DNA of 64,000 nt from TPA_inf: Saccharomyces (Eukaryota). Where the stretch lies: contig BK006939.2 of the NCBI GenBank assembly GCA_000146045.2, positions 512,001 to 576,000 on the forward strand, written 5' to 3'. The notes under the pieces were generated by a model. It was given only the letters and a program-made list of their open reading frames with translations. It was not told where the DNA came from and did no database searches. Position numbers and translations under genes: made by a program. This document shows positions 1 to 64,000 of this stretch, in pieces; positions within the stretch are counted from its first letter, which is position 1; each line of letters starts with the position of its first letter.

Positions 1-106
<106 letters not shown>

Positions 107-743
107 TGCTCTATGTAATCACCTACTTCCCTACTCAACAAACTTATCATCTTTTTTTTCTCCCTTCCCTTTTTTTTTTGTCTTAAATACTAGTTATTAT
201 CCTTTGTAACCTAAATACTCGCTCTTATTGACAAAATGCAAACGTTTTTTGTTTTTAACTGTCAAGAGAAGTATCATTTTACTATTATTAGACTTCATTA
301 CTGAGTTTATTAGTTGCGTTTTTTTGAGGTCTCATTATTAACGGCAGAATGTTAGTTTTCGCGGAAAATAAACAAAATAGCACGGAAAAAAGACCAACAG
401 GTTCCAGGAAAATACTAATTTACAAAAAATTGACAAATCAAGTGAGGGTACCTTGCTATTCATCACCGCATTCAACTAACTGGAGGTACAAAGCTGATAA
501 AATTTCACAGAGCAAAGTCTCACTTAGCTTTTACTTTATGAAATTTGACCTTTAATAACCGAAGGTCATCGTAATACGCAACTCAGACAGTTTTAAGTGG
601 ATTTTTAGGGTCGCAATTAAAAACACTCAAAAATTAACCGGAGGTTGAGCAAGGGAAAGCAACCGTAACAGAAATCCTTTATTTCCTCCTGGAAGTGAAA
701 TAAAAACGCAGTTAACTTTAAAAAGGAAAGTTAGTTGATAATT

Positions 744-3700
744 ATGTCTGGAACTTTTCATGGCGATGGGCATGCTCCCATGTCGCCCTTTGAAGATACA
801 TTTCAATTTGAAGATAATAGCAGTAATGAAGATACACATATTGCACCTACCCATTTTGATGATGGTGCAACAAGCAACAAATACAGCCGGCCACAGGTCA
901 GCTTCAATGATGAAACACCCAAAAATAAACGTGAAGATGCAGAAGAATTCACATTTAACGATGACACAGAATATGACAATCATTCCTTTCAGCCAACACC
1001 GAAACTTAATAATGGATCTGGGACGTTTGATGATGTGGAATTAGACAATGATAGTGGTGAACCGCACACTAACTACGATGGTATGAAAAGATTCCGGATG
1101 GGTACAAAAAGGAATAAAAAAGGAAACCCAATAATGGGAAGATCTAAGACCTTGAAATGGGCTAGGAAGAACATTCCAAACCCATTTGAAGACTTTACGA
1201 AGGATGATATTGACCCTGGTGCCATAAATCGTGCGCAAGAACTAAGGACTGTGTATTACAATATGCCCTTACCAAAAGATATGATAGATGAAGAAGGCAA
1301 CCCCATTATGCAGTATCCTCGTAATAAAATCAGAACTACCAAATATACCCCGTTAACATTCTTACCAAAAAACATTCTATTTCAGTTTCATAATTTCGCC
1401 AACGTTTATTTCTTAGTTTTAATAATTTTAGGTGCATTTCAAATTTTTGGTGTCACGAACCCTGGTTTAAGTGCGGTTCCGTTAGTTGTCATTGTTATAA
1501 TCACTGCGATCAAGGATGCTATTGAAGACTCAAGAAGAACCGTCCTAGATTTAGAGGTGAATAATACCAAGACACATATTTTAGAAGGTGTTGAGAACGA
1601 AAATGTCTCAACCGATAATATTTCATTGTGGAGAAGGTTTAAGAAAGCAAACTCTAGACTCCTTTTCAAGTTTATACAATATTGTAAAGAACATTTAACT
1701 GAAGAGGGCAAAAAGAAGAGAATGCAGAGAAAGCGTCATGAACTAAGAGTACAAAAAACTGTTGGAACGAGTGGACCCAGATCCTCTCTAGACTCCATTG
1801 ACAGTTACAGAGTATCTGCAGATTATGGCCGTCCTTCATTGGATTATGATAATTTGGAACAAGGGGCCGGTGAAGCCAATATAGTTGATAGATCCCTACC
1901 ACCCAGAACTGATTGTAAATTTGCCAAGAATTATTGGAAAGGTGTCAAGGTTGGTGATATTGTTCGTATCCATAACAATGATGAAATCCCTGCTGACATT
2001 ATCTTACTTTCAACGTCGGATACAGATGGTGCCTGCTACGTAGAAACTAAAAATTTGGATGGTGAAACAAACTTAAAGGTACGCCAATCCTTGAAGTGTA
2101 CCAATACTATAAGAACGTCAAAAGATATTGCTAGAACAAAATTCTGGATCGAAAGTGAAGGGCCCCACTCAAATTTGTACACTTATCAAGGTAATATGAA
2201 ATGGAGAAATCTTGCAGATGGCGAGATACGAAATGAGCCAATTACTATTAATAACGTTCTGCTTCGTGGTTGCACTCTTAGAAATACTAAGTGGGCAATG
2301 GGTGTTGTAATGTTTACCGGTGGTGACACAAAAATCATGTTAAACTCTGGCATTACACCCACCAAGAAGTCCAGGATTTCAAGAGAACTAAACTTCTCTG
2401 TGGTGATAAATTTCGTGCTACTTTTCATCTTATGTTTTGTTTCTGGTATTGCAAATGGTGTATATTACGACAAAAAAGGCAGATCACGGTTTTCCTATGA
2501 ATTTGGAACAATTGCTGGGTCAGCGGCGACAAACGGTTTCGTCTCATTTTGGGTTGCTGTTATTCTTTACCAATCTTTAGTCCCAATCTCTTTGTACATT
2601 TCTGTGGAGATCATCAAAACTGCACAAGCGGCCTTCATTTACGGAGACGTTTTACTCTACAATGCCAAATTGGATTATCCTTGTACACCAAAATCCTGGA
2701 ATATTTCTGACGATTTAGGTCAAGTGGAATATATATTTTCTGATAAAACAGGTACATTAACTCAAAATGTAATGGAGTTTAAAAAATGTACTATCAATGG
2801 TGTTTCATATGGAAGAGCTTACACCGAAGCGTTAGCGGGATTAAGAAAAAGACAAGGTATCGACGTCGAAACCGAAGGTAGGCGTGAGAAGGCCGAAATT
2901 GCCAAGGATAGGGATACAATGATCGATGAACTGAGAGCTTTATCAGGAAATTCACAATTTTATCCCGAAGAAGTTACCTTTGTATCAAAGGAGTTCGTTC
3001 GCGATTTGAAAGGGGCTAGTGGTGAAGTACAACAAAGATGCTGTGAGCACTTTATGTTAGCATTAGCTTTATGTCACTCCGTCCTTGTAGAAGCAAACCC
3101 GGACAATCCAAAAAAACTGGATTTAAAAGCTCAATCTCCAGACGAAGCAGCGTTAGTAGCCACAGCTAGAGATGTAGGATTCAGTTTTGTTGGAAAAACC
3201 AAAAAAGGGTTGATAATTGAAATGCAAGGTATTCAAAAAGAATTTGAGATTCTAAATATTTTGGAGTTTAATTCATCGAGAAAAAGAATGTCCTGTATTG
3301 TCAAAATTCCGGGTCTGAACCCAGGGGACGAGCCTAGAGCACTTTTAATTTGTAAAGGTGCAGATTCCATTATATACTCAAGATTAAGTCGCCAGAGTGG
3401 TAGCAATAGTGAAGCTATTTTGGAAAAAACTGCTTTGCATTTAGAGCAGTACGCTACTGAAGGTTTAAGAACGTTATGCATAGCTCAAAGGGAGTTAAGT
3501 TGGTCTGAATACGAAAAATGGAACGAAAAGTACGATATTGCTGCTGCATCATTAGCAAACAGAGAGGATGAATTAGAAGTTGTTGCAGATTCCATTGAAC
3601 GCGAATTGATATTATTGGGCGGTACAGCTATCGAAGATCGTTTACAAGATGGTGTTCCGGATTGTATAGAGTTGCTTGCAGAGGCAGGAATTAAATTATG

Positions 3701-5459
3701 GGTTCTTACGGGTGATAAAGTTGAAACAGCTATAAACATTGGATTTTCTTGCAACCTTTTGAATAATGAAATGGAATTGTTAGTTATTAAAACAACTGGT
3801 GATGACGTGAAAGAATTCGGATCAGAACCAAGTGAAATTGTGGATGCTTTACTCTCCAAATACTTGAAGGAGTATTTCAACTTAACCGGTTCAGAAGAAG
3901 AGATTTTTGAAGCTAAAAAGGATCACGAATTTCCGAAGGGTAATTACGCCATCGTTATCGATGGTGATGCTTTGAAATTGGCGCTATATGGTGAAGATAT
4001 AAGAAGAAAGTTTCTTTTACTCTGCAAGAATTGTAGAGCTGTCTTATGCTGTAGAGTATCTCCATCTCAAAAAGCAGCCGTTGTTAAGTTAGTCAAGGAT
4101 TCTCTAGATGTCATGACACTAGCCATCGGCGATGGTTCCAACGACGTCGCCATGATTCAATCTGCGGATGTTGGTATTGGTATTGCCGGTGAAGAAGGTC
4201 GACAAGCTGTTATGTGCTCAGACTACGCCATTGGACAATTCAGATATTTGGCTAGATTGGTCCTCGTTCACGGTAGGTGGTCTTATAAGAGACTGGCAGA
4301 AATGATTCCTGAGTTTTTTTACAAAAACATGATTTTTGCTTTGGCATTGTTCTGGTATGGTATCTATAATGATTTTGATGGGTCTTACCTGTATGAATAC
4401 ACATACATGATGTTCTATAATTTGGCATTTACATCCCTACCAGTCATCTTCTTAGGTATTCTGGACCAGGACGTGAATGACACAATATCATTAGTGGTCC
4501 CTCAGTTATACCGTGTTGGAATTTTAAGGAAAGAATGGAACCAAAGAAAGTTCTTATGGTATATGTTGGACGGATTATATCAGTCTATTATCTGTTTTTT
4601 TTTCCCTTACTTGGTTTATCACAAAAATATGATAGTTACGAGCAATGGGTTAGGATTGGATCATCGTTATTTTGTCGGTGTTTATGTGACCACTATTGCT
4701 GTAATTTCGTGTAACACATATGTTTTATTACACCAATATAGATGGGATTGGTTTAGTGGATTATTCATTGCACTGTCTTGCCTCGTAGTTTTTGCATGGA
4801 CGGGAATATGGTCTTCTGCGATAGCTAGTAGAGAATTTTTCAAAGCTGCAGCGCGTATCTATGGAGCACCTTCATTTTGGGCTGTTTTCTTTGTTGCCGT
4901 GCTGTTCTGCTTACTGCCCCGTTTCACATATGACAGTTTTCAAAAATTTTTCTACCCAACTGATGTGGAAATAGTAAGAGAGATGTGGCAACATGGCCAT
5001 TTCGATCATTATCCTCCTGGTTACGATCCAACAGATCCCAACAGACCCAAGGTCACAAAAGCTGGGCAACACGGAGAGAAGATTATAGAAGGCATAGCAC
5101 TTTCCGACAACTTAGGAGGATCGAACTATTCAAGGGATAGTGTTGTCACAGAGGAGATTCCAATGACTTTCATGCACGGTGAAGATGGAAGTCCTAGCGG
5201 ATATCAGAAGCAAGAAACCTGGATGACTTCACCCAAGGAAACACAAGATCTTCTTCAATCGCCCCAATTTCAGCAGGCCCAAACGTTCGGAAGAGGCCCA
5301 TCAACCAACGTCAGGTCATCCTTGGACCGCACAAGAGAACAGATGATCGCCACTAACCAACTAGATAACCGCTACTCTGTGGAAAGAGCGAGAACATCTC
5401 TAGATCTACCAGGCGTAACTAACGCAGCCTCCTTAATCGGAACACAACAGAACAATTAA
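744..5459 (+). CDS. DNF1: P4-type ATPase, an aminophospholipid flippase, 1571 aa.
   Basis: Track ORF 735..5459 begins at TTG; the first ATG is at 744, giving MSGTFHGDGH. P-type ATPase motifs are present: DKTGTLT (FSDKTGTLTQN), TGDKVETAINIG and GDGSNDV. There are about 10 transmembrane segments. The length and the downstream BCK2 neighbour point to DNF1 rather than DNF2. Confidence 0.95.
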   Translation: MSGTFHGDGHAPMSPFEDTFQFEDNSSNEDTHIAPTHFDDGATSNKYSRPQVSFNDETPKNKREDAEEFTFNDDTEYDNHSFQPTPKLNNGSGTFDDVELDNDSGEPHTNYDGMKRFRMGTKRNKKGNPIMGRSKTLKWARKNIPNPFEDFTKDDIDPGAINRAQELRTVYYNMPLPKDMIDEEGNPIMQYPRNKIRTTKYTPLTFLPKNILFQFHNFANVYFLVLIILGAFQIFGVTNPGLSAVPLVVIVIITAIKDAIEDSRRTVLDLEVNNTKTHILEGVENENVSTDNISLWRRFKKANSRLLFKFIQYCKEHLTEEGKKKRMQRKRHELRVQKTVGTSGPRSSLDSIDSYRVSADYGRPSLDYDNLEQGAGEANIVDRSLPPRTDCKFAKNYWKGVKVGDIVRIHNNDEIPADIILLSTSDTDGACYVETKNLDGETNLKVRQSLKCTNTIRTSKDIARTKFWIESEGPHSNLYTYQGNMKWRNLADGEIRNEPITINNVLLRGCTLRNTKWAMGVVMFTGGDTKIMLNSGITPTKKSRISRELNFSVVINFVLLFILCFVSGIANGVYYDKKGRSRFSYEFGTIAGSAATNGFVSFWVAVILYQSLVPISLYISVEIIKTAQAAFIYGDVLLYNAKLDYPCTPKSWNISDDLGQVEYIFSDKTGTLTQNVMEFKKCTINGVSYGRAYTEALAGLRKRQGIDVETEGRREKAEIAKDRDTMIDELRALSGNSQFYPEEVTFVSKEFVRDLKGASGEVQQRCCEHFMLALALCHSVLVEANPDNPKKLDLKAQSPDEAALVATARDVGFSFVGKTKKGLIIEMQGIQKEFEILNILEFNSSRKRMSCIVKIPGLNPGDEPRALLICKGADSIIYSRLSRQSGSNSEAILEKTALHLEQYATEGLRTLCIAQRELSWSEYEKWNEKYDIAAASLANREDELEVVADSIERELILLGGTAIEDRLQDGVPDCIELLAEAGIKLWVLTGDKVETAINIGFSCNLLNNEMELLVIKTTGDDVKEFGSEPSEIVDALLSKYLKEYFNLTGSEEEIFEAKKDHEFPKGNYAIVIDGDALKLALYGEDIRRKFLLLCKNCRAVLCCRVSPSQKAAVVKLVKDSLDVMTLAIGDGSNDVAMIQSADVGIGIAGEEGRQAVMCSDYAIGQFRYLARLVLVHGRWSYKRLAEMIPEFFYKNMIFALALFWYGIYNDFDGSYLYEYTYMMFYNLAFTSLPVIFLGILDQDVNDTISLVVPQLYRVGILRKEWNQRKFLWYMLDGLYQSIICFFFPYLVYHKNMIVTSNGLGLDHRYFVGVYVTTIAVISCNTYVLLHQYRWDWFSGLFIALSCLVVFAWTGIWSSAIASREFFKAAARIYGAPSFWAVFFVAVLFCLLPRFTYDSFQKFFYPTDVEIVREMWQHGHFDHYPPGYDPTDPNRPKVTKAGQHGEKIIEGIALSDNLGGSNYSRDSVVTEEIPMTFMHGEDGSPSGYQKQETWMTSPKETQDLLQSPQFQQAQTFGRGPSTNVRSSLDRTREQMIATNQLDNRYSVERARTSLDLPGVTNAASLIGTQQNN

Positions 5460-5534
5460 TAATGATATCCGAACCATAGCTGATGGAACTCCGCTTTTCA
5501 CTGTATATATAATATTACATAATATTACTGGATA

Positions 5535-5570
5535 AGCCTTAGAAGCCTTAGAAGCCTTAGAAGCCTTGGA
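5535..5570 (+). repeat. Four copies of a 9-nt unit (AAGCCTTAG x3 followed by AAGCCTTGG) in the DNF1 3' flank.
   Basis: Read directly from the sequence: AAGCCTTAGAAGCCTTAGAAGCCTTAGAAGCCTTGG. Confidence 0.85.
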
Positions 5571-6215
5571 ATTCATGCATACTACAGCGTTAACTCTTTC
5601 TTTTAGCAAGTTTTAGTAGCGGACGTGTGGGTTTCTTTGTTCTATAATTAACACTCCCGGTTAACCCGGATCGCTATTATTCAAGGACGCACAATGGTGG
5701 GCTAATTTTTTCTTCCGATGGAAAACTGACGCCAGCACTTTCCAGCGCTGGGAACTCTCCACTAACTGGCAAAAAAATTGATTAAGGTCATGATCAAAGG
5801 AATTTTTGAAATGTTGTAAAGTAGAGTTAAGAATTAATCAAGCCGTGATACGTATGTTTTTGACTAGGTGAGAGACTATATTTATCAAAAATAGTTTTTT
5901 ATACTAACAGAAAGTTTATTATATCATAGAAATCCTAGGCCTATTGTTATTATTTGCGTGAAAAAAGGTTCATGCCTAGTTATTCAGGATATTAATCAGG
6001 CATAGTCATAGTTTTGTAATACACGTCTTTCACTCCTATTTCCGGTTAACATTCGCTAATATCCATCAAATTATTGACTTTTTTTTCAGTGGATTTGTTG
6101 TTAATAAAGGAAACAATCAGATCAGCCATTTAGGGAAGTCTTTTAAGAAAGCTCAGAAGGAGATCTAAGACAAGAAGCAAGGCAGTCTTGATTTATCGCT
6201 CAAAACCAATAGCAC

Positions 6216-8771
6216 ATGCCGAAGAATAGTCACCACCATCGTTCCAGTTCGGTTAATTCCACAAAGAGTCGTTCTACGGAATCTACGAATAAATGGAAAA
6301 TTCCGCACTATTATCGCAGATCCGCTAGCGGCAGCACACAAGCTTCGCCGGACAGGAACTCCTCAACAGGCTCATGTAGCACTCCAGTATTACCTACTAT
6401 GAATGTTATGTCTAGCCCGAAAAAAGTTTTGCTAGAGGATCCCAGAGACAACCATACTAAGGCGAAGAAGAGTAGTAGAAAGAAATCAGGTGAAATGGTC
6501 TTCGTCAATTATACTGTACAGGACACGGCTAACGAAAATGATACTGACTTGCAAACCCAGCCGGTTTCTGTGCCAGCACCAAAGGCGAAATTAAAGAAGA
6601 AATCCTCCAAAAGGAGAATGCTGAAGATATTTGGATCGTCAAAGAACGAACACATAGAGGACATCGTTGAAGAGCAACCAATGGTGCTTCAAATGGATTC
6701 AGAATCTAAACCCCTTTCGGGAACCCCTATCTCAGAAAGCGGAATCGACGCCTCGTCACTAACAACCAAAAGATCTTATAACTCGTTCTTAAAACACAAT
6801 AGGCTAAACGGTAAAACTCCGTTCTCTGGAAACTTGTCCTTTCCATCATTAAACATGATGGGTAACACTACTGATCTGCCTATTGACAATAACGATTTTT
6901 GTTCCGAGAAAGAAGTCGTTCCGAAATCAACTCATGATCCTTCACTAGCAAAACCGCCATCAAGGTTCACTGAAAGCGAAACAAATTCTACTCCCAACTT
7001 ATCAAGTATACCTCTCATGAACACAAAAAATACAAGATTGAAGTACAATAAAGTGGCGCCTCAGAGTTCAGACCGACAAAAGTCACAGGAAAGTGGGCTA
7101 TATCATTCTACCGAATCATTCAACTTCAAAGATCAAAACTACAGTAACAATAAATCCTCTTTAAGTCTGAACTCCGATTTAAGTACACCCCACTTTGCAA
7201 AGCATTCACCTGATTCACCAAGAACTTCAAGATCTTTCAACTGCGGAGACTCACAAAGTAAAGTTAAATTACCGGAAGAAAATGACGCTTCTATTGCATT
7301 TAGTAAGATGTTTACTAGAAAACGAGCCAACACTGGCGGGTCCACGTGTTCGCTAGCCTCACCCACTATTGCACAAACTATTCAGCAATCAAATATAAAA
7401 GTTAATAAATTGCCAACTCAGCGAACCACTTCAGTTGGCTCATTATCATCCATGTCAAATCGTTATTCACCAATAAGAGTTGCATCGCCAGGAAGAGCAA
7501 GATCCGCAACTCGTGGGTCTTCCCTTTATAGATTATCCAGAGACCTTAATTCTTTACCAAGCGTCACTGATCTACCAGAAATGGATAGTACAACCCCAGT
7601 TAACGAAATATTCTTGGATGGCCAACCACAGCATAAAAGTGGCAGTGTCAAAGGAGGGCATAGGAAGAAACAAGAATCTATCTCTGATGCTCAAAGAATT
7701 CAACATTCTAATTCGTACATTACAACACCTTCATCTTCTCTGGTGACTCCTCCTTACTACATGACAGGTTACACATTACCAAGTTCTGCATCTGCTTCTT
7801 CAACTCCAAATGTGCTTGAAACACACAATATGAACTTTGTTCCAAGTACCAGTACTGTTACAAGTTATCGCCCATCTAGCAATTTTTCCTCATTTGACAA
7901 AGAATACAGTAACGAAAACGACGCTAGTGGGGAATTCTCTGCTTTCAATACTCCAATGGAGAATATACCGGCACTAAAAGGTATACCTAGATCCACGTTA
8001 GAAGAAAATGAAGAAGAGGATGTCCTAGTACAAGATATTCCGAATACGGCACACTTCCAAAGAAGGGATATTATGGGGATGGATACTCACAGAAAGGATG
8101 ACAGTTTAGATTTTAACTCTTTGATGCCACACGGTAGTACAACTAGTAGCAGCATCGTAGATTCTGTTATGACGAACTCAATATCCACTACAACAAGCAA
8201 CGCGACCGGAAACTACTTTCAAGATCAAGATAAGTATACATTGGTAAATACGGGATTGGGATTGAGTGATGCAAACCTCGATCATTTTATTAGATCTCAA
8301 TGGAAACACGCTTCTCGATCAGAATCCAATAATAATACCGGAAATCGCGTTTCTTACAGTGGCTCAACACCAAACAATGTTGATACAACAAAGACTAATT
8401 TGCAAGTGTATACCGAGTTCGATTTTGAAAACCCAGAGTCGTTTTTCCATGAGCAATCGAAGCTACTAGGTGAGATGGGCCACAGCAATAACAACAGCAA
8501 CAGCGCCATCAACATGAATGAACCCAAGTCTGCGGATACATACATTGGAAATATATCTCCGGATACTTCAGCAACTGTTTCATTAGGCGACCTGATGGGC
8601 TCAAACGTTTCAAACAACAGTGAAAGAAATTTTTACGATGGTCATACTTTCGTTCCACAGTATCAGGCGAACTCATCTGTGGAAAACTCAAATAATCAAA
8701 ATGCAGCACCAATTGCAAATAACGACATTGATAATAATTTACAGTCTTTTTATTTTGATAATAGCAACTAA
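6216..8771 (+). CDS. BCK2: Ser/Thr/Asn-rich G1 progression regulator, 851 aa.
   Basis: ATG-initiated 851-aa ORF with extreme S/T/N low complexity. Its size and position between DNF1 and CCA1 fit BCK2. Confidence 0.88.
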   Translation: MPKNSHHHRSSSVNSTKSRSTESTNKWKIPHYYRRSASGSTQASPDRNSSTGSCSTPVLPTMNVMSSPKKVLLEDPRDNHTKAKKSSRKKSGEMVFVNYTVQDTANENDTDLQTQPVSVPAPKAKLKKKSSKRRMLKIFGSSKNEHIEDIVEEQPMVLQMDSESKPLSGTPISESGIDASSLTTKRSYNSFLKHNRLNGKTPFSGNLSFPSLNMMGNTTDLPIDNNDFCSEKEVVPKSTHDPSLAKPPSRFTESETNSTPNLSSIPLMNTKNTRLKYNKVAPQSSDRQKSQESGLYHSTESFNFKDQNYSNNKSSLSLNSDLSTPHFAKHSPDSPRTSRSFNCGDSQSKVKLPEENDASIAFSKMFTRKRANTGGSTCSLASPTIAQTIQQSNIKVNKLPTQRTTSVGSLSSMSNRYSPIRVASPGRARSATRGSSLYRLSRDLNSLPSVTDLPEMDSTTPVNEIFLDGQPQHKSGSVKGGHRKKQESISDAQRIQHSNSYITTPSSSLVTPPYYMTGYTLPSSASASSTPNVLETHNMNFVPSTSTVTSYRPSSNFSSFDKEYSNENDASGEFSAFNTPMENIPALKGIPRSTLEENEEEDVLVQDIPNTAHFQRRDIMGMDTHRKDDSLDFNSLMPHGSTTSSSIVDSVMTNSISTTTSNATGNYFQDQDKYTLVNTGLGLSDANLDHFIRSQWKHASRSESNNNTGNRVSYSGSTPNNVDTTKTNLQVYTEFDFENPESFFHEQSKLLGEMGHSNNNSNSAINMNEPKSADTYIGNISPDTSATVSLGDLMGSNVSNNSERNFYDGHTFVPQYQANSSVENSNNQNAAPIANNDIDNNLQSFYFDNSN

Positions 8772-9028
8772 AAAAGGAATGAAAAAAAAAAAAAAAAGTT
8801 CAAAAATAGTAACAGATATCTTTCGAAAAAGTTAAAAACTGGTAAAAAATTTTGAATAGAGTATATAAAAACTAATAAATATGTTTAGTTATCATACACC
8901 ATAGAATAACTACTAGAGATATTATTTCATTTTCGTTTTCATTTTTTTTATTTTTTTCTTTTCAATAAGGTAACAGAAAGTTATTTATGCATTCTTGTTC
9001 TACATGTCTTATGTATACTAATAAGCTA

Positions 9029-10669
9029 CTACAGGTATTTTGGTAGTATGGCTTTTAAATGAGTTATTAATTCTTGATCAGTCCCTGTAGGATTATCAAA
9101 CTGCCACCTAATCGCTTCGTTATTAATTTTACCCAGCCATGGACCTGGCTTCATTTGAAGTAGTTTTGCCATTTGTTTTCCGTCCACTATTGGTTTTAGT
9201 TCATGACAATTATTCAAATTATTGTCAAATATGTAAGAATAAAATTCATTGTAATTTTGGAAAAGTAATTCAATTTTTTTAGTTTCAAGCTTGGGAATCT
9301 TTAAAAATGCATCTGATAGAGATGCAAAATGTGCTGTTTCCCATTCGCCATTAAAGTTCCGTAGAAATATACCGATTTCGGATTTTTTTAGCTGGGAACG
9401 ATCTGCAAACTTAGCAAGTATTTCCTCATATGAACATATTGAATCTACGGTCTTGGCAATAACTGCTGCATCATTTTTACTCAGCTTCAATCCTTCCTTC
9501 ACAATGCTTTCTGTCACCGAAACCAGGTTGTTAATTTTCTTCTTTGGGTTCCCGATTATTTGTAAATTAGCCATGGGGGACAGGATCGCACTCAATATAA
9601 AATTTTGCTGAAATCCTGGCGAACGACCAATTTTTTCCCTTAAGATAGGAAGCTTCTCTAAAAACATTGGATATAATTCAATAAAACTTTTCAAGTGTGA
9701 GTTTAGTATGTTATCATTGTATACATGATTAATTTTGTCCATATCTTGACAATTCTCTTCGTTGAATTTTACGACGGAGCTATCATTATGCCAAAAAAAG
9801 ATAACATTTTCAAGATGAGCCCTTTGAATCAGCTGCAAAGCCAATAAAGGGGTTGGTCCTACTAATATTTTCTCCATCTCCACACCAACTCGCTCTCTAG
9901 AAATTTTTGAATTGAATGCAACATTAATCTGAGGATCGCCCATTTCAGCCATCACTTCCGGATCTATGGTAAAGTTGAATCTAGAAGCAAAACGGATCAA
10001 CCTCAAAACCCTCAAGGGATCATCCAAAAATGTTTGTTTTGCAGGAAGCGGAGTACGGAGAACGCCATCTTTTAGATCTTGCAGACCTCTCTTGGTGAAA
10101 TCTTCCACTTCACCTTTATGAATGTTATAGAAAAGAGCGTTCAATGTAGCATCCCTTCTTAAAGCGTCTTCCTCGGGTGTGCCAAAGCACACTTTAGGTA
10201 TCCTGGAAAGTTCAGTATACTTTTCAGATCTTAAATTGACAAAATCCACTTCAACGCCAAAGAGCTTAGTAGTGGCAGTTTCCAGATGCTTGGATTTCTC
10301 GGGATTCTTGTCAATCTTGTGGATATTATGAGGCTTGGCTCCATATTTGGCGTAATGTTGTTGCAAATACTCGTTCAAACCAGTAGCAAATTGCTCACCT
10401 GACATCACATTGATGGCAATATCCAAGTCGTGAGAACCTTGTCCCAGAAGCTTGTCACGCACCCATCCGCCCGTGATCCGAAGAGTCAATGGCTCAGGCT
10501 TATTGTGGTACTTTTGATTGTACAAGTCTGTATAATCGTTCAGCAAGTTACAGATGTTCTGTTCCACTTTGGTTAAGGTGATTTTGGGTGCATTTAGAAC
10601 AAAATTAGAATTCGTCATCGTTTTCTGAGCAGCACTATTCATCAGTAGAGATATAGTAGACCGTAGCAT
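9029..10669 (-). CDS. CCA1: tRNA nucleotidyltransferase (CCA-adding enzyme), 546 aa.
   Basis: The track ORF starts at GTG (10675); the first ATG is at 10669, giving MLRSTISLLMNSAAQKTMTNS. The GGWVRDKLLG...DLDIAI motif is the pol-beta-type nucleotidyltransferase signature. In-frame Met1, Met10 and Met18 are all present. Confidence 0.93.
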   Translation of the reverse strand: MLRSTISLLMNSAAQKTMTNSNFVLNAPKITLTKVEQNICNLLNDYTDLYNQKYHNKPEPLTLRITGGWVRDKLLGQGSHDLDIAINVMSGEQFATGLNEYLQQHYAKYGAKPHNIHKIDKNPEKSKHLETATTKLFGVEVDFVNLRSEKYTELSRIPKVCFGTPEEDALRRDATLNALFYNIHKGEVEDFTKRGLQDLKDGVLRTPLPAKQTFLDDPLRVLRLIRFASRFNFTIDPEVMAEMGDPQINVAFNSKISRERVGVEMEKILVGPTPLLALQLIQRAHLENVIFFWHNDSSVVKFNEENCQDMDKINHVYNDNILNSHLKSFIELYPMFLEKLPILREKIGRSPGFQQNFILSAILSPMANLQIIGNPKKKINNLVSVTESIVKEGLKLSKNDAAVIAKTVDSICSYEEILAKFADRSQLKKSEIGIFLRNFNGEWETAHFASLSDAFLKIPKLETKKIELLFQNYNEFYSYIFDNNLNNCHELKPIVDGKQMAKLLQMKPGPWLGKINNEAIRWQFDNPTGTDQELITHLKAILPKYL

Positions 10670-10815
10670 ACACAAAAAAAGCCCTTATAACCCACGGATA
10701 CGAATTAATCTCGAGGGAAGCGTTGCGATGTATTATGTAGTTTCCTTTAGTACATTGTTAATATGGTAGATTTTTGCGATTCATTTTTCAACTTTTCAAC
10801 CCTAACGAATGTTTT

Positions 10816-10849
10816 TTAGGGCTGAGTAACGACAAGAACACAACCCTAA
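10816..10849. promoter_or_regulatory. Inverted pair of Tbf1-type sites, TTAGGGCT (10816-10823) and AACCCTAA (10842-10849), in the CCA1/RPH1 divergent promoter.
   Basis: Both fit the ARCCCTAA consensus. The two arms TTTTTAGGG / CCCTAAAAA form a hairpin-capable inverted repeat with an 18-nt spacer. Confidence 0.35.
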
Positions 10850-10970
10850 AAATCAGATGACCTAAGGGTTTGGTGAATCGAGAAAGTATGCCCTATTTCC
10901 CCCGCCCATACACCCCATAAGCCTTAACCGCAGCCCTCCTCTCCCCTAAACGTTTCTTTTTCTTTTTCCA

Positions 10971-10986
10971 TTTTTTTTTTTTTTTT
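10971..10986 (+). repeat. T16 poly(dA:dT) tract in the CCA1/RPH1 divergent promoter.
   Basis: Read directly from the sequence. Such tracts are typical nucleosome-excluding promoter elements. Confidence 0.85.
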
Positions 10987-11332
10987 AGTTTTACTTTCTT
11001 TTTATTCGGAAAAATCTTTTCTATATTTTTCAAGGGTAACCTCATCGCCATGCAATTAATCACATAGACTCCTTAAGTAACAATGGCAAGGCGATAATTT
11101 TAAGAGAATTGCAGACGCTGTACATAGATCGTTATCAGCAAAACATATATTCGCATCGAAGGCGTTGCTTGTCCCTGAAGTAGCTACTTGCGGTTTTCAT
11201 CAAGCGGCCAATTTAATCATTCTATCAGCATTATTTTAAAATAGGGGGACTTAACCTTTCTATTAGTACCACTTATTTTATAGATCTGCTGGAGAAAAAT
11301 AAACAGATAAAAAAAAGGGAAAAAAAGAATAA

Positions 11333-13759
<2,427 letters not shown>

Positions 13760-13973
13760 CTCACGATTGCCAGTTGTTTACCGAGATCTCTCATTTTGAA
13801 GGCTCTTAAAATGTGCTCGGTCGGCCGGGAATTCGCGAAAACCCACATTCACTAATAAATACCATTACAATAACCATCATTATATAGATACACATGTGTA
13901 GAAAAGGATAATATACGTATATATATTTGTTTGTAAATCTTTAAATTTTCAGGAACAGGGTTAGCAAGCATCA

Positions 13974-14651
13974 ATGAAAGCAGACGCGAAACAAATAACA
14001 CATCTACTCAAACCTCTTCGACTTTTATTATTGGGGGCTCCAGGGTCAGGTAAAGGGACACAGACTTCGAGATTACTAAAGCAAATTCCACAATTATCTT
14101 CAATTTCGTCAGGCGACATTTTACGTCAGGAAATAAAATCTGAATCTACCCTAGGCCGAGAGGCTACTACCTACATTGCTCAAGGCAAGTTATTACCGGA
14201 TGATCTCATAACGCGTCTGATAACTTTTCGTCTTTCGGCATTGGGTTGGTTAAAACCATCTGCCATGTGGTTGCTCGATGGATTTCCTCGAACTACTGCG
14301 CAAGCTTCTGCCTTAGACGAGCTGCTGAAACAGCATGACGCCAGCTTGAATCTAGTGGTAGAGCTAGATGTACCCGAATCCACCATATTAGAAAGGATCG
14401 AGAACAGATATGTTCACGTTCCTAGTGGGAGAGTGTATAACTTACAATATAATCCTCCCAAAGTGCCAGGATTAGACGATATCACCGGAGAACCATTGAC
14501 CAAGAGGCTTGATGACACAGCGGAAGTGTTTAAAAAAAGGCTAGAAGAGTACAAGAAAACAAATGAGCCTTTAAAAGATTATTACAAAAAAAGTGGGATT
14601 TTTGGTACCGTCTCTGGGGAAACATCAGATATTATCTTCCGAAATTATTGA
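13974..14651 (+). CDS. ADK2: Mitochondrial adenylate kinase (GTP:AMP phosphotransferase), 225 aa.
   Basis: P-loop LLLGAPGSGKGTQ and adenylate-kinase LID/NMP-binding features are present. The size and position fit ADK2. Confidence 0.9.
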   Translation: MKADAKQITHLLKPLRLLLLGAPGSGKGTQTSRLLKQIPQLSSISSGDILRQEIKSESTLGREATTYIAQGKLLPDDLITRLITFRLSALGWLKPSAMWLLDGFPRTTAQASALDELLKQHDASLNLVVELDVPESTILERIENRYVHVPSGRVYNLQYNPPKVPGLDDITGEPLTKRLDDTAEVFKKRLEEYKKTNEPLKDYYKKSGIFGTVSGETSDIIFRNY

Positions 14652-15081
14652 ACCTTATAACCAGCAAATTCGGCTAATAGGGTGATTTAACGCTACACTA
14701 ACTGCAAGTATATGTTAACCTTCCCCGAGACTTTGAAAAACCGTGACTCTAGTTGGAAGTCAGCATCTCGTCAACCAAATGATTACAGTTCACTTTGAAT
14801 ATTCTGAATAGCCTTTATGATATGAGTTAATCCTATATTAATCATGGCCGACGGCATTTAAGCGATGTATATGAAATTTATGAAAAATTAAAGTAGCGTA
14901 CTTTATGCTACATAGCTTTTGAAAAGAAATCTCTGGTCTGTAAATAATAAATAAATATATATATATGTATATCTTAAAGTTGACAAAGTACTGTTAGCCA
15001 TTCATAGAAATACTATATTTCATCTTGGGTTGAAGGTGATAATCGGCCCGATTTGACTACACTTTAAGAAGATTGGAAACA

Positions 15082-17418
15082 ATGAAGTTTTATATAGATG
15101 ATTTACCAGTGCTTTTTCCATACCCCAAGATATATCCAGAGCAGTATAATTATATGTGCGATATTAAAAAGACTCTGGATGTAGGTGGAAATAGTATCTT
15201 GGAGATGCCTTCAGGAACAGGTAAAACGGTCTCATTACTATCCCTCACAATTGCCTACCAGATGCACTACCCAGAACATAGAAAGATCATATATTGTTCT
15301 CGTACTATGTCTGAAATTGAAAAAGCTTTAGTAGAGTTAGAGAACCTTATGGATTACAGAACTAAAGAACTAGGCTATCAAGAGGATTTTCGAGGTCTTG
15401 GCTTGACATCAAGAAAAAATTTGTGTTTGCATCCCGAAGTGAGTAAGGAACGAAAAGGTACAGTAGTCGATGAAAAGTGCCGTAGAATGACAAATGGGCA
15501 GGCGAAGAGAAAATTAGAAGAGGATCCAGAGGCAAATGTAGAATTGTGTGAATACCATGAGAATTTGTACAATATTGAAGTAGAGGATTATCTTCCAAAA
15601 GGCGTATTTTCTTTTGAAAAACTTTTGAAATACTGCGAAGAAAAAACACTTTGTCCATATTTTATTGTTCGTCGTATGATTTCTCTTTGTAACATTATTA
15701 TTTATTCTTACCATTATCTATTAGATCCTAAAATTGCTGAAAGAGTTTCCAACGAGGTTTCTAAAGATAGCATTGTCATTTTTGATGAAGCGCACAATAT
15801 TGATAATGTGTGTATCGAATCGCTGTCATTAGACTTGACAACGGATGCATTGAGAAGAGCCACACGAGGTGCTAATGCGTTAGATGAACGTATTTCTGAG
15901 GTCAGAAAGGTTGACTCACAGAAATTACAGGATGAATACGAAAAACTAGTTCAAGGTCTCCATTCTGCAGATATTCTTACCGACCAGGAAGAGCCATTTG
16001 TGGAAACACCTGTATTGCCCCAAGATCTTCTAACAGAAGCAATCCCGGGAAATATACGAAGAGCCGAGCATTTTGTTTCATTTTTGAAAAGATTGATAGA
16101 ATATCTGAAGACCAGAATGAAAGTTCTTCACGTTATTTCAGAAACGCCAAAATCATTTCTACAGCATTTAAAACAGTTAACTTTCATAGAAAGGAAACCT
16201 CTTCGGTTTTGCTCAGAAAGGCTATCATTACTTGTAAGAACTTTAGAAGTTACAGAGGTAGAAGATTTTACTGCATTGAAAGACATAGCAACTTTTGCTA
16301 CTCTTATATCAACATATGAGGAAGGGTTTTTACTAATTATTGAACCGTATGAAATCGAAAATGCTGCAGTTCCGAATCCGATTATGAGATTTACTTGCTT
16401 AGATGCATCGATTGCCATCAAACCAGTCTTTGAGAGATTTTCTTCCGTTATTATCACTTCAGGGACCATATCACCATTAGACATGTATCCAAGAATGTTA
16501 AACTTTAAAACTGTTTTACAAAAATCATATGCCATGACCTTAGCCAAAAAATCATTTCTACCAATGATTATTACCAAGGGTTCTGATCAAGTTGCAATTT
16601 CTTCAAGATTTGAAATCAGAAACGATCCTAGTATTGTTCGTAATTACGGTTCTATGCTAGTAGAGTTTGCCAAGATCACACCTGATGGAATGGTTGTTTT
16701 TTTCCCCTCATATCTATATATGGAAAGTATTGTTTCAATGTGGCAAACAATGGGTATTCTTGACGAAGTTTGGAAACATAAATTAATTTTAGTTGAGACT
16801 CCTGATGCTCAAGAAACTTCTTTAGCCTTAGAAACCTATAGAAAGGCTTGCTCAAATGGGCGTGGGGCAATTTTGCTTTCTGTTGCTAGAGGAAAGGTAT
16901 CTGAAGGTATCGATTTTGATCATCAATATGGCAGAACTGTGCTGATGATAGGTATCCCGTTTCAATACACAGAATCGCGTATTTTGAAAGCTCGCCTAGA
17001 ATTCATGAGGGAGAACTATCGCATCAGAGAAAACGACTTCTTATCTTTCGATGCGATGAGACATGCAGCTCAATGTCTGGGGAGAGTACTGAGAGGGAAG
17101 GACGACTATGGTGTAATGGTACTAGCAGACCGTAGGTTTTCAAGAAAAAGAAGCCAGTTACCAAAATGGATTGCTCAAGGTTTGTCTGACGCCGATTTGA
17201 ACCTTTCGACTGACATGGCCATATCCAATACCAAACAATTCTTGAGAACAATGGCACAACCCACAGACCCTAAAGACCAAGAGGGTGTATCTGTTTGGAG
17301 TTATGAAGATTTAATAAAGCACCAGAATAGCAGAAAAGATCAAGGTGGATTTATTGAAAACGAAAACAAAGAAGGAGAACAGGATGAAGATGAAGATGAA
17401 GATATAGAAATGCAGTGA
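15082..17418 (+). CDS. RAD3: TFIIH 5'-3' DNA helicase (XPD family, Fe-S), 778 aa.
   Basis: First ATG at 15082 (MKFYIDDLPVLFPYP); the track start at 15073 is TTG. Walker A reads SGTGKT, the DEAH box reads VIFDEAHNIDN, and the acidic C-terminus reads EDEDEDIEMQ. Confidence 0.95.
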   Translation: MKFYIDDLPVLFPYPKIYPEQYNYMCDIKKTLDVGGNSILEMPSGTGKTVSLLSLTIAYQMHYPEHRKIIYCSRTMSEIEKALVELENLMDYRTKELGYQEDFRGLGLTSRKNLCLHPEVSKERKGTVVDEKCRRMTNGQAKRKLEEDPEANVELCEYHENLYNIEVEDYLPKGVFSFEKLLKYCEEKTLCPYFIVRRMISLCNIIIYSYHYLLDPKIAERVSNEVSKDSIVIFDEAHNIDNVCIESLSLDLTTDALRRATRGANALDERISEVRKVDSQKLQDEYEKLVQGLHSADILTDQEEPFVETPVLPQDLLTEAIPGNIRRAEHFVSFLKRLIEYLKTRMKVLHVISETPKSFLQHLKQLTFIERKPLRFCSERLSLLVRTLEVTEVEDFTALKDIATFATLISTYEEGFLLIIEPYEIENAAVPNPIMRFTCLDASIAIKPVFERFSSVIITSGTISPLDMYPRMLNFKTVLQKSYAMTLAKKSFLPMIITKGSDQVAISSRFEIRNDPSIVRNYGSMLVEFAKITPDGMVVFFPSYLYMESIVSMWQTMGILDEVWKHKLILVETPDAQETSLALETYRKACSNGRGAILLSVARGKVSEGIDFDHQYGRTVLMIGIPFQYTESRILKARLEFMRENYRIRENDFLSFDAMRHAAQCLGRVLRGKDDYGVMVLADRRFSRKRSQLPKWIAQGLSDADLNLSTDMAISNTKQFLRTMAQPTDPKDQEGVSVWSYEDLIKHQNSRKDQGGFIENENKEGEQDEDEDEDIEMQ

Positions 17419-17529
17419 TGCAATGATACGCTTTTGCTATAAACTGTATATATCACAATTAGATTAAATAGCCGCAAGAGAATGTTATATATTGAAATCC
17501 ATTCGATTATCCAGGACTAAACAATGATT

Positions 17530-20500
17530 TTATTTCACATTTATTTCAAAGGACAACTCTTTATCTGCGTCAAGATATGAATCACAGACACACCAAATTG
17601 TTAAGTTATGTTTACCAGATGTCGGAGTGTCAAATTCCAATTCATATTGCTGAGTCTCTTTATTTAAAGTAACTTTCTTGATCGCATAAAGCTCTTTTTT
17701 AGATACTTCACCTAAAACCAACCACCAACTTTCTAGCTTATCAAACGGATACTTTTCAGATGTTACTTGTAAGTTCTCAGGTTCAACATCTCTTGTCAAT
17801 TGAATGGTAATTTTCTGTTTTACACCTGAAATTAACGAATCAGAATTATTCAACGAATAAGTAAGTTCAACGTTGGGGTAATTGTTAACAAACGCGGCGA
17901 CCTGCGCAAGCTGTGAATCAGTAAGCGTTAAAATTTCATCCCTCTCTTCATCCTCAAGGGCCATTATATCATAGACCGTCTCGACGTTAATTTCTTTACA
18001 TTTTTCCAAAATTTTGTTGTTGAAGTGTGGAATCTGTCTCAACGGATTATCAACGTCCCATACACCCTGAATCAACATCTGCGCCAAATCCATGGCGGTA
18101 GTAGCATTCAAATACCCGTTTGCTGAAAGGATATCAACCACTACGTTAATTAGTGGAACAACCTTTTCTAGAATGTCTTTTAAATCATTTTGAAAGTCGA
18201 CAGGTAATTCAAGACGTGAAAAATATGCTTGTAACAATAAGAAAACTTTAAAGCTCACCGAACCAGAAGAGGTGTGTTCAGGGAATCTCAATGGTAGTCT
18301 TTTACTTAATTTGACAAGTAATGCTCTGTCTCCTTTTCTGAGTGGAACACTTTCGAATTCTACTGCTGTTGAAAGAACATACAGCATGTTTTTGAGCGTT
18401 GACGTATTCGATAAAGAAGAAACGAATGACTGAATAGTAAAAAATGATACGCCATAGTGAGAAGCAATTAGCCCGTTGCTCAAGGTAGAAATGATTTCAG
18501 TTGCTTCATCATCTCCTCCATTAACTTCTGCGGTTACTTCAGCTTCTGTATCGTCAATTTCAATGAAGGATGATTCAACTAAGTCATTCAAACAAGTTTC
18601 AACTAAATTACTCAAAAAAACTGAAATTCCATGTGGAGACGTATCCCTTACGCCATAATAGCTTGGATTCACATGGATACGACGATAGAAATACGAATAT
18701 GTAAACCAGTCAACACAATCTTGTTTGCTTTGTATAATAGAATTTGCTATCTCGTTGTTCAGAGTATCATGAATAATATACTGTAGGTAACTCTCAGTAG
18801 GCAAAGGCTCAATTAAGAATTTTTTGTAGTAGGCCTTCATGTTGTGACTTGTCAAAATTAAAACCTTGCCTGCCATTGAATCGTTACCACTAGCTAGTCC
18901 CACCATTTCTAGAAGTTCATTTATGGTATATGGCATATATTTATGCTCTGCACCATCATAAAGGTTGGTTCCTAAAATAATCACTTCATCAGTTTTACAA
19001 GCGAATGCAGAACAATCCTTAGAAATGAGTAAAACCGATACCGCACCATATTCGTATAACCTTTTCACAATTCTTTCATCATTTGATGCCATCCCCTTAT
19101 ACAAAATACCAACACCGTGTTTTAAAGGTGCTCTTAGATGACCATCTGTTAACTTTTCAATGTATGGTACAATTTGCTCTTCTTCAACGTTCAACATATC
19201 CCATTCAATTGCTTTTGAAAACTTCATAAATGCAGACGCAACTTCCATACAATCCTTTCTAGATGGTAAGAACACCGAACTGGAATTACGATTTCCCGCT
19301 GCAGCAGCAGATGCTTCAAATGCCATTTGAAGCATCGAAAAATTGAATGATATGTGCTCAACATCTTTAAATGACTGAATATTAATTTCAAGAGGCTCAA
19401 TTCTTTCGCTTGGAGAAAAGTTGTAGATGTTTGACTTCGTCATACCAGCCCATTCACCAAAATCACGAGCATTTGCCAAACAGTTCGAAAGGCAAACAAA
19501 TCGAATTTTCTTTTCAAGTTGGGTTGCTATAAATATCATTCTAGAAATTAGCGTTTCATACACAGCACCGTAAACACCTTGGCTAATCTCATGAGCGTCA
19601 TCATATATCATTAATTCTAAACTTTGGATGTTCTTCCTTTGTCTCCAACGACGTGACAAAAGCTCAAATTGCACGGGGGTAGCCAAGAGAACATGGCTTT
19701 TTGCTAATAATTTTAAATTTAGTGAAGGATCATTTCCTAGCTTATTTATTATCTTACCACCAGCAAGATGAGAGAACCTTTTATTCCAATCAGATAGCAA
19801 AAAATCAATTTTTTCCCCAGACGGATTGATATAAACCGCTCTTCCTTTATTCTGTCTCCAATGATTTAACAGTGCTAATTCAGCCATAGCTGTTTTACCT
19901 GTGCCCTTTCCTGAACCTACAAAGACCGAGTCATTCGAATTGTAGAGAGACTCGAAGACCTGGCTCTGAATCTTGTTGAAAGTTTTAAATTCAAATACTT
20001 CGGAAAAATCATCATTGCCAAGCTCTGATGTTGAAATACTAATATTCTCCAGAAGGGGAGTAGGAGGAGGAAATTTTTTCGGAAGTTTAAATCCATTGAA
20101 GGAAACTGGAATCTCGAATTCACTGTGCCACCAATTTTCTGATATCAAAGTAAGGAAGAAATTAGGTGGTAAGTTATTTTGATTGTGCTGCTTTAACTCA
20201 TAAGTAAAGGATAAGGTAAATTCATGACCAACTATATCTGGAGTGATGAATAGTACGTCATAATAAAGTATTGAATCACCATCAGTGTCTTCTAGCATGA
20301 GCAAAAAAGGTTCAAGGGAACCGTGTACATTCATATCCCATATCCAGTCGGCTATTATTTCAATGTTGAACCTCATAACGCTACGGGTAATTGGCTGAGC
20401 GTTGCATGTTACGGACATTTTGGGAAATCTTTTCAATAAATCGTAAACCTGTTTTCCATATTTTTCAGATCTGATTGCACGACCAACTTCGGCAGGTGTT

Positions 20501-23500
20501 TCTAGCTGTAGATAATCTCCCCACGGTACTGTAGAGGCTTCCAGCCTTTTAATCACTTCGACAGGGCATGTTTTAAACTGTCTTAAAGGACAGTTTGTTG
20601 GCCACATTTTAGTTGTGGCAGATTTGCAAAGATTTAACAACATCCGTGTGGGATGTCCCCATCCTCTCTTCAAGCATATTTCAAACATAGCACGCAATAA
20701 CCTACCAGCATTTTGGTGAATAAACACTATATCAGAATTAAGTGCAAAACCTTCGAACTTTAGCTGGGAAAAATAAGACTGCAGTAGTACATTCACTTTT
20801 GCTAAAGGATCATCAATATCTTCTCTGATAGGAATGGGTGCTTTCTCTAGAAGTTGTTTTAGTTCTCTTTTCTCTTCATATCTCACCGATACGTACTTAA
20901 ACTCTTCCGACATTGAGAATATTCTAAAAAGATCAATCTGAGTTGTATGTTCATCTAACTCTCTATTGTAAACATCCATGGAAGCATGATTTATGTAAAA
21001 TGACGACGCTATATTTCCTAGATCGGTCGCCTCAATTACATCATTTTCAGCATCATATAACACCAACTCTTGTTCTTTTAAAATGCATAGGGCCGAATGG
21101 ACTAAGCTTTCTCTAAACTTTTTCAATTGCCCATCACTTGAAATATCAGGTACTTTGTAAAGCATAGGGGAAGCTAACATTCTGACATATAGGTAAGTAT
21201 ACGCCAACCAATTCACAGCATCATTCCTGCACTTAATGTTACCCGCGACAACTTCTGCATTTAAGTTGTCAACTAATTTTGAAACAAATTGCGATTCTAT
21301 TGGTAATTGTTGATTTAAAACCGAGAGATAATATTGAACATTCGATTGGTCTGTTATTATAATACCCTCGCCAAATGTGTCATATCTCGGTCTGCCTGCT
21401 CTACCTAACATTTGAAGTACATCTTGTGGAGAAAGTTGTTCCCAGGACCCCTTTTCAGGTGAATAGACATCTGTTCCTTTTATAATCACTGTATGAGCAG
21501 GTAGATTAACACCCCATGCTAACGTCGCAGTGCATACCAATACTTGCAACAACCCGTCTGCAAATAAATCTTCAGATAAGGATCTGTCACTTCTGGTCAG
21601 CCCTGCGTGATGCGTCCCTATACCGCTTTCAATCAACTTTCGTAGACTTGGATCGAGTACGTTGGCTGCTTCTGTCTTTAAAATCTGCTTCGATCCTGCA
21701 TCATTTTTGGTTAATTTATGAGTAATGTTCTCTTCAGCAAATTTATTTTTCAACCATGTTGCTGTTCGTGATGTTTCTTTTCGAGAATGAACAAACACGA
21801 TTATTTGATTACCTTCATTGATGGATTCCAATACCTTTTCATAACAAGCATCATTCATAGCCTTCAGCTTTTTCAAGGAGTTCCGTTCCTTAATGCCACA
21901 AAACTGTTGAGATAGAGGACACGGTCTAAATGAGGAGTCAAAATAAAACAATCCTTCCTTCGGAACTCTTAAAAACCTACCGACATCCTCATAATTTGGT
22001 AAGGTGGCAGAAAGGCCTATTATTCTGGGGTATTCCTGGCCATATTTGGAAGCCCAAAATGTCCTAGCCACGATGCTTTCCAATACTGGTCCCCTGTCAT
22101 CATGTAACAAATGTATTTCATCTATAATCAACAAACGAACAAGTTCTACGATGGCCAAATTATTTGAATTTCTAGTAGTTATGTCCCATTTCTCTGGCGT
22201 AGACACCAAAACCTGCGTCTCGTCAATTTGCTTTCTACTAAGCCTAGAATCACCAGTCAATTCAGCGACTTTTATACCTAGAAAAGCCAACCTCCTTTGA
22301 AATTCTCGGACTTGTTCCTGTACTAAGGCTTTCAAGGGTGCTATATAAACAATTTTAAATGCAGAAAGGTTTAATTTCTTAGTTTTCGGGTTATAATGAT
22401 GGGATAAGGCTTTCAATACCGTCAATAACGCGATATTCGTCTTACCTGAACCAGTGGGTGCACATATTAGCATGTTTGAATCACCTTCAAATGCTGCGTG
22501 AAAAACCTTTGATTGTATAGGGTTTAAGGACGTTGTTTCCGATGAAGGAAACGCCTCCTGACACCAATCTGGTAGAGAAGTAATTTCTTTCAACTCATAA
22601 TCAATAACAGGTTTGCTAGGAGCTGGAATATGTATTTCGTCATATTGTGGTTTCACCCTTTTGAATGATCCTTCCGGTAGGGATACTTTTGTCACGGTCA
22701 TTAATTTAGAACTTTCGTCGAATTTAATCTTTTCCAAATCTATGACGGGCGGTATTGCTGGATTACTGAATTTTGTTCTTTTTGCTTCCGAAGACTGTGG
22801 CTGGTCGTCACCGGAATCGAGTTCACGCTTTGAGTGTGTAGTTTCTCTAAATTTATACTGTTCCACAAGATCATTCAAACCTTTTGCAACCATTTTCTCT
22901 ATTAAGTTCGGTATTTCATTCTCTGTGCTCTTCGCCAGTCGTATGCCCCAAAAAATTGTAGATCTATTCTTGAGAATAAATTCAGCCAGTGATATATTCT
23001 CGAATTTAAGCAGATCAACCAACTTCTGCTCCAACGCTACTGGATTATGCTCAAGTGTTTCAATATCATTCAAAATTTTTTCTGACAGGTCTTGTATTAC
23101 AGAGGTATCCTTGTAACCAAGCTCTGACCGAAGTTTTCTCTGCAAAAAAAATTCATCGATTGAGTATATCGGAACGCTCTCGATATTACTTGTTTTACTA
23201 TCGGAGAGTTTAATTATATCGTTTTCAATGTTTGGCAATGCCCTCTTGTTTTTTTTTTTAGAATTGACTTCAACGTCATTGTAATCATATTCCTCATCAT
23301 CATCTTCATTATCATTGATTTCTCCCCCAAGAACATTAGCATTGTTGGACATTTCTGTTACTTCTTCTTCATCTGATTTTTCATCATCGGCAAGAATTGC
23401 TACTGCTTGTTTATTGCTATTGTCAGGATGTGTTTCATAATCGGTAATGTTTTTCATAAGTTTAACTAATTCGTTAAACTTCAGGGAGTCTATATTGATG

Positions 23501-24021
23501 CCTAGCTCATGCTGGATCTTTTCCTTTCGCTCTTCAATATTACCATCCTCATTTTCCTCATTTTCTTTCAATTGTCTGATGAATATATCAGCAGTTCCAA
23601 TAATAAGATCATGGGGTATATCATTGCCTAAAACTTCTGTAACCCACTGCAAAATCTGCTCGTAAGTTTCGACATTTGAGGGATCCTTTGGATAATAATG
23701 TAACCTGAAATCGGAGGAAGAATTCAAAATGGTGTTATGCTGCTGAATTTTTTTCAATGATGCGCTCTTTCCAGTTTTTTCAACGGCTACATCATTTTCT
23801 TTTAGTCCTTTATTAATGTTATTGCACAGGCCCTGTCCCATATCCTTAGCACTAATTCTACCACTCATGGATTTTGGTTGTGATATTTCCGCATCCCTTT
23901 GAGGATTTTGGCTGGTATTCATAAAGCGTTTATCAACTTTCAACACCTTATTGGACATCTCATCATAACGATAAATTTCTCTAATTTTTTTGGCCTTATC
24001 CTTCGTTTCATGCTCAGTCAT
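17530..24021 (-). CDS. BRR2: U5 snRNP Ski2-like RNA helicase with tandem helicase-Sec63 cassettes, 2163 aa.
   Basis: ATG at 24021 gives [19 protein letters not shown]; the track extends 13 codons upstream to a TTG. There are two DExH helicase cassettes (GSGKT.../DEIH; GSGKGTGKT.../DDAH), each followed by a Sec63-like region. Confidence 0.95.
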
Positions 24022-24299
24022 TTTTAATAACGAAGGCTCACGGTAAATCTTCCAAAGCAATTACTTATATTTACCTTCACCTTATTTTACTCAAGATTAT
24101 CTCTATTAGTGTATTATTCCTTTATAGTAGACATAGCTTTAGTAGCATAAATTTTTAATATTCTCGTAAAGAGCGACAATATTCAATATTAGATCGTCAA
24201 AGAAGCAAACACGCATTGATATCTGAGAGATCATCACAATGCGTTAATAGTACTTGATTCAACACCACTAATTATCAAGTTTGTTCCTGTCTGAATGAT

Positions 24300-26279
24300 A
24301 TGGATAGTACGAATTTGAACAAACGGCCCTTATTACAATATAGTCTCAGTTCATTGGGCTCGCAAATAACAAAATGGAGCTCATCTAGACCGACTTCGCC
24401 AGTTCGTAAGGCGAGAAGCACTGAAAATGACTTTCTTTCCAAGCAAGATACGTCTAGTATCCTCCCAAGTATCAACGACGACGGCGGTGAACAGTGGTAC
24501 GAAAAGTTCAAGCCCAATTGTTTGGAGCAAGTGGCCATACATAAAAGAAAACTTAAAGATGTACAAGAAGCTTTAGATGCCATGTTTTTACCTAACGCCA
24601 AGCATAGGATCCTACTACTGTCTGGCCCCAGTGGATGCTCTAAAAGTACGGTCATAAAAGAACTCTCAAAAATCTTAGTTCCTAAATACAGACAAAACAG
24701 CAACGGAACGTCCTTTCGAAGCACCCCGAACGAGCATAAAGTGACCGAGTTTAGAGGTGATTGTATAGTCAACGATCTTCCTCAGATGGAAAGCTTTAGT
24801 GAGTTCTTAAAAGGCGCACGGTATCTTGTGATGTCCAACCTGTCATTAATACTTATCGAGGACCTTCCCAACGTCTTCCATATAGATACCAGACGTCGAT
24901 TTCAACAACTTATATTACAGTGGCTATATAGTTCGGAGCCTCTATTACCTCCCCTTGTTATATGTATAACTGAATGTGAAATTCCAGAGAACGATAATAA
25001 TTATCGCAAATTTGGTATTGATTATACATTTAGTGCAGAAACCATAATGAACAAAGAAATATTGATGCATCCAAGGTTGAAAAGAATTAAGTTTAATCCA
25101 ATTAACAGCACTTTATTAAAAAAGCACTTGAAATTTATTTGTGTACAGAATATGAAAATGTTGAAGGAGAAAAATAAATGGAATAAAAGACAGGAAGTCA
25201 TAGATTATATTGCGCAAGAGACTGGTGATATTAGGTCGGCCATTACGACCCTTCAATTTTGGGCGACATCAAGTGGAAGTTTGCCGATTTCAACCCGAGA
25301 ATCCACCATATCATACTTTCATGCCATTGGGAAGGTGATACATGGTTCCCATAGCACGAATAACGATAACGAAATGATTAATAACCTCTTCGAAAATTCG
25401 AACAATTTGTTATCGAAAGAGGATTTCAAATTAGGAATATTAGAGAACTATAACACATTTAATAAAGGCGAATTCAGCATTTCTGATGCATCATCAATTG
25501 TGGATTGCCTGAGCGAGTGTGATAATATGAATGGTCTACCAGAATCCAATGAGTATGGTTTACGAGAAGTGCGCAAAACCTTTCGTAACATCAGTAAACA
25601 AGGCCATAATCATGGAACGGTTTATTTTCCAAGAGAATGGAAAGTAAGAAAATTACAAAATTCATTTAAAGTTCAAGCTGAAGATTGGTTAAATGTTAGT
25701 CTTTATAAGTACAACGCGGTACATTCTTTCAGGAATATAACTCTAGAATTTGGCTACTACGCACCTCTAATTAGAAAGTGTCAGAGTTATAAAAAAAAAT
25801 ACATTCTCTATTATTTGAAGAATCTTCCGAGTGGCTCCTCGGGGCCCAAACAAACCATGGACAAATTTAGTGATATAATGAAAGTTGAGAACGGAATCGA
25901 CGTTGTGGATCGGATAGGCGGGCCTATCGAAGCACTATCTGTGGAGGATGGACTAGCACCATTGATGGATAATGATAGCAATAATTGTGACCATTTAGAG
26001 GATCAAAAAAAGGAAAGGGACAGAAGGCTTCGCATGTTGATTGACCAATATGAAAGAAATGTGATGATGGCTAACGACGATCTTGAAGACGAAGAAACTT
26101 CTTTTAATGATGACCCTATTGTCGATAGCGATAGCGATAACAGCAATAATATTGGCAATGAAACATTTGGTAGAAGCGACGAAGACGAGTCTCTATGTGA
26201 AATTCTGTCCCAGAGACAGCCGCGTAAAGCGCCAGTTATCAGTGAGTCCCTTTCAGATTCAGATCTGGAAATACTCTAA
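24300..26279 (+). CDS. RAD24: DNA-damage checkpoint RFC-like clamp-loader subunit, 659 aa.
   Basis: AAA+/RFC-like Walker A reads LLSGPSGCSKST. It has an acidic C-terminal tail. The size and position fit RAD24. Confidence 0.9.
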   Translation: MDSTNLNKRPLLQYSLSSLGSQITKWSSSRPTSPVRKARSTENDFLSKQDTSSILPSINDDGGEQWYEKFKPNCLEQVAIHKRKLKDVQEALDAMFLPNAKHRILLLSGPSGCSKSTVIKELSKILVPKYRQNSNGTSFRSTPNEHKVTEFRGDCIVNDLPQMESFSEFLKGARYLVMSNLSLILIEDLPNVFHIDTRRRFQQLILQWLYSSEPLLPPLVICITECEIPENDNNYRKFGIDYTFSAETIMNKEILMHPRLKRIKFNPINSTLLKKHLKFICVQNMKMLKEKNKWNKRQEVIDYIAQETGDIRSAITTLQFWATSSGSLPISTRESTISYFHAIGKVIHGSHSTNNDNEMINNLFENSNNLLSKEDFKLGILENYNTFNKGEFSISDASSIVDCLSECDNMNGLPESNEYGLREVRKTFRNISKQGHNHGTVYFPREWKVRKLQNSFKVQAEDWLNVSLYKYNAVHSFRNITLEFGYYAPLIRKCQSYKKKYILYYLKNLPSGSSGPKQTMDKFSDIMKVENGIDVVDRIGGPIEALSVEDGLAPLMDNDSNNCDHLEDQKKERDRRLRMLIDQYERNVMMANDDLEDEETSFNDDPIVDSDSDNSNNIGNETFGRSDEDESLCEILSQRQPRKAPVISESLSDSDLEIL

Positions 26280-26433
26280 CTTTTTACTCTTTAAATTTGA
26301 CGAGAAAACCCCAGGAAATATTCCACACAAATCTATGCACATTACATTCTAGAATAAATTAATAAATAAAAATATATACATATATATTAATATGTATATA
26401 TGTATGAATATAGTTTTCATTACAAAATAAGGC

Positions 26434-27168
26434 TTACTGTAGAGCATGTTGGAAATATTCAGGATCTTCTTCTATAGATTCCTTGATAATATCCAAACCT
26501 CCCTGGAACTCCCCATTGATATATAACTGAGGAAAAGTAGGCCAATCAGAAAACTTCTTCAAGCTTTGTCTAACGTTTTCGTCTCTTAATATATCAAAAA
26601 ATCCGAACCTTATTTGGTGTTCTCTGAGGATACCAACTAACTGTCTAGAAAATCCGCATTTAGGTTCTGATGGGCTTCCTTTCATGAATAGCATCACAGG
26701 TGCAGCTTGTACTAGCTTCACCAGCCTAGCATTTATTTCTTCTTCAGTTTCGTCCTCTTCATCATCGGAAGACCCGCTGCTTTCCTCATCAGACGTAGAT
26801 TTAGGACCCTTGGCATTGTTCGCTAGTGAGGCAGAAGCATTCGAAAGAATTTCTAAGCTTTTCACAAACTCCTTAGGATCTGCGGCTGATATTTCTTTTA
26901 CAATAGTACCATTTTGAATGAAGACGAAGTATGGTACGGCTGCAATCTCAAAAAGGTCTGATATTTCTGGATGTTCGTCTGCATCTATTGATAAAAACCG
27001 GACATCCTCTTGCCTAACTTTTTCACTAACAGCTTCTAGCACCTGGCTCATAGTTTTGCAAGGATCAGCCCATTGAGCTTTAAAATATAAGACAATGAGT
27101 TTATTAGCAGCGTTTGTAGTGGTTAGTTGCGTAAATTGGTCCTGGCTTTTTATTTCAACCACAGTCAT
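26434..27168 (-). CDS. GRX4: Monothiol glutaredoxin with an N-terminal thioredoxin-like domain, 244 aa.
   Basis: The thioredoxin-like WADPCK motif is followed by an acidic linker and a Grx domain with the CGFS active site. The chrV context separates it from its paralogue GRX3. Confidence 0.88.
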
Positions 27169-27463
27169 ATTTATTGGAGGAAGAGCACAGAAATTTAGTT
27201 ATATGTAAGTGGAAAAATGAAATATGCTCAGTACCCAAAGACAACAATGTTACCGGGAAAACGAATCAACGTTCCTGGCAGTAACAGATTAAAAAATGGT
27301 TCAACTGGTACAGTATTAATATGCTATTTAAGCTAAATATCAACCAGTCTTCAGATATGGTAACTTTTTCTAGGACATCTGTGAATACGTCGCGAGGCTT
27401 CACCAATTAAAACGCGCGCTCTTACTAAAATTTCACGAATATAATGCTTATTGGCTGAAATTT

Positions 27464-28372
<909 letters not shown>

Positions 28373-28649
28373 TTATTTTGTTATCTTGTTAGGAGATAAT
28401 TCTCATAACAACTAATAAAGACTGCTACAACGAAAACATACTAAATTAGTTACATTCCTTTTCCTTTAAAAATGAAAATAAGGAAGATAAACTTTCGGAA
28501 AACCAGAAAAAAAAAGGATATTACTGTGAGTCATGAACATCAACACATAAGGTGTGATTCATTTATAGTAAACAACGGCAGAATTGCACCTAATTTTTCT
28601 GATTAGATAGGTTGATGGAACACCCTTTTTATTGGTCATTTAACAATGC

Positions 28650-28814
28650 ATGAGACTACATAAAACATTTATCTGTTTTAGTCAAAACAAACGTGGTTGT
28701 AGAAATATTCTGCAAGAAAATTCGCGGATGATATTTGAGAATAAAATACTCATAATGATATTGAGGCAGGGTATATTTTTTAATATTAGCGTGAGCACCA
28801 AGATCAGTTTCTAA
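28650..28814 (+). CDS. YER175W-A: Small 54-codon ORF in the TMT1-ECM32 intergenic region.
   Basis: ATG at 28650 to TAA at 28812-28814. The translation reads MRLHKTFICFSQNKRGCRNILQENSRMIFENKILIMILRQGIFFNISVSTKISF. It is below the 60-aa cutoff of the track. I recall a small annotated ORF at this relative position; the sequence alone cannot establish that it is coding. Confidence 0.35.
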   Translation: MRLHKTFICFSQNKRGCRNILQENSRMIFENKILIMILRQGIFFNISVSTKISF

Positions 28815-29689
28815 ACATTAGCAAATTATTCTAGGTGGTATAAGACAGGCTAAAAATCTATAATTGAAATGTCAGCATCTTAAAATAAAACAGGAATTAA
28901 TTTCTAAATACGCAATTGATCCAAGTGTTATGTCAATATGACTTACTGAGAACATACTCTGGCGGGCTTTACTTCCCGATCTCACATGTTGCCTTCAAGA
29001 AGCACAAAAAATTTGCAGCCCAAACACTGTCAGACACGGGAATCGATCTAACATCGTAAAATTTCAGCTGCTTCGATAAATTGGTACCCAAATATTGGAG
29101 AGACCTTTCACCACACCGACTTGAAATAGTAAACTCAAGCGCAATGATGAAAATTGGGTTGCAATGTATATTTGATATCACAAATACCAAAATTAGCCGC
29201 TTTTTTGGTACGCACTTATAATCGAAGAAATTGATTCTTTTTTAGATTTTTAACAAATGAGGTTATATGAGAATGAAGCAGGTCATAACAAGCGGAACCA
29301 AAGCTTACTCAAACAAGTTATCATTTCCAACTAAATCCTACTTGAACTGCACCTCTTAAAAGAAAGATAGAAATTCTATACAAGCGCTCTCACTCAATAA
29401 GAATTGTAAAATGAACATGACAGTGATGTGTCACACCTCGATCGGCAACGTGAATTGGTTACCGTCTATTTAGTAATCAGTACAGAGATATTGAAGATGC
29501 CGCTATTTTTTTTTTTTTATATTTCCGCCGTATTTTATTCCTGTGTAGTCGGGTAATGGATGCTATTTGTATGCGATTTTAGAGTCTTAAAATGCTCAAG
29601 AGTGATGTATAATGTAAGTTCATCATTTGAAGAATTCGAACAAAGTTGTGACAATATAAGGAGTTCCGCAGACTAAGAAGTACTACACG

Positions 29690-32600
29690 ATGGATTTTCA
29701 GTGCAGAACGTGTAGCCAGGCTTATGATGCTGAGCAGATGATGAAGCATCTCTCAAGTACGAGGCATAAAACTGTATTCGACACTTCAAATGATGAAGAT
29801 ATTTGCTGTGAGGAATGTCAAGATAAAAATATACACCAACTTCAAATCATCAGGTTTGGGGGTGAAGACATGGTTTTACTTTGTAATTCGTGTTTTCGGA
29901 AAGAATATTCAGAAACGGAGCGTCCATCAACTAGCTACTCATTACAAAACGGCTCTATATTGAAATTTTGGGAAAAGTACGTGAAAGTCAGGGAATGTTG
30001 TTGTGATGAGTGTGGGGAAGAGTCTAACTTGAATGCAAATAGAAATGGAGAAGTATTATGTGACAAGTGCTTGCCCAAATCGAATAGAGCTAAAGACTTT
30101 GTTTCTGAAAAAAGTGGAAGATTCCTATACATCTACTTGGGACTGAATGAAACACAGAATAGCACTAGAAAGCCTAGAAAAAAGGGCGGCAGAAGAGTTG
30201 GTAGAGGAAAGAAGGGCAGGAAGGGTGCTAAGATTAAGAAGGAGAAAAAGGAAACTTTCGAGGCCAAAATAAGTAGAATCGCTTATGAAGTCAAGAAAGA
30301 AAATAGTACCATTCAAAGCTCTAGTAGTTCCAATCTAAGAAACTTCAAAGGTTTCAAAGCGGTGGAAAGCGATCCAGTAGTTGCAGCAAAAGTAAGCAAA
30401 TCAGAGACTAGTAGAAGTAATCCTGGCCCATCAAATCGAAACAAAGGGAAAGGAAATAAGGCAAACCACAAAAAGAATAGTGGAAATGGGATAGGAAAAG
30501 AGAAAGAGAGGAAAACAAACATTAGAAATAATGTCCGTAACAGCCAACCTATACCAGAGGACAGAAAAAATACCAATAGCCACGTTACAACAAACTCTGG
30601 AGGGAAAGGCAAGAACGAATCAGTGGATAAGCACCAATTACCGCAACCAAAAGCTTTGAATGGAAACGGGTCGGGCAGTACTAATACTACTGGTTTGAAA
30701 AAAGGGAAAAAAGACCATGCTGGCCAGAAGACTAAGGGCAATGATAAAACGGGTAATAAGAATCCGCGAGAGGCCAAACTAAATTCAGCTGGCAGAAAGA
30801 ATGCACTTGGCAAAAAATCAAATAACCAGCCAAATAAGGGAACTAGCAGGTGGACAATTGGATCTGATACTGAATCTTCTAGAGAACCTAGTATTAGCCC
30901 AAACGAGAACACAACTTCAATTACTAAATCGCGAAACCGCAATAAGAAGGCTAGCAAGCCGACGCTGAATGAAAAATCAAAAACAACAACGATGCCAAAA
31001 AAGTTGGAGACAAAAAATCAAGAGAAAAATAATGGAAAAACTAAGGACGGGAAACTTATTTACGAAGAAGGTGAACCACTCACAAGGTATAATACCTTTA
31101 AGTCAACCTTATCATACCCCGATTTGAACACATACCTAAATGATTACTCATTTGCCCTTTTTTTGGAACAGAAATTAGAGAACGAATTTGTTCAAAACTT
31201 CAACATACTATGGCCTCGCAATGAAAAAGATACAGCTTTTATAATCAACGTTGAGAAGAATAATAATTCAGAACTTGAGAAATTACTACCTGCAAATTTG
31301 CTTGCACTCGGTAGACCGGCATTTAATGAAAGGCAACCATTTTTCTTTTGTACTCAGGATGAACAAAAAGTTTGGTATATTTTTATCAAAGAACTTTCTA
31401 TTCAAAGGGGTAAATACGTGTTGTTAGTGGAGCTTTTTTCGTGGAATAATTTGAGTTTGCCAACGAAAAATGGTTCATCTCAATTTAAGCTATTGCCAAC
31501 TTCTGCGCAGACAAGTAGAATTCTATTTGCCATGACGCGTATTACAAACCCAAAATTTATTGACCTATTACTAGGCCAAAAGCCTATTAAAGAGATTTAT
31601 TTTGATAACAGGCTAAAATTTTCCAGTGACAAGTTGAACCGATCTCAGAAGACTGCAGTGGAACATGTTCTAAACAACAGTATCACAATTCTACAAGGCC
31701 CACCTGGTACAGGTAAAACATCAACAATAGAGGAGATAATCATCCAAGTAATTGAAAGATTTCACGCATTCCCAATATTGTGTGTTGCCGCGTCAAATAT
31801 TGCTATTGATAACATTGCCGAGAAGATTATGGAGAATAGACCGCAGATAAAGATCTTAAGAATTTTGTCAAAGAAGAAAGAACAACAGTATAGTGATGAC
31901 CACCCATTGGGCGAAATTTGTCTCCACAATATTGTATACAAAAATCTTTCCCCAGACATGCAAGTCGTGGCAAACAAAACCCGCAGGGGCGAAATGATCT
32001 CCAAATCAGAGGACACGAAGTTTTATAAAGAGAAAAACCGTGTCACCAACAAGGTCGTATCTCAATCGCAAATAATTTTCACGACAAACATTGCTGCAGG
32101 TGGTCGTGAATTGAAGGTTATAAAAGAATGTCCCGTGGTAATAATGGATGAGGCTACACAATCATCAGAGGCTTCAACACTAGTCCCACTTTCGTTACCA
32201 GGTATAAGAAATTTTGTCTTCGTTGGGGACGAAAAGCAATTGTCAAGTTTCAGCAACATCCCTCAACTGGAAACCTCACTATTCGAAAGAGTCCTATCTA
32301 ATGGCACGTACAAAAACCCACTAATGCTGGATACGCAGTACAGAATGCACCCAAAAATTAGCGAATTCCCCATTAAGAAAATATACAATGGTGAATTGAA
32401 GGACGGTGTCACGGACGAACAAAAGGCATGGCCTGGCGTGCAGCATCCGTTGTTTTTTTATCAGTGCGATTTGGGGCCCGAGAGCAGAGTGAGAAGCACG
32501 CAAAGAGACATAGTCGGGTTTACGTACGAAAACAAACACGAATGTGTAGAAATCGTGAAGATTATCCAAATACTAATGTTGGACAAGAAGGTTCCGCTGG

Positions 32601-33055
32601 AAGAAATTGGTGTCATAACGCCCTATTCTGCACAGCGTGATCTGCTGTCTGACATCTTGACCAAAAACGTAGTTATCAACCCCAAACAGATTTCTATGCA
32701 ACAAGAATACGATGAAATTGAGCTATTTAACGCGGCTGGTTCTCAAGGAACCGCCGGCAGTCTACAAAACAATGTGATTAACATCATCAACGGCCTACAC
32801 GTCGCGACCGTAGACTCCTTTCAAGGCCACGAAAAATCTTTCATCATATTTTCATGTGTCAGAAATAACACCGAAAACAAAATCGGCTTTTTACGTGACA
32901 AAAGAAGGTTAAACGTGGCATTGACAAGAGCCAAGCACGGACTAATTGTGGTGGGCAACAAGAATGTCTTAAGAAAAGGAGACCCCCTATGGAAAGACTA
33001 CATTACCTACCTCGAGGAACAAGAGGTCATATTCACTGATCTCACAGCTTACTAG
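29690..33055 (+). CDS. ECM32: Upf1-like superfamily-1 DNA helicase with a Cys/His-rich N-terminus and a long basic low-complexity linker, 1121 aa.
   Basis: The N-terminal Cys/His cluster reads CRTCSQAY...HK, CCEECQDK...CNSCF and CCCDECGEE...CDKC. SF1 helicase motifs are present: Walker A GPPGTGKT, DEATQ, and the C-terminal motifs VDSFQG and TRAK. Confidence 0.9.
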   Translation: MDFQCRTCSQAYDAEQMMKHLSSTRHKTVFDTSNDEDICCEECQDKNIHQLQIIRFGGEDMVLLCNSCFRKEYSETERPSTSYSLQNGSILKFWEKYVKVRECCCDECGEESNLNANRNGEVLCDKCLPKSNRAKDFVSEKSGRFLYIYLGLNETQNSTRKPRKKGGRRVGRGKKGRKGAKIKKEKKETFEAKISRIAYEVKKENSTIQSSSSSNLRNFKGFKAVESDPVVAAKVSKSETSRSNPGPSNRNKGKGNKANHKKNSGNGIGKEKERKTNIRNNVRNSQPIPEDRKNTNSHVTTNSGGKGKNESVDKHQLPQPKALNGNGSGSTNTTGLKKGKKDHAGQKTKGNDKTGNKNPREAKLNSAGRKNALGKKSNNQPNKGTSRWTIGSDTESSREPSISPNENTTSITKSRNRNKKASKPTLNEKSKTTTMPKKLETKNQEKNNGKTKDGKLIYEEGEPLTRYNTFKSTLSYPDLNTYLNDYSFALFLEQKLENEFVQNFNILWPRNEKDTAFIINVEKNNNSELEKLLPANLLALGRPAFNERQPFFFCTQDEQKVWYIFIKELSIQRGKYVLLVELFSWNNLSLPTKNGSSQFKLLPTSAQTSRILFAMTRITNPKFIDLLLGQKPIKEIYFDNRLKFSSDKLNRSQKTAVEHVLNNSITILQGPPGTGKTSTIEEIIIQVIERFHAFPILCVAASNIAIDNIAEKIMENRPQIKILRILSKKKEQQYSDDHPLGEICLHNIVYKNLSPDMQVVANKTRRGEMISKSEDTKFYKEKNRVTNKVVSQSQIIFTTNIAAGGRELKVIKECPVVIMDEATQSSEASTLVPLSLPGIRNFVFVGDEKQLSSFSNIPQLETSLFERVLSNGTYKNPLMLDTQYRMHPKISEFPIKKIYNGELKDGVTDEQKAWPGVQHPLFFYQCDLGPESRVRSTQRDIVGFTYENKHECVEIVKIIQILMLDKKVPLEEIGVITPYSAQRDLLSDILTKNVVINPKQISMQQEYDEIELFNAAGSQGTAGSLQNNVINIINGLHVATVDSFQGHEKSFIIFSCVRNNTENKIGFLRDKRRLNVALTRAKHGLIVVGNKNVLRKGDPLWKDYITYLEEQEVIFTDLTAY

Positions 33056-33186
33056 CCGGCTAGGCGGCGGCAAGAAAATCCACTGTTTATGTATTGATTG
33101 CGCAATGCAGAGATAGATAGATATAGATAGATAATGGACGTAGTTATAGAACAGAAAATCGGTAGATCGAAAACACAGGGGAAAAA

Positions 33187-33202
33187 GGGGGGGGGGGGGG
33201 GG
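33187..33202 (+). repeat. Uninterrupted G16 homopolymer in the ECM32-BMH1 intergenic region.
   Basis: Read directly from the sequence: GAAAAAGGGGGGGGGGGGGGGGAGACAG. CACGTG follows at 33215-33220 and a (GATA)n run lies at 33112-33133. Confidence 0.9.
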
Positions 33203-33610
33203 AGACAGCGCAGCCACGTGACGGGCTTCCTCTTTGGAAAGTGGAGCGAAGTTTTGCGGAAGCTACTTTATTCCGGCCTGGAGTCAAAAGAGGAAGCTCG
33301 GTGGCAAATAGCTTCCTCTTTGTGGCCGGGGCGCGGGGGGACGAGGCAAAAAGCAAAGAAAAGCAAAAAAAATAAAAAAAAAAACAAAAAAACAGGGGTA
33401 TGAGAAAAAGACACGCTTTTCCACGCGCAGCAAAAAGGAAAAAGGAAAAGGAAACTCTTTATTATTGGACCTTAAACCTGAAAACGAGACGAACCGTAAC
33501 ATAAAACCGTGTAGTTTCTGCAAAAATAACTTAGTTTTTCCTACTTTTCAAAATTGAGAGCGCAAGCAAGTGAGAAGAAAAAGCAAGTTAAAGATAAACT
33601 AAAGATAAAA

Positions 33611-34414
33611 ATGTCAACCAGTCGTGAAGATTCTGTGTACCTAGCCAAGTTGGCTGAACAGGCCGAACGTTATGAAGAAATGGTCGAAAACATGAAGACT
33701 GTTGCCTCCTCTGGCCAAGAGTTGTCGGTCGAAGAGCGTAATTTGTTGTCTGTTGCTTATAAGAACGTTATTGGTGCTCGTCGTGCCTCTTGGAGAATTG
33801 TTTCTTCTATTGAGCAAAAGGAGGAGTCCAAGGAGAAGTCCGAACACCAGGTCGAGTTGATTTGTTCGTACCGTTCGAAGATTGAGACCGAACTAACTAA
33901 GATCTCCGACGATATTTTGTCCGTGCTAGACTCCCACTTAATTCCATCAGCCACCACTGGCGAGTCCAAGGTTTTCTACTATAAGATGAAGGGTGACTAC
34001 CACCGTTATTTGGCTGAATTTTCTAGTGGCGATGCTAGAGAAAAGGCCACAAACGCCTCTTTAGAAGCATACAAGACCGCTTCTGAAATTGCCACCACAG
34101 AGTTACCCCCAACTCACCCAATCCGTCTAGGTTTGGCTCTTAACTTCTCTGTCTTCTATTATGAAATTCAAAACTCTCCAGACAAAGCCTGCCATTTGGC
34201 CAAGCAAGCTTTTGACGACGCTATTGCTGAGTTGGACACTCTGTCTGAAGAATCATACAAAGATAGCACACTTATCATGCAACTGCTAAGGGACAATTTA
34301 ACCTTATGGACTTCAGACATGTCCGAGTCCGGTCAAGCTGAAGACCAACAACAACAACAACAACATCAGCAACAGCAGCCACCTGCTGCCGCCGAAGGTG
34401 AAGCACCAAAGTAA
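33611..34414 (+). CDS. BMH1: 14-3-3 protein, 267 aa, with a C-terminal poly-Gln tail.
   Basis: ATG at 33611 gives [24 protein letters not shown]; the track start at 33554 is TTG. The 14-3-3 fold is canonical. The tail reads [21 protein letters not shown]; the shorter poly-Q tail distinguishes BMH1 from BMH2. Confidence 0.95.
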
Positions 34415-34816
34415 GTATTCTGATAAATCTAAAGAGAAATTACTAAAAAAAAGAAAAAAAAAAGAACGGGGGTGTAATAATTTGTAGTTCATTATTGCAA
34501 TTATATATCTATATCTATATATGTATATAACATTAACATGTGCATGTACACACGTAATCGCGCGTGTACATGTCTATATGTGTTACTTGAACTATACTGT
34601 TTTGACGTGTATGTTTATTTATCTCTCTTCTGATTCCTCCACCCCTTCCTTACTCAACCGGGTAAATGTCGCATCATGACTCCCGACAATAATCCCCTCT
34701 GGTATAGCGAGAAGCAACTTTAGCTTCTTAACGGCAAGAACTTTTTTATGTTTGTCGCACCTGTATCTTCACAAAAGTTGGATACAGCAATAAGAAAGGA
34801 AACCACATTTGTGCCA

Positions 34817-36079
34817 ATGCTTGCTGCTTCATTCAAACGCCAACCATCACAATTGGTCCGCGGGTTAGGAGCTGTTCTTCGCACTCCCACCAGGATAGGT
34901 CATGTTCGTACCATGGCAACTTTAAAAACAACTGATAAGAAGGCCCCTGAGGACATCGAGGGCTCGGACACAGTGCAAATTGAGTTGCCTGAATCTTCCT
35001 TCGAGTCGTATATGCTAGAGCCTCCAGACTTGTCTTATGAGACTTCGAAAGCCACCTTGTTACAGATGTATAAAGATATGGTCATCATCAGAAGAATGGA
35101 GATGGCTTGTGACGCCTTGTACAAGGCCAAGAAAATCAGAGGTTTTTGCCATCTATCTGTTGGTCAGGAGGCCATTGCTGTCGGTATCGAGAATGCCATC
35201 ACAAAATTGGATTCCATCATCACATCTTACAGATGTCACGGTTTCACTTTTATGAGAGGTGCCTCAGTGAAAGCCGTTCTGGCTGAATTGATGGGTAGAA
35301 GAGCCGGTGTCTCTTATGGTAAGGGTGGTTCCATGCACCTTTACGCTCCAGGCTTCTATGGTGGTAATGGTATCGTGGGTGCCCAGGTTCCTTTAGGTGC
35401 AGGTTTAGCTTTTGCTCACCAATACAAGAACGAGGACGCCTGCTCTTTCACTTTGTATGGTGATGGTGCCTCTAATCAAGGTCAAGTTTTTGAATCTTTC
35501 AACATGGCCAAATTATGGAATTTGCCCGTCGTGTTTTGCTGTGAGAACAACAAGTACGGTATGGGTACCGCCGCTTCAAGATCCTCCGCGATGACTGAAT
35601 ATTTCAAGCGTGGTCAATATATTCCAGGTTTAAAAGTTAACGGTATGGATATTCTAGCTGTCTACCAAGCATCCAAGTTTGCTAAGGACTGGTGTCTATC
35701 CGGCAAAGGTCCTCTCGTTCTAGAATATGAAACCTATAGGTACGGTGGCCATTCTATGTCTGATCCCGGTACTACCTACAGAACTAGAGACGAGATTCAG
35801 CATATGAGATCCAAGAACGATCCAATTGCTGGTCTTAAGATGCATTTGATTGATCTAGGTATTGCCACTGAAGCTGAAGTCAAAGCTTACGACAAGTCCG
35901 CTAGAAAATACGTTGACGAACAAGTTGAATTAGCTGATGCTGCTCCTCCTCCAGAAGCCAAATTATCCATCTTGTTTGAAGACGTCTACGTGAAAGGTAC
36001 AGAAACTCCAACCCTAAGAGGTAGGATCCCTGAAGATACTTGGGACTTCAAAAAGCAAGGTTTTGCCTCTAGGGATTAA
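34817..36079 (+). CDS. PDA1: Pyruvate dehydrogenase E1 alpha subunit, mitochondrial, 420 aa.
   Basis: ATG at 34817 gives MLAASFKRQPSQLVRG, a mitochondrial presequence. The TPP-binding motif GDGASNQGQ and the phosphorylation-loop region YRYGGHSMSDPG are present. Confidence 0.95.
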   Translation: MLAASFKRQPSQLVRGLGAVLRTPTRIGHVRTMATLKTTDKKAPEDIEGSDTVQIELPESSFESYMLEPPDLSYETSKATLLQMYKDMVIIRRMEMACDALYKAKKIRGFCHLSVGQEAIAVGIENAITKLDSIITSYRCHGFTFMRGASVKAVLAELMGRRAGVSYGKGGSMHLYAPGFYGGNGIVGAQVPLGAGLAFAHQYKNEDACSFTLYGDGASNQGQVFESFNMAKLWNLPVVFCCENNKYGMGTAASRSSAMTEYFKRGQYIPGLKVNGMDILAVYQASKFAKDWCLSGKGPLVLEYETYRYGGHSMSDPGTTYRTRDEIQHMRSKNDPIAGLKMHLIDLGIATEAEVKAYDKSARKYVDEQVELADAAPPPEAKLSILFEDVYVKGTETPTLRGRIPEDTWDFKKQGFASRD

Positions 36080-36280
36080 TTAAATCGTAAGGAAAAATAA
36101 AATAATAGTGCTGTGATCGCATGATATTCTTCCCTGGAAGCGCCATTTTATAGCAAGAAATGTAAGTCAAGTATATTTTAACTGTATATCAACAATATAG
36201 CTCTTTTTTATGCCTTGTTGTTTTTCTTCGGGTTTTCCCCACACATTGTGTGGAGAGATAGTTATTAACAGACCGGAAAA

Positions 36281-36290
36281 TAGCCGCCCA
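36281..36290 (+). promoter_or_regulatory. URS1 element (Ume6 site) TAGCCGCCCA in the DMC1 promoter, about -140 from the ATG.
   Basis: It matches the URS1 consensus TAGCCGCCSA. DMC1 is an early meiotic gene. TATATAAA lies at 36304-36311. Confidence 0.55.
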
Positions 36291-36420
36291 AGGATAAACT
36301 TTTATATAAAGGGAAGGGTAGTTGACCCAAAAAATTTGGATTCTACTTTTCCAGATTTACTTTCACCCTTTTATATTTGCTGTAGTCTGTTATGCCAATC
36401 AGGAAAGCATTTGAACAAAT

Positions 36421-37517
36421 ATGTCTGTTACAGGAACTGAGATCGATAGTGATACAGCAAAAAATATTCTTAGTGTAGATGAATTACAGAACTATGGTAT
36501 TAATGCCTCAGATCTTCAAAAATTGAAGTCTGGTGGGATATACACAGTCAATGTATGTTATAATAACATTTTTAAAACCTCTGCTGTAGAGGTTCTTTCC
36601 CCCTTTCTTTTACTAACTAATAATTTGGAAAGGAACTTTTATAGACCGTTTTGTCAACAACAAGAAGACATCTATGTAAAATTAAAGGGTTAAGTGAGGT
36701 GAAAGTGGAAAAAATTAAAGAAGCTGCTGGAAAAATCATACAGGTGGGATTTATCCCCGCTACTGTACAATTAGATATAAGACAGCGTGTGTACTCCTTA
36801 TCAACTGGATCTAAGCAACTAGATTCAATCCTAGGTGGTGGAATAATGACAATGAGTATCACTGAAGTATTTGGTGAATTTAGGTGTGGTAAGACACAGA
36901 TGTCTCATACTTTGTGTGTTACCACGCAGCTTCCGAGGGAAATGGGTGGTGGTGAAGGGAAAGTAGCATATATTGATACAGAAGGCACTTTCAGGCCCGA
37001 GAGGATTAAGCAAATTGCAGAAGGTTATGAATTGGATCCCGAGTCATGTTTGGCAAACGTTTCATATGCTAGAGCCTTGAATAGTGAACATCAAATGGAA
37101 CTTGTTGAACAATTGGGTGAAGAACTTAGTTCTGGAGATTATCGCCTTATCGTGGTAGATTCTATAATGGCAAACTTCAGAGTAGACTACTGCGGTAGAG
37201 GTGAACTAAGCGAAAGACAGCAAAAGCTAAATCAACATCTTTTCAAATTGAATAGATTGGCAGAGGAATTTAATGTTGCAGTATTTCTGACAAACCAAGT
37301 TCAATCAGACCCAGGTGCTTCTGCATTATTTGCCTCGGCAGATGGTAGGAAACCAATTGGAGGGCACGTTCTGGCACATGCGTCAGCAACAAGGATTTTG
37401 TTGAGAAAAGGGCGTGGTGACGAAAGAGTTGCCAAGTTACAAGATTCCCCAGATATGCCTGAAAAAGAATGTGTCTACGTAATTGGTGAAAAAGGTATTA
37501 CCGATTCAAGTGACTAG
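36421..37517 (+). CDS. DMC1: Meiosis-specific RecA/Rad51-family recombinase. Two exons (36421..36552 and 36645..37517); spliced product 334 aa.
   Basis: Exon 1 ends ...GGIYTVN. The intron is 36553..36644: GTATGT 5' splice site, TACTAAC branch point at 36611-36617, and TAG 3' splice site. Exon 2 continues [15 protein letters not shown]. Walker [10 protein letters not shown] is present. A URS1 element lies upstream. Confidence 0.93.
36553..36644 (+). other. DMC1: Spliceosomal intron of DMC1 (92 nt).
   Basis: Canonical yeast GTATGT...TACTAAC...TAG signals. Splicing restores the Rad51-family reading frame. Confidence 0.9.
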
Positions 37518-37723
37518 TTTTTGTATACTTTTTTAATGAAGATGACATTGCTCCTTTATTAAACTTTTCTTTTACTTTGTGTTACTAATATTATTAATAT
37601 CTTGTTATGATTCTTTGTTTTAGCAGCTCCAAAAGAAAGGAATATTATAATATAATTGTTGTAATTCGGAAAAAAAATATTAAATTACTATGGTGCATAT
37701 GCGTATATAAAATTGAGCATTAC

Positions 37724-38527
37724 CTAACGCCATATATTACTATCTAAAGTCCTCACAGATGATGTGTTTTCAAAATCAAATGATTGGAGCTCCTCATCAT
37801 CATCCCCGGTAAACTGCTCGGTTTCAGATCCATTATCCAGATACCTCAACGGGCTAGTGTACGCAATTGAAGGGTACCTATAAAATAAAGTACGTTCCTC
37901 TTTCAACTGAAAAAACCCCCGATAATCCCTTGACAAGAAATAATACATAATATAATCTCGCTTTCTGACAAGACTTTTCAGTTCTTGGTACTCTAATTCC
38001 CGTTCGAAAACCGGATATGTGCCAGCAATTTCGTCAGTTATTATAGCGTTTATAATAGCCTCGTAGTCATCGGGCTCAATTCTATTTTCGTAGTTGAACA
38101 GACGGTAAAAAGGGCTACAGTCATAATTATGCTCGCATTCCTCGAGAATAATATCTGAATCAGATTGTAAATGTATGATATTTCTTGGCGTTACAACAAT
38201 AGAATCCTCAGGCCCTGATATTTTCTCTATAGATGGGGAATCCGGTATATAGTCAAGGTTGATATCTGTTAATTCATTTGAATTTAGGTTAGCGCGAGCT
38301 TCAATTTCGTTAGGCTTCTTGAAATTTGCCTTAACTGGGATTTGCTTTGCCAATTTTTTGTCATCTAGCTTTTTTCTATGATTGAAATTTAGGTCACGAA
38401 GCCTTATATGTTCAAGATCCTTGGATTTTGTAGCAGCTTTTTCCTTTATCAAGAAACTGCTTGACTTCTTTTGCGAAAAAGGGTGGGTTTGATTTTCATC
38501 TTGATGCAACCTCTCATCGACATCCAT
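37724..38527 (-). CDS. ISC10: Sporulation-specific protein, 267 aa.
   Basis: ATG-initiated 267-aa ORF. The size and position fit ISC10. An MSE-like motif lies in its 5' region. Confidence 0.8.
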   Translation of the reverse strand: MDVDERLHQDENQTHPFSQKKSSSFLIKEKAATKSKDLEHIRLRDLNFNHRKKLDDKKLAKQIPVKANFKKPNEIEARANLNSNELTDINLDYIPDSPSIEKISGPEDSIVVTPRNIIHLQSDSDIILEECEHNYDCSPFYRLFNYENRIEPDDYEAIINAIITDEIAGTYPVFERELEYQELKSLVRKRDYIMYYFLSRDYRGFFQLKEERTLFYRYPSIAYTSPLRYLDNGSETEQFTGDDDEELQSFDFENTSSVRTLDSNIWR

Positions 38528-38743
38528 TTTGTCACTGTGTCTGAGAATCTATACTTCAGGGCCTGCTACAAGAAGTAGAAACTAAAATACAATGTTACAA
38601 ATGCGAGAAGGGTTTTTTTTATGATCATGAGTGACCGCAATAAAATCTTTCGAAGCTTTTTCGAATATTTTAACATTTTTTCTCTATAGCTTCTTTGTGG
38701 CATCGCCCATGGGATCAAACCATACTGGTTTCTTTGTAAAACA

Positions 38744-38753
38744 GGCGCAAAAT
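38744..38753 (+). promoter_or_regulatory. Middle sporulation element-like motif GGCGCAAAAT between ISC10 and SLO1.
   Basis: It fits the MSE core CRCAAAW recognised by Ndt80 and lies 5' of sporulation-specific ISC10. Confidence 0.3.
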
Positions 38754-38864
38754 ATAGAAACTCAGAAAAAGAGAAAACGAGTAGTGGAAAAATTTATCAG
38801 CCATTTATGCGACGCATCCGTTTGACTGATCTACCTATTTAAAACAGAAACCTACGTTGAAAAG

Positions 38865-39122
38865 TTATTTTTCCAACACATTACTGGATCTCATCAAATT
38901 GCCAATGTAATCTTCTAGATAATCATTTTCTTGCTTTAGTTGCTCACACACCTCTTGCTGCTCTAAGGTTTTATTCCACAACAAGTCTAATGTATCCTTC
39001 AGAAGTTTGGTTTGGCGCATCATCCTCTCATTTTTTGTTCCAGCTTCTCTTTCGCCAAGATTAACTTCAGAGGATGGCTGCTTGCCCGTCGGCGAGCCAG
39101 TACTAATGTTCTCCGCTGACAT
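38865..39122 (-). CDS. SLO1: Small coiled-coil protein, 85 aa.
   Basis: ATG at 39122; 85 aa with a heptad-rich C-terminal half (LLKDTLDLLWNKTLEQQEVCEQLKQENDYLEDYIGNLM). The size and position match YER180C-A. Confidence 0.55.
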   Translation of the reverse strand: MSAENISTGSPTGKQPSSEVNLGEREAGTKNERMMRQTKLLKDTLDLLWNKTLEQQEVCEQLKQENDYLEDYIGNLMRSSNVLEK

Positions 39123-39284
39123 TGTCCTATTTGTTTGTTTGCTATTATAATTTATCTAGTCAACAACTTCGCAGATCTACAAACTGGTCCTTAAGATGTT
39201 TTATTGAAGACATCATTTTTTATTTTTTTAAGCAGAACGTGCTGTGCTCTCCCTTTTGGGCCTTTTTACGATTTTCAAAAAAAT

Positions 39285-39358
39285 TGGTCTCTAGCGGGAT
39301 CGAACCGCTGATCCCCGCGTTATTAGCACGGTGCCTTAACCAACTGGGCCAAGAGACC
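39285..39358 (-). tRNA. tI(AAU): tRNA-Ile, anticodon AAU, 74 nt, no intron.
   Basis: The reverse complement reads GGTCTCTTGGCCCAGTTGGTTAAGGCACCGTGCTAATAACGCGGGGATCAGCGGTTCGATCCCGCTAGAGACCA. It forms a cloverleaf with a 7-bp acceptor stem, GTTCGATCC T-arm and AAT anticodon. Confidence 0.95.
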
Positions 39359-39434
39359 TGTAATCTGTGTTAAACCTGCATAAATTATGAAATCATAGCA
39401 ACGTTTCAAATACTTCAGATGCCCCCATCCCTTC

Positions 39435-39773
39435 GTGTAGATGATGAAATGAAACTCTAGAATATCATCCATTTAGTAGCATTCTTGCTGCTGGTATAGT
39501 ATCATATGAGATCTAGGAAGATGAAATGAAGCTTGAGAAAGAGTTAGCAAGTTTAATGGAAGCTGAAATGCAAGAATTGATAATGTAATGGGAAAATGAA
39601 GCATATAAAACGATAGGAAAAATAATCGTAATATTATTGTATGCAAATACCGATTAAATTTGAGGATCCCTATACCCTTGAGGAGAAGTTCTAGTATGTT
39701 CTGTATACATAGTATTGAAGCCTCTATCAACAATGGAATCCCGATAATTATCACAAAATTCACACAAACCTCA
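39435..39773 (+). mobile_element. Degenerate solo LTR of the Ty1/Ty2 (delta) type, about 80 bp upstream of the tRNA-Ile 5' end.
   Basis: Blocks such as GGAAGCTGAAATGCAAGAATTGATAATGTAATGGGA, TTGAGGATCCCTATACCCTTGAGGAGAAGTTCTAGTAT and AATGGAATCCCGATAATTATCACAAAATTCACACAAACCTCA resemble the remembered delta/tau LTR consensus. The 3' end is sharp at ...CCTCA (39773); the 5' end is eroded and approximate. The track ORF 39473..39796 (-) lies inside it. Confidence 0.65.
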
Positions 39774-40524
39774 GATAAACGTAACAGTATTAGCATACAT
39801 AATTATACCCAGGCTTCTCCCACAGTGCGCATGATTCGCTACGAAATCATCAATTTCACATAATATTGAGATTGCATTTGTTTTTGTTTCTTGCGTTGTC
39901 ACTTTTAATTCTGCTGTATTATCAACTCCTGCACTTAGCTTCTGCAAGATAAAATGACGACTTGAGCATCATTCTCAGATTCAGTTGAAAGTTGCTGACG
40001 ATTTTCAGGGGTCCCATTTCTAGTAAAACGACATTAGACATATACTAGAAGTTCTCCTCAAAAGATACAGGAATCAATAAAAGAGAATCGGCAATTCTAA
40101 ATAGCATATTATTATTACTTCTTTTGCTTTGTAAGTTGTAATTTACAATCCTATTACATTATCGTTTCTTGATTTCAACTTCCATTAGATTTGATTATGA
40201 CTGCCATCATTTTGGGTCACCGTACGTGAACATTGGTTTGCAACAGGAATAAAAGTCTTGAGATGTTGTACTCTGAGCAAATAAACAAAAGGAATTCTTT
40301 CTAATATTTCACAAAACTGATTTCCAAAAATGTCTCTAAGTACTCCATTAGCGACACATTTTACATTTCATTTATTTAACATAATACCTTATTTAAAGAT
40401 TGATTAATTTTCGATGAGGCATACCCCTTGGCAGAAAAGGAACAAACTCACAAAGTGCACAAAGAGTTTATAAAGAAACTAAGAAAAGTAAGGAAGAGAA
40501 AGAGACCGTACCAGCAAGGCCAAG

Positions 40525-41259
40525 ATGTTTAAAAGAATCGCAATAGCCCAGATAAGAACGTATACAAATGGCGTTGTTTTCAAGACAGCCTCTAAACCCA
40601 AAAGAAGATGGATTCCATGGACAATTTTTGGGGGAAGTTTTCTTGGAGGGTGGTACTTGACACAGCATATGACGTTCACGGACTTACTAGCTTATTGGAG
40701 ATATGATGCCCTACCCAAGAACGCAGATGAAGTCGTCAAATATCACGCTGATCTGAATAGACGTTTAAATGGCCTACCCATAGTAAAACAGTTGGAGAAT
40801 GCTGGTTTTGTACAAGTGATTGCTAATGAAGAGGAGAACTTGTTAGTGTCAAGGGCATTAAATACACCAGGTGGCGTCGCTATACCACCAAGAGTTTACT
40901 ACAACCCCAGTAGGCGTGAAACTGTCGGGCTATACCATTTAGGAATGAAACTTACTGGTTATCCTTTCTTAATTCACGGAGGCATTTTAGCAACAGTTAT
41001 TGAAGATTTAATGAAGGAGGCCATTAGACTCGAAAAAGGAACAAAAAATATAAACCAAGAAACCAAGAATTTGAGTATCTCGTACAAGTTCCCCACGTTA
41101 GCTAATCAATTTGTTGTAGTAAGAACCACCGATCTTCAGCAATACGGTAACAAAACTAAATTAAAGGCTGAACTTATGGACCAAAGTGGCAACAGGACAT
41201 TGGTCAAAGCTAATGCCACGTTTTCTAGCGAACAAGGGAATCCAAAAGAAGAAAAATAG
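40525..41259 (+). CDS. FMP10: Mitochondrial protein of unknown function, 244 aa.
   Basis: ATG-initiated 244-aa ORF with a basic N-terminus and one predicted transmembrane segment. The size and position match FMP10. Confidence 0.8.
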   Translation: MFKRIAIAQIRTYTNGVVFKTASKPKRRWIPWTIFGGSFLGGWYLTQHMTFTDLLAYWRYDALPKNADEVVKYHADLNRRLNGLPIVKQLENAGFVQVIANEEENLLVSRALNTPGGVAIPPRVYYNPSRRETVGLYHLGMKLTGYPFLIHGGILATVIEDLMKEAIRLEKGTKNINQETKNLSISYKFPTLANQFVVVRTTDLQQYGNKTKLKAELMDQSGNRTLVKANATFSSEQGNPKEEK

Positions 41260-41333
41260 ATTTGCCGTCTACTTATTTATTTATTTATTTATTTATACAA
41301 TAGCTGTACCATGTAAATAATACATATATGAAA

Positions 41334-41969
41334 TTATTGAAACCAATGTATGGATCCATCTCCGCATACTATACAATCCATGGAATAATCATGTTTTTCT
41401 AAAGGAATTGGAGAGGCCACCTGTTCCATAAGACATAGTCCAACTAGGAGGGGCTTTTGGCCTTCATGCAGTATCTTATACCGTTGGAAAAAATCGTCAT
41501 AATACCCAGCACCGTGACCCATCCTTGCACCAGTTTTAATATCAAACGCCACTCCAGGCACCAATACGACATCTAGAATATCTGATTCCTCAATATGCGG
41601 TTCAGGCTCTTTTAGTTGATATGGACCTTGAGGCTTCAAATCACGAACCATTTTCAAACTACTCATTCGATGGAATATTAAATGTGGATGATGATCTTCC
41701 CGTAATTTGAAGTGTTTCGATTCAGAAGTATGAGTACATCTTGGCAGAAAGACCTCCTGGCCATCTTGAAATAAATTCTTAATGATTTCTCCAGTCGTTA
41801 CTTCTCCTTTATCCATGCTCATATAACACGCTACACGCCTAGAATTGGCGGAAGCGATCAATGAGCGTACTGCTTGAGAAATAGTATGCGACTCTGCAGC
41901 GATAATATCGTAGTCAAGAGCATTTATTACCCTTTTGATTTGACGTCTCAGTAATTGCTTAGTGGCCAT
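41334..41969 (-). CDS. FAU1: 5-formyltetrahydrofolate cyclo-ligase, 211 aa.
   Basis: 211-aa ORF with the 5-FTHF cyclo-ligase fold signature. The size and position fit FAU1. Confidence 0.88.
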   Translation of the reverse strand: MATKQLLRRQIKRVINALDYDIIAAESHTISQAVRSLIASANSRRVACYMSMDKGEVTTGEIIKNLFQDGQEVFLPRCTHTSESKHFKLREDHHPHLIFHRMSSLKMVRDLKPQGPYQLKEPEPHIEESDILDVVLVPGVAFDIKTGARMGHGAGYYDDFFQRYKILHEGQKPLLVGLCLMEQVASPIPLEKHDYSMDCIVCGDGSIHWFQ

Positions 41970-44295
41970 TAATTTTTTGTAGCTATATAAAGATAGCGTA
42001 GCTGACAGTAATTTTTATTTTTGCCATTTCAATGATTAAATATTATTCGGAAGAAATCTGAGAAAATTATATATATCCTTCAAGAGAATGAAGCTGCTAA
42101 CTGATTAATAAAAACAGCTTTAATCACAAATCTCTCACGACATGAAATAAAACACCCTTGCAAACAGATGTGGAAGACTGATTGCCACAAAGCTTCGGGC
42201 TCGCAAGCAGAATGGTTTTCAGGAAGTGACTTACTAAGCTCGAATATTGTCCTAGATAGCAAACAGGCCTTTGATGGAATCAGTTTGTCTCCTGAAGGTT
42301 TTTTTGAAATAAAATGATAAATGAGAATAGCAGACCAGTTCTACGGGTAGGATTGAGATATAAAACGAGAAAGGCACTCTCTCACTGAAAAGTAATGAAA
42401 AATTATCAGAACTCCAATCTGCTGTCTTTACATCCTCGAGAATATCGCTAAGCTATCGATACTACGAATGATCCAGATACGACAGTCTTCGCTGGCGATC
42501 TTTTTGGACTAAATTTGCTCACTGATACACTAAAAAGCCTACGCAACTACACAAAGGTAAGAAACCACAATCGCTACCCATTAATCCTTATTGGCATTGT
42601 AGCCCCATATAATAGAAGTGAAAGAGTAACATTGCGCCATTTTTCGCTACTAAATAACCTCAAGAAATGTGTCCAGCTTATGGTTCCCATAGAGCGAGAA
42701 TATATGACTTAAAGCATATCCCTGAGTGGGTTGCACTGGTACACACTCTGTGATGGTGGAGCACATTAATTAAAACTCAAAAAAATTATCACGATATGGA
42801 CAAAAATCTAAATGGGCAAGTATCTCTCACAAAAAGACCTCACGTATTTTATGAAATTACAAATTGACGTATTTCAACCTTGTTTACTCTAAAGTTCCCC
42901 CATATAGCATAGGGGTGCTTTGGGTTTATTTAATCGTCAAATATAGTCCGATTTGTCTCATTATTCTTGTGTCGGAAAAAAATTTATTGAAGCGACTACT
43001 ACCTAGATATTCTGCAATTTTTCCTATAATATAATATGCCTCACCCCAATCAGTCCCTCTTTATGACAAGAAATAAGACTACAGTGTTACATCAGATACT
43101 CCACATTCCCCCTATCGAAACCCAACAAGAGCGCTATCTCTTATACAACATTTCACAAAAAACATGTGATATGCTTTCAATTGATCCTATCAATATCAAA
43201 ATTATCATTCTCACTGCATTATCCTTCATTTTCGTTAGTGCGCATCCTCCATTTTGGGACGTGTCTACCAAATAAAGAATGATGCGAGATACAAAGTAGG
43301 TGATAACATCAGAACCCGGTGTTAGAATGCAAGGTATAATCAGCAAAAAAAAAAAAAATGTGTAAAAAAAAAAGGTCGGTTACCAGCTTTACTAAATGTT
43401 TTCTATTGAATAAAATCATAGAATTCCATAAGTGACTGTGACATTTTCCACCCAGTTGATACAGTTCAATGAATTCTCACTGCAGCTATATTTTGGATGC
43501 TTCTCCACTTTGTAATATACATTGTGATGTTTCTTTGATGAAAGATATAAAATATTAAAAAAAGTTGATTCTTACATCTCATCTTTGTCATAAAAATCCT
43601 CTGGAATGGCACCTTAGAATTTCTAGGCACAGGAAACTATTCGATTTTTCTAATATATGAATCTAAGTCAAATTCAATATCTATGTTATTTCAGAAAGTG
43701 GAGTAGGTGTGCTTTTAAGAGAACGGATTTATGACGGAAAACTAGGTTAAATAGACGAAGAAAAGCTGAAGTAATTATCGTTTTGCTGAAACTTTCAGGA
43801 TAATCCCTATCATAATATATTCCTATCAAGCGATGAGCAACGGAAAGCTGTGAATTGTGAATGTAACAACAAGACTATGTGAAGCAATTTTTAAGAGTTA
43901 TTTCATTTAGCAATCTTTTGAGACCCGAAATACTCAAAGAACGATAAAATCGTGGGACGAATAATTAGACTAGCAACAATAAAAGGAGTAAATACAACTA
44001 GATTTGTGAGTGTGTGTAATTGCGTGTAGCTTGAAAGACTTACCACAGTGGTATCAACACCATACTCGAATCGTTCTAGATCTTGCATAAAAAAAGGACA
44101 TTTACTTTTACTTACTAGTTATGAGCCACCTTTGATTTCATGGTACAGCCCATAACCTTCCTGAAAGCGGTGCATAACGTAAGGGACTAGATTAGAATCA
44201 CAAAACCTTTTATTGCATTCTACAGTATTCGTCTAAATCAAGGGATTTTATTTCCTAATTGAAAGTGATCAATTGTTTAGGTGCATACTTGGTTT

Positions 44296-46680
44296 TTACT
44301 CTCCGAGGTTTTCTTTAGTAATACCAAATTCAGTGTCCTCCCAAAATAGATTGAGAAGGTCTGGTAGAGATTCTGCAGTCACAAAATTTTCGAGGCTACA
44401 AAAGTCCATGCCAACTGAAACACTGGTGCTGCTGGGTGACAACTTCTCATAACAAGCACCTTCTTGATTTTTTCCCTGTACGCCAATAACTCTATTATTC
44501 ACCAAATCACCCATTTCCCTATCAAGAATGCTGAGAATTTCTTTACGGAAGCTTGATTCTTTGTGTTCGCCTATAATATTCCTGTACCAGATACATTCAA
44601 TGTCCAACGCAGCTTGACCAGCATCTGAGCAAGCCTGGCCATATTTTTTCAATTCACAAAACAGCGATTCCTTAGCCATTTTCTGTGAACGTGTGTACAT
44701 CTGACAGCAGATGCGTGTTAGGATGAAAGAAACCGCTGTTCCATTTTCCAACTTTTTAGAGAAGGCGTTGTTGCCCTTGAAATTAACATTGCCAGAGCTC
44801 ACAAATAAGTCATTATATGAGGCTATCATGCGGCACATCAAGGATAAATAACATATCGAGTTCCTTCTAGGGGTCTCGATAAAATTCAAGGTAATATTCA
44901 TCAAGATGGCATATATGAACCACGAACAACGGAAAATATAGAACGTATCTTCGTGCTTGAGAACATCCGTCAAAATATCTACAGATGCTTCAAAGGTTTG
45001 AAGCCTGATGTCCTTTACGCAGGAATCAAGTTCAATTCTCTCTCTTTCTTGTAGAAGATTTTGTATCCTTAAAATTAAACTCTCCATTCCCTGAAAACAA
45101 CAAACCTTTGCAAATCCGAAATGGGTGTATAGTTCAAATACATTACTATTTTCAGAATATTGTTTGAGGAAAGGGATTAGTTTGTCTTGTATGCACTGAA
45201 AAATTTTACATATTTTTGAAAACTCTACCATAAGCTGTCGTGCGGTTCCATTTAGGTCTTTAGCGTTAGGAGTTGCAAATAATCTGTAGTCTGTAAAGTG
45301 TCGATTATAAAGCAAACCAGAGAATACCGCTGTAATAATTTTCGTTAATAGAATATAGCCGAAAGAGATACAAATATCAAACTTACTTGGGTCGAGCTCC
45401 ACCAAGTTTATTAAAGTAAAACAGTCCATCGAATCATCTACCCCTAATCCAACCACATCCTTGGGAAAGAGACACGAAGTCATTTCATGTGGTATCAATG
45501 GCTGCTTACCGGTGACCAATGAATACCATCTATCCCACCAGTAGCAGTCCCACCATAACTTACGATATTCTTCGGCAGTGTCCTCATCCTGACCAATATA
45601 ATATTCCCAACGATTCAAACCAGCATCCAAACTTCGCCTGGACATCGTGGAAATAATTCTTCCCAGCACAAAAGGATCGTCTATCCAATATCTGTGTTTC
45701 ATCAACGAGACTAAGCCCTTTAAAATAGTCAAGTCGTACATTGTCGAAAATAGGGATCTTTCAAAATATTCAAGACAGAGACAAAAAATCAACTCATCTT
45801 GCTCAAGAAAATATTTCAAAGGAAGTAATTTTTTGGAACTTTTACGATCCAACGCCTTGTGGTGCTGTTCCATCAATTGTACTCCGTACATAAACCAGTC
45901 TGTTGGTTTATTGAATTTGATTGTTTGGTTAATGTTTGTATTTCCTTTGATTTCATTCGATATATTTGACATAATGTGTTGAATAAGTACGTCGTTCCCA
46001 CATGAAAGTCCGTTTAGCTTTGAATAATACTCTAAAGGAGATATCGAAGTTACTTTAGGACCAGCATGGCTAGCAGAGCTAGCGTCAAGAAACTTCAAAA
46101 ATAAATAGATAGTTTCTCTCGTCTCCCTATCATTCGAACATGAAATCAATTTTTTAGTTATCCAGCTAATACCCGTAGAGGCAAAATATAGCAACGGTGA
46201 ATAGACCCCAAAGTACATACTGACATTTTGTGCAGTATTGCTTTCAAAAGCGTTGGAGAACCTATTCAAAGATTTTGACTGTTTCCCGATAATTTCTGTT
46301 TCTATCGATTTCAGGCCACCATACGAGCTAATTTCCTTACTGTCCAGATTGAGGTAAAGCTGAGGTTGTATTTTTTCAAGCTCAGTGCAAATGTTTGCTA
46401 GGCCTTTCTGTAAAGAGGCCGGTGCGCTTGGAGGTAACTGTGCCTTCAATTTTGCTATGCTGCACTTAGCATTATCCAAATCATTACTGAGACTACCAGT
46501 ATAATTGAAAAAAGCCTCAATCGGTTCACGAAATTGATTTCTATACGTACATTTTGATTGAGACCCAATACACCCAAAACATGGCTTCTTACTGTTGCAC
46601 TTAATCTTTTTCCTATGGCATCTATCACAGGCCTTGGTTACCCTAGATTTTTGTTTGGCTAATCCTCTTTTTGCTGCCAT
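44296..46680 (-). CDS. TOG1: Zn2Cys6 binuclear-cluster transcription factor, 794 aa.
   Basis: The N-terminal Zn2Cys6 cluster reads CDRCHRKKIKCNSKKPCFGCIGSQSKC. A fungal transcription-factor middle-homology region follows. The size and position fit TOG1. Confidence 0.87.
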   Translation of the reverse strand: MAAKRGLAKQKSRVTKACDRCHRKKIKCNSKKPCFGCIGSQSKCTYRNQFREPIEAFFNYTGSLSNDLDNAKCSIAKLKAQLPPSAPASLQKGLANICTELEKIQPQLYLNLDSKEISSYGGLKSIETEIIGKQSKSLNRFSNAFESNTAQNVSMYFGVYSPLLYFASTGISWITKKLISCSNDRETRETIYLFLKFLDASSASHAGPKVTSISPLEYYSKLNGLSCGNDVLIQHIMSNISNEIKGNTNINQTIKFNKPTDWFMYGVQLMEQHHKALDRKSSKKLLPLKYFLEQDELIFCLCLEYFERSLFSTMYDLTILKGLVSLMKHRYWIDDPFVLGRIISTMSRRSLDAGLNRWEYYIGQDEDTAEEYRKLWWDCYWWDRWYSLVTGKQPLIPHEMTSCLFPKDVVGLGVDDSMDCFTLINLVELDPSKFDICISFGYILLTKIITAVFSGLLYNRHFTDYRLFATPNAKDLNGTARQLMVEFSKICKIFQCIQDKLIPFLKQYSENSNVFELYTHFGFAKVCCFQGMESLILRIQNLLQERERIELDSCVKDIRLQTFEASVDILTDVLKHEDTFYIFRCSWFIYAILMNITLNFIETPRRNSICYLSLMCRMIASYNDLFVSSGNVNFKGNNAFSKKLENGTAVSFILTRICCQMYTRSQKMAKESLFCELKKYGQACSDAGQAALDIECIWYRNIIGEHKESSFRKEILSILDREMGDLVNNRVIGVQGKNQEGACYEKLSPSSTSVSVGMDFCSLENFVTAESLPDLLNLFWEDTEFGITKENLGE

Positions 46681-47453
46681 CTCAATAAAATATAAAAAGC
46701 TAAAAAGCTTAAAATTTAAACAACAATAATGTCGTTAACCTAATGCGCTTATTCGATGAGATTTGGATTTGCTTCTAGCTTATAGAAAGGAAGAAAGTTT
46801 TTACTGTTCAAAGCACACATCAAAAAAATTATTACCCAGCCTTTCAAACAAACAAAGTACTCCAAAATAGTTATTTTTGAATACTAGCAAACCAACCAAT
46901 CACTTTTTTTGTTGGATTATCAAATAAGCCTAATCAGGTCTTTCATGCAGCGTTGAATCCAGGTTACTTCACCGCACCTTAAGTTAAGATCAGGACAGTA
47001 TCGGCTGTTCCTGAGAAACCAGCCATATTCAAGTTTCGGTATCCTAACCGTTGATATTGTCCTTATTTGTCGACCTTCAAATATTGTGGCTGCCATGTAT
47101 ATGAGCGCCTCGATCTATTATGACTAAGCCATGCGATTGTCGTGTAATGGTATCGCGCATACTGAAGGTTTCAGCCCTGTTTTGATGTGCCGCGGCAAAG
47201 TGGTTTTTCTCCATACAGGATGAAGTGTTTCTTTCCCCATGCCGCGGCAAGCTCATCCTAAATAAATCTCAACTTTTCAACTAAATGTACTTCAATTGAA
47301 CAAATGCCAAGACCTCAAATGAATCAGTATAAAAGCACCTACCGAATCAATTGTGGGATGTATAGTCTCTTGCCTCAAAATGTCCAGGATAGTAGGTTAA
47401 TAGTGTCCAATTACATAGCTACTTAATCTTTTATTGTCCATCAACGTTCCAAA

Positions 47454-48365
47454 ATGTCCACAACTGATTCGGGGTTCGTACTTTACCACTATACGCCAAG
47501 TAAAGCGGCTGCAATCGTATTTGTCGTACTCTTCATTATAATGACAGTCATTTTTGCCGTTCAAACTTTATATGCTGCGAGAAAATCTTCTAAGGCATTG
47601 AAAAATAATCCATTTGAGTCATCTGATGATAAGGTCGATAGTCTTGAGGATGCTGAATACAAGCAACTAAAAATCACACCCACAGTTTTTGCGTTTATAC
47701 CTTTCTTCACTGGCTGCATCATGGAAGCTGTCGGGTATATCGGGAGGGCTCTATCCAGTTCCAATCCTGAAAGAACGACCCCATATATTATCCAATCTGT
47801 TCTTTTATTAGTCGCTCCAGCACTAATAGCTGCGACGATTTATATGATTTTTGGAAGGTTATTACATGTTATGAGGTGCCAATCTTTAATTTTGATTTCT
47901 GCACGCTTTGGTACGACTTTCTTTGTTGTGGGAGATGTGTTTAGTTTCTTTTTACAAGCTGCAGGTGGCGGACTAATGTCTAAGGCAGGATCAACGAAGA
48001 CTGGTTCAGGACTCATAACTGCGGGTCTTTTTGTACAGGTAATTTTTTTTGGATTTTTCATTATCAATGAGATAAGATTCACAGTAAATGTTAAAAGGAG
48101 ATGCTTATTTTACGAAGATATTTCCAGAAAGTGGATCTTTGTGAATGCTACCCTATTATTAAGCAGTATGTTGATCCTACTACGTTCAATTGTCCGAATA
48201 GTTGAATTTATTCAGGGATTCAATGGCTATATAATCTCTCATGAGTATTTCATATATGTCTTCGATGCTGTACCTATGTTATTGGTAATAATAGCATTTA
48301 GTGTGGGATCCTTTTTCGGCAACGTATTCGATGTTATAAAGGAGTGTCAAACGTTAAGTAATTAG
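47454..48365 (+). CDS. PUG1: RTA1-like seven-transmembrane plasma-membrane protein, 303 aa.
   Basis: Seven hydrophobic segments with RTA1/RSB1 family topology. The size and position fit PUG1. Confidence 0.85.
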   Translation: MSTTDSGFVLYHYTPSKAAAIVFVVLFIIMTVIFAVQTLYAARKSSKALKNNPFESSDDKVDSLEDAEYKQLKITPTVFAFIPFFTGCIMEAVGYIGRALSSSNPERTTPYIIQSVLLLVAPALIAATIYMIFGRLLHVMRCQSLILISARFGTTFFVVGDVFSFFLQAAGGGLMSKAGSTKTGSGLITAGLFVQVIFFGFFIINEIRFTVNVKRRCLFYEDISRKWIFVNATLLLSSMLILLRSIVRIVEFIQGFNGYIISHEYFIYVFDAVPMLLVIIAFSVGSFFGNVFDVIKECQTLSN

Positions 48366-49704
48366 ATAATATATATCAAATTTTGATTTCTATGTAGTGC
48401 AGCCAATCAATTTTAACTTCATTTAGAATAAAAATCTTTCCTCTTCTGCTTTGAAGCCATTAAAACGAAAGATCTAGGCGGTACTATTTCTCCATTCTCA
48501 GCCGTACAATCATGCACCGAAAAGGAAGGCAATGTATTGAATTTTTCGCCGAGAACAAAATATTTGTAAACACTCGTTAGATTCCGCATTGTTAAGTGGC
48601 ATCACAAACACAATCAAGATTAAGAGAAAAGTAGCTCGTTGAGAAAGATTCTTGTACATATCGGGATACTTCTGAAGTCTAATAAAACATTCAAATAAAG
48701 ACAGACTGGATAAAAGATTCCTGAACGTCAAAACTTATATCTTCTTGTCCCTTGGAATGTCTCTCTGCTCTTATATTGTTGCTGTTGAGTGGTCTCATGA
48801 CAATAAAGTATGTCACTGAATTGAAGACTACTGAACCATGGCAGCTAATACAATCACGCCCATCCAGAAAAGTGTCGTGTGGCGAAAATTTTTGTTCACG
48901 TTGAACAGAGGGTACTGATTTCAAAGTGCTCTTAAGTCGTAATGACGGCCCTAATAATGATTTCCAGACCCTTTGGAAGGAGTTTCTTCTTTAAGTACTG
49001 CCCTCCCTGATCTATATTTGTAGGAAATTTTTAAAGTACCTAGCCTTTTTCTCAGTCACGGCTGTAGAGTGTACACAGAGCCTTTGAAGTTTGGTGCTTT
49101 ACGAAATTAAAGCAGTCACCTATGTCATTTAGCTACAAAAAACTCGTCTAGAAGAACAGCACATCGGCCTCCTATATCGGTACTCATCACAGAATCAATG
49201 TATAGTATGTGTCAAGGAGAATGTATTAACGCCAAATTAAAGGCACACTAACATGTAATGAAGCTGGTGTTATATATTTTTTTTCAATTGACGTGAAACT
49301 CAGTGTCTTAGAATTATTTTTTAGTTCAAAGAGTACGGCTATTGAAGTGAGCCACAATGTCATTTAGCTTTATAAACACAAGAGTAAAAGTGCGCTTGTC
49401 TTCGCCTCAATGAATTAATGGAGCAGAAAATTTCTTAACGGTCAGCAATACTTGAAAATAATTTTAGCAGTTCAAACTTTCGTTGTTATCTTGATACTGA
49501 ACTCTCCTTAGTATTCATATAAATGATTCTATTTAATAGTCCCCTCCGCAGGGTAATTTTAAGGCCTTCTTTTATTTCCAAAGGAATTAGTATATAGCAT
49601 ATAATATAATTTATCACCAAATCAACAGAAAATATCATAATAGCATTAACCCGCAAGAATTTCTTTAAATGAACACAGTTTTCTGCAGTGTTAAATAGAA
49701 ATTT

Positions 49705-50625
49705 CTAATTATCCTGCATCCAAGACATGAAATCGGTATATTCAAGGAAATTTATTAGCACTGAAATGCATATATTCATTTTTGTTAGCCACGGAACTGA
49801 ACTCTCATTATAATGTGGCGGTCCGGTTTCCCCTAAAAATAATTGAGGGCATATATGCATATCTTTTCGAGACTCAGGTTGAAAAAGAGCCTCCTTAGTT
49901 CTGCACATACATCCAATAGTAGGGCAGGAGTCCCAATCAAATTTAGGTATGTCCTCTATGCTATCACCCACCTCTGGTAAACAGCCAATTGCGGCCTTTA
50001 TGATGAACAGTGAGGAATTCAAATTAAATTTACTCTCTGAGGTGAAAACCCATTTCATAATAACCTTTTTATCCTCTACAACATATACTGATCTAATTTC
50101 AGAGCATCTAACCAGTGTCAATATCCTAAAATCTTCCTTTTTTCCGAAGTTGAGCTCTAGTATGTGGGATATTCTCTCCTTATTGCGATAATAGCTTGTT
50201 TTCTTCACCTTAACAGTGCAAAAAAGAACTTTAAACAGAGTGAAACCGTCGCACTCTCCTTTTACCTCATAATCCGACTCTTCAGGGAAGTCCCCATTTT
50301 TCAATATCTCGTATTGATAAAAAAGAAAACCCACATAATCTCGCCTAACAAAAAAAGGCTTCTTAGTGCGGAAGGCAAATAACGGCAAGCCCTCTCCATC
50401 CGCCGTAAATGACTTGAAGGGATGCTTCCTACTTGCAAACAGATTTATAGATCGTTGTGATTTGAATATTAGATCGTCTTTGAAAACACGAAGCTTGACC
50501 ATTCCAGTTTTCGTTACAGTATCAAATTTAAACTTATCCGGAACATCCTTCCTGTCTTCGTTAGCGTAGATTTCTTCTTCTATAGCCTTTACTCGAGGCT
50601 CGTAACCATCAGGATGCCACAGCAT
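49705..50625 (-). CDS. YER186C: Uncharacterised 306-aa protein.
   Basis: ATG-initiated 306-aa ORF with ordinary composition. I recognise no domain. Confidence 0.7.
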   Translation of the reverse strand: MLWHPDGYEPRVKAIEEEIYANEDRKDVPDKFKFDTVTKTGMVKLRVFKDDLIFKSQRSINLFASRKHPFKSFTADGEGLPLFAFRTKKPFFVRRDYVGFLFYQYEILKNGDFPEESDYEVKGECDGFTLFKVLFCTVKVKKTSYYRNKERISHILELNFGKKEDFRILTLVRCSEIRSVYVVEDKKVIMKWVFTSESKFNLNSSLFIIKAAIGCLPEVGDSIEDIPKFDWDSCPTIGCMCRTKEALFQPESRKDMHICPQLFLGETGPPHYNESSVPWLTKMNICISVLINFLEYTDFMSWMQDN

Positions 50626-53602
50626 GATACTGTTTACAGAACTCGATCATATACTAGAACCTTTGACTTCGGTAATCAGCCCGCATCCTATGCTTTCATT
50701 TCCTTGGCGTATGTTACTGACTAGTTTCCTGGCTTAAAATAGGAGAATTCATCCTCTTAGTTATTTTCTTGGTGGACCACGTGCCTTGCTTAAAGCAGGG
50801 CGCTGCCGTTGTTGCAACAGCATTTTCAGACTTTCCTTTAGGTAAAAAAGGTCAACCAATAATTTTATTTTATTTCTGATGATGGTTGCGCGTTCCAAGA
50901 AAATCAAAACCTTGGGCCTCATCCTCTTCTAAGACGTATAATGCAATCAAGAAACCCTTCCCAAAACCTAATAAAGGCTTGTTATTAGTTTCAAATTCAG
51001 GCAGAACTCGACTTGGATCTTTTAAACTTTTAAAGTCGTAGAAAATAGGTGCATAATTAGCTAAAACAGAAGAGACTCACCATTTGAATTATATAACTTT
51101 ATTAATTCGAGTAAAACATCCATCAGGTATAGCGTGTTGCGGAAAGACTTTTTTTACTCTTATTGTAACAAATATGTGTTACAATTTACCTGTAACCTTG
51201 TTCTGTATAAAATTTTCTCTCGTTGTCATATGCCAATCTTTATATAATTAATAGAAATTTAGGAGGAACACAAGAAGAGGGGTAGATCCCGACAAGCCTT
51301 AACATACAGACGTAAAATTACTCGCAAATTTGCGAACCACTTGGTCAGGTGCGGTACGTAAAACGAAGATTTGTACAATAAAAATATTGTTGGTTTAGCT
51401 AGATTATATTCTCCGATGATTTTTTAACTTCGATTTCCATCAAATTTTATATTAGACAGTAATGGAGTTTCAATTTCGAAGTCACTTCACTTGAAGCTGA
51501 ATTATACTAAAAAAATTTTCTTTTACTTGATTTATTGCTCTGCAGTGTCTGATAGTGTAATGGCGGATAATGCAAAGAAGAGTAAAGGGAAGATATTTTA
51601 TTTCTTTGATTATACAAAATTTTTAACTTGTATGTGATCCCTGTCTTTAATATCGTTTCATTATACAAACTAACTACAGAAATAGCTAAATGAGTGATTA
51701 CTGTGCCATCATTTTGACTTCAAAGATCATCTATATCTTGATATAACATCTACCTGTCGAAAGTAAGATCATCCCTTTGCGGGCATGTAAGGTGTAAGAT
51801 ATAAGAACAAACAATTGCTAGAAAATAGCTTTGAATGAATGTTAAAAGGGACTGAACTTAGAAGTGTGCGATTTTCTGTTTTCAAAATTTGCCCAAAGCG
51901 CTTCTTTTCTTTTTAAGAATTGTATAGATGTAATTATTTAACGGATGTCTGACATTATTGAACCTTCCTAACTCCACAAAAATAACCAACGGGACCTCTA
52001 CCTTACTAAACCACTTCCCGCCCCATTAACTAACCAGCATAACCTAGACAATACAAGGAAATGTACTTCGAAATTTTAAGGTAAACGCAATTCTTGTCAC
52101 AATATAAAGCTCTCACTGTGCTCATACACTGCTTCGATAATAAAAACCAAATGGTTTCTACTAAAACATAGCAAGCCTCACAAGATATAGAGATCACACA
52201 CCATTGAAAAAGAAAGTTCAGCAAGTTTGCTGGAGGTTGCAAAGAGACTAACGAAGGGCTTTCATAACGACATTTTACAGTTATTGATAAAAGAATGCTT
52301 TTACGACAGCAGAACCTATTGGTTTGAAGAAGATAGAGGTCTAGTAGTATATTGTTGCTTTAATGATTCAAACTCTTAACAATGTGGGCAAATATGCGTA
52401 TGATTTCGTTCTGGGAAAGGATAGTAAGAAGCCTTTTTGATTACAAAACCGTGAAAGACGGTTTAGCAGCTTTTACAGGAAACCTGCTTTACCTTAGCCA
52501 GTGTTTTCTCATCTTCAAAAAAAAGTATTGTACGCAACTCTTCCATCTAGCAGAGCTCCCGCTCTTTTTCAAACAAGTTTCATTATATTTATTCTTAATA
52601 ATTTTGGTATCATCGAGGTGAGGTCTTCGTTGTTTCAACACCAGCTATTTTTCAGCGGCTTACAATTACGTAGTTCTATTAACGAATACACTGGGAGGTG
52701 AGTATAATCATGGACTGTAACACTATACGACTCCAACACGTTATATGTATCAGTTATATATATATATTATATTATTTTGGGAAGAGTAGCATTGCTTTTG
52801 AAAGTACACGGGGTTTACTTTGGCTCATAGAATGGGTCTGGATATGAAATTCTGAAATATTCAGATTTTGGAGTACTGAAAATATTTAGCAAGAATTTCA
52901 AATATTAGTTAGTAAACCAAACCAAGGCATCTGAACTTGAACCTCCATAACTCGCTTTCTAACATAATGAGCTTGTATGACATAATATTATAGAACTCGA
53001 GGTTAACCTTTAAATATAAATATAGTAATCTTCATGATAATAATTTCAGGGTAGTGCGCGTATTTGTCGAAAAAACGCAAAATGACAGAAATTCTATGTT
53101 TACTGACTTTAGATTTTGTTTTAGATCAATTGGCGGAAAAAGGACGCAGTCTGTAACTTTGATTGGCATCTTGATTTGATTTGTTGGGTGGTTCTCTTAC
53201 AATCAATGGTTTATTTCATGGAAAGCTTGATGACATGTGATAGCACACCATGCTAATTAGTGAAAAGAGTCCTTGTTGACTTACCACATGTGCAGCCGCC
53301 TTTTACCGTGGTGCGAAGCATATTGAGCGGCCTGGAGACCAAGAATGTCAGGGCCTTTAAACAATAGAAGAAGTGTATAGGAAAAAACTAAGGTGTTTTG
53401 AGATATTTTTTATAAAAGTAGTATTTCTTAAAAATCAGCGGGGAGCCATTCTTTGAAGGCGCGCTTGCAAATTTTAGGTATTGGGCTTGATTATTTTGGC
53501 AAGTGTCATGCATTGTAACAAATCTATATAAAGTGACAATTCTGGAACACTGTATCGTAATCCCAAATAATGTATGTAGAATAGAAAAAAATATATGAAA
53601 AA

Positions 53603-54655
53603 ATGAATAGATCATACACAGACGACATGAATAGCAGCCCTCCAAATTACTTGACAACAAGGACGTTTAGAATCGTTAGATTGTTTGCAATAATTTTTGC
53701 ACTGCTTTTGGTAGCGTACTCATTATTTTTAAGCACACTTAGAACTGGAGCTATACCTGACCGCGCCAACACTGCTGCTCTAGTACGGCGAGCTAGGTGA
53801 TCATTTGCGACTGGATTAGGACTAGGAGGATTTTTAATTGCTGCAGCCGCTTATGCTACTCCTTACTGGGTCGCAGCAACCTGTATCGCATCCACTAGCG
53901 GAATATGTTCACCTATAGCTGGTGCTGTTTTAGCAACTTCAGCAGTTATAGTTGCAGCAGTTTTAGTGGGAAAGAGTTCTGGCTCAGCAACAAAGCGAGG
54001 GTTAAGTGAGACTATTAATGTACTGAATCATACTATAACACTCACTGATCATGTGCTCAATGGGCAAACATTGTCTAATGGTACTGGTAGTAATTTTGTT
54101 ACAATAGAGTTTAGTGGGTATGCAGTACATGACACTATTAAACGTGACGGTGCTGCTGAGATCAACTTTGTGGGGTATACTACGGAGCATGGAACCCACA
54201 TCAGCACGAGTAGCGTACATAATGTGAGCATGCTCATCGATCAAATCGTGGCAGCGGTACCAGGGGTACCTGATATAAGTGGCAACGCTTCGGCCCTATC
54301 GTTACAGAGACGCAGTCAAGAGTTCGCCACCTCATGGATATCAATGACATATAGTCAGAGTTATGGTGACCTGGCACAGAACTGGCAGAATGACGAAGGT
54401 GGAGCAGGAAATTTTGATTCTTATGCTGAAGAGAAGTTACAGAATTTCTTTTCAGGTAATAGGGATTGGAAATACTGCTTTGCTGCTGAGGACACGAAAA
54501 ACGGTGAGCCACTTGATTACGATGACATACCTGGTGACGGTGCAGGCACGGGTTCGGCATTCAAGTCTGAGATATATTTTAACACTTACGGTGGTATAGA
54601 TAATTATTGTAATGACGAGCATATCGGTGCTCAGAACACTGGAGATGGTCGATAA
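53603..54655 (+). pseudogene. KHS1: KHS1-type chromosomal killer-toxin reading frame. It spans 350 codons in one frame, interrupted by a single in-frame TGA at 53798-53800. The 141-codon YER187W ORF is the C-terminal part starting at the internal ATG at 54230.
   Basis: ATG at 53603 opens a hydrophobic N-terminus (MNRSYTDDMNSSPPNYLTTRTFRIVRLFAIIFALLLVAYSLFLSTL) typical of a secreted toxin precursor, then stops after 65 codons. The same frame reopens immediately and has no further stop until 54655; I translated 53801-53965 by hand and found it open. A TATA box lies at 53525-53532. Confidence 0.65.
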
Positions 54656-54689
54656 AGCTTTACGCCTGTCGCTGAATTGACTGACCCGA

Positions 54690-54950
54690 AATTAAGAACT
54701 GTTGACGTAGTGAATTACGATCTAGTTTATATGTCATAATGTAGTAAGTTTATTGGACCCTTCTATATGTTATGTAAATGTAATAATTACATAGTTACTG
54801 CTTTTGTACATAGAAACTATAGTTTCTTAAGTACTACCGGATTAGAGGTTTGCTACTATATGTTTTCCTTGTCTCAAGCATTACTGAAACAACTCTGAAA
54901 CAATACTAAAACATTACTCATATCATGCTTTTGGGTTACCACATTCAACA
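54690..54950 (-). mobile_element. Solo LTR of about 261 bp with TGTTG...CAACA termini, most consistent with Ty5 (omega). Copy 1.
   Basis: It begins TGTTGACGTAGTGAATTACG and ends GGGTTACCACATTCAACA. It aligns over essentially its full length with the inverted copy at 56791..57024. Confidence 0.55.
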
Positions 54951-56039
54951 ATAACTCGAATACATTTATAAAAAAAACAAAACTAAGGTACAAAACACAC
55001 ACCACACCACATACGCGCTGATTGGTTTTATGGAAGCTAATAGTTCAGACATAGCTCAGAAAAATAATAATAAGTATTATCAAATATAACTCATCTGGTT
55101 ACATGCTAAGTTCTTGTCAAGTGATATAGCGTTATCTTTATTATTGAATTAAATTCTATAATTAGAATTCGACTACACCAACTAATGACTCTAAAAAATA
55201 TGTGATTGCCCTTCAAGATTGCATTATTTCTCAATGCATTACATACATAGAGTATACTAGATACAGATAGATGATTGTAAGTGTTGGAACAAGATTCAAT
55301 TATCATCCTATTTATTGCGATAGACGCACTACTTGAGAGTGATATACTTACTTATGCTACTGCATTCAAAGAGTACCACTAAACAATCTCAACAGAATCA
55401 ATCAGACTTTTTTTTGCCACAAAAACTTTTAACGATGTCCTTTGGCAGTACTGTATTTTGAGATTAAAGGCGTTCAGTCAATAAAAAATCTAAATTCTTG
55501 TTCATTTTCAGTTCTGGTATTTTTTTCATATTAATGATGGGGTGGCTCTGGAGGCTCATTTTTCCCACTGAAGATCGCTGGTAATTTCGTTCGTATGTTT
55601 TAAAGAGAACTATATCCTGTCGCCAATTATGTGCAGTTGATGAGAAAACTAAGATAGAAATAAGTAGGGATGGAACCAGGATCCACAAGAAGCGCGTTTA
55701 GCCGATCCGGCTTATCAGGTACGAGAAGCAGTATTATTAAGTAAGAAAGCGCGCAGGAAAGCGGCCTTTTGAAAGCACGTCTGCAGACATCTCACGACAC
55801 ATTCCCAAATAGGGCCCTGCTAAAAAAAAAGCAGCAGAGCGTACGTTGCCTGGGAAGCATGGTTTAGCGTGTTGCTATATTATGGTAAGGGGGGTGGTCA
55901 GTATACGTTGTGCTGACTGCCAGAGAATATCCTTATTCACAATTATTTGTTGAGTTTGATACTTATTTACAGAGACTATATATAATGACACTTTTGGAAT
56001 ACAGTATCGCTACTCAATATCATAAAAAAAGTAACAATA

Positions 56040-56759
56040 ATGATGCCTACCTACCTAGGAAAGTTAACGTGGTCATACTTTTTTACCACTTTAGGACTAG
56101 CTTGTGCTTACAACGTAACAGAACAAATGGAATTTGATCAGTTCAAATCAGATTACCTTGCCTGTCTCGCACCAGAACACAGAAACATTGTAGTCGATTT
56201 GGCTAGTAATGGATTCATAACAATTTCACCGATGGCGAATGCAACAATTGACTTTGAGGATGTAACTAGTGATTATTTTAACTGCACTGACGTCAATACT
56301 AACGTACAGGTTACGATCGCGTCATTTTACAATGAATACGGTTTTGGGCCCGATGATAACGGCTATTATCACGCTATGGAAGAACCCTCAGAATTTGAAC
56401 GGCATGACATGGATGTTAGGCTCTACAGACCATACTATCCAGGTGAGTTTGTCATGGGAAGACGTTCAGATGCACTTGGAGTGACTGGTTTTGACCAAAA
56501 GGACTGCGCAGGTGAGGGTTTTTACGACGAACAAACTGCAGCAACGTCATGTCAAAATATAGGCTCCACTCAGTACGCCAAGTCGGTCAGGTCTTATAAC
56601 TATGGATGCTGCGGCGGGGCGGTCTGGATCAGGATTTGGCCGCATCACAATTGTTCAAAAGGTCATGATCACCATTTCAAGATAAGGCCAGGCCAGATGC
56701 TATGCTGGAATGTCAACCCATATTCTTGGATGCAACCAGAATCCGGATGGAATCCGTAA
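56040..56759 (+). CDS. YER188W: Uncharacterised secreted-type protein, 239 aa. It has an N-terminal signal-like segment and is Cys-rich with several N-glycosylation sequons.
   Basis: ATG at 56040. The hydrophobic N-terminus reads MMPTYLGKLTWSYFFTTLGLACA. There are about 14 Cys including a CC pair, and NVT/NAT/NCT/NCS sequons. A TATA-like element lies about 65 nt upstream. Confidence 0.7.
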   Translation: MMPTYLGKLTWSYFFTTLGLACAYNVTEQMEFDQFKSDYLACLAPEHRNIVVDLASNGFITISPMANATIDFEDVTSDYFNCTDVNTNVQVTIASFYNEYGFGPDDNGYYHAMEEPSEFERHDMDVRLYRPYYPGEFVMGRRSDALGVTGFDQKDCAGEGFYDEQTAATSCQNIGSTQYAKSVRSYNYGCCGGAVWIRIWPHHNCSKGHDHHFKIRPGQMLCWNVNPYSWMQPESGWNP

Positions 56760-56790
56760 CGAATAGGATTCTGGACATACGTTAGGTTCT

Positions 56791-57024
56791 TGTCGAATGT
56801 GATAACCCAAAAGCATGGTACAAGTGATGCTTCTTTTTTGTGTCGGTAATACACAAGGAGAACATATAGTGATAAACCTCTAACCCACTATTACTTAAGA
56901 AACCCTAGTTTCTATGCACAAAAGTAGAACCCTATATATCTTATATTTGTATTACATATATAAATGTCCAGTAAACTTACCACATTATGACATATAAGCT
57001 AGATCGTAATTCACTACGTCAAAA
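56791..57024 (+). mobile_element. Solo LTR, Ty5-like, copy 2. It is inverted relative to copy 1, with mutated termini.
   Basis: It starts TGTCGAATGTGATAACCCAAAAGC (one mismatch to TGTTG) and ends CACTACGTCAAAA. It aligns in reverse complement to 54690..54950, with long near-identical blocks. Confidence 0.55.
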
Positions 57025-57559
57025 TTACATTATGGGAGTGAAAGTATAATGGAGCACCCGTGTGAGTATGTGCTTGTTGACGTTAACGAGGATGAACAAA
57101 CGACAAATAGATTCGACGTATTGAAGTACTTCTTGGCCACTTTTCATCTTCTGACGCGGTGAGCTTTTAAGAGCCCTTCTTTTTCGACTGGCCACGTGAG
57201 AAGACATACAGTTCAGCTTACATAGCTTTGGCCCATACAATACCTATGTGCCCCAAACCGCAGAGACGATTAGCACACCTTTTTACCTGCACCACAGTCA
57301 TTTCTCGATAATGGTGAAAACACAGTGATACCACCGCACAGCAAAGGTGCTGCCAATGGACTTGAAATATTTTATGGAGTGCGAATAAAAAAATGCTCAT
57401 GGACTCGAATATGAGATGCAAAGCCACCCTGTGCAAAATGGTTATCCTTGTGGGAGAGTGTTACGACAGTGATGTGGCATATTATTCTAATGTATGGTCT
57501 GTGTAAGTACGAAATATTCTGAAATGGCATCCGTTCAAGCAATGGTAATATTAAGGAAC

Positions 57560-58080
57560 TTATACGTTAATGACGTCATGGTGGTATTGATACGTAATTG
57601 AGTGTGTTTATGTATTATCGTTGAAGGATAGAATATTTTTATGTTTAGGTGATTTTAGTGGTGATTTTTTTGTAATATTGACATAAGTGTATATAAATTG
57701 AGTGGATAGTAGATGGTGAAAAAGTGGTATAACGTATGTATTAAGGGCAGTTATACAATATTTGGGGCCGCCGAATGAGATATAGATATTAAAATGTGGA
57801 TAATCGTGGGCTTTATGGGTAAATGGCACAGGGTATAAACCGCTGAGGCAAGTGCCGTGCATAATGATGTGAGTGCATTTGTACTGATTTAGTGAGAGAT
57901 GGGCCATGGAGTGGAATGTGAGAGTAGGGTAAGTTTGAGAGTGGTATACTGTAGTAGCATCCGTGTGCGTATGCCATATCAGTATACAAGTGAGGGTGAG
58001 TATGGCATGTGGTGGTGGGATTGGAGTGGTAGGGTAAGCACGTGTGTATTATTTACGATCATTTGTTAACGTTTCAATAT
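57560..58080. repeat. Subtelomeric X-element core (boundaries approximate).
   Basis: Characteristic X-core sequence, including the ARS consensus match TTTTATGTTTA at 57637-57647 and the conserved ...TATTATTTACGATCATTTGTTAACGTTTCAATATGGTGG end. The track ORF 57608..57907 (-) lies inside it. Confidence 0.55.
57637..57647 (+). promoter_or_regulatory. ARS consensus sequence (WTTTAYRTTTW) of the X-core replication origin.
   Basis: Exact 11/11 match TTTTATGTTTA inside the X core. Confidence 0.4.
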
Positions 58081-58330
58081 GGTGGTAGAACAACAGTATA
58101 GTGAGTAGGACATGGTGGATGGTAGGGTAATGGTAGGGTAAGTGGTGGTGGAGTTGGATATGGGTAATTGGAGGGTAACGGTTATGGTGGACGGTGGGTT
58201 GGTGGTAGGAAGTAGAGGGATGGATGGTGGTTGGGGTGGTATGGTTGAATGGGACAGGGTAACGAGTGGACAGTAGGGTAATGGAGGGTAAGTTTGGAGA
58301 CAGGTTGGCGAGGGTTAGATTAGGATAGCA
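58081..58330. repeat. X-element combinatorial repeats (subtelomeric repeats).
   Basis: Degenerate TTAGGG-like G+T-rich repeats such as GGTAGGGTAAG, GGTGGTGG and GGGTAATGG lie between the X core and the Y' element. Confidence 0.5.
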
Positions 58331-59154
58331 TATCTATGTCACCTTATTGCATGCTGGATGGTGTTAGACAAGGCCGTAGGGACATATAGCATCTAGGAAG
58401 TAACCTTGTACGAAAATAGGCAATATTTCCTGTTTGACGCAGATTTTAGCCCAAAGATCTAGCGTTAAGGAATTTTTTTATAGTGGGACATTGCAAACCA
58501 AGGAAGTAACTTGATACGTCGTTGGTGAATGGGTCTGTTTTCTTATTCGGCGGGGTAATACATTTTGAGGGAAGGTTGTCTGTCTGACGCGCCATATGTA
58601 GGTACGCCAAAAAGGGCTCCTTTACTTCGAAGCGCGAGGTCGTATACCTAATAAGGAAATGTAATTTATAACTTTTTATTATATTGGTCTTTTCGAGAGC
58701 GGAAGAAGTTGTAGGCTAAGCGCAGGCTAAGCGTAGGTCCATGTTTAAAGTATCCAAGAGAATATCCACGAAGCGGCTGAGCAACGAACAGAATCCTGGT
58801 TCTCCTCGACTAAGCAGATAGTTAAGATACTGTGCACCATGGAAATTGAAAACGAACGTACGTACCGACTACTTTATTTTTGCAGGCCGGAAATCAAGCG
58901 ATGAATGAGACATCCTTCTGTTTTCTATGTTGTGCTTGAAGGGGACAGACAGTCGCTTATCTTAGTGAGATTTTGTTTGCTTTTGCTGCACCTGCATAGC
59001 GCAGATTCTGCATCTTCTCAATAGCTTAATTATTACATTCTTAGATGATGATAAGACGGAAACTGGAGAATCTTTTGTTTATATTGATGGATTTCTTGTC
59101 AAAAAGCATAACAATCAACATACTATTGTTAATTTCGAAACTTACAAAAATAAA

Positions 59155-59523
59155 ATGAAAGTTTCCGATAGGCGTAAGTTTGAAAAAGCAAACTTTGACG
59201 AGTTTGAGTCGGCTCTAAATAACAAAAACGACTTGGTACATTGTCCCTCAATAACTTTATTTGAATCGATCCCCACGGAAGTGCGGTCATTCTACGAAGA
59301 CGAAAAGTCTGGCCTAATCAAAGTGGTAAAATTCAGAACTGGTGCAATGGATAGGAAAAGGTCTTTTGAAAAAATTGTCATTTCCGTCATGGTCGGGAAA
59401 AATGTACAAAAGTTCCTGACGTTTGTTGAAGACGAACCAGATTTCCAGGGCGGACCAATCCCTTCAAACAAACCACGTGATGGTCTACACGTTGTTTCAA
59501 GTGCATACTTTGAAATTCAATAG
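59155..59523 (+). CDS. YER189W: Y'-encoded ORF1, 122 aa. It is the N-terminal frame of the Y' helicase protein, separated from the main ORF by a frameshift.
   Basis: The product begins [37 protein letters not shown], which matches the N-terminus of full-length Y' helicase proteins as I remember them. The frame ends at TAG 59521-59523. The main helicase frame overlaps in another frame from 59480. Confidence 0.45.
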
Positions 59524-62500
59524 AAAGGATTACGATACCCTTTCTCTTTTTTACCTCAACAGAGGATACTATAATGAGTTGAGTTTCCGTGTCCTGGAAC
59601 GTTGTCACGAAAAAGCGAGTGCTAGGCCGAACGACAGCTCTACGATGCGTACTTTCACTGACTTTGTTTCCGGCGCACCTATTGTAAGGAGTCTTCAGAA
59701 AAGTACCATAAGGAAATATGGGTACAATTTGGCACCCTACATGTTTTTGTTACTACACGTAGATGAGCTATCGATTTTTTCTGCATACCAAGCAAGTTTA
59801 CCTGGCGAAAAGAAAGTCGACACAGAGCGGCTGAAGCGTGATCTATGCCCACGTAAACCCACTGAGATAAAGTACTTTTCACAGATATGTAACGATATGA
59901 TGAACAAAAAGGACCGATTGGGTGATATTTTGCATATTATCTTGCGAGCATGTGCGCTCAATTTCGGGGCGGGTCCCCGTGGTGGCGCTGGTGACGAAGA
60001 GGATCGATCCATTACGAATGAAGAACCCATTATTCCCTCTGTGGACGAGCATGGCTTGAAAGTATGTAAGTTGCGCAGTCCTAACACTCCACGAAGACTC
60101 AGAAAAACACTAGATGCCGTGAAAGCTTTATTGGTGTCGTCTTGTGCTTGTACCGCAAGGGATTTAGATATATTTGATGACAACAACGGCGTTGCGATGT
60201 GGAAATGGATCAAAATTCTGTACCACGAAGTAGCGCAGGAAACCGCGCTGAAGGACTCTTATAGAATAACTTTGGTACCTTCTTCTGATGGTGTATCAGT
60301 ATGTGGAAAACTGTTTAATCGCGAGTATGTCCGCGGCTTTTACTTTGCATGCAAGGCTCAGTTTGATAACCTTTGGGAAGAATTGAACGACTGCTTTTAT
60401 ATGCCTACAGTGGTTGATATTGCCAGCCTCATTTTGCGTAATCGAGAAGTTTTGTTCAGAGAGCCAAAGCGAGGAATTGACGAGTATCTGGAGAACGATT
60501 CTTTCCTTCAAATGATACCTGTTAAATATCGTGAAATTGTGCTGCCCAAGTTGAGAAGAGATACTAACAAAATGACCGCGGCTCTTAAAAATAAAGTCAC
60601 TGTTGCAATTGACGAGCTTACGGTGCCACTTATGTGGATGATCCATTTTGCCGTAGGATACCCTTACCGTTATCCAGAGCTTCAGCTACTCGCTTTTGCC
60701 GGTCCTCAGCGCAACGTATACGTCGATGATACAACAAGACGCATCCAACTGTACACTGATTACAACAAGAACGGTTCATCGGAGCCTCGACTTAAGACGC
60801 TTGACGGACTCACTTCAGATTACGTGTTTTATTTTGTCACTGTGCTAAGGCAAATGCAAATATGTGCGCTTGGTAACAGTTATGACGCTTTTAATCATGA
60901 TCCTTGGATGGATGTGGTGGGATTTGAGGATCCAGATCAAGTAACAAATCGAGACATTTCGAGGATAGTTTTGTATTCCTACATGTTTCTGAATACCGCG
61001 AAGGGCTGTCTGGTTGAATACGCAACTTTTCGGCAGTACATGAGGGAACTTCCGAAGAATGCACCTCAGAAGCTGAATTTTCGGGAGATGCGTCAGGGGT
61101 TGATTGCCCTAGGACGGCACTGCGTAGGTAGCAGATTTGAAACAGATTTGTACGAGTCGGCGACGAGTGAACTCATGGCCAATCATTCCGTTCAAACAGG
61201 GCGAAATATTTACGGTGTGGATTCCTTTTCGTTAACTAGTGTCAGTGGGACGACCGCCACTTTATTGCAGGAACGAGCTTCCGAGCGCTGGATTCAATGG
61301 TTAGGCCTTGAAAGCGACTACCATTGTTCATTCTCTAGTACTCGGAATGCGGAAGACGTAGTGGCAGGTGAGGCGGCGAGTTCAGATCATCATCAAAAAA
61401 TTTCAAGAGTAACGCGAAAAAGGCCCCGAGAGCCCAAGAGTACAAACGATATCCTCGTCGCAGGCCAGAAACTCTTTGGCAGCTCCTTTGAATTCAGGGA
61501 CTTGCATCAGTTGCGCTTATGTCATGAAATATACATGGCAGACACACCCTCTGTGGCAGTACAGGCCCCACCGGGCTATGGTAAGACGGAGTTATTTCAT
61601 CTCCCCTTGATAGCACTGGCGTCTAAGGGCGACGTGAAATATGTGTCGTTTCTGTTTGTACCGTACACAGTGTTGCTTGCTAATTGCATGATCAGGTTGA
61701 GCCGATGCGGTTGCTTGAATGTGGCCCCTGTAAGAAACTTTATTGAAGAAGGTTGCGATGGCGTTACTGATTTATACGTGGGGATCTACGATGATCTTGC
61801 TAGCACTAATTTCACAGACAGGATAGCTGCGTGGGAGAATATTGTTGAGTGCACCTTTAGGACCAACAACGTAAAATTGGGTTACCTCATTGTAGATGAG
61901 TTTCACAACTTTGAAACGGAGGTCTACCGGCAGTCGCAATTTGGGGGCATAACTAACCTTGATTTTGACGCTTTTGAGAAAGCAATCTTTTTGAGCGGCA
62001 CAGCACCTGAGGCTGTAGCTGATGCTGCGTTGCAGCGTATTGGGCTTACGGGACTGGCCAAGAAGTCGATGGACATCAACGAGCTCAAACGGTCGGAAGA
62101 TCTCAGCAGAGGTCTATCCAGCTATCCAACACGGATGTTTAATCTAATCAAGGAGAAATCCGAGGTGCCTTTAGGGCATGTTCATAAAATTTGGAAGAAA
62201 GTGGAATCACAGCCCGAAGAAGCACTGAAGCTTCTTTTAGCCCTCTTTGAAATTGAACCAGAGTCGAAGGCCATTGTAGTTGCAAGCACAACCAACGAAG
62301 TGGAAGAATTGGCCTGCTCTTGGAGAAAGTATTTTAGGGTGGTATGGATACACGGGAAGCTGGGTGCTGCAGAAAAGGTGTCTCGCACAAAGGAGTTTGT
62401 CACTGACGGTAGCATGCGAGTTCTCATCGGAACGAAATTAGTGACTGAAGGAATTGACATTAAGCAATTGATGATGGTGATCATGCTTGATAATAGACTT

Positions 62501-64000
62501 AATATTATTGAGCTCATTCAAGGCGTAGGGAGACTAAGAGATGGGGGCCTCTGTTATCTATTATCTAGAAAAAACAGTTGGGCGGCAAGGAATCGTAAGG
62601 GTGAATTACCACCGATTAAGGAAGGCTGTATAACCGAACAGGTACGCGAGTTCTATGGACTTGAATCAAAGAAAGGAAAAAAGGGCCAGCATGTTGGATG
62701 CTGTGGCTCCAGGACAGACCTGTCTGCTGACACAGTGGAACTGATAGAAAGAATGGACAGATTGGCTGAAAAACAGGCGACAGCTTCCATGTCGATCGTT
62801 GCGTTACCGTCTAGCTTCCAGGAGAGCAATAGCAGTGACAGGTGCAGAAAGTATTGCAGCAGTGATGAGGACAGCGACACGTGCATTCATGGTAGTGCTA
62901 ATGCCAGTACCAATGCGACTACCAACTCCAGCACTAATGCTACTACCACTGCCAGCACCAACGTCAGGACTAGTGCTACTACCACTGCCAGCATCAACGT
63001 CAGGACTAGTGCGACTACCACTGAAAGTACCAACTCCAGCACTAATGCTACTACCACTGCCAGCACCAACGTCAGGACTAGTGCTACTACCACTGCCAGC
63101 ATCAACGTCAGGACTAGTGCGACTACCACTGAAAGTACCAACTCCAACACTAGTGCTACTACCACCGAAAGTACCGACTCCAACACTAGTGCTACTACCA
63201 CCGAAAGTACCGACTCCAACACTAGTGCTACTACCACTGCTAGCACCAACTCCAGCACTAATGCCACTACCACTGCTAGCACCAACTCCAGCACTAATGC
63301 CACTACCACTGAAAGTACCAACGCTAGTGCCAAGGAGGACGCCAATAAAGATGGCAATGCTGAGGATAATAGATTCCATCCAGTCACCGACATTAACAAA
63401 GAGTCGTATAAGCGGAAAGGGAGTCAAATGGTTTTGCTAGAGAGAAAGAAACTGAAAGCACAATTTCCCAATACTTCCGAGAATATGAATGTCTTACAGT
63501 TTCTTGGATTTCGGTCTGACGAAATTAAACATCTTTTCCTCTATGGTATTGACGTATACTTCTGCCCAGAGGGAGTATTCACACAATACGGATTATGCAA
63601 GGGCTGTCAAAAGATGTTCGAGCTCTGTGTCTGTTGGGCTGGCCAGAAAGTATCGTATCGGAGGATGGCTTGGGAAGCACTAGCTGTGGAGAGAATGCTG
63701 CGAAATGACGAGGAATACAAAGAATACTTGGAAGACATCGAGCCATATCATGGGGACCCTGTAGGATATTTGAAATATTTTAGCGTAAAAAGGGGAGAGA
63801 TCTACTCTCAGATACAGAGAAATTATGCTTGGTACCTGGCCATTACTAGAAGAAGAGAAACAATTAGTGTATTGGATTCGACAAGAGGCAAGCAAGGGAG
63901 CCAAGTTTTCCGCATGTCTGGAAGGCAGATCAAAGAGTTGTATTATAAAGTATGGAGCAACTTGCGTGAATCGAAGACAGAGGTGCTGCAGTACTTTTTG
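59480..64000 (+). CDS. YRF1-2: Y'-element helicase (YRF1 family), 3'-truncated by the window end. It is absent from the ORF track because it has no stop within the window.
   Basis: The frame (positions congruent to 2 mod 3) is open from the stop at 59417-59419 to nt 64000; the first ATG is at 59480 ([19 protein letters not shown]...). Helicase motifs are present: Walker A PPGYGKTE near 61570, DEFH at about 61895 and TEGIDI near 62450. A Ser/Thr/Asn 12-aa repeat array follows, and the last codons read ...VLQYFL. Confidence 0.8.
62887..63320. repeat. Tandem array of about twelve 36-nt repeats inside the Y' helicase ORF. It encodes [12 protein letters not shown] / [12 protein letters not shown] / [12 protein letters not shown]-type units.
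   Basis: Direct 36-nt periodicity is visible in the sequence. It generates the spurious antisense ORFs 62804..63427 and 62887..63399 and the +frame ORF 62799..63440. Confidence 0.85.

Follow-up and report, generated by a model that had tools for sequence, protein, structure and literature searches.

Two related repeats flank YER188W in opposite orientations near the right end of Saccharomyces cerevisiae chromosome V, raising the question of whether the pair records a rearrangement of the enclosed segment or two insertions that happen to face one another. A preliminary description of the locus had favored the former, proposing that two inverted Ty5-like solo LTRs pointed to past inversion or capture of the segment holding YER188W and could promote its further inversion. 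The locus was examined within a window, the whole 64,000-nucleotide stretch of DNA that was analyzed (contig BK006939.2, positions 512,001 to 576,000 of the forward strand), and in alleles from other strains. Very probably, these repeats are two independent, dead Ty5 insertions, each reduced to a solo LTR, and their opposite orientation is no footprint of a rearrangement; an inverted LTR pair is not, by itself, evidence of one.

Identity and setting of the inverted repeats

The following features were assigned in the window.

54700 to 54950, minus strand: copy 1, a Ty5 solo LTR of 251 bp (chrV_s144), assigned by similarity to Ty5-1 and by the published sequence
54951 to 56790, plus strand: enclosed segment of 1,840 bp containing an upstream region and the YER188W ORF, assigned by the ORF list and strain colinearity
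56791 to 57024, plus strand: copy 2, a Ty5 solo LTR of 234 bp (YERWomega2, chrV_s145), assigned by similarity to Ty5 and by the published sequence
57637 to 57647, plus strand: a match to the ARS consensus (ACS), TTTTATGTTTA, in the subtelomeric X core, detected by a regex scan

A repeat search of the window detected three adjoining inverted-repeat blocks, spanning 54691 to 54955 and 56786 to 57033, that were 78 to 84% complementary. Gapped global alignment of the reverse complement of 54700 to 54950 with 56791 to 57024 gave 196 matches in 253 columns (84.5% over ungapped columns), and the local score of 222 far exceeded that of 500 shuffles (19.5 ± 2.7; maximum, 34), indicating that the inverted homology originally described for 54690 to 54950 and 56791 to 57024 is real. 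The true start of copy 1 is 54700, the earlier boundary of 54690 having taken in 10 bp of flank. A block quoted in the preliminary description holds a near-palindrome inside the LTR, AGAAACTATAGTTTCT, but the homology between the copies covers the entire LTR and is independent of this block. No further copies of the repeat were detected within the 64-kb window by sensitive BLAST and an nhmmer profile.

Both repeats are, as judged by sequence, Ty5 solo LTRs, as had been suspected, and both aligned over their full lengths with the LTRs of Ty5-1 (YCLWTy5-1), the full-length element on chromosome III. Copy 1 has the 251-bp length reported for Ty5 LTRs (PMC7175516) and, like Ty5-1, intact TGTTG...CAACA termini. 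It matched the 5′ LTR of Ty5-1 at 238 of 251 positions without gaps (94.8%) and the 3′ LTR at 230 of 251 (92%), with a uniform 94 to 96% identity to Ty5-1 in each 50-nt bin, and was identical to the published s144 sequence. Copy 2 differs from the Ty5-1 LTR by ∼17 bp of net deletions, by mutated termini (TGTCG...CAAAA, with the one substitution at either end that had been pointed out) and by the lack of a detectable duplication. It remained alignable end to end at 80 to 84%, matching the 5′ LTR at 194 of 232 ungapped columns (83.6%) and the 3′ LTR at 80.2%. Its identity to all other Ty5 LTRs was just 77 to 84%, and its sequence agreed with the published s145. By 50-nt bin, its identity to Ty5-1 was 68 to 82% in bins 1 to 4 and 92% in the last (3′) bin, which is conserved throughout the Ty5 family. 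Unlike full-length Ty5-1, neither copy is associated with internal Ty5 sequence: no more LTRs were present in the window, the only adjoining long ORFs were YER187W and YER188W, and no reverse-transcriptase or integrase domains were detected in these two ORFs.

The enclosed segment is as initially outlined, ∼1.8 kb in which YER188W (56040 to 56759, plus strand, 239 amino acids) is the sole long ORF. A homologue search detected homologues of YER188W in S. cerevisiae alone, and the only Pfam match for the segment was a subthreshold one to Crystall_3.

Distal to the pair lie the X core, with homology common to other chromosome ends, and telomere-like repeats. The distance to the ACS match at 57637 is 613 bp for copy 2 and 2,687 bp for copy 1, and both copies are like Ty5-1 in occupying a subtelomeric site near an X-core ARS. 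These distances (613 bp and 2.7 kb) bear out the suggestion that the location suits the preference of Ty5 for silent subtelomeric chromatin. As the Ty5 integrase binds Sir4, thereby directing integration into silent chromatin at telomeres and the HM loci (PMC5911963, PMC7175516, PMC4700185), the position of the pair would fit Sir4-directed targeting, silencing of the chromatin being presumed from position.

The LTR pair is already published and annotated and is an ordinary, known feature. In a reannotation of all S288C Ty elements (Carr, Bensasson & Bergman 2012, PLoS One 7:e50978; PMC3511429), chrV_s144-_TY5 was placed at chrV 566695 to 566945 on the minus strand, without an SGD name, and chrV_s145+_TY5 at chrV 568786 to 569017 on the plus strand, with the SGD name YERWomega2 (PMC3511429, File S2). 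The offset between the window and sacCer2 chrV coordinates is 511,995, and the two sequences and their relative coordinates are the same as those described here. The two were described as "adjacent... on different strands" solo LTRs, both polymorphic among SGRP strains, with s144 scored as present in 10 of 18 scorable strains (PMC3511429). There was no mention of YERWomega2 or YERComega1 in the main texts of the literature searched. The pair illustrates, in textbook fashion, how Ty5 is targeted to silent subtelomeric chromatin; it matters little beyond bookkeeping. What the present analysis adds to PMC3511429 is the empty site of copy 1 together with its 5-bp duplication, ruling out the proposed inversion or capture, and the orientation of the enclosed segment.

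The insertion site of copy 1

Strain alleles of the interval were gathered by means of exact and near-exact YER187W and YER188W proteins; the sample, therefore, rests on protein identity to S288C-like alleles and is biased towards similar haplotypes. Three alleles lacked copy 1, namely L009 (strain AQG, GCA_029990535.1), L028 (a Logan assembly) and L029 (AWRI1631). In all three, the junction read GAAATTA-ATAAC-TCGAATAC (with longer left context, GACCCGAAATTA-ATAAC-TCGAATAC), such that the target was single and the present-day flanks of copy 1 were contiguous. Copy 1 was also absent from L031, a more distant relative with ∼86% identity over YER187W, where a single ATAAC again joined contiguous flanks (GACCCGAAGAA-ATAAC-TTGTATA). 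The LTR-bearing alleles all read GAAATTA-AGAAC followed by the LTR, and the G of AGAAC was present in 22 of 22 LTR-bearing loci; this G is a derived substitution. The two copies of the target-site duplication are as follows.

54695 to 54699, no strand: left copy of the duplication, AGAAC, which departs from the target ATAAC by a single substitution
54951 to 54955, no strand: right copy of the duplication, ATAAC, identified by comparison with the empty alleles

A match of four of five positions or better is expected by chance in ∼1.9% of cases. Because the alleles without copy 1 have a single ATAAC and contiguous flanks, copy 1 is a simple insertion, a plain integration flanked by a 5-bp duplication of its own (AGAAC/ATAAC).

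Copy 2 and exchange at the chromosome end

A search for target-site duplications at each copy was successful for copy 1 but not for copy 2, whose flanks, GTTCT and TTACA, match at only two of five positions and form no recognizable duplication. With a decay of 16 to 20% per copy, 15 to 23% of true duplications are expected to retain two or fewer matches, and the missing duplication of copy 2 is for this reason not diagnostic. No empty allele for copy 2 was detected among the retrieved strain loci or in a gapped-pattern scan of metagenome contigs. Several candidates for such an allele were rejected. In L009 and L011, the chromosome end has been replaced, the breakpoints lying within YER188W (at window 56486 and 56635, respectively); L004, which seemed to stop at the very edge of copy 2, is not a natural chromosome but an engineered one, bearing loxP/loxPsym sites and a synthetic telomere cap; and L036, the lone match of the gapped-pattern scan for an unoccupied site, was a chance match to an unrelated marine contig.

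The right subtelomere of chromosome V exists as two deeply diverged haplotypes that recombine frequently, and copy 2 is found on both. The L032 allele has a B-type inner segment and a copy 2 identical to that of the window (221/221); its enclosed segment is 99.6% identical to that of L009, with B-type single-nucleotide polymorphisms through 56423 and a delta LTR at 55021, as in L009. Copy 2 was also found in YPS128, K11 and DBVPG6040. Copy 2 may be a very old simple insertion. It would be older than copy 1 if judged by its divergence from the Ty5 family, which could equally reflect a different source subfamily.

Natural exchange points were located at window 56486, 56635, ∼57075 and 57452, mostly off the LTR edges, the last two being distal switch points in DBVPG6040 and L010, respectively. 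The L014 allele (GCA_949123545.1) is a three-part mosaic. Its left flank is that of the empty-site haplotype, the two being 100% identical as far as the marker at 54672; the stretch made up of both LTRs and the segment between them is 99.5 to 100% identical to the window; and from 57022 the allele continues into homologous distal sequence with ∼20% divergence. Its switches thus fall no more than 28 bp from the outer edge of copy 1 and within 3 bp of the outer edge of copy 2. The left switch may reflect crossing over, resolved beside the heterology, between one haplotype with the LTR and one without it. The overall pattern is an unexplained coincidence and was not taken as evidence for LTR-driven rearrangement, although these switch points hint that LTR edges may be favored exchange endpoints.

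An alternative for copy 2 alone is that it is the recombination junction of two Ty5 elements, for example from different chromosome ends, in which case the sequence distal to 57024 would derive from another subtelomere; such an origin is compatible with copy 1 being a simple insertion. Most endogenous Ty5 copies reportedly lack duplications and mark the boundaries of subtelomeric rearrangements, and Ty5 × Ty5 recombination is said to have been proposed for most of them. Copy 2 likewise shows no target-site duplication, and the diverged distal sequence of L014 begins within the last 3 bp of the LTR. Against this, the expected decay of true duplications accounts for the mismatched flanks often enough, the other distal switch points are scattered, and no second locus with a copy-2-like LTR was found, the closest other Ty5 LTR being 84% identical. 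On balance, a junction origin of copy 2 is unlikely, and the fuller version, in which copy 2 is an ancient Ty5 × Ty5 junction of YER188W unique sequence with an X-proximal module and LTR edges are preferred exchange endpoints, is decidedly unlikely.

Orientation and origin of the enclosed segment

If recombination between the two LTRs had inverted the YER188W segment, the pair would be the scar of that inversion. The flank order on the plus strand (AGAAC, copy 1, ATAAC ... GTTCT, copy 2, TTACA) lends some appeal to this explanation, as AGAAC, to the left of copy 1, and GTTCT, to the left of copy 2, are exact reverse complements, an exchange of flanks that LTR × LTR inversion would yield, and copy 2 has no duplication of its own. 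Reciprocal exchange of the duplications was, however, not found, the second pair of flanks being mismatched (ATAAC versus the reverse complement of TTACA), and the AGAAC-GTTCT match is coincidental because it depends on the derived G, which is confined to LTR-bearing alleles. This match was, therefore, rejected as an inversion signature in view of the empty alleles, in which the present-day flanks of copy 1 are joined through one ATAAC. All 16 of the distinct natural assemblies with both LTRs were colinear with the window, with the enclosed segment on the plus strand. The orientation was also the same in alleles lacking copy 1 (window 55021 to 56486 corresponds to positions 8981 to 10444 of the L009 locus, and likewise for L029), in the L031 homologue of window 55013 to 55181 and in every other strain, so that the comparison of strain synteny that had been proposed yielded no inverted segment. 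Chimeric LTRs would also be expected after an inversion, but neither LTR is chimeric, as no signature with a crossover point was detected in the 50-nt-bin mismatch profiles of copy 1 or copy 2. An inversion is, consequently, highly improbable.

A capture or transduction event, in which the YER188W segment and the LTRs arrived together as one composite, LTR-bounded unit, could be read into two of the alleles. L031 lacks YER188W, its X core following the homologue of window 55181 after only ∼390 bp, and in L014 the two LTRs and everything between them are nearly identical to the window while both outer flanks are 11 to 20% diverged. YER188W and its upstream region are nevertheless present, in a diverged B-type form, in L009 and L029 despite the absence of copy 1, and the segment was therefore not imported by the LTR pair. 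Moreover, the whole block has no flanking duplication (AGAAC versus TTACA), and the left limit of the missing segment in L031 (∼55181) lies 230 bp inside the position of copy 1, off the LTR edge. No Ty5 reverse-transcription route to an inverted-LTR unit is known, which also counts against capture, and this origin has an exceedingly small likelihood. Inversion or capture of the segment, as claimed from the pair, is, hence, refuted as far as copy 1 is concerned and lacks support overall. The pair could also be imagined to derive from an inverted segmental duplication of one LTR-containing stretch rather than from two integrations, as the arms of the inverted repeat reach 5 to 9 bp past the LTR termini. 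This extension is, however, accounted for by a four-of-five coincidence in the flanks, the homology itself ending at the LTR ends, and the unequal similarity of the copies to Ty5-1 (95% versus 80 to 84%) is incompatible with a duplication younger than the still-polymorphic insertion of copy 1; this explanation has almost no chance of being correct.

The favored explanation of two independent insertions would involve two separate Ty5 integrations into silent subtelomeric chromatin at the right end of chromosome V in S. cerevisiae, and the large difference between the copies in divergence from the Ty5 family was counted in favor of independent origins, as were the even, non-chimeric mismatch profiles of the two LTRs. 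The 5′ and 3′ LTRs of each element would then have recombined with one another, leaving a solo LTR in each case, as expected from established retrotransposon biology. Copy 1 is of the full-length Ty5-1 lineage; its ATAAC target lay a short way downstream of YER187W, on one of the two deep haplotypes, and the insertion is still polymorphic. Copy 2, which is far more diverged, lies shortly downstream of YER188W, at a distance of ∼600 bp from the X-core ARS, and is carried on both haplotypes. The inverted orientation would be an even-odds outcome of two independent integrations.

The case for further inversion promoted by the pair is also weak. Homeologous recombination is strongly suppressed in yeast at the 16 to 23% divergence observed between copies 1 and 2, whose longest common exact block is 24 bp; for these reasons a future inversion between the copies is unlikely, and the 16 assemblies are all colinear. 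In yeast, inverted Ty1 elements or delta LTRs are known to cause inversions and fragile sites (PMC7175516), and the present pair is similar in consisting of two inverted LTR sequences on one arm. In those cases, the repeats are long or near-identical and close together (PMC7175516), whereas the Ty5 repeats are short (234 to 251 bp), diverged and 1.84 kb apart, and no inverted allele of this pair was found among the strains compared.

Two other apparent irregularities of the interval were examined. A direct repeat between 55094 to 55128 and 56770 to 56804, which spans the left junction of copy 2, was considered as a third, degenerate LTR but was ruled out as a chance seed, as no further LTR homology was present there and L031 carries the same stretch as ordinary conserved sequence. 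An intra-LTR rearrangement was similarly rejected as the source of ∼2 kb of additional columns in the s144 alignment of SGRP strains; most of these columns lie beyond window 55020, where a Ty1 delta is present in strains of the B haplotype.

Two haplotypes around the copy 1 site

Comparison of the interval among S. cerevisiae assemblies detected two haplotypes, differing by 5 to 12% over window ~53700-56430 (loci L009 from strain AQG, L028 from a Logan assembly, L029 from AWRI1631, L032 and L014). The diverged interval covers YER187W, the site of the Ty5 solo LTR termed copy 1 and the 5′ half of YER188W, and is flanked on either side by near-identical sequence. Mosaics of both haplotypes were observed in several strains, including those represented by loci L013 and L014. 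This deep split could be due to ancient polymorphism or to introgression. The features concerned are as follows.

Features of the interval (window coordinates)
53603-54655, + strand: YER187W, a 350-codon DUF5341 ORF with one in-frame stop at codon 66
54806-54834 (copy 1) and 56895-56923 (copy 2): internal near-palindrome of the Ty5 LTR
55020/55021: position of a Ty1/Ty2 delta solo LTR in the diverged (B) haplotype (L009 8661-8981; L029 829-1149; L032 1-97)
56040-56759, + strand: YER188W

In L014 (GCA_949123545.1), the haplotype switches were located at locus positions ~8615-8660 and ~10975-11000, corresponding to window 54672-54699 and 57022, and each lies close to the outer edge of one LTR (within 28 bp for copy 1 and within 3 bp for copy 2). 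The LTR-YER188W-LTR block of this strain is entirely S288C-like while neither of its flanks is S288C-like.

The delta solo LTR of the B haplotype lies ~70 bp away from the empty Ty5 site, indicating that a Ty1-family insertion adjoins a Ty5 target, distant from all tRNA genes. At the same position, 55020/55021, some strains in the SGRP alignment of copy 1 (Carr et al. 2012, PMC3511429) contain ~2 kb of additional sequence.

Alleles of YER187W and YER188W

The codon 66 context of YER187W reads RRAR*SFATG in the window versus RRARWSFATG elsewhere, and a full-length, uninterrupted 350-aa ORF was detected in P0007, L009 and other strains. As the window carries the in-frame stop and the 350-aa ORF is intact elsewhere, the annotated 141-aa YER187W protein is the tail of a nonsense allele.

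Homologues of YER188W were found in S. cerevisiae only, in five clusters. At its N-terminus the protein resembles a signal peptide, its C-terminus is rich in Cys, and the sole Pfam match was a sub-threshold one to the beta/gamma-crystallin family Crystall_3 (E = 0.008). Natural subtelomere replacements cut the gene at window 56486 in L009 and L029, where the remainder is joined to an ORF with a Sir1 domain, and in L011 at window 56635.

The LTRs in engineered and distant chromosomes

Locus L004 (GCA_033956085.1; features at 8661-8911 and 10752-11140) derives from an engineered, Sc2.0-style chromosome V, in which natural sequence ends exactly at window 56790. Copy 2 and all distal sequence give way there to loxP/loxPsym sites, part of an X core and a synthetic telomere cap. 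Copy 1 was kept with 100% identity. The name field for copy 1 is "n.a." in File S2 of Carr et al. (PMC3511429), and its retention is consistent with this LTR having lacked an SGD name at the time of chromosome design.

A more distant Saccharomyces-like relative, L031 (ENA ERZ922844 contig, 2589-4258), has a YER187W homologue followed by a homologue of window 55013-55181, ~390 bp and an X core with an ACS; YER188W and the copy 2 flank are absent from this contig segment. The X core is interrupted by a Ty5 LTR with 86% identity to the Ty5-1 5′ LTR, after which lies an IMD-like gene fragment.

The near-palindrome is perfect in copy 1 (AGAAACTATAGTTTCT), its copy 2 counterpart being AGAAACCCTAGTTTCT. 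This is the block quoted in the preliminary description as near-identical between the copies, and it matches itself in both orientations.
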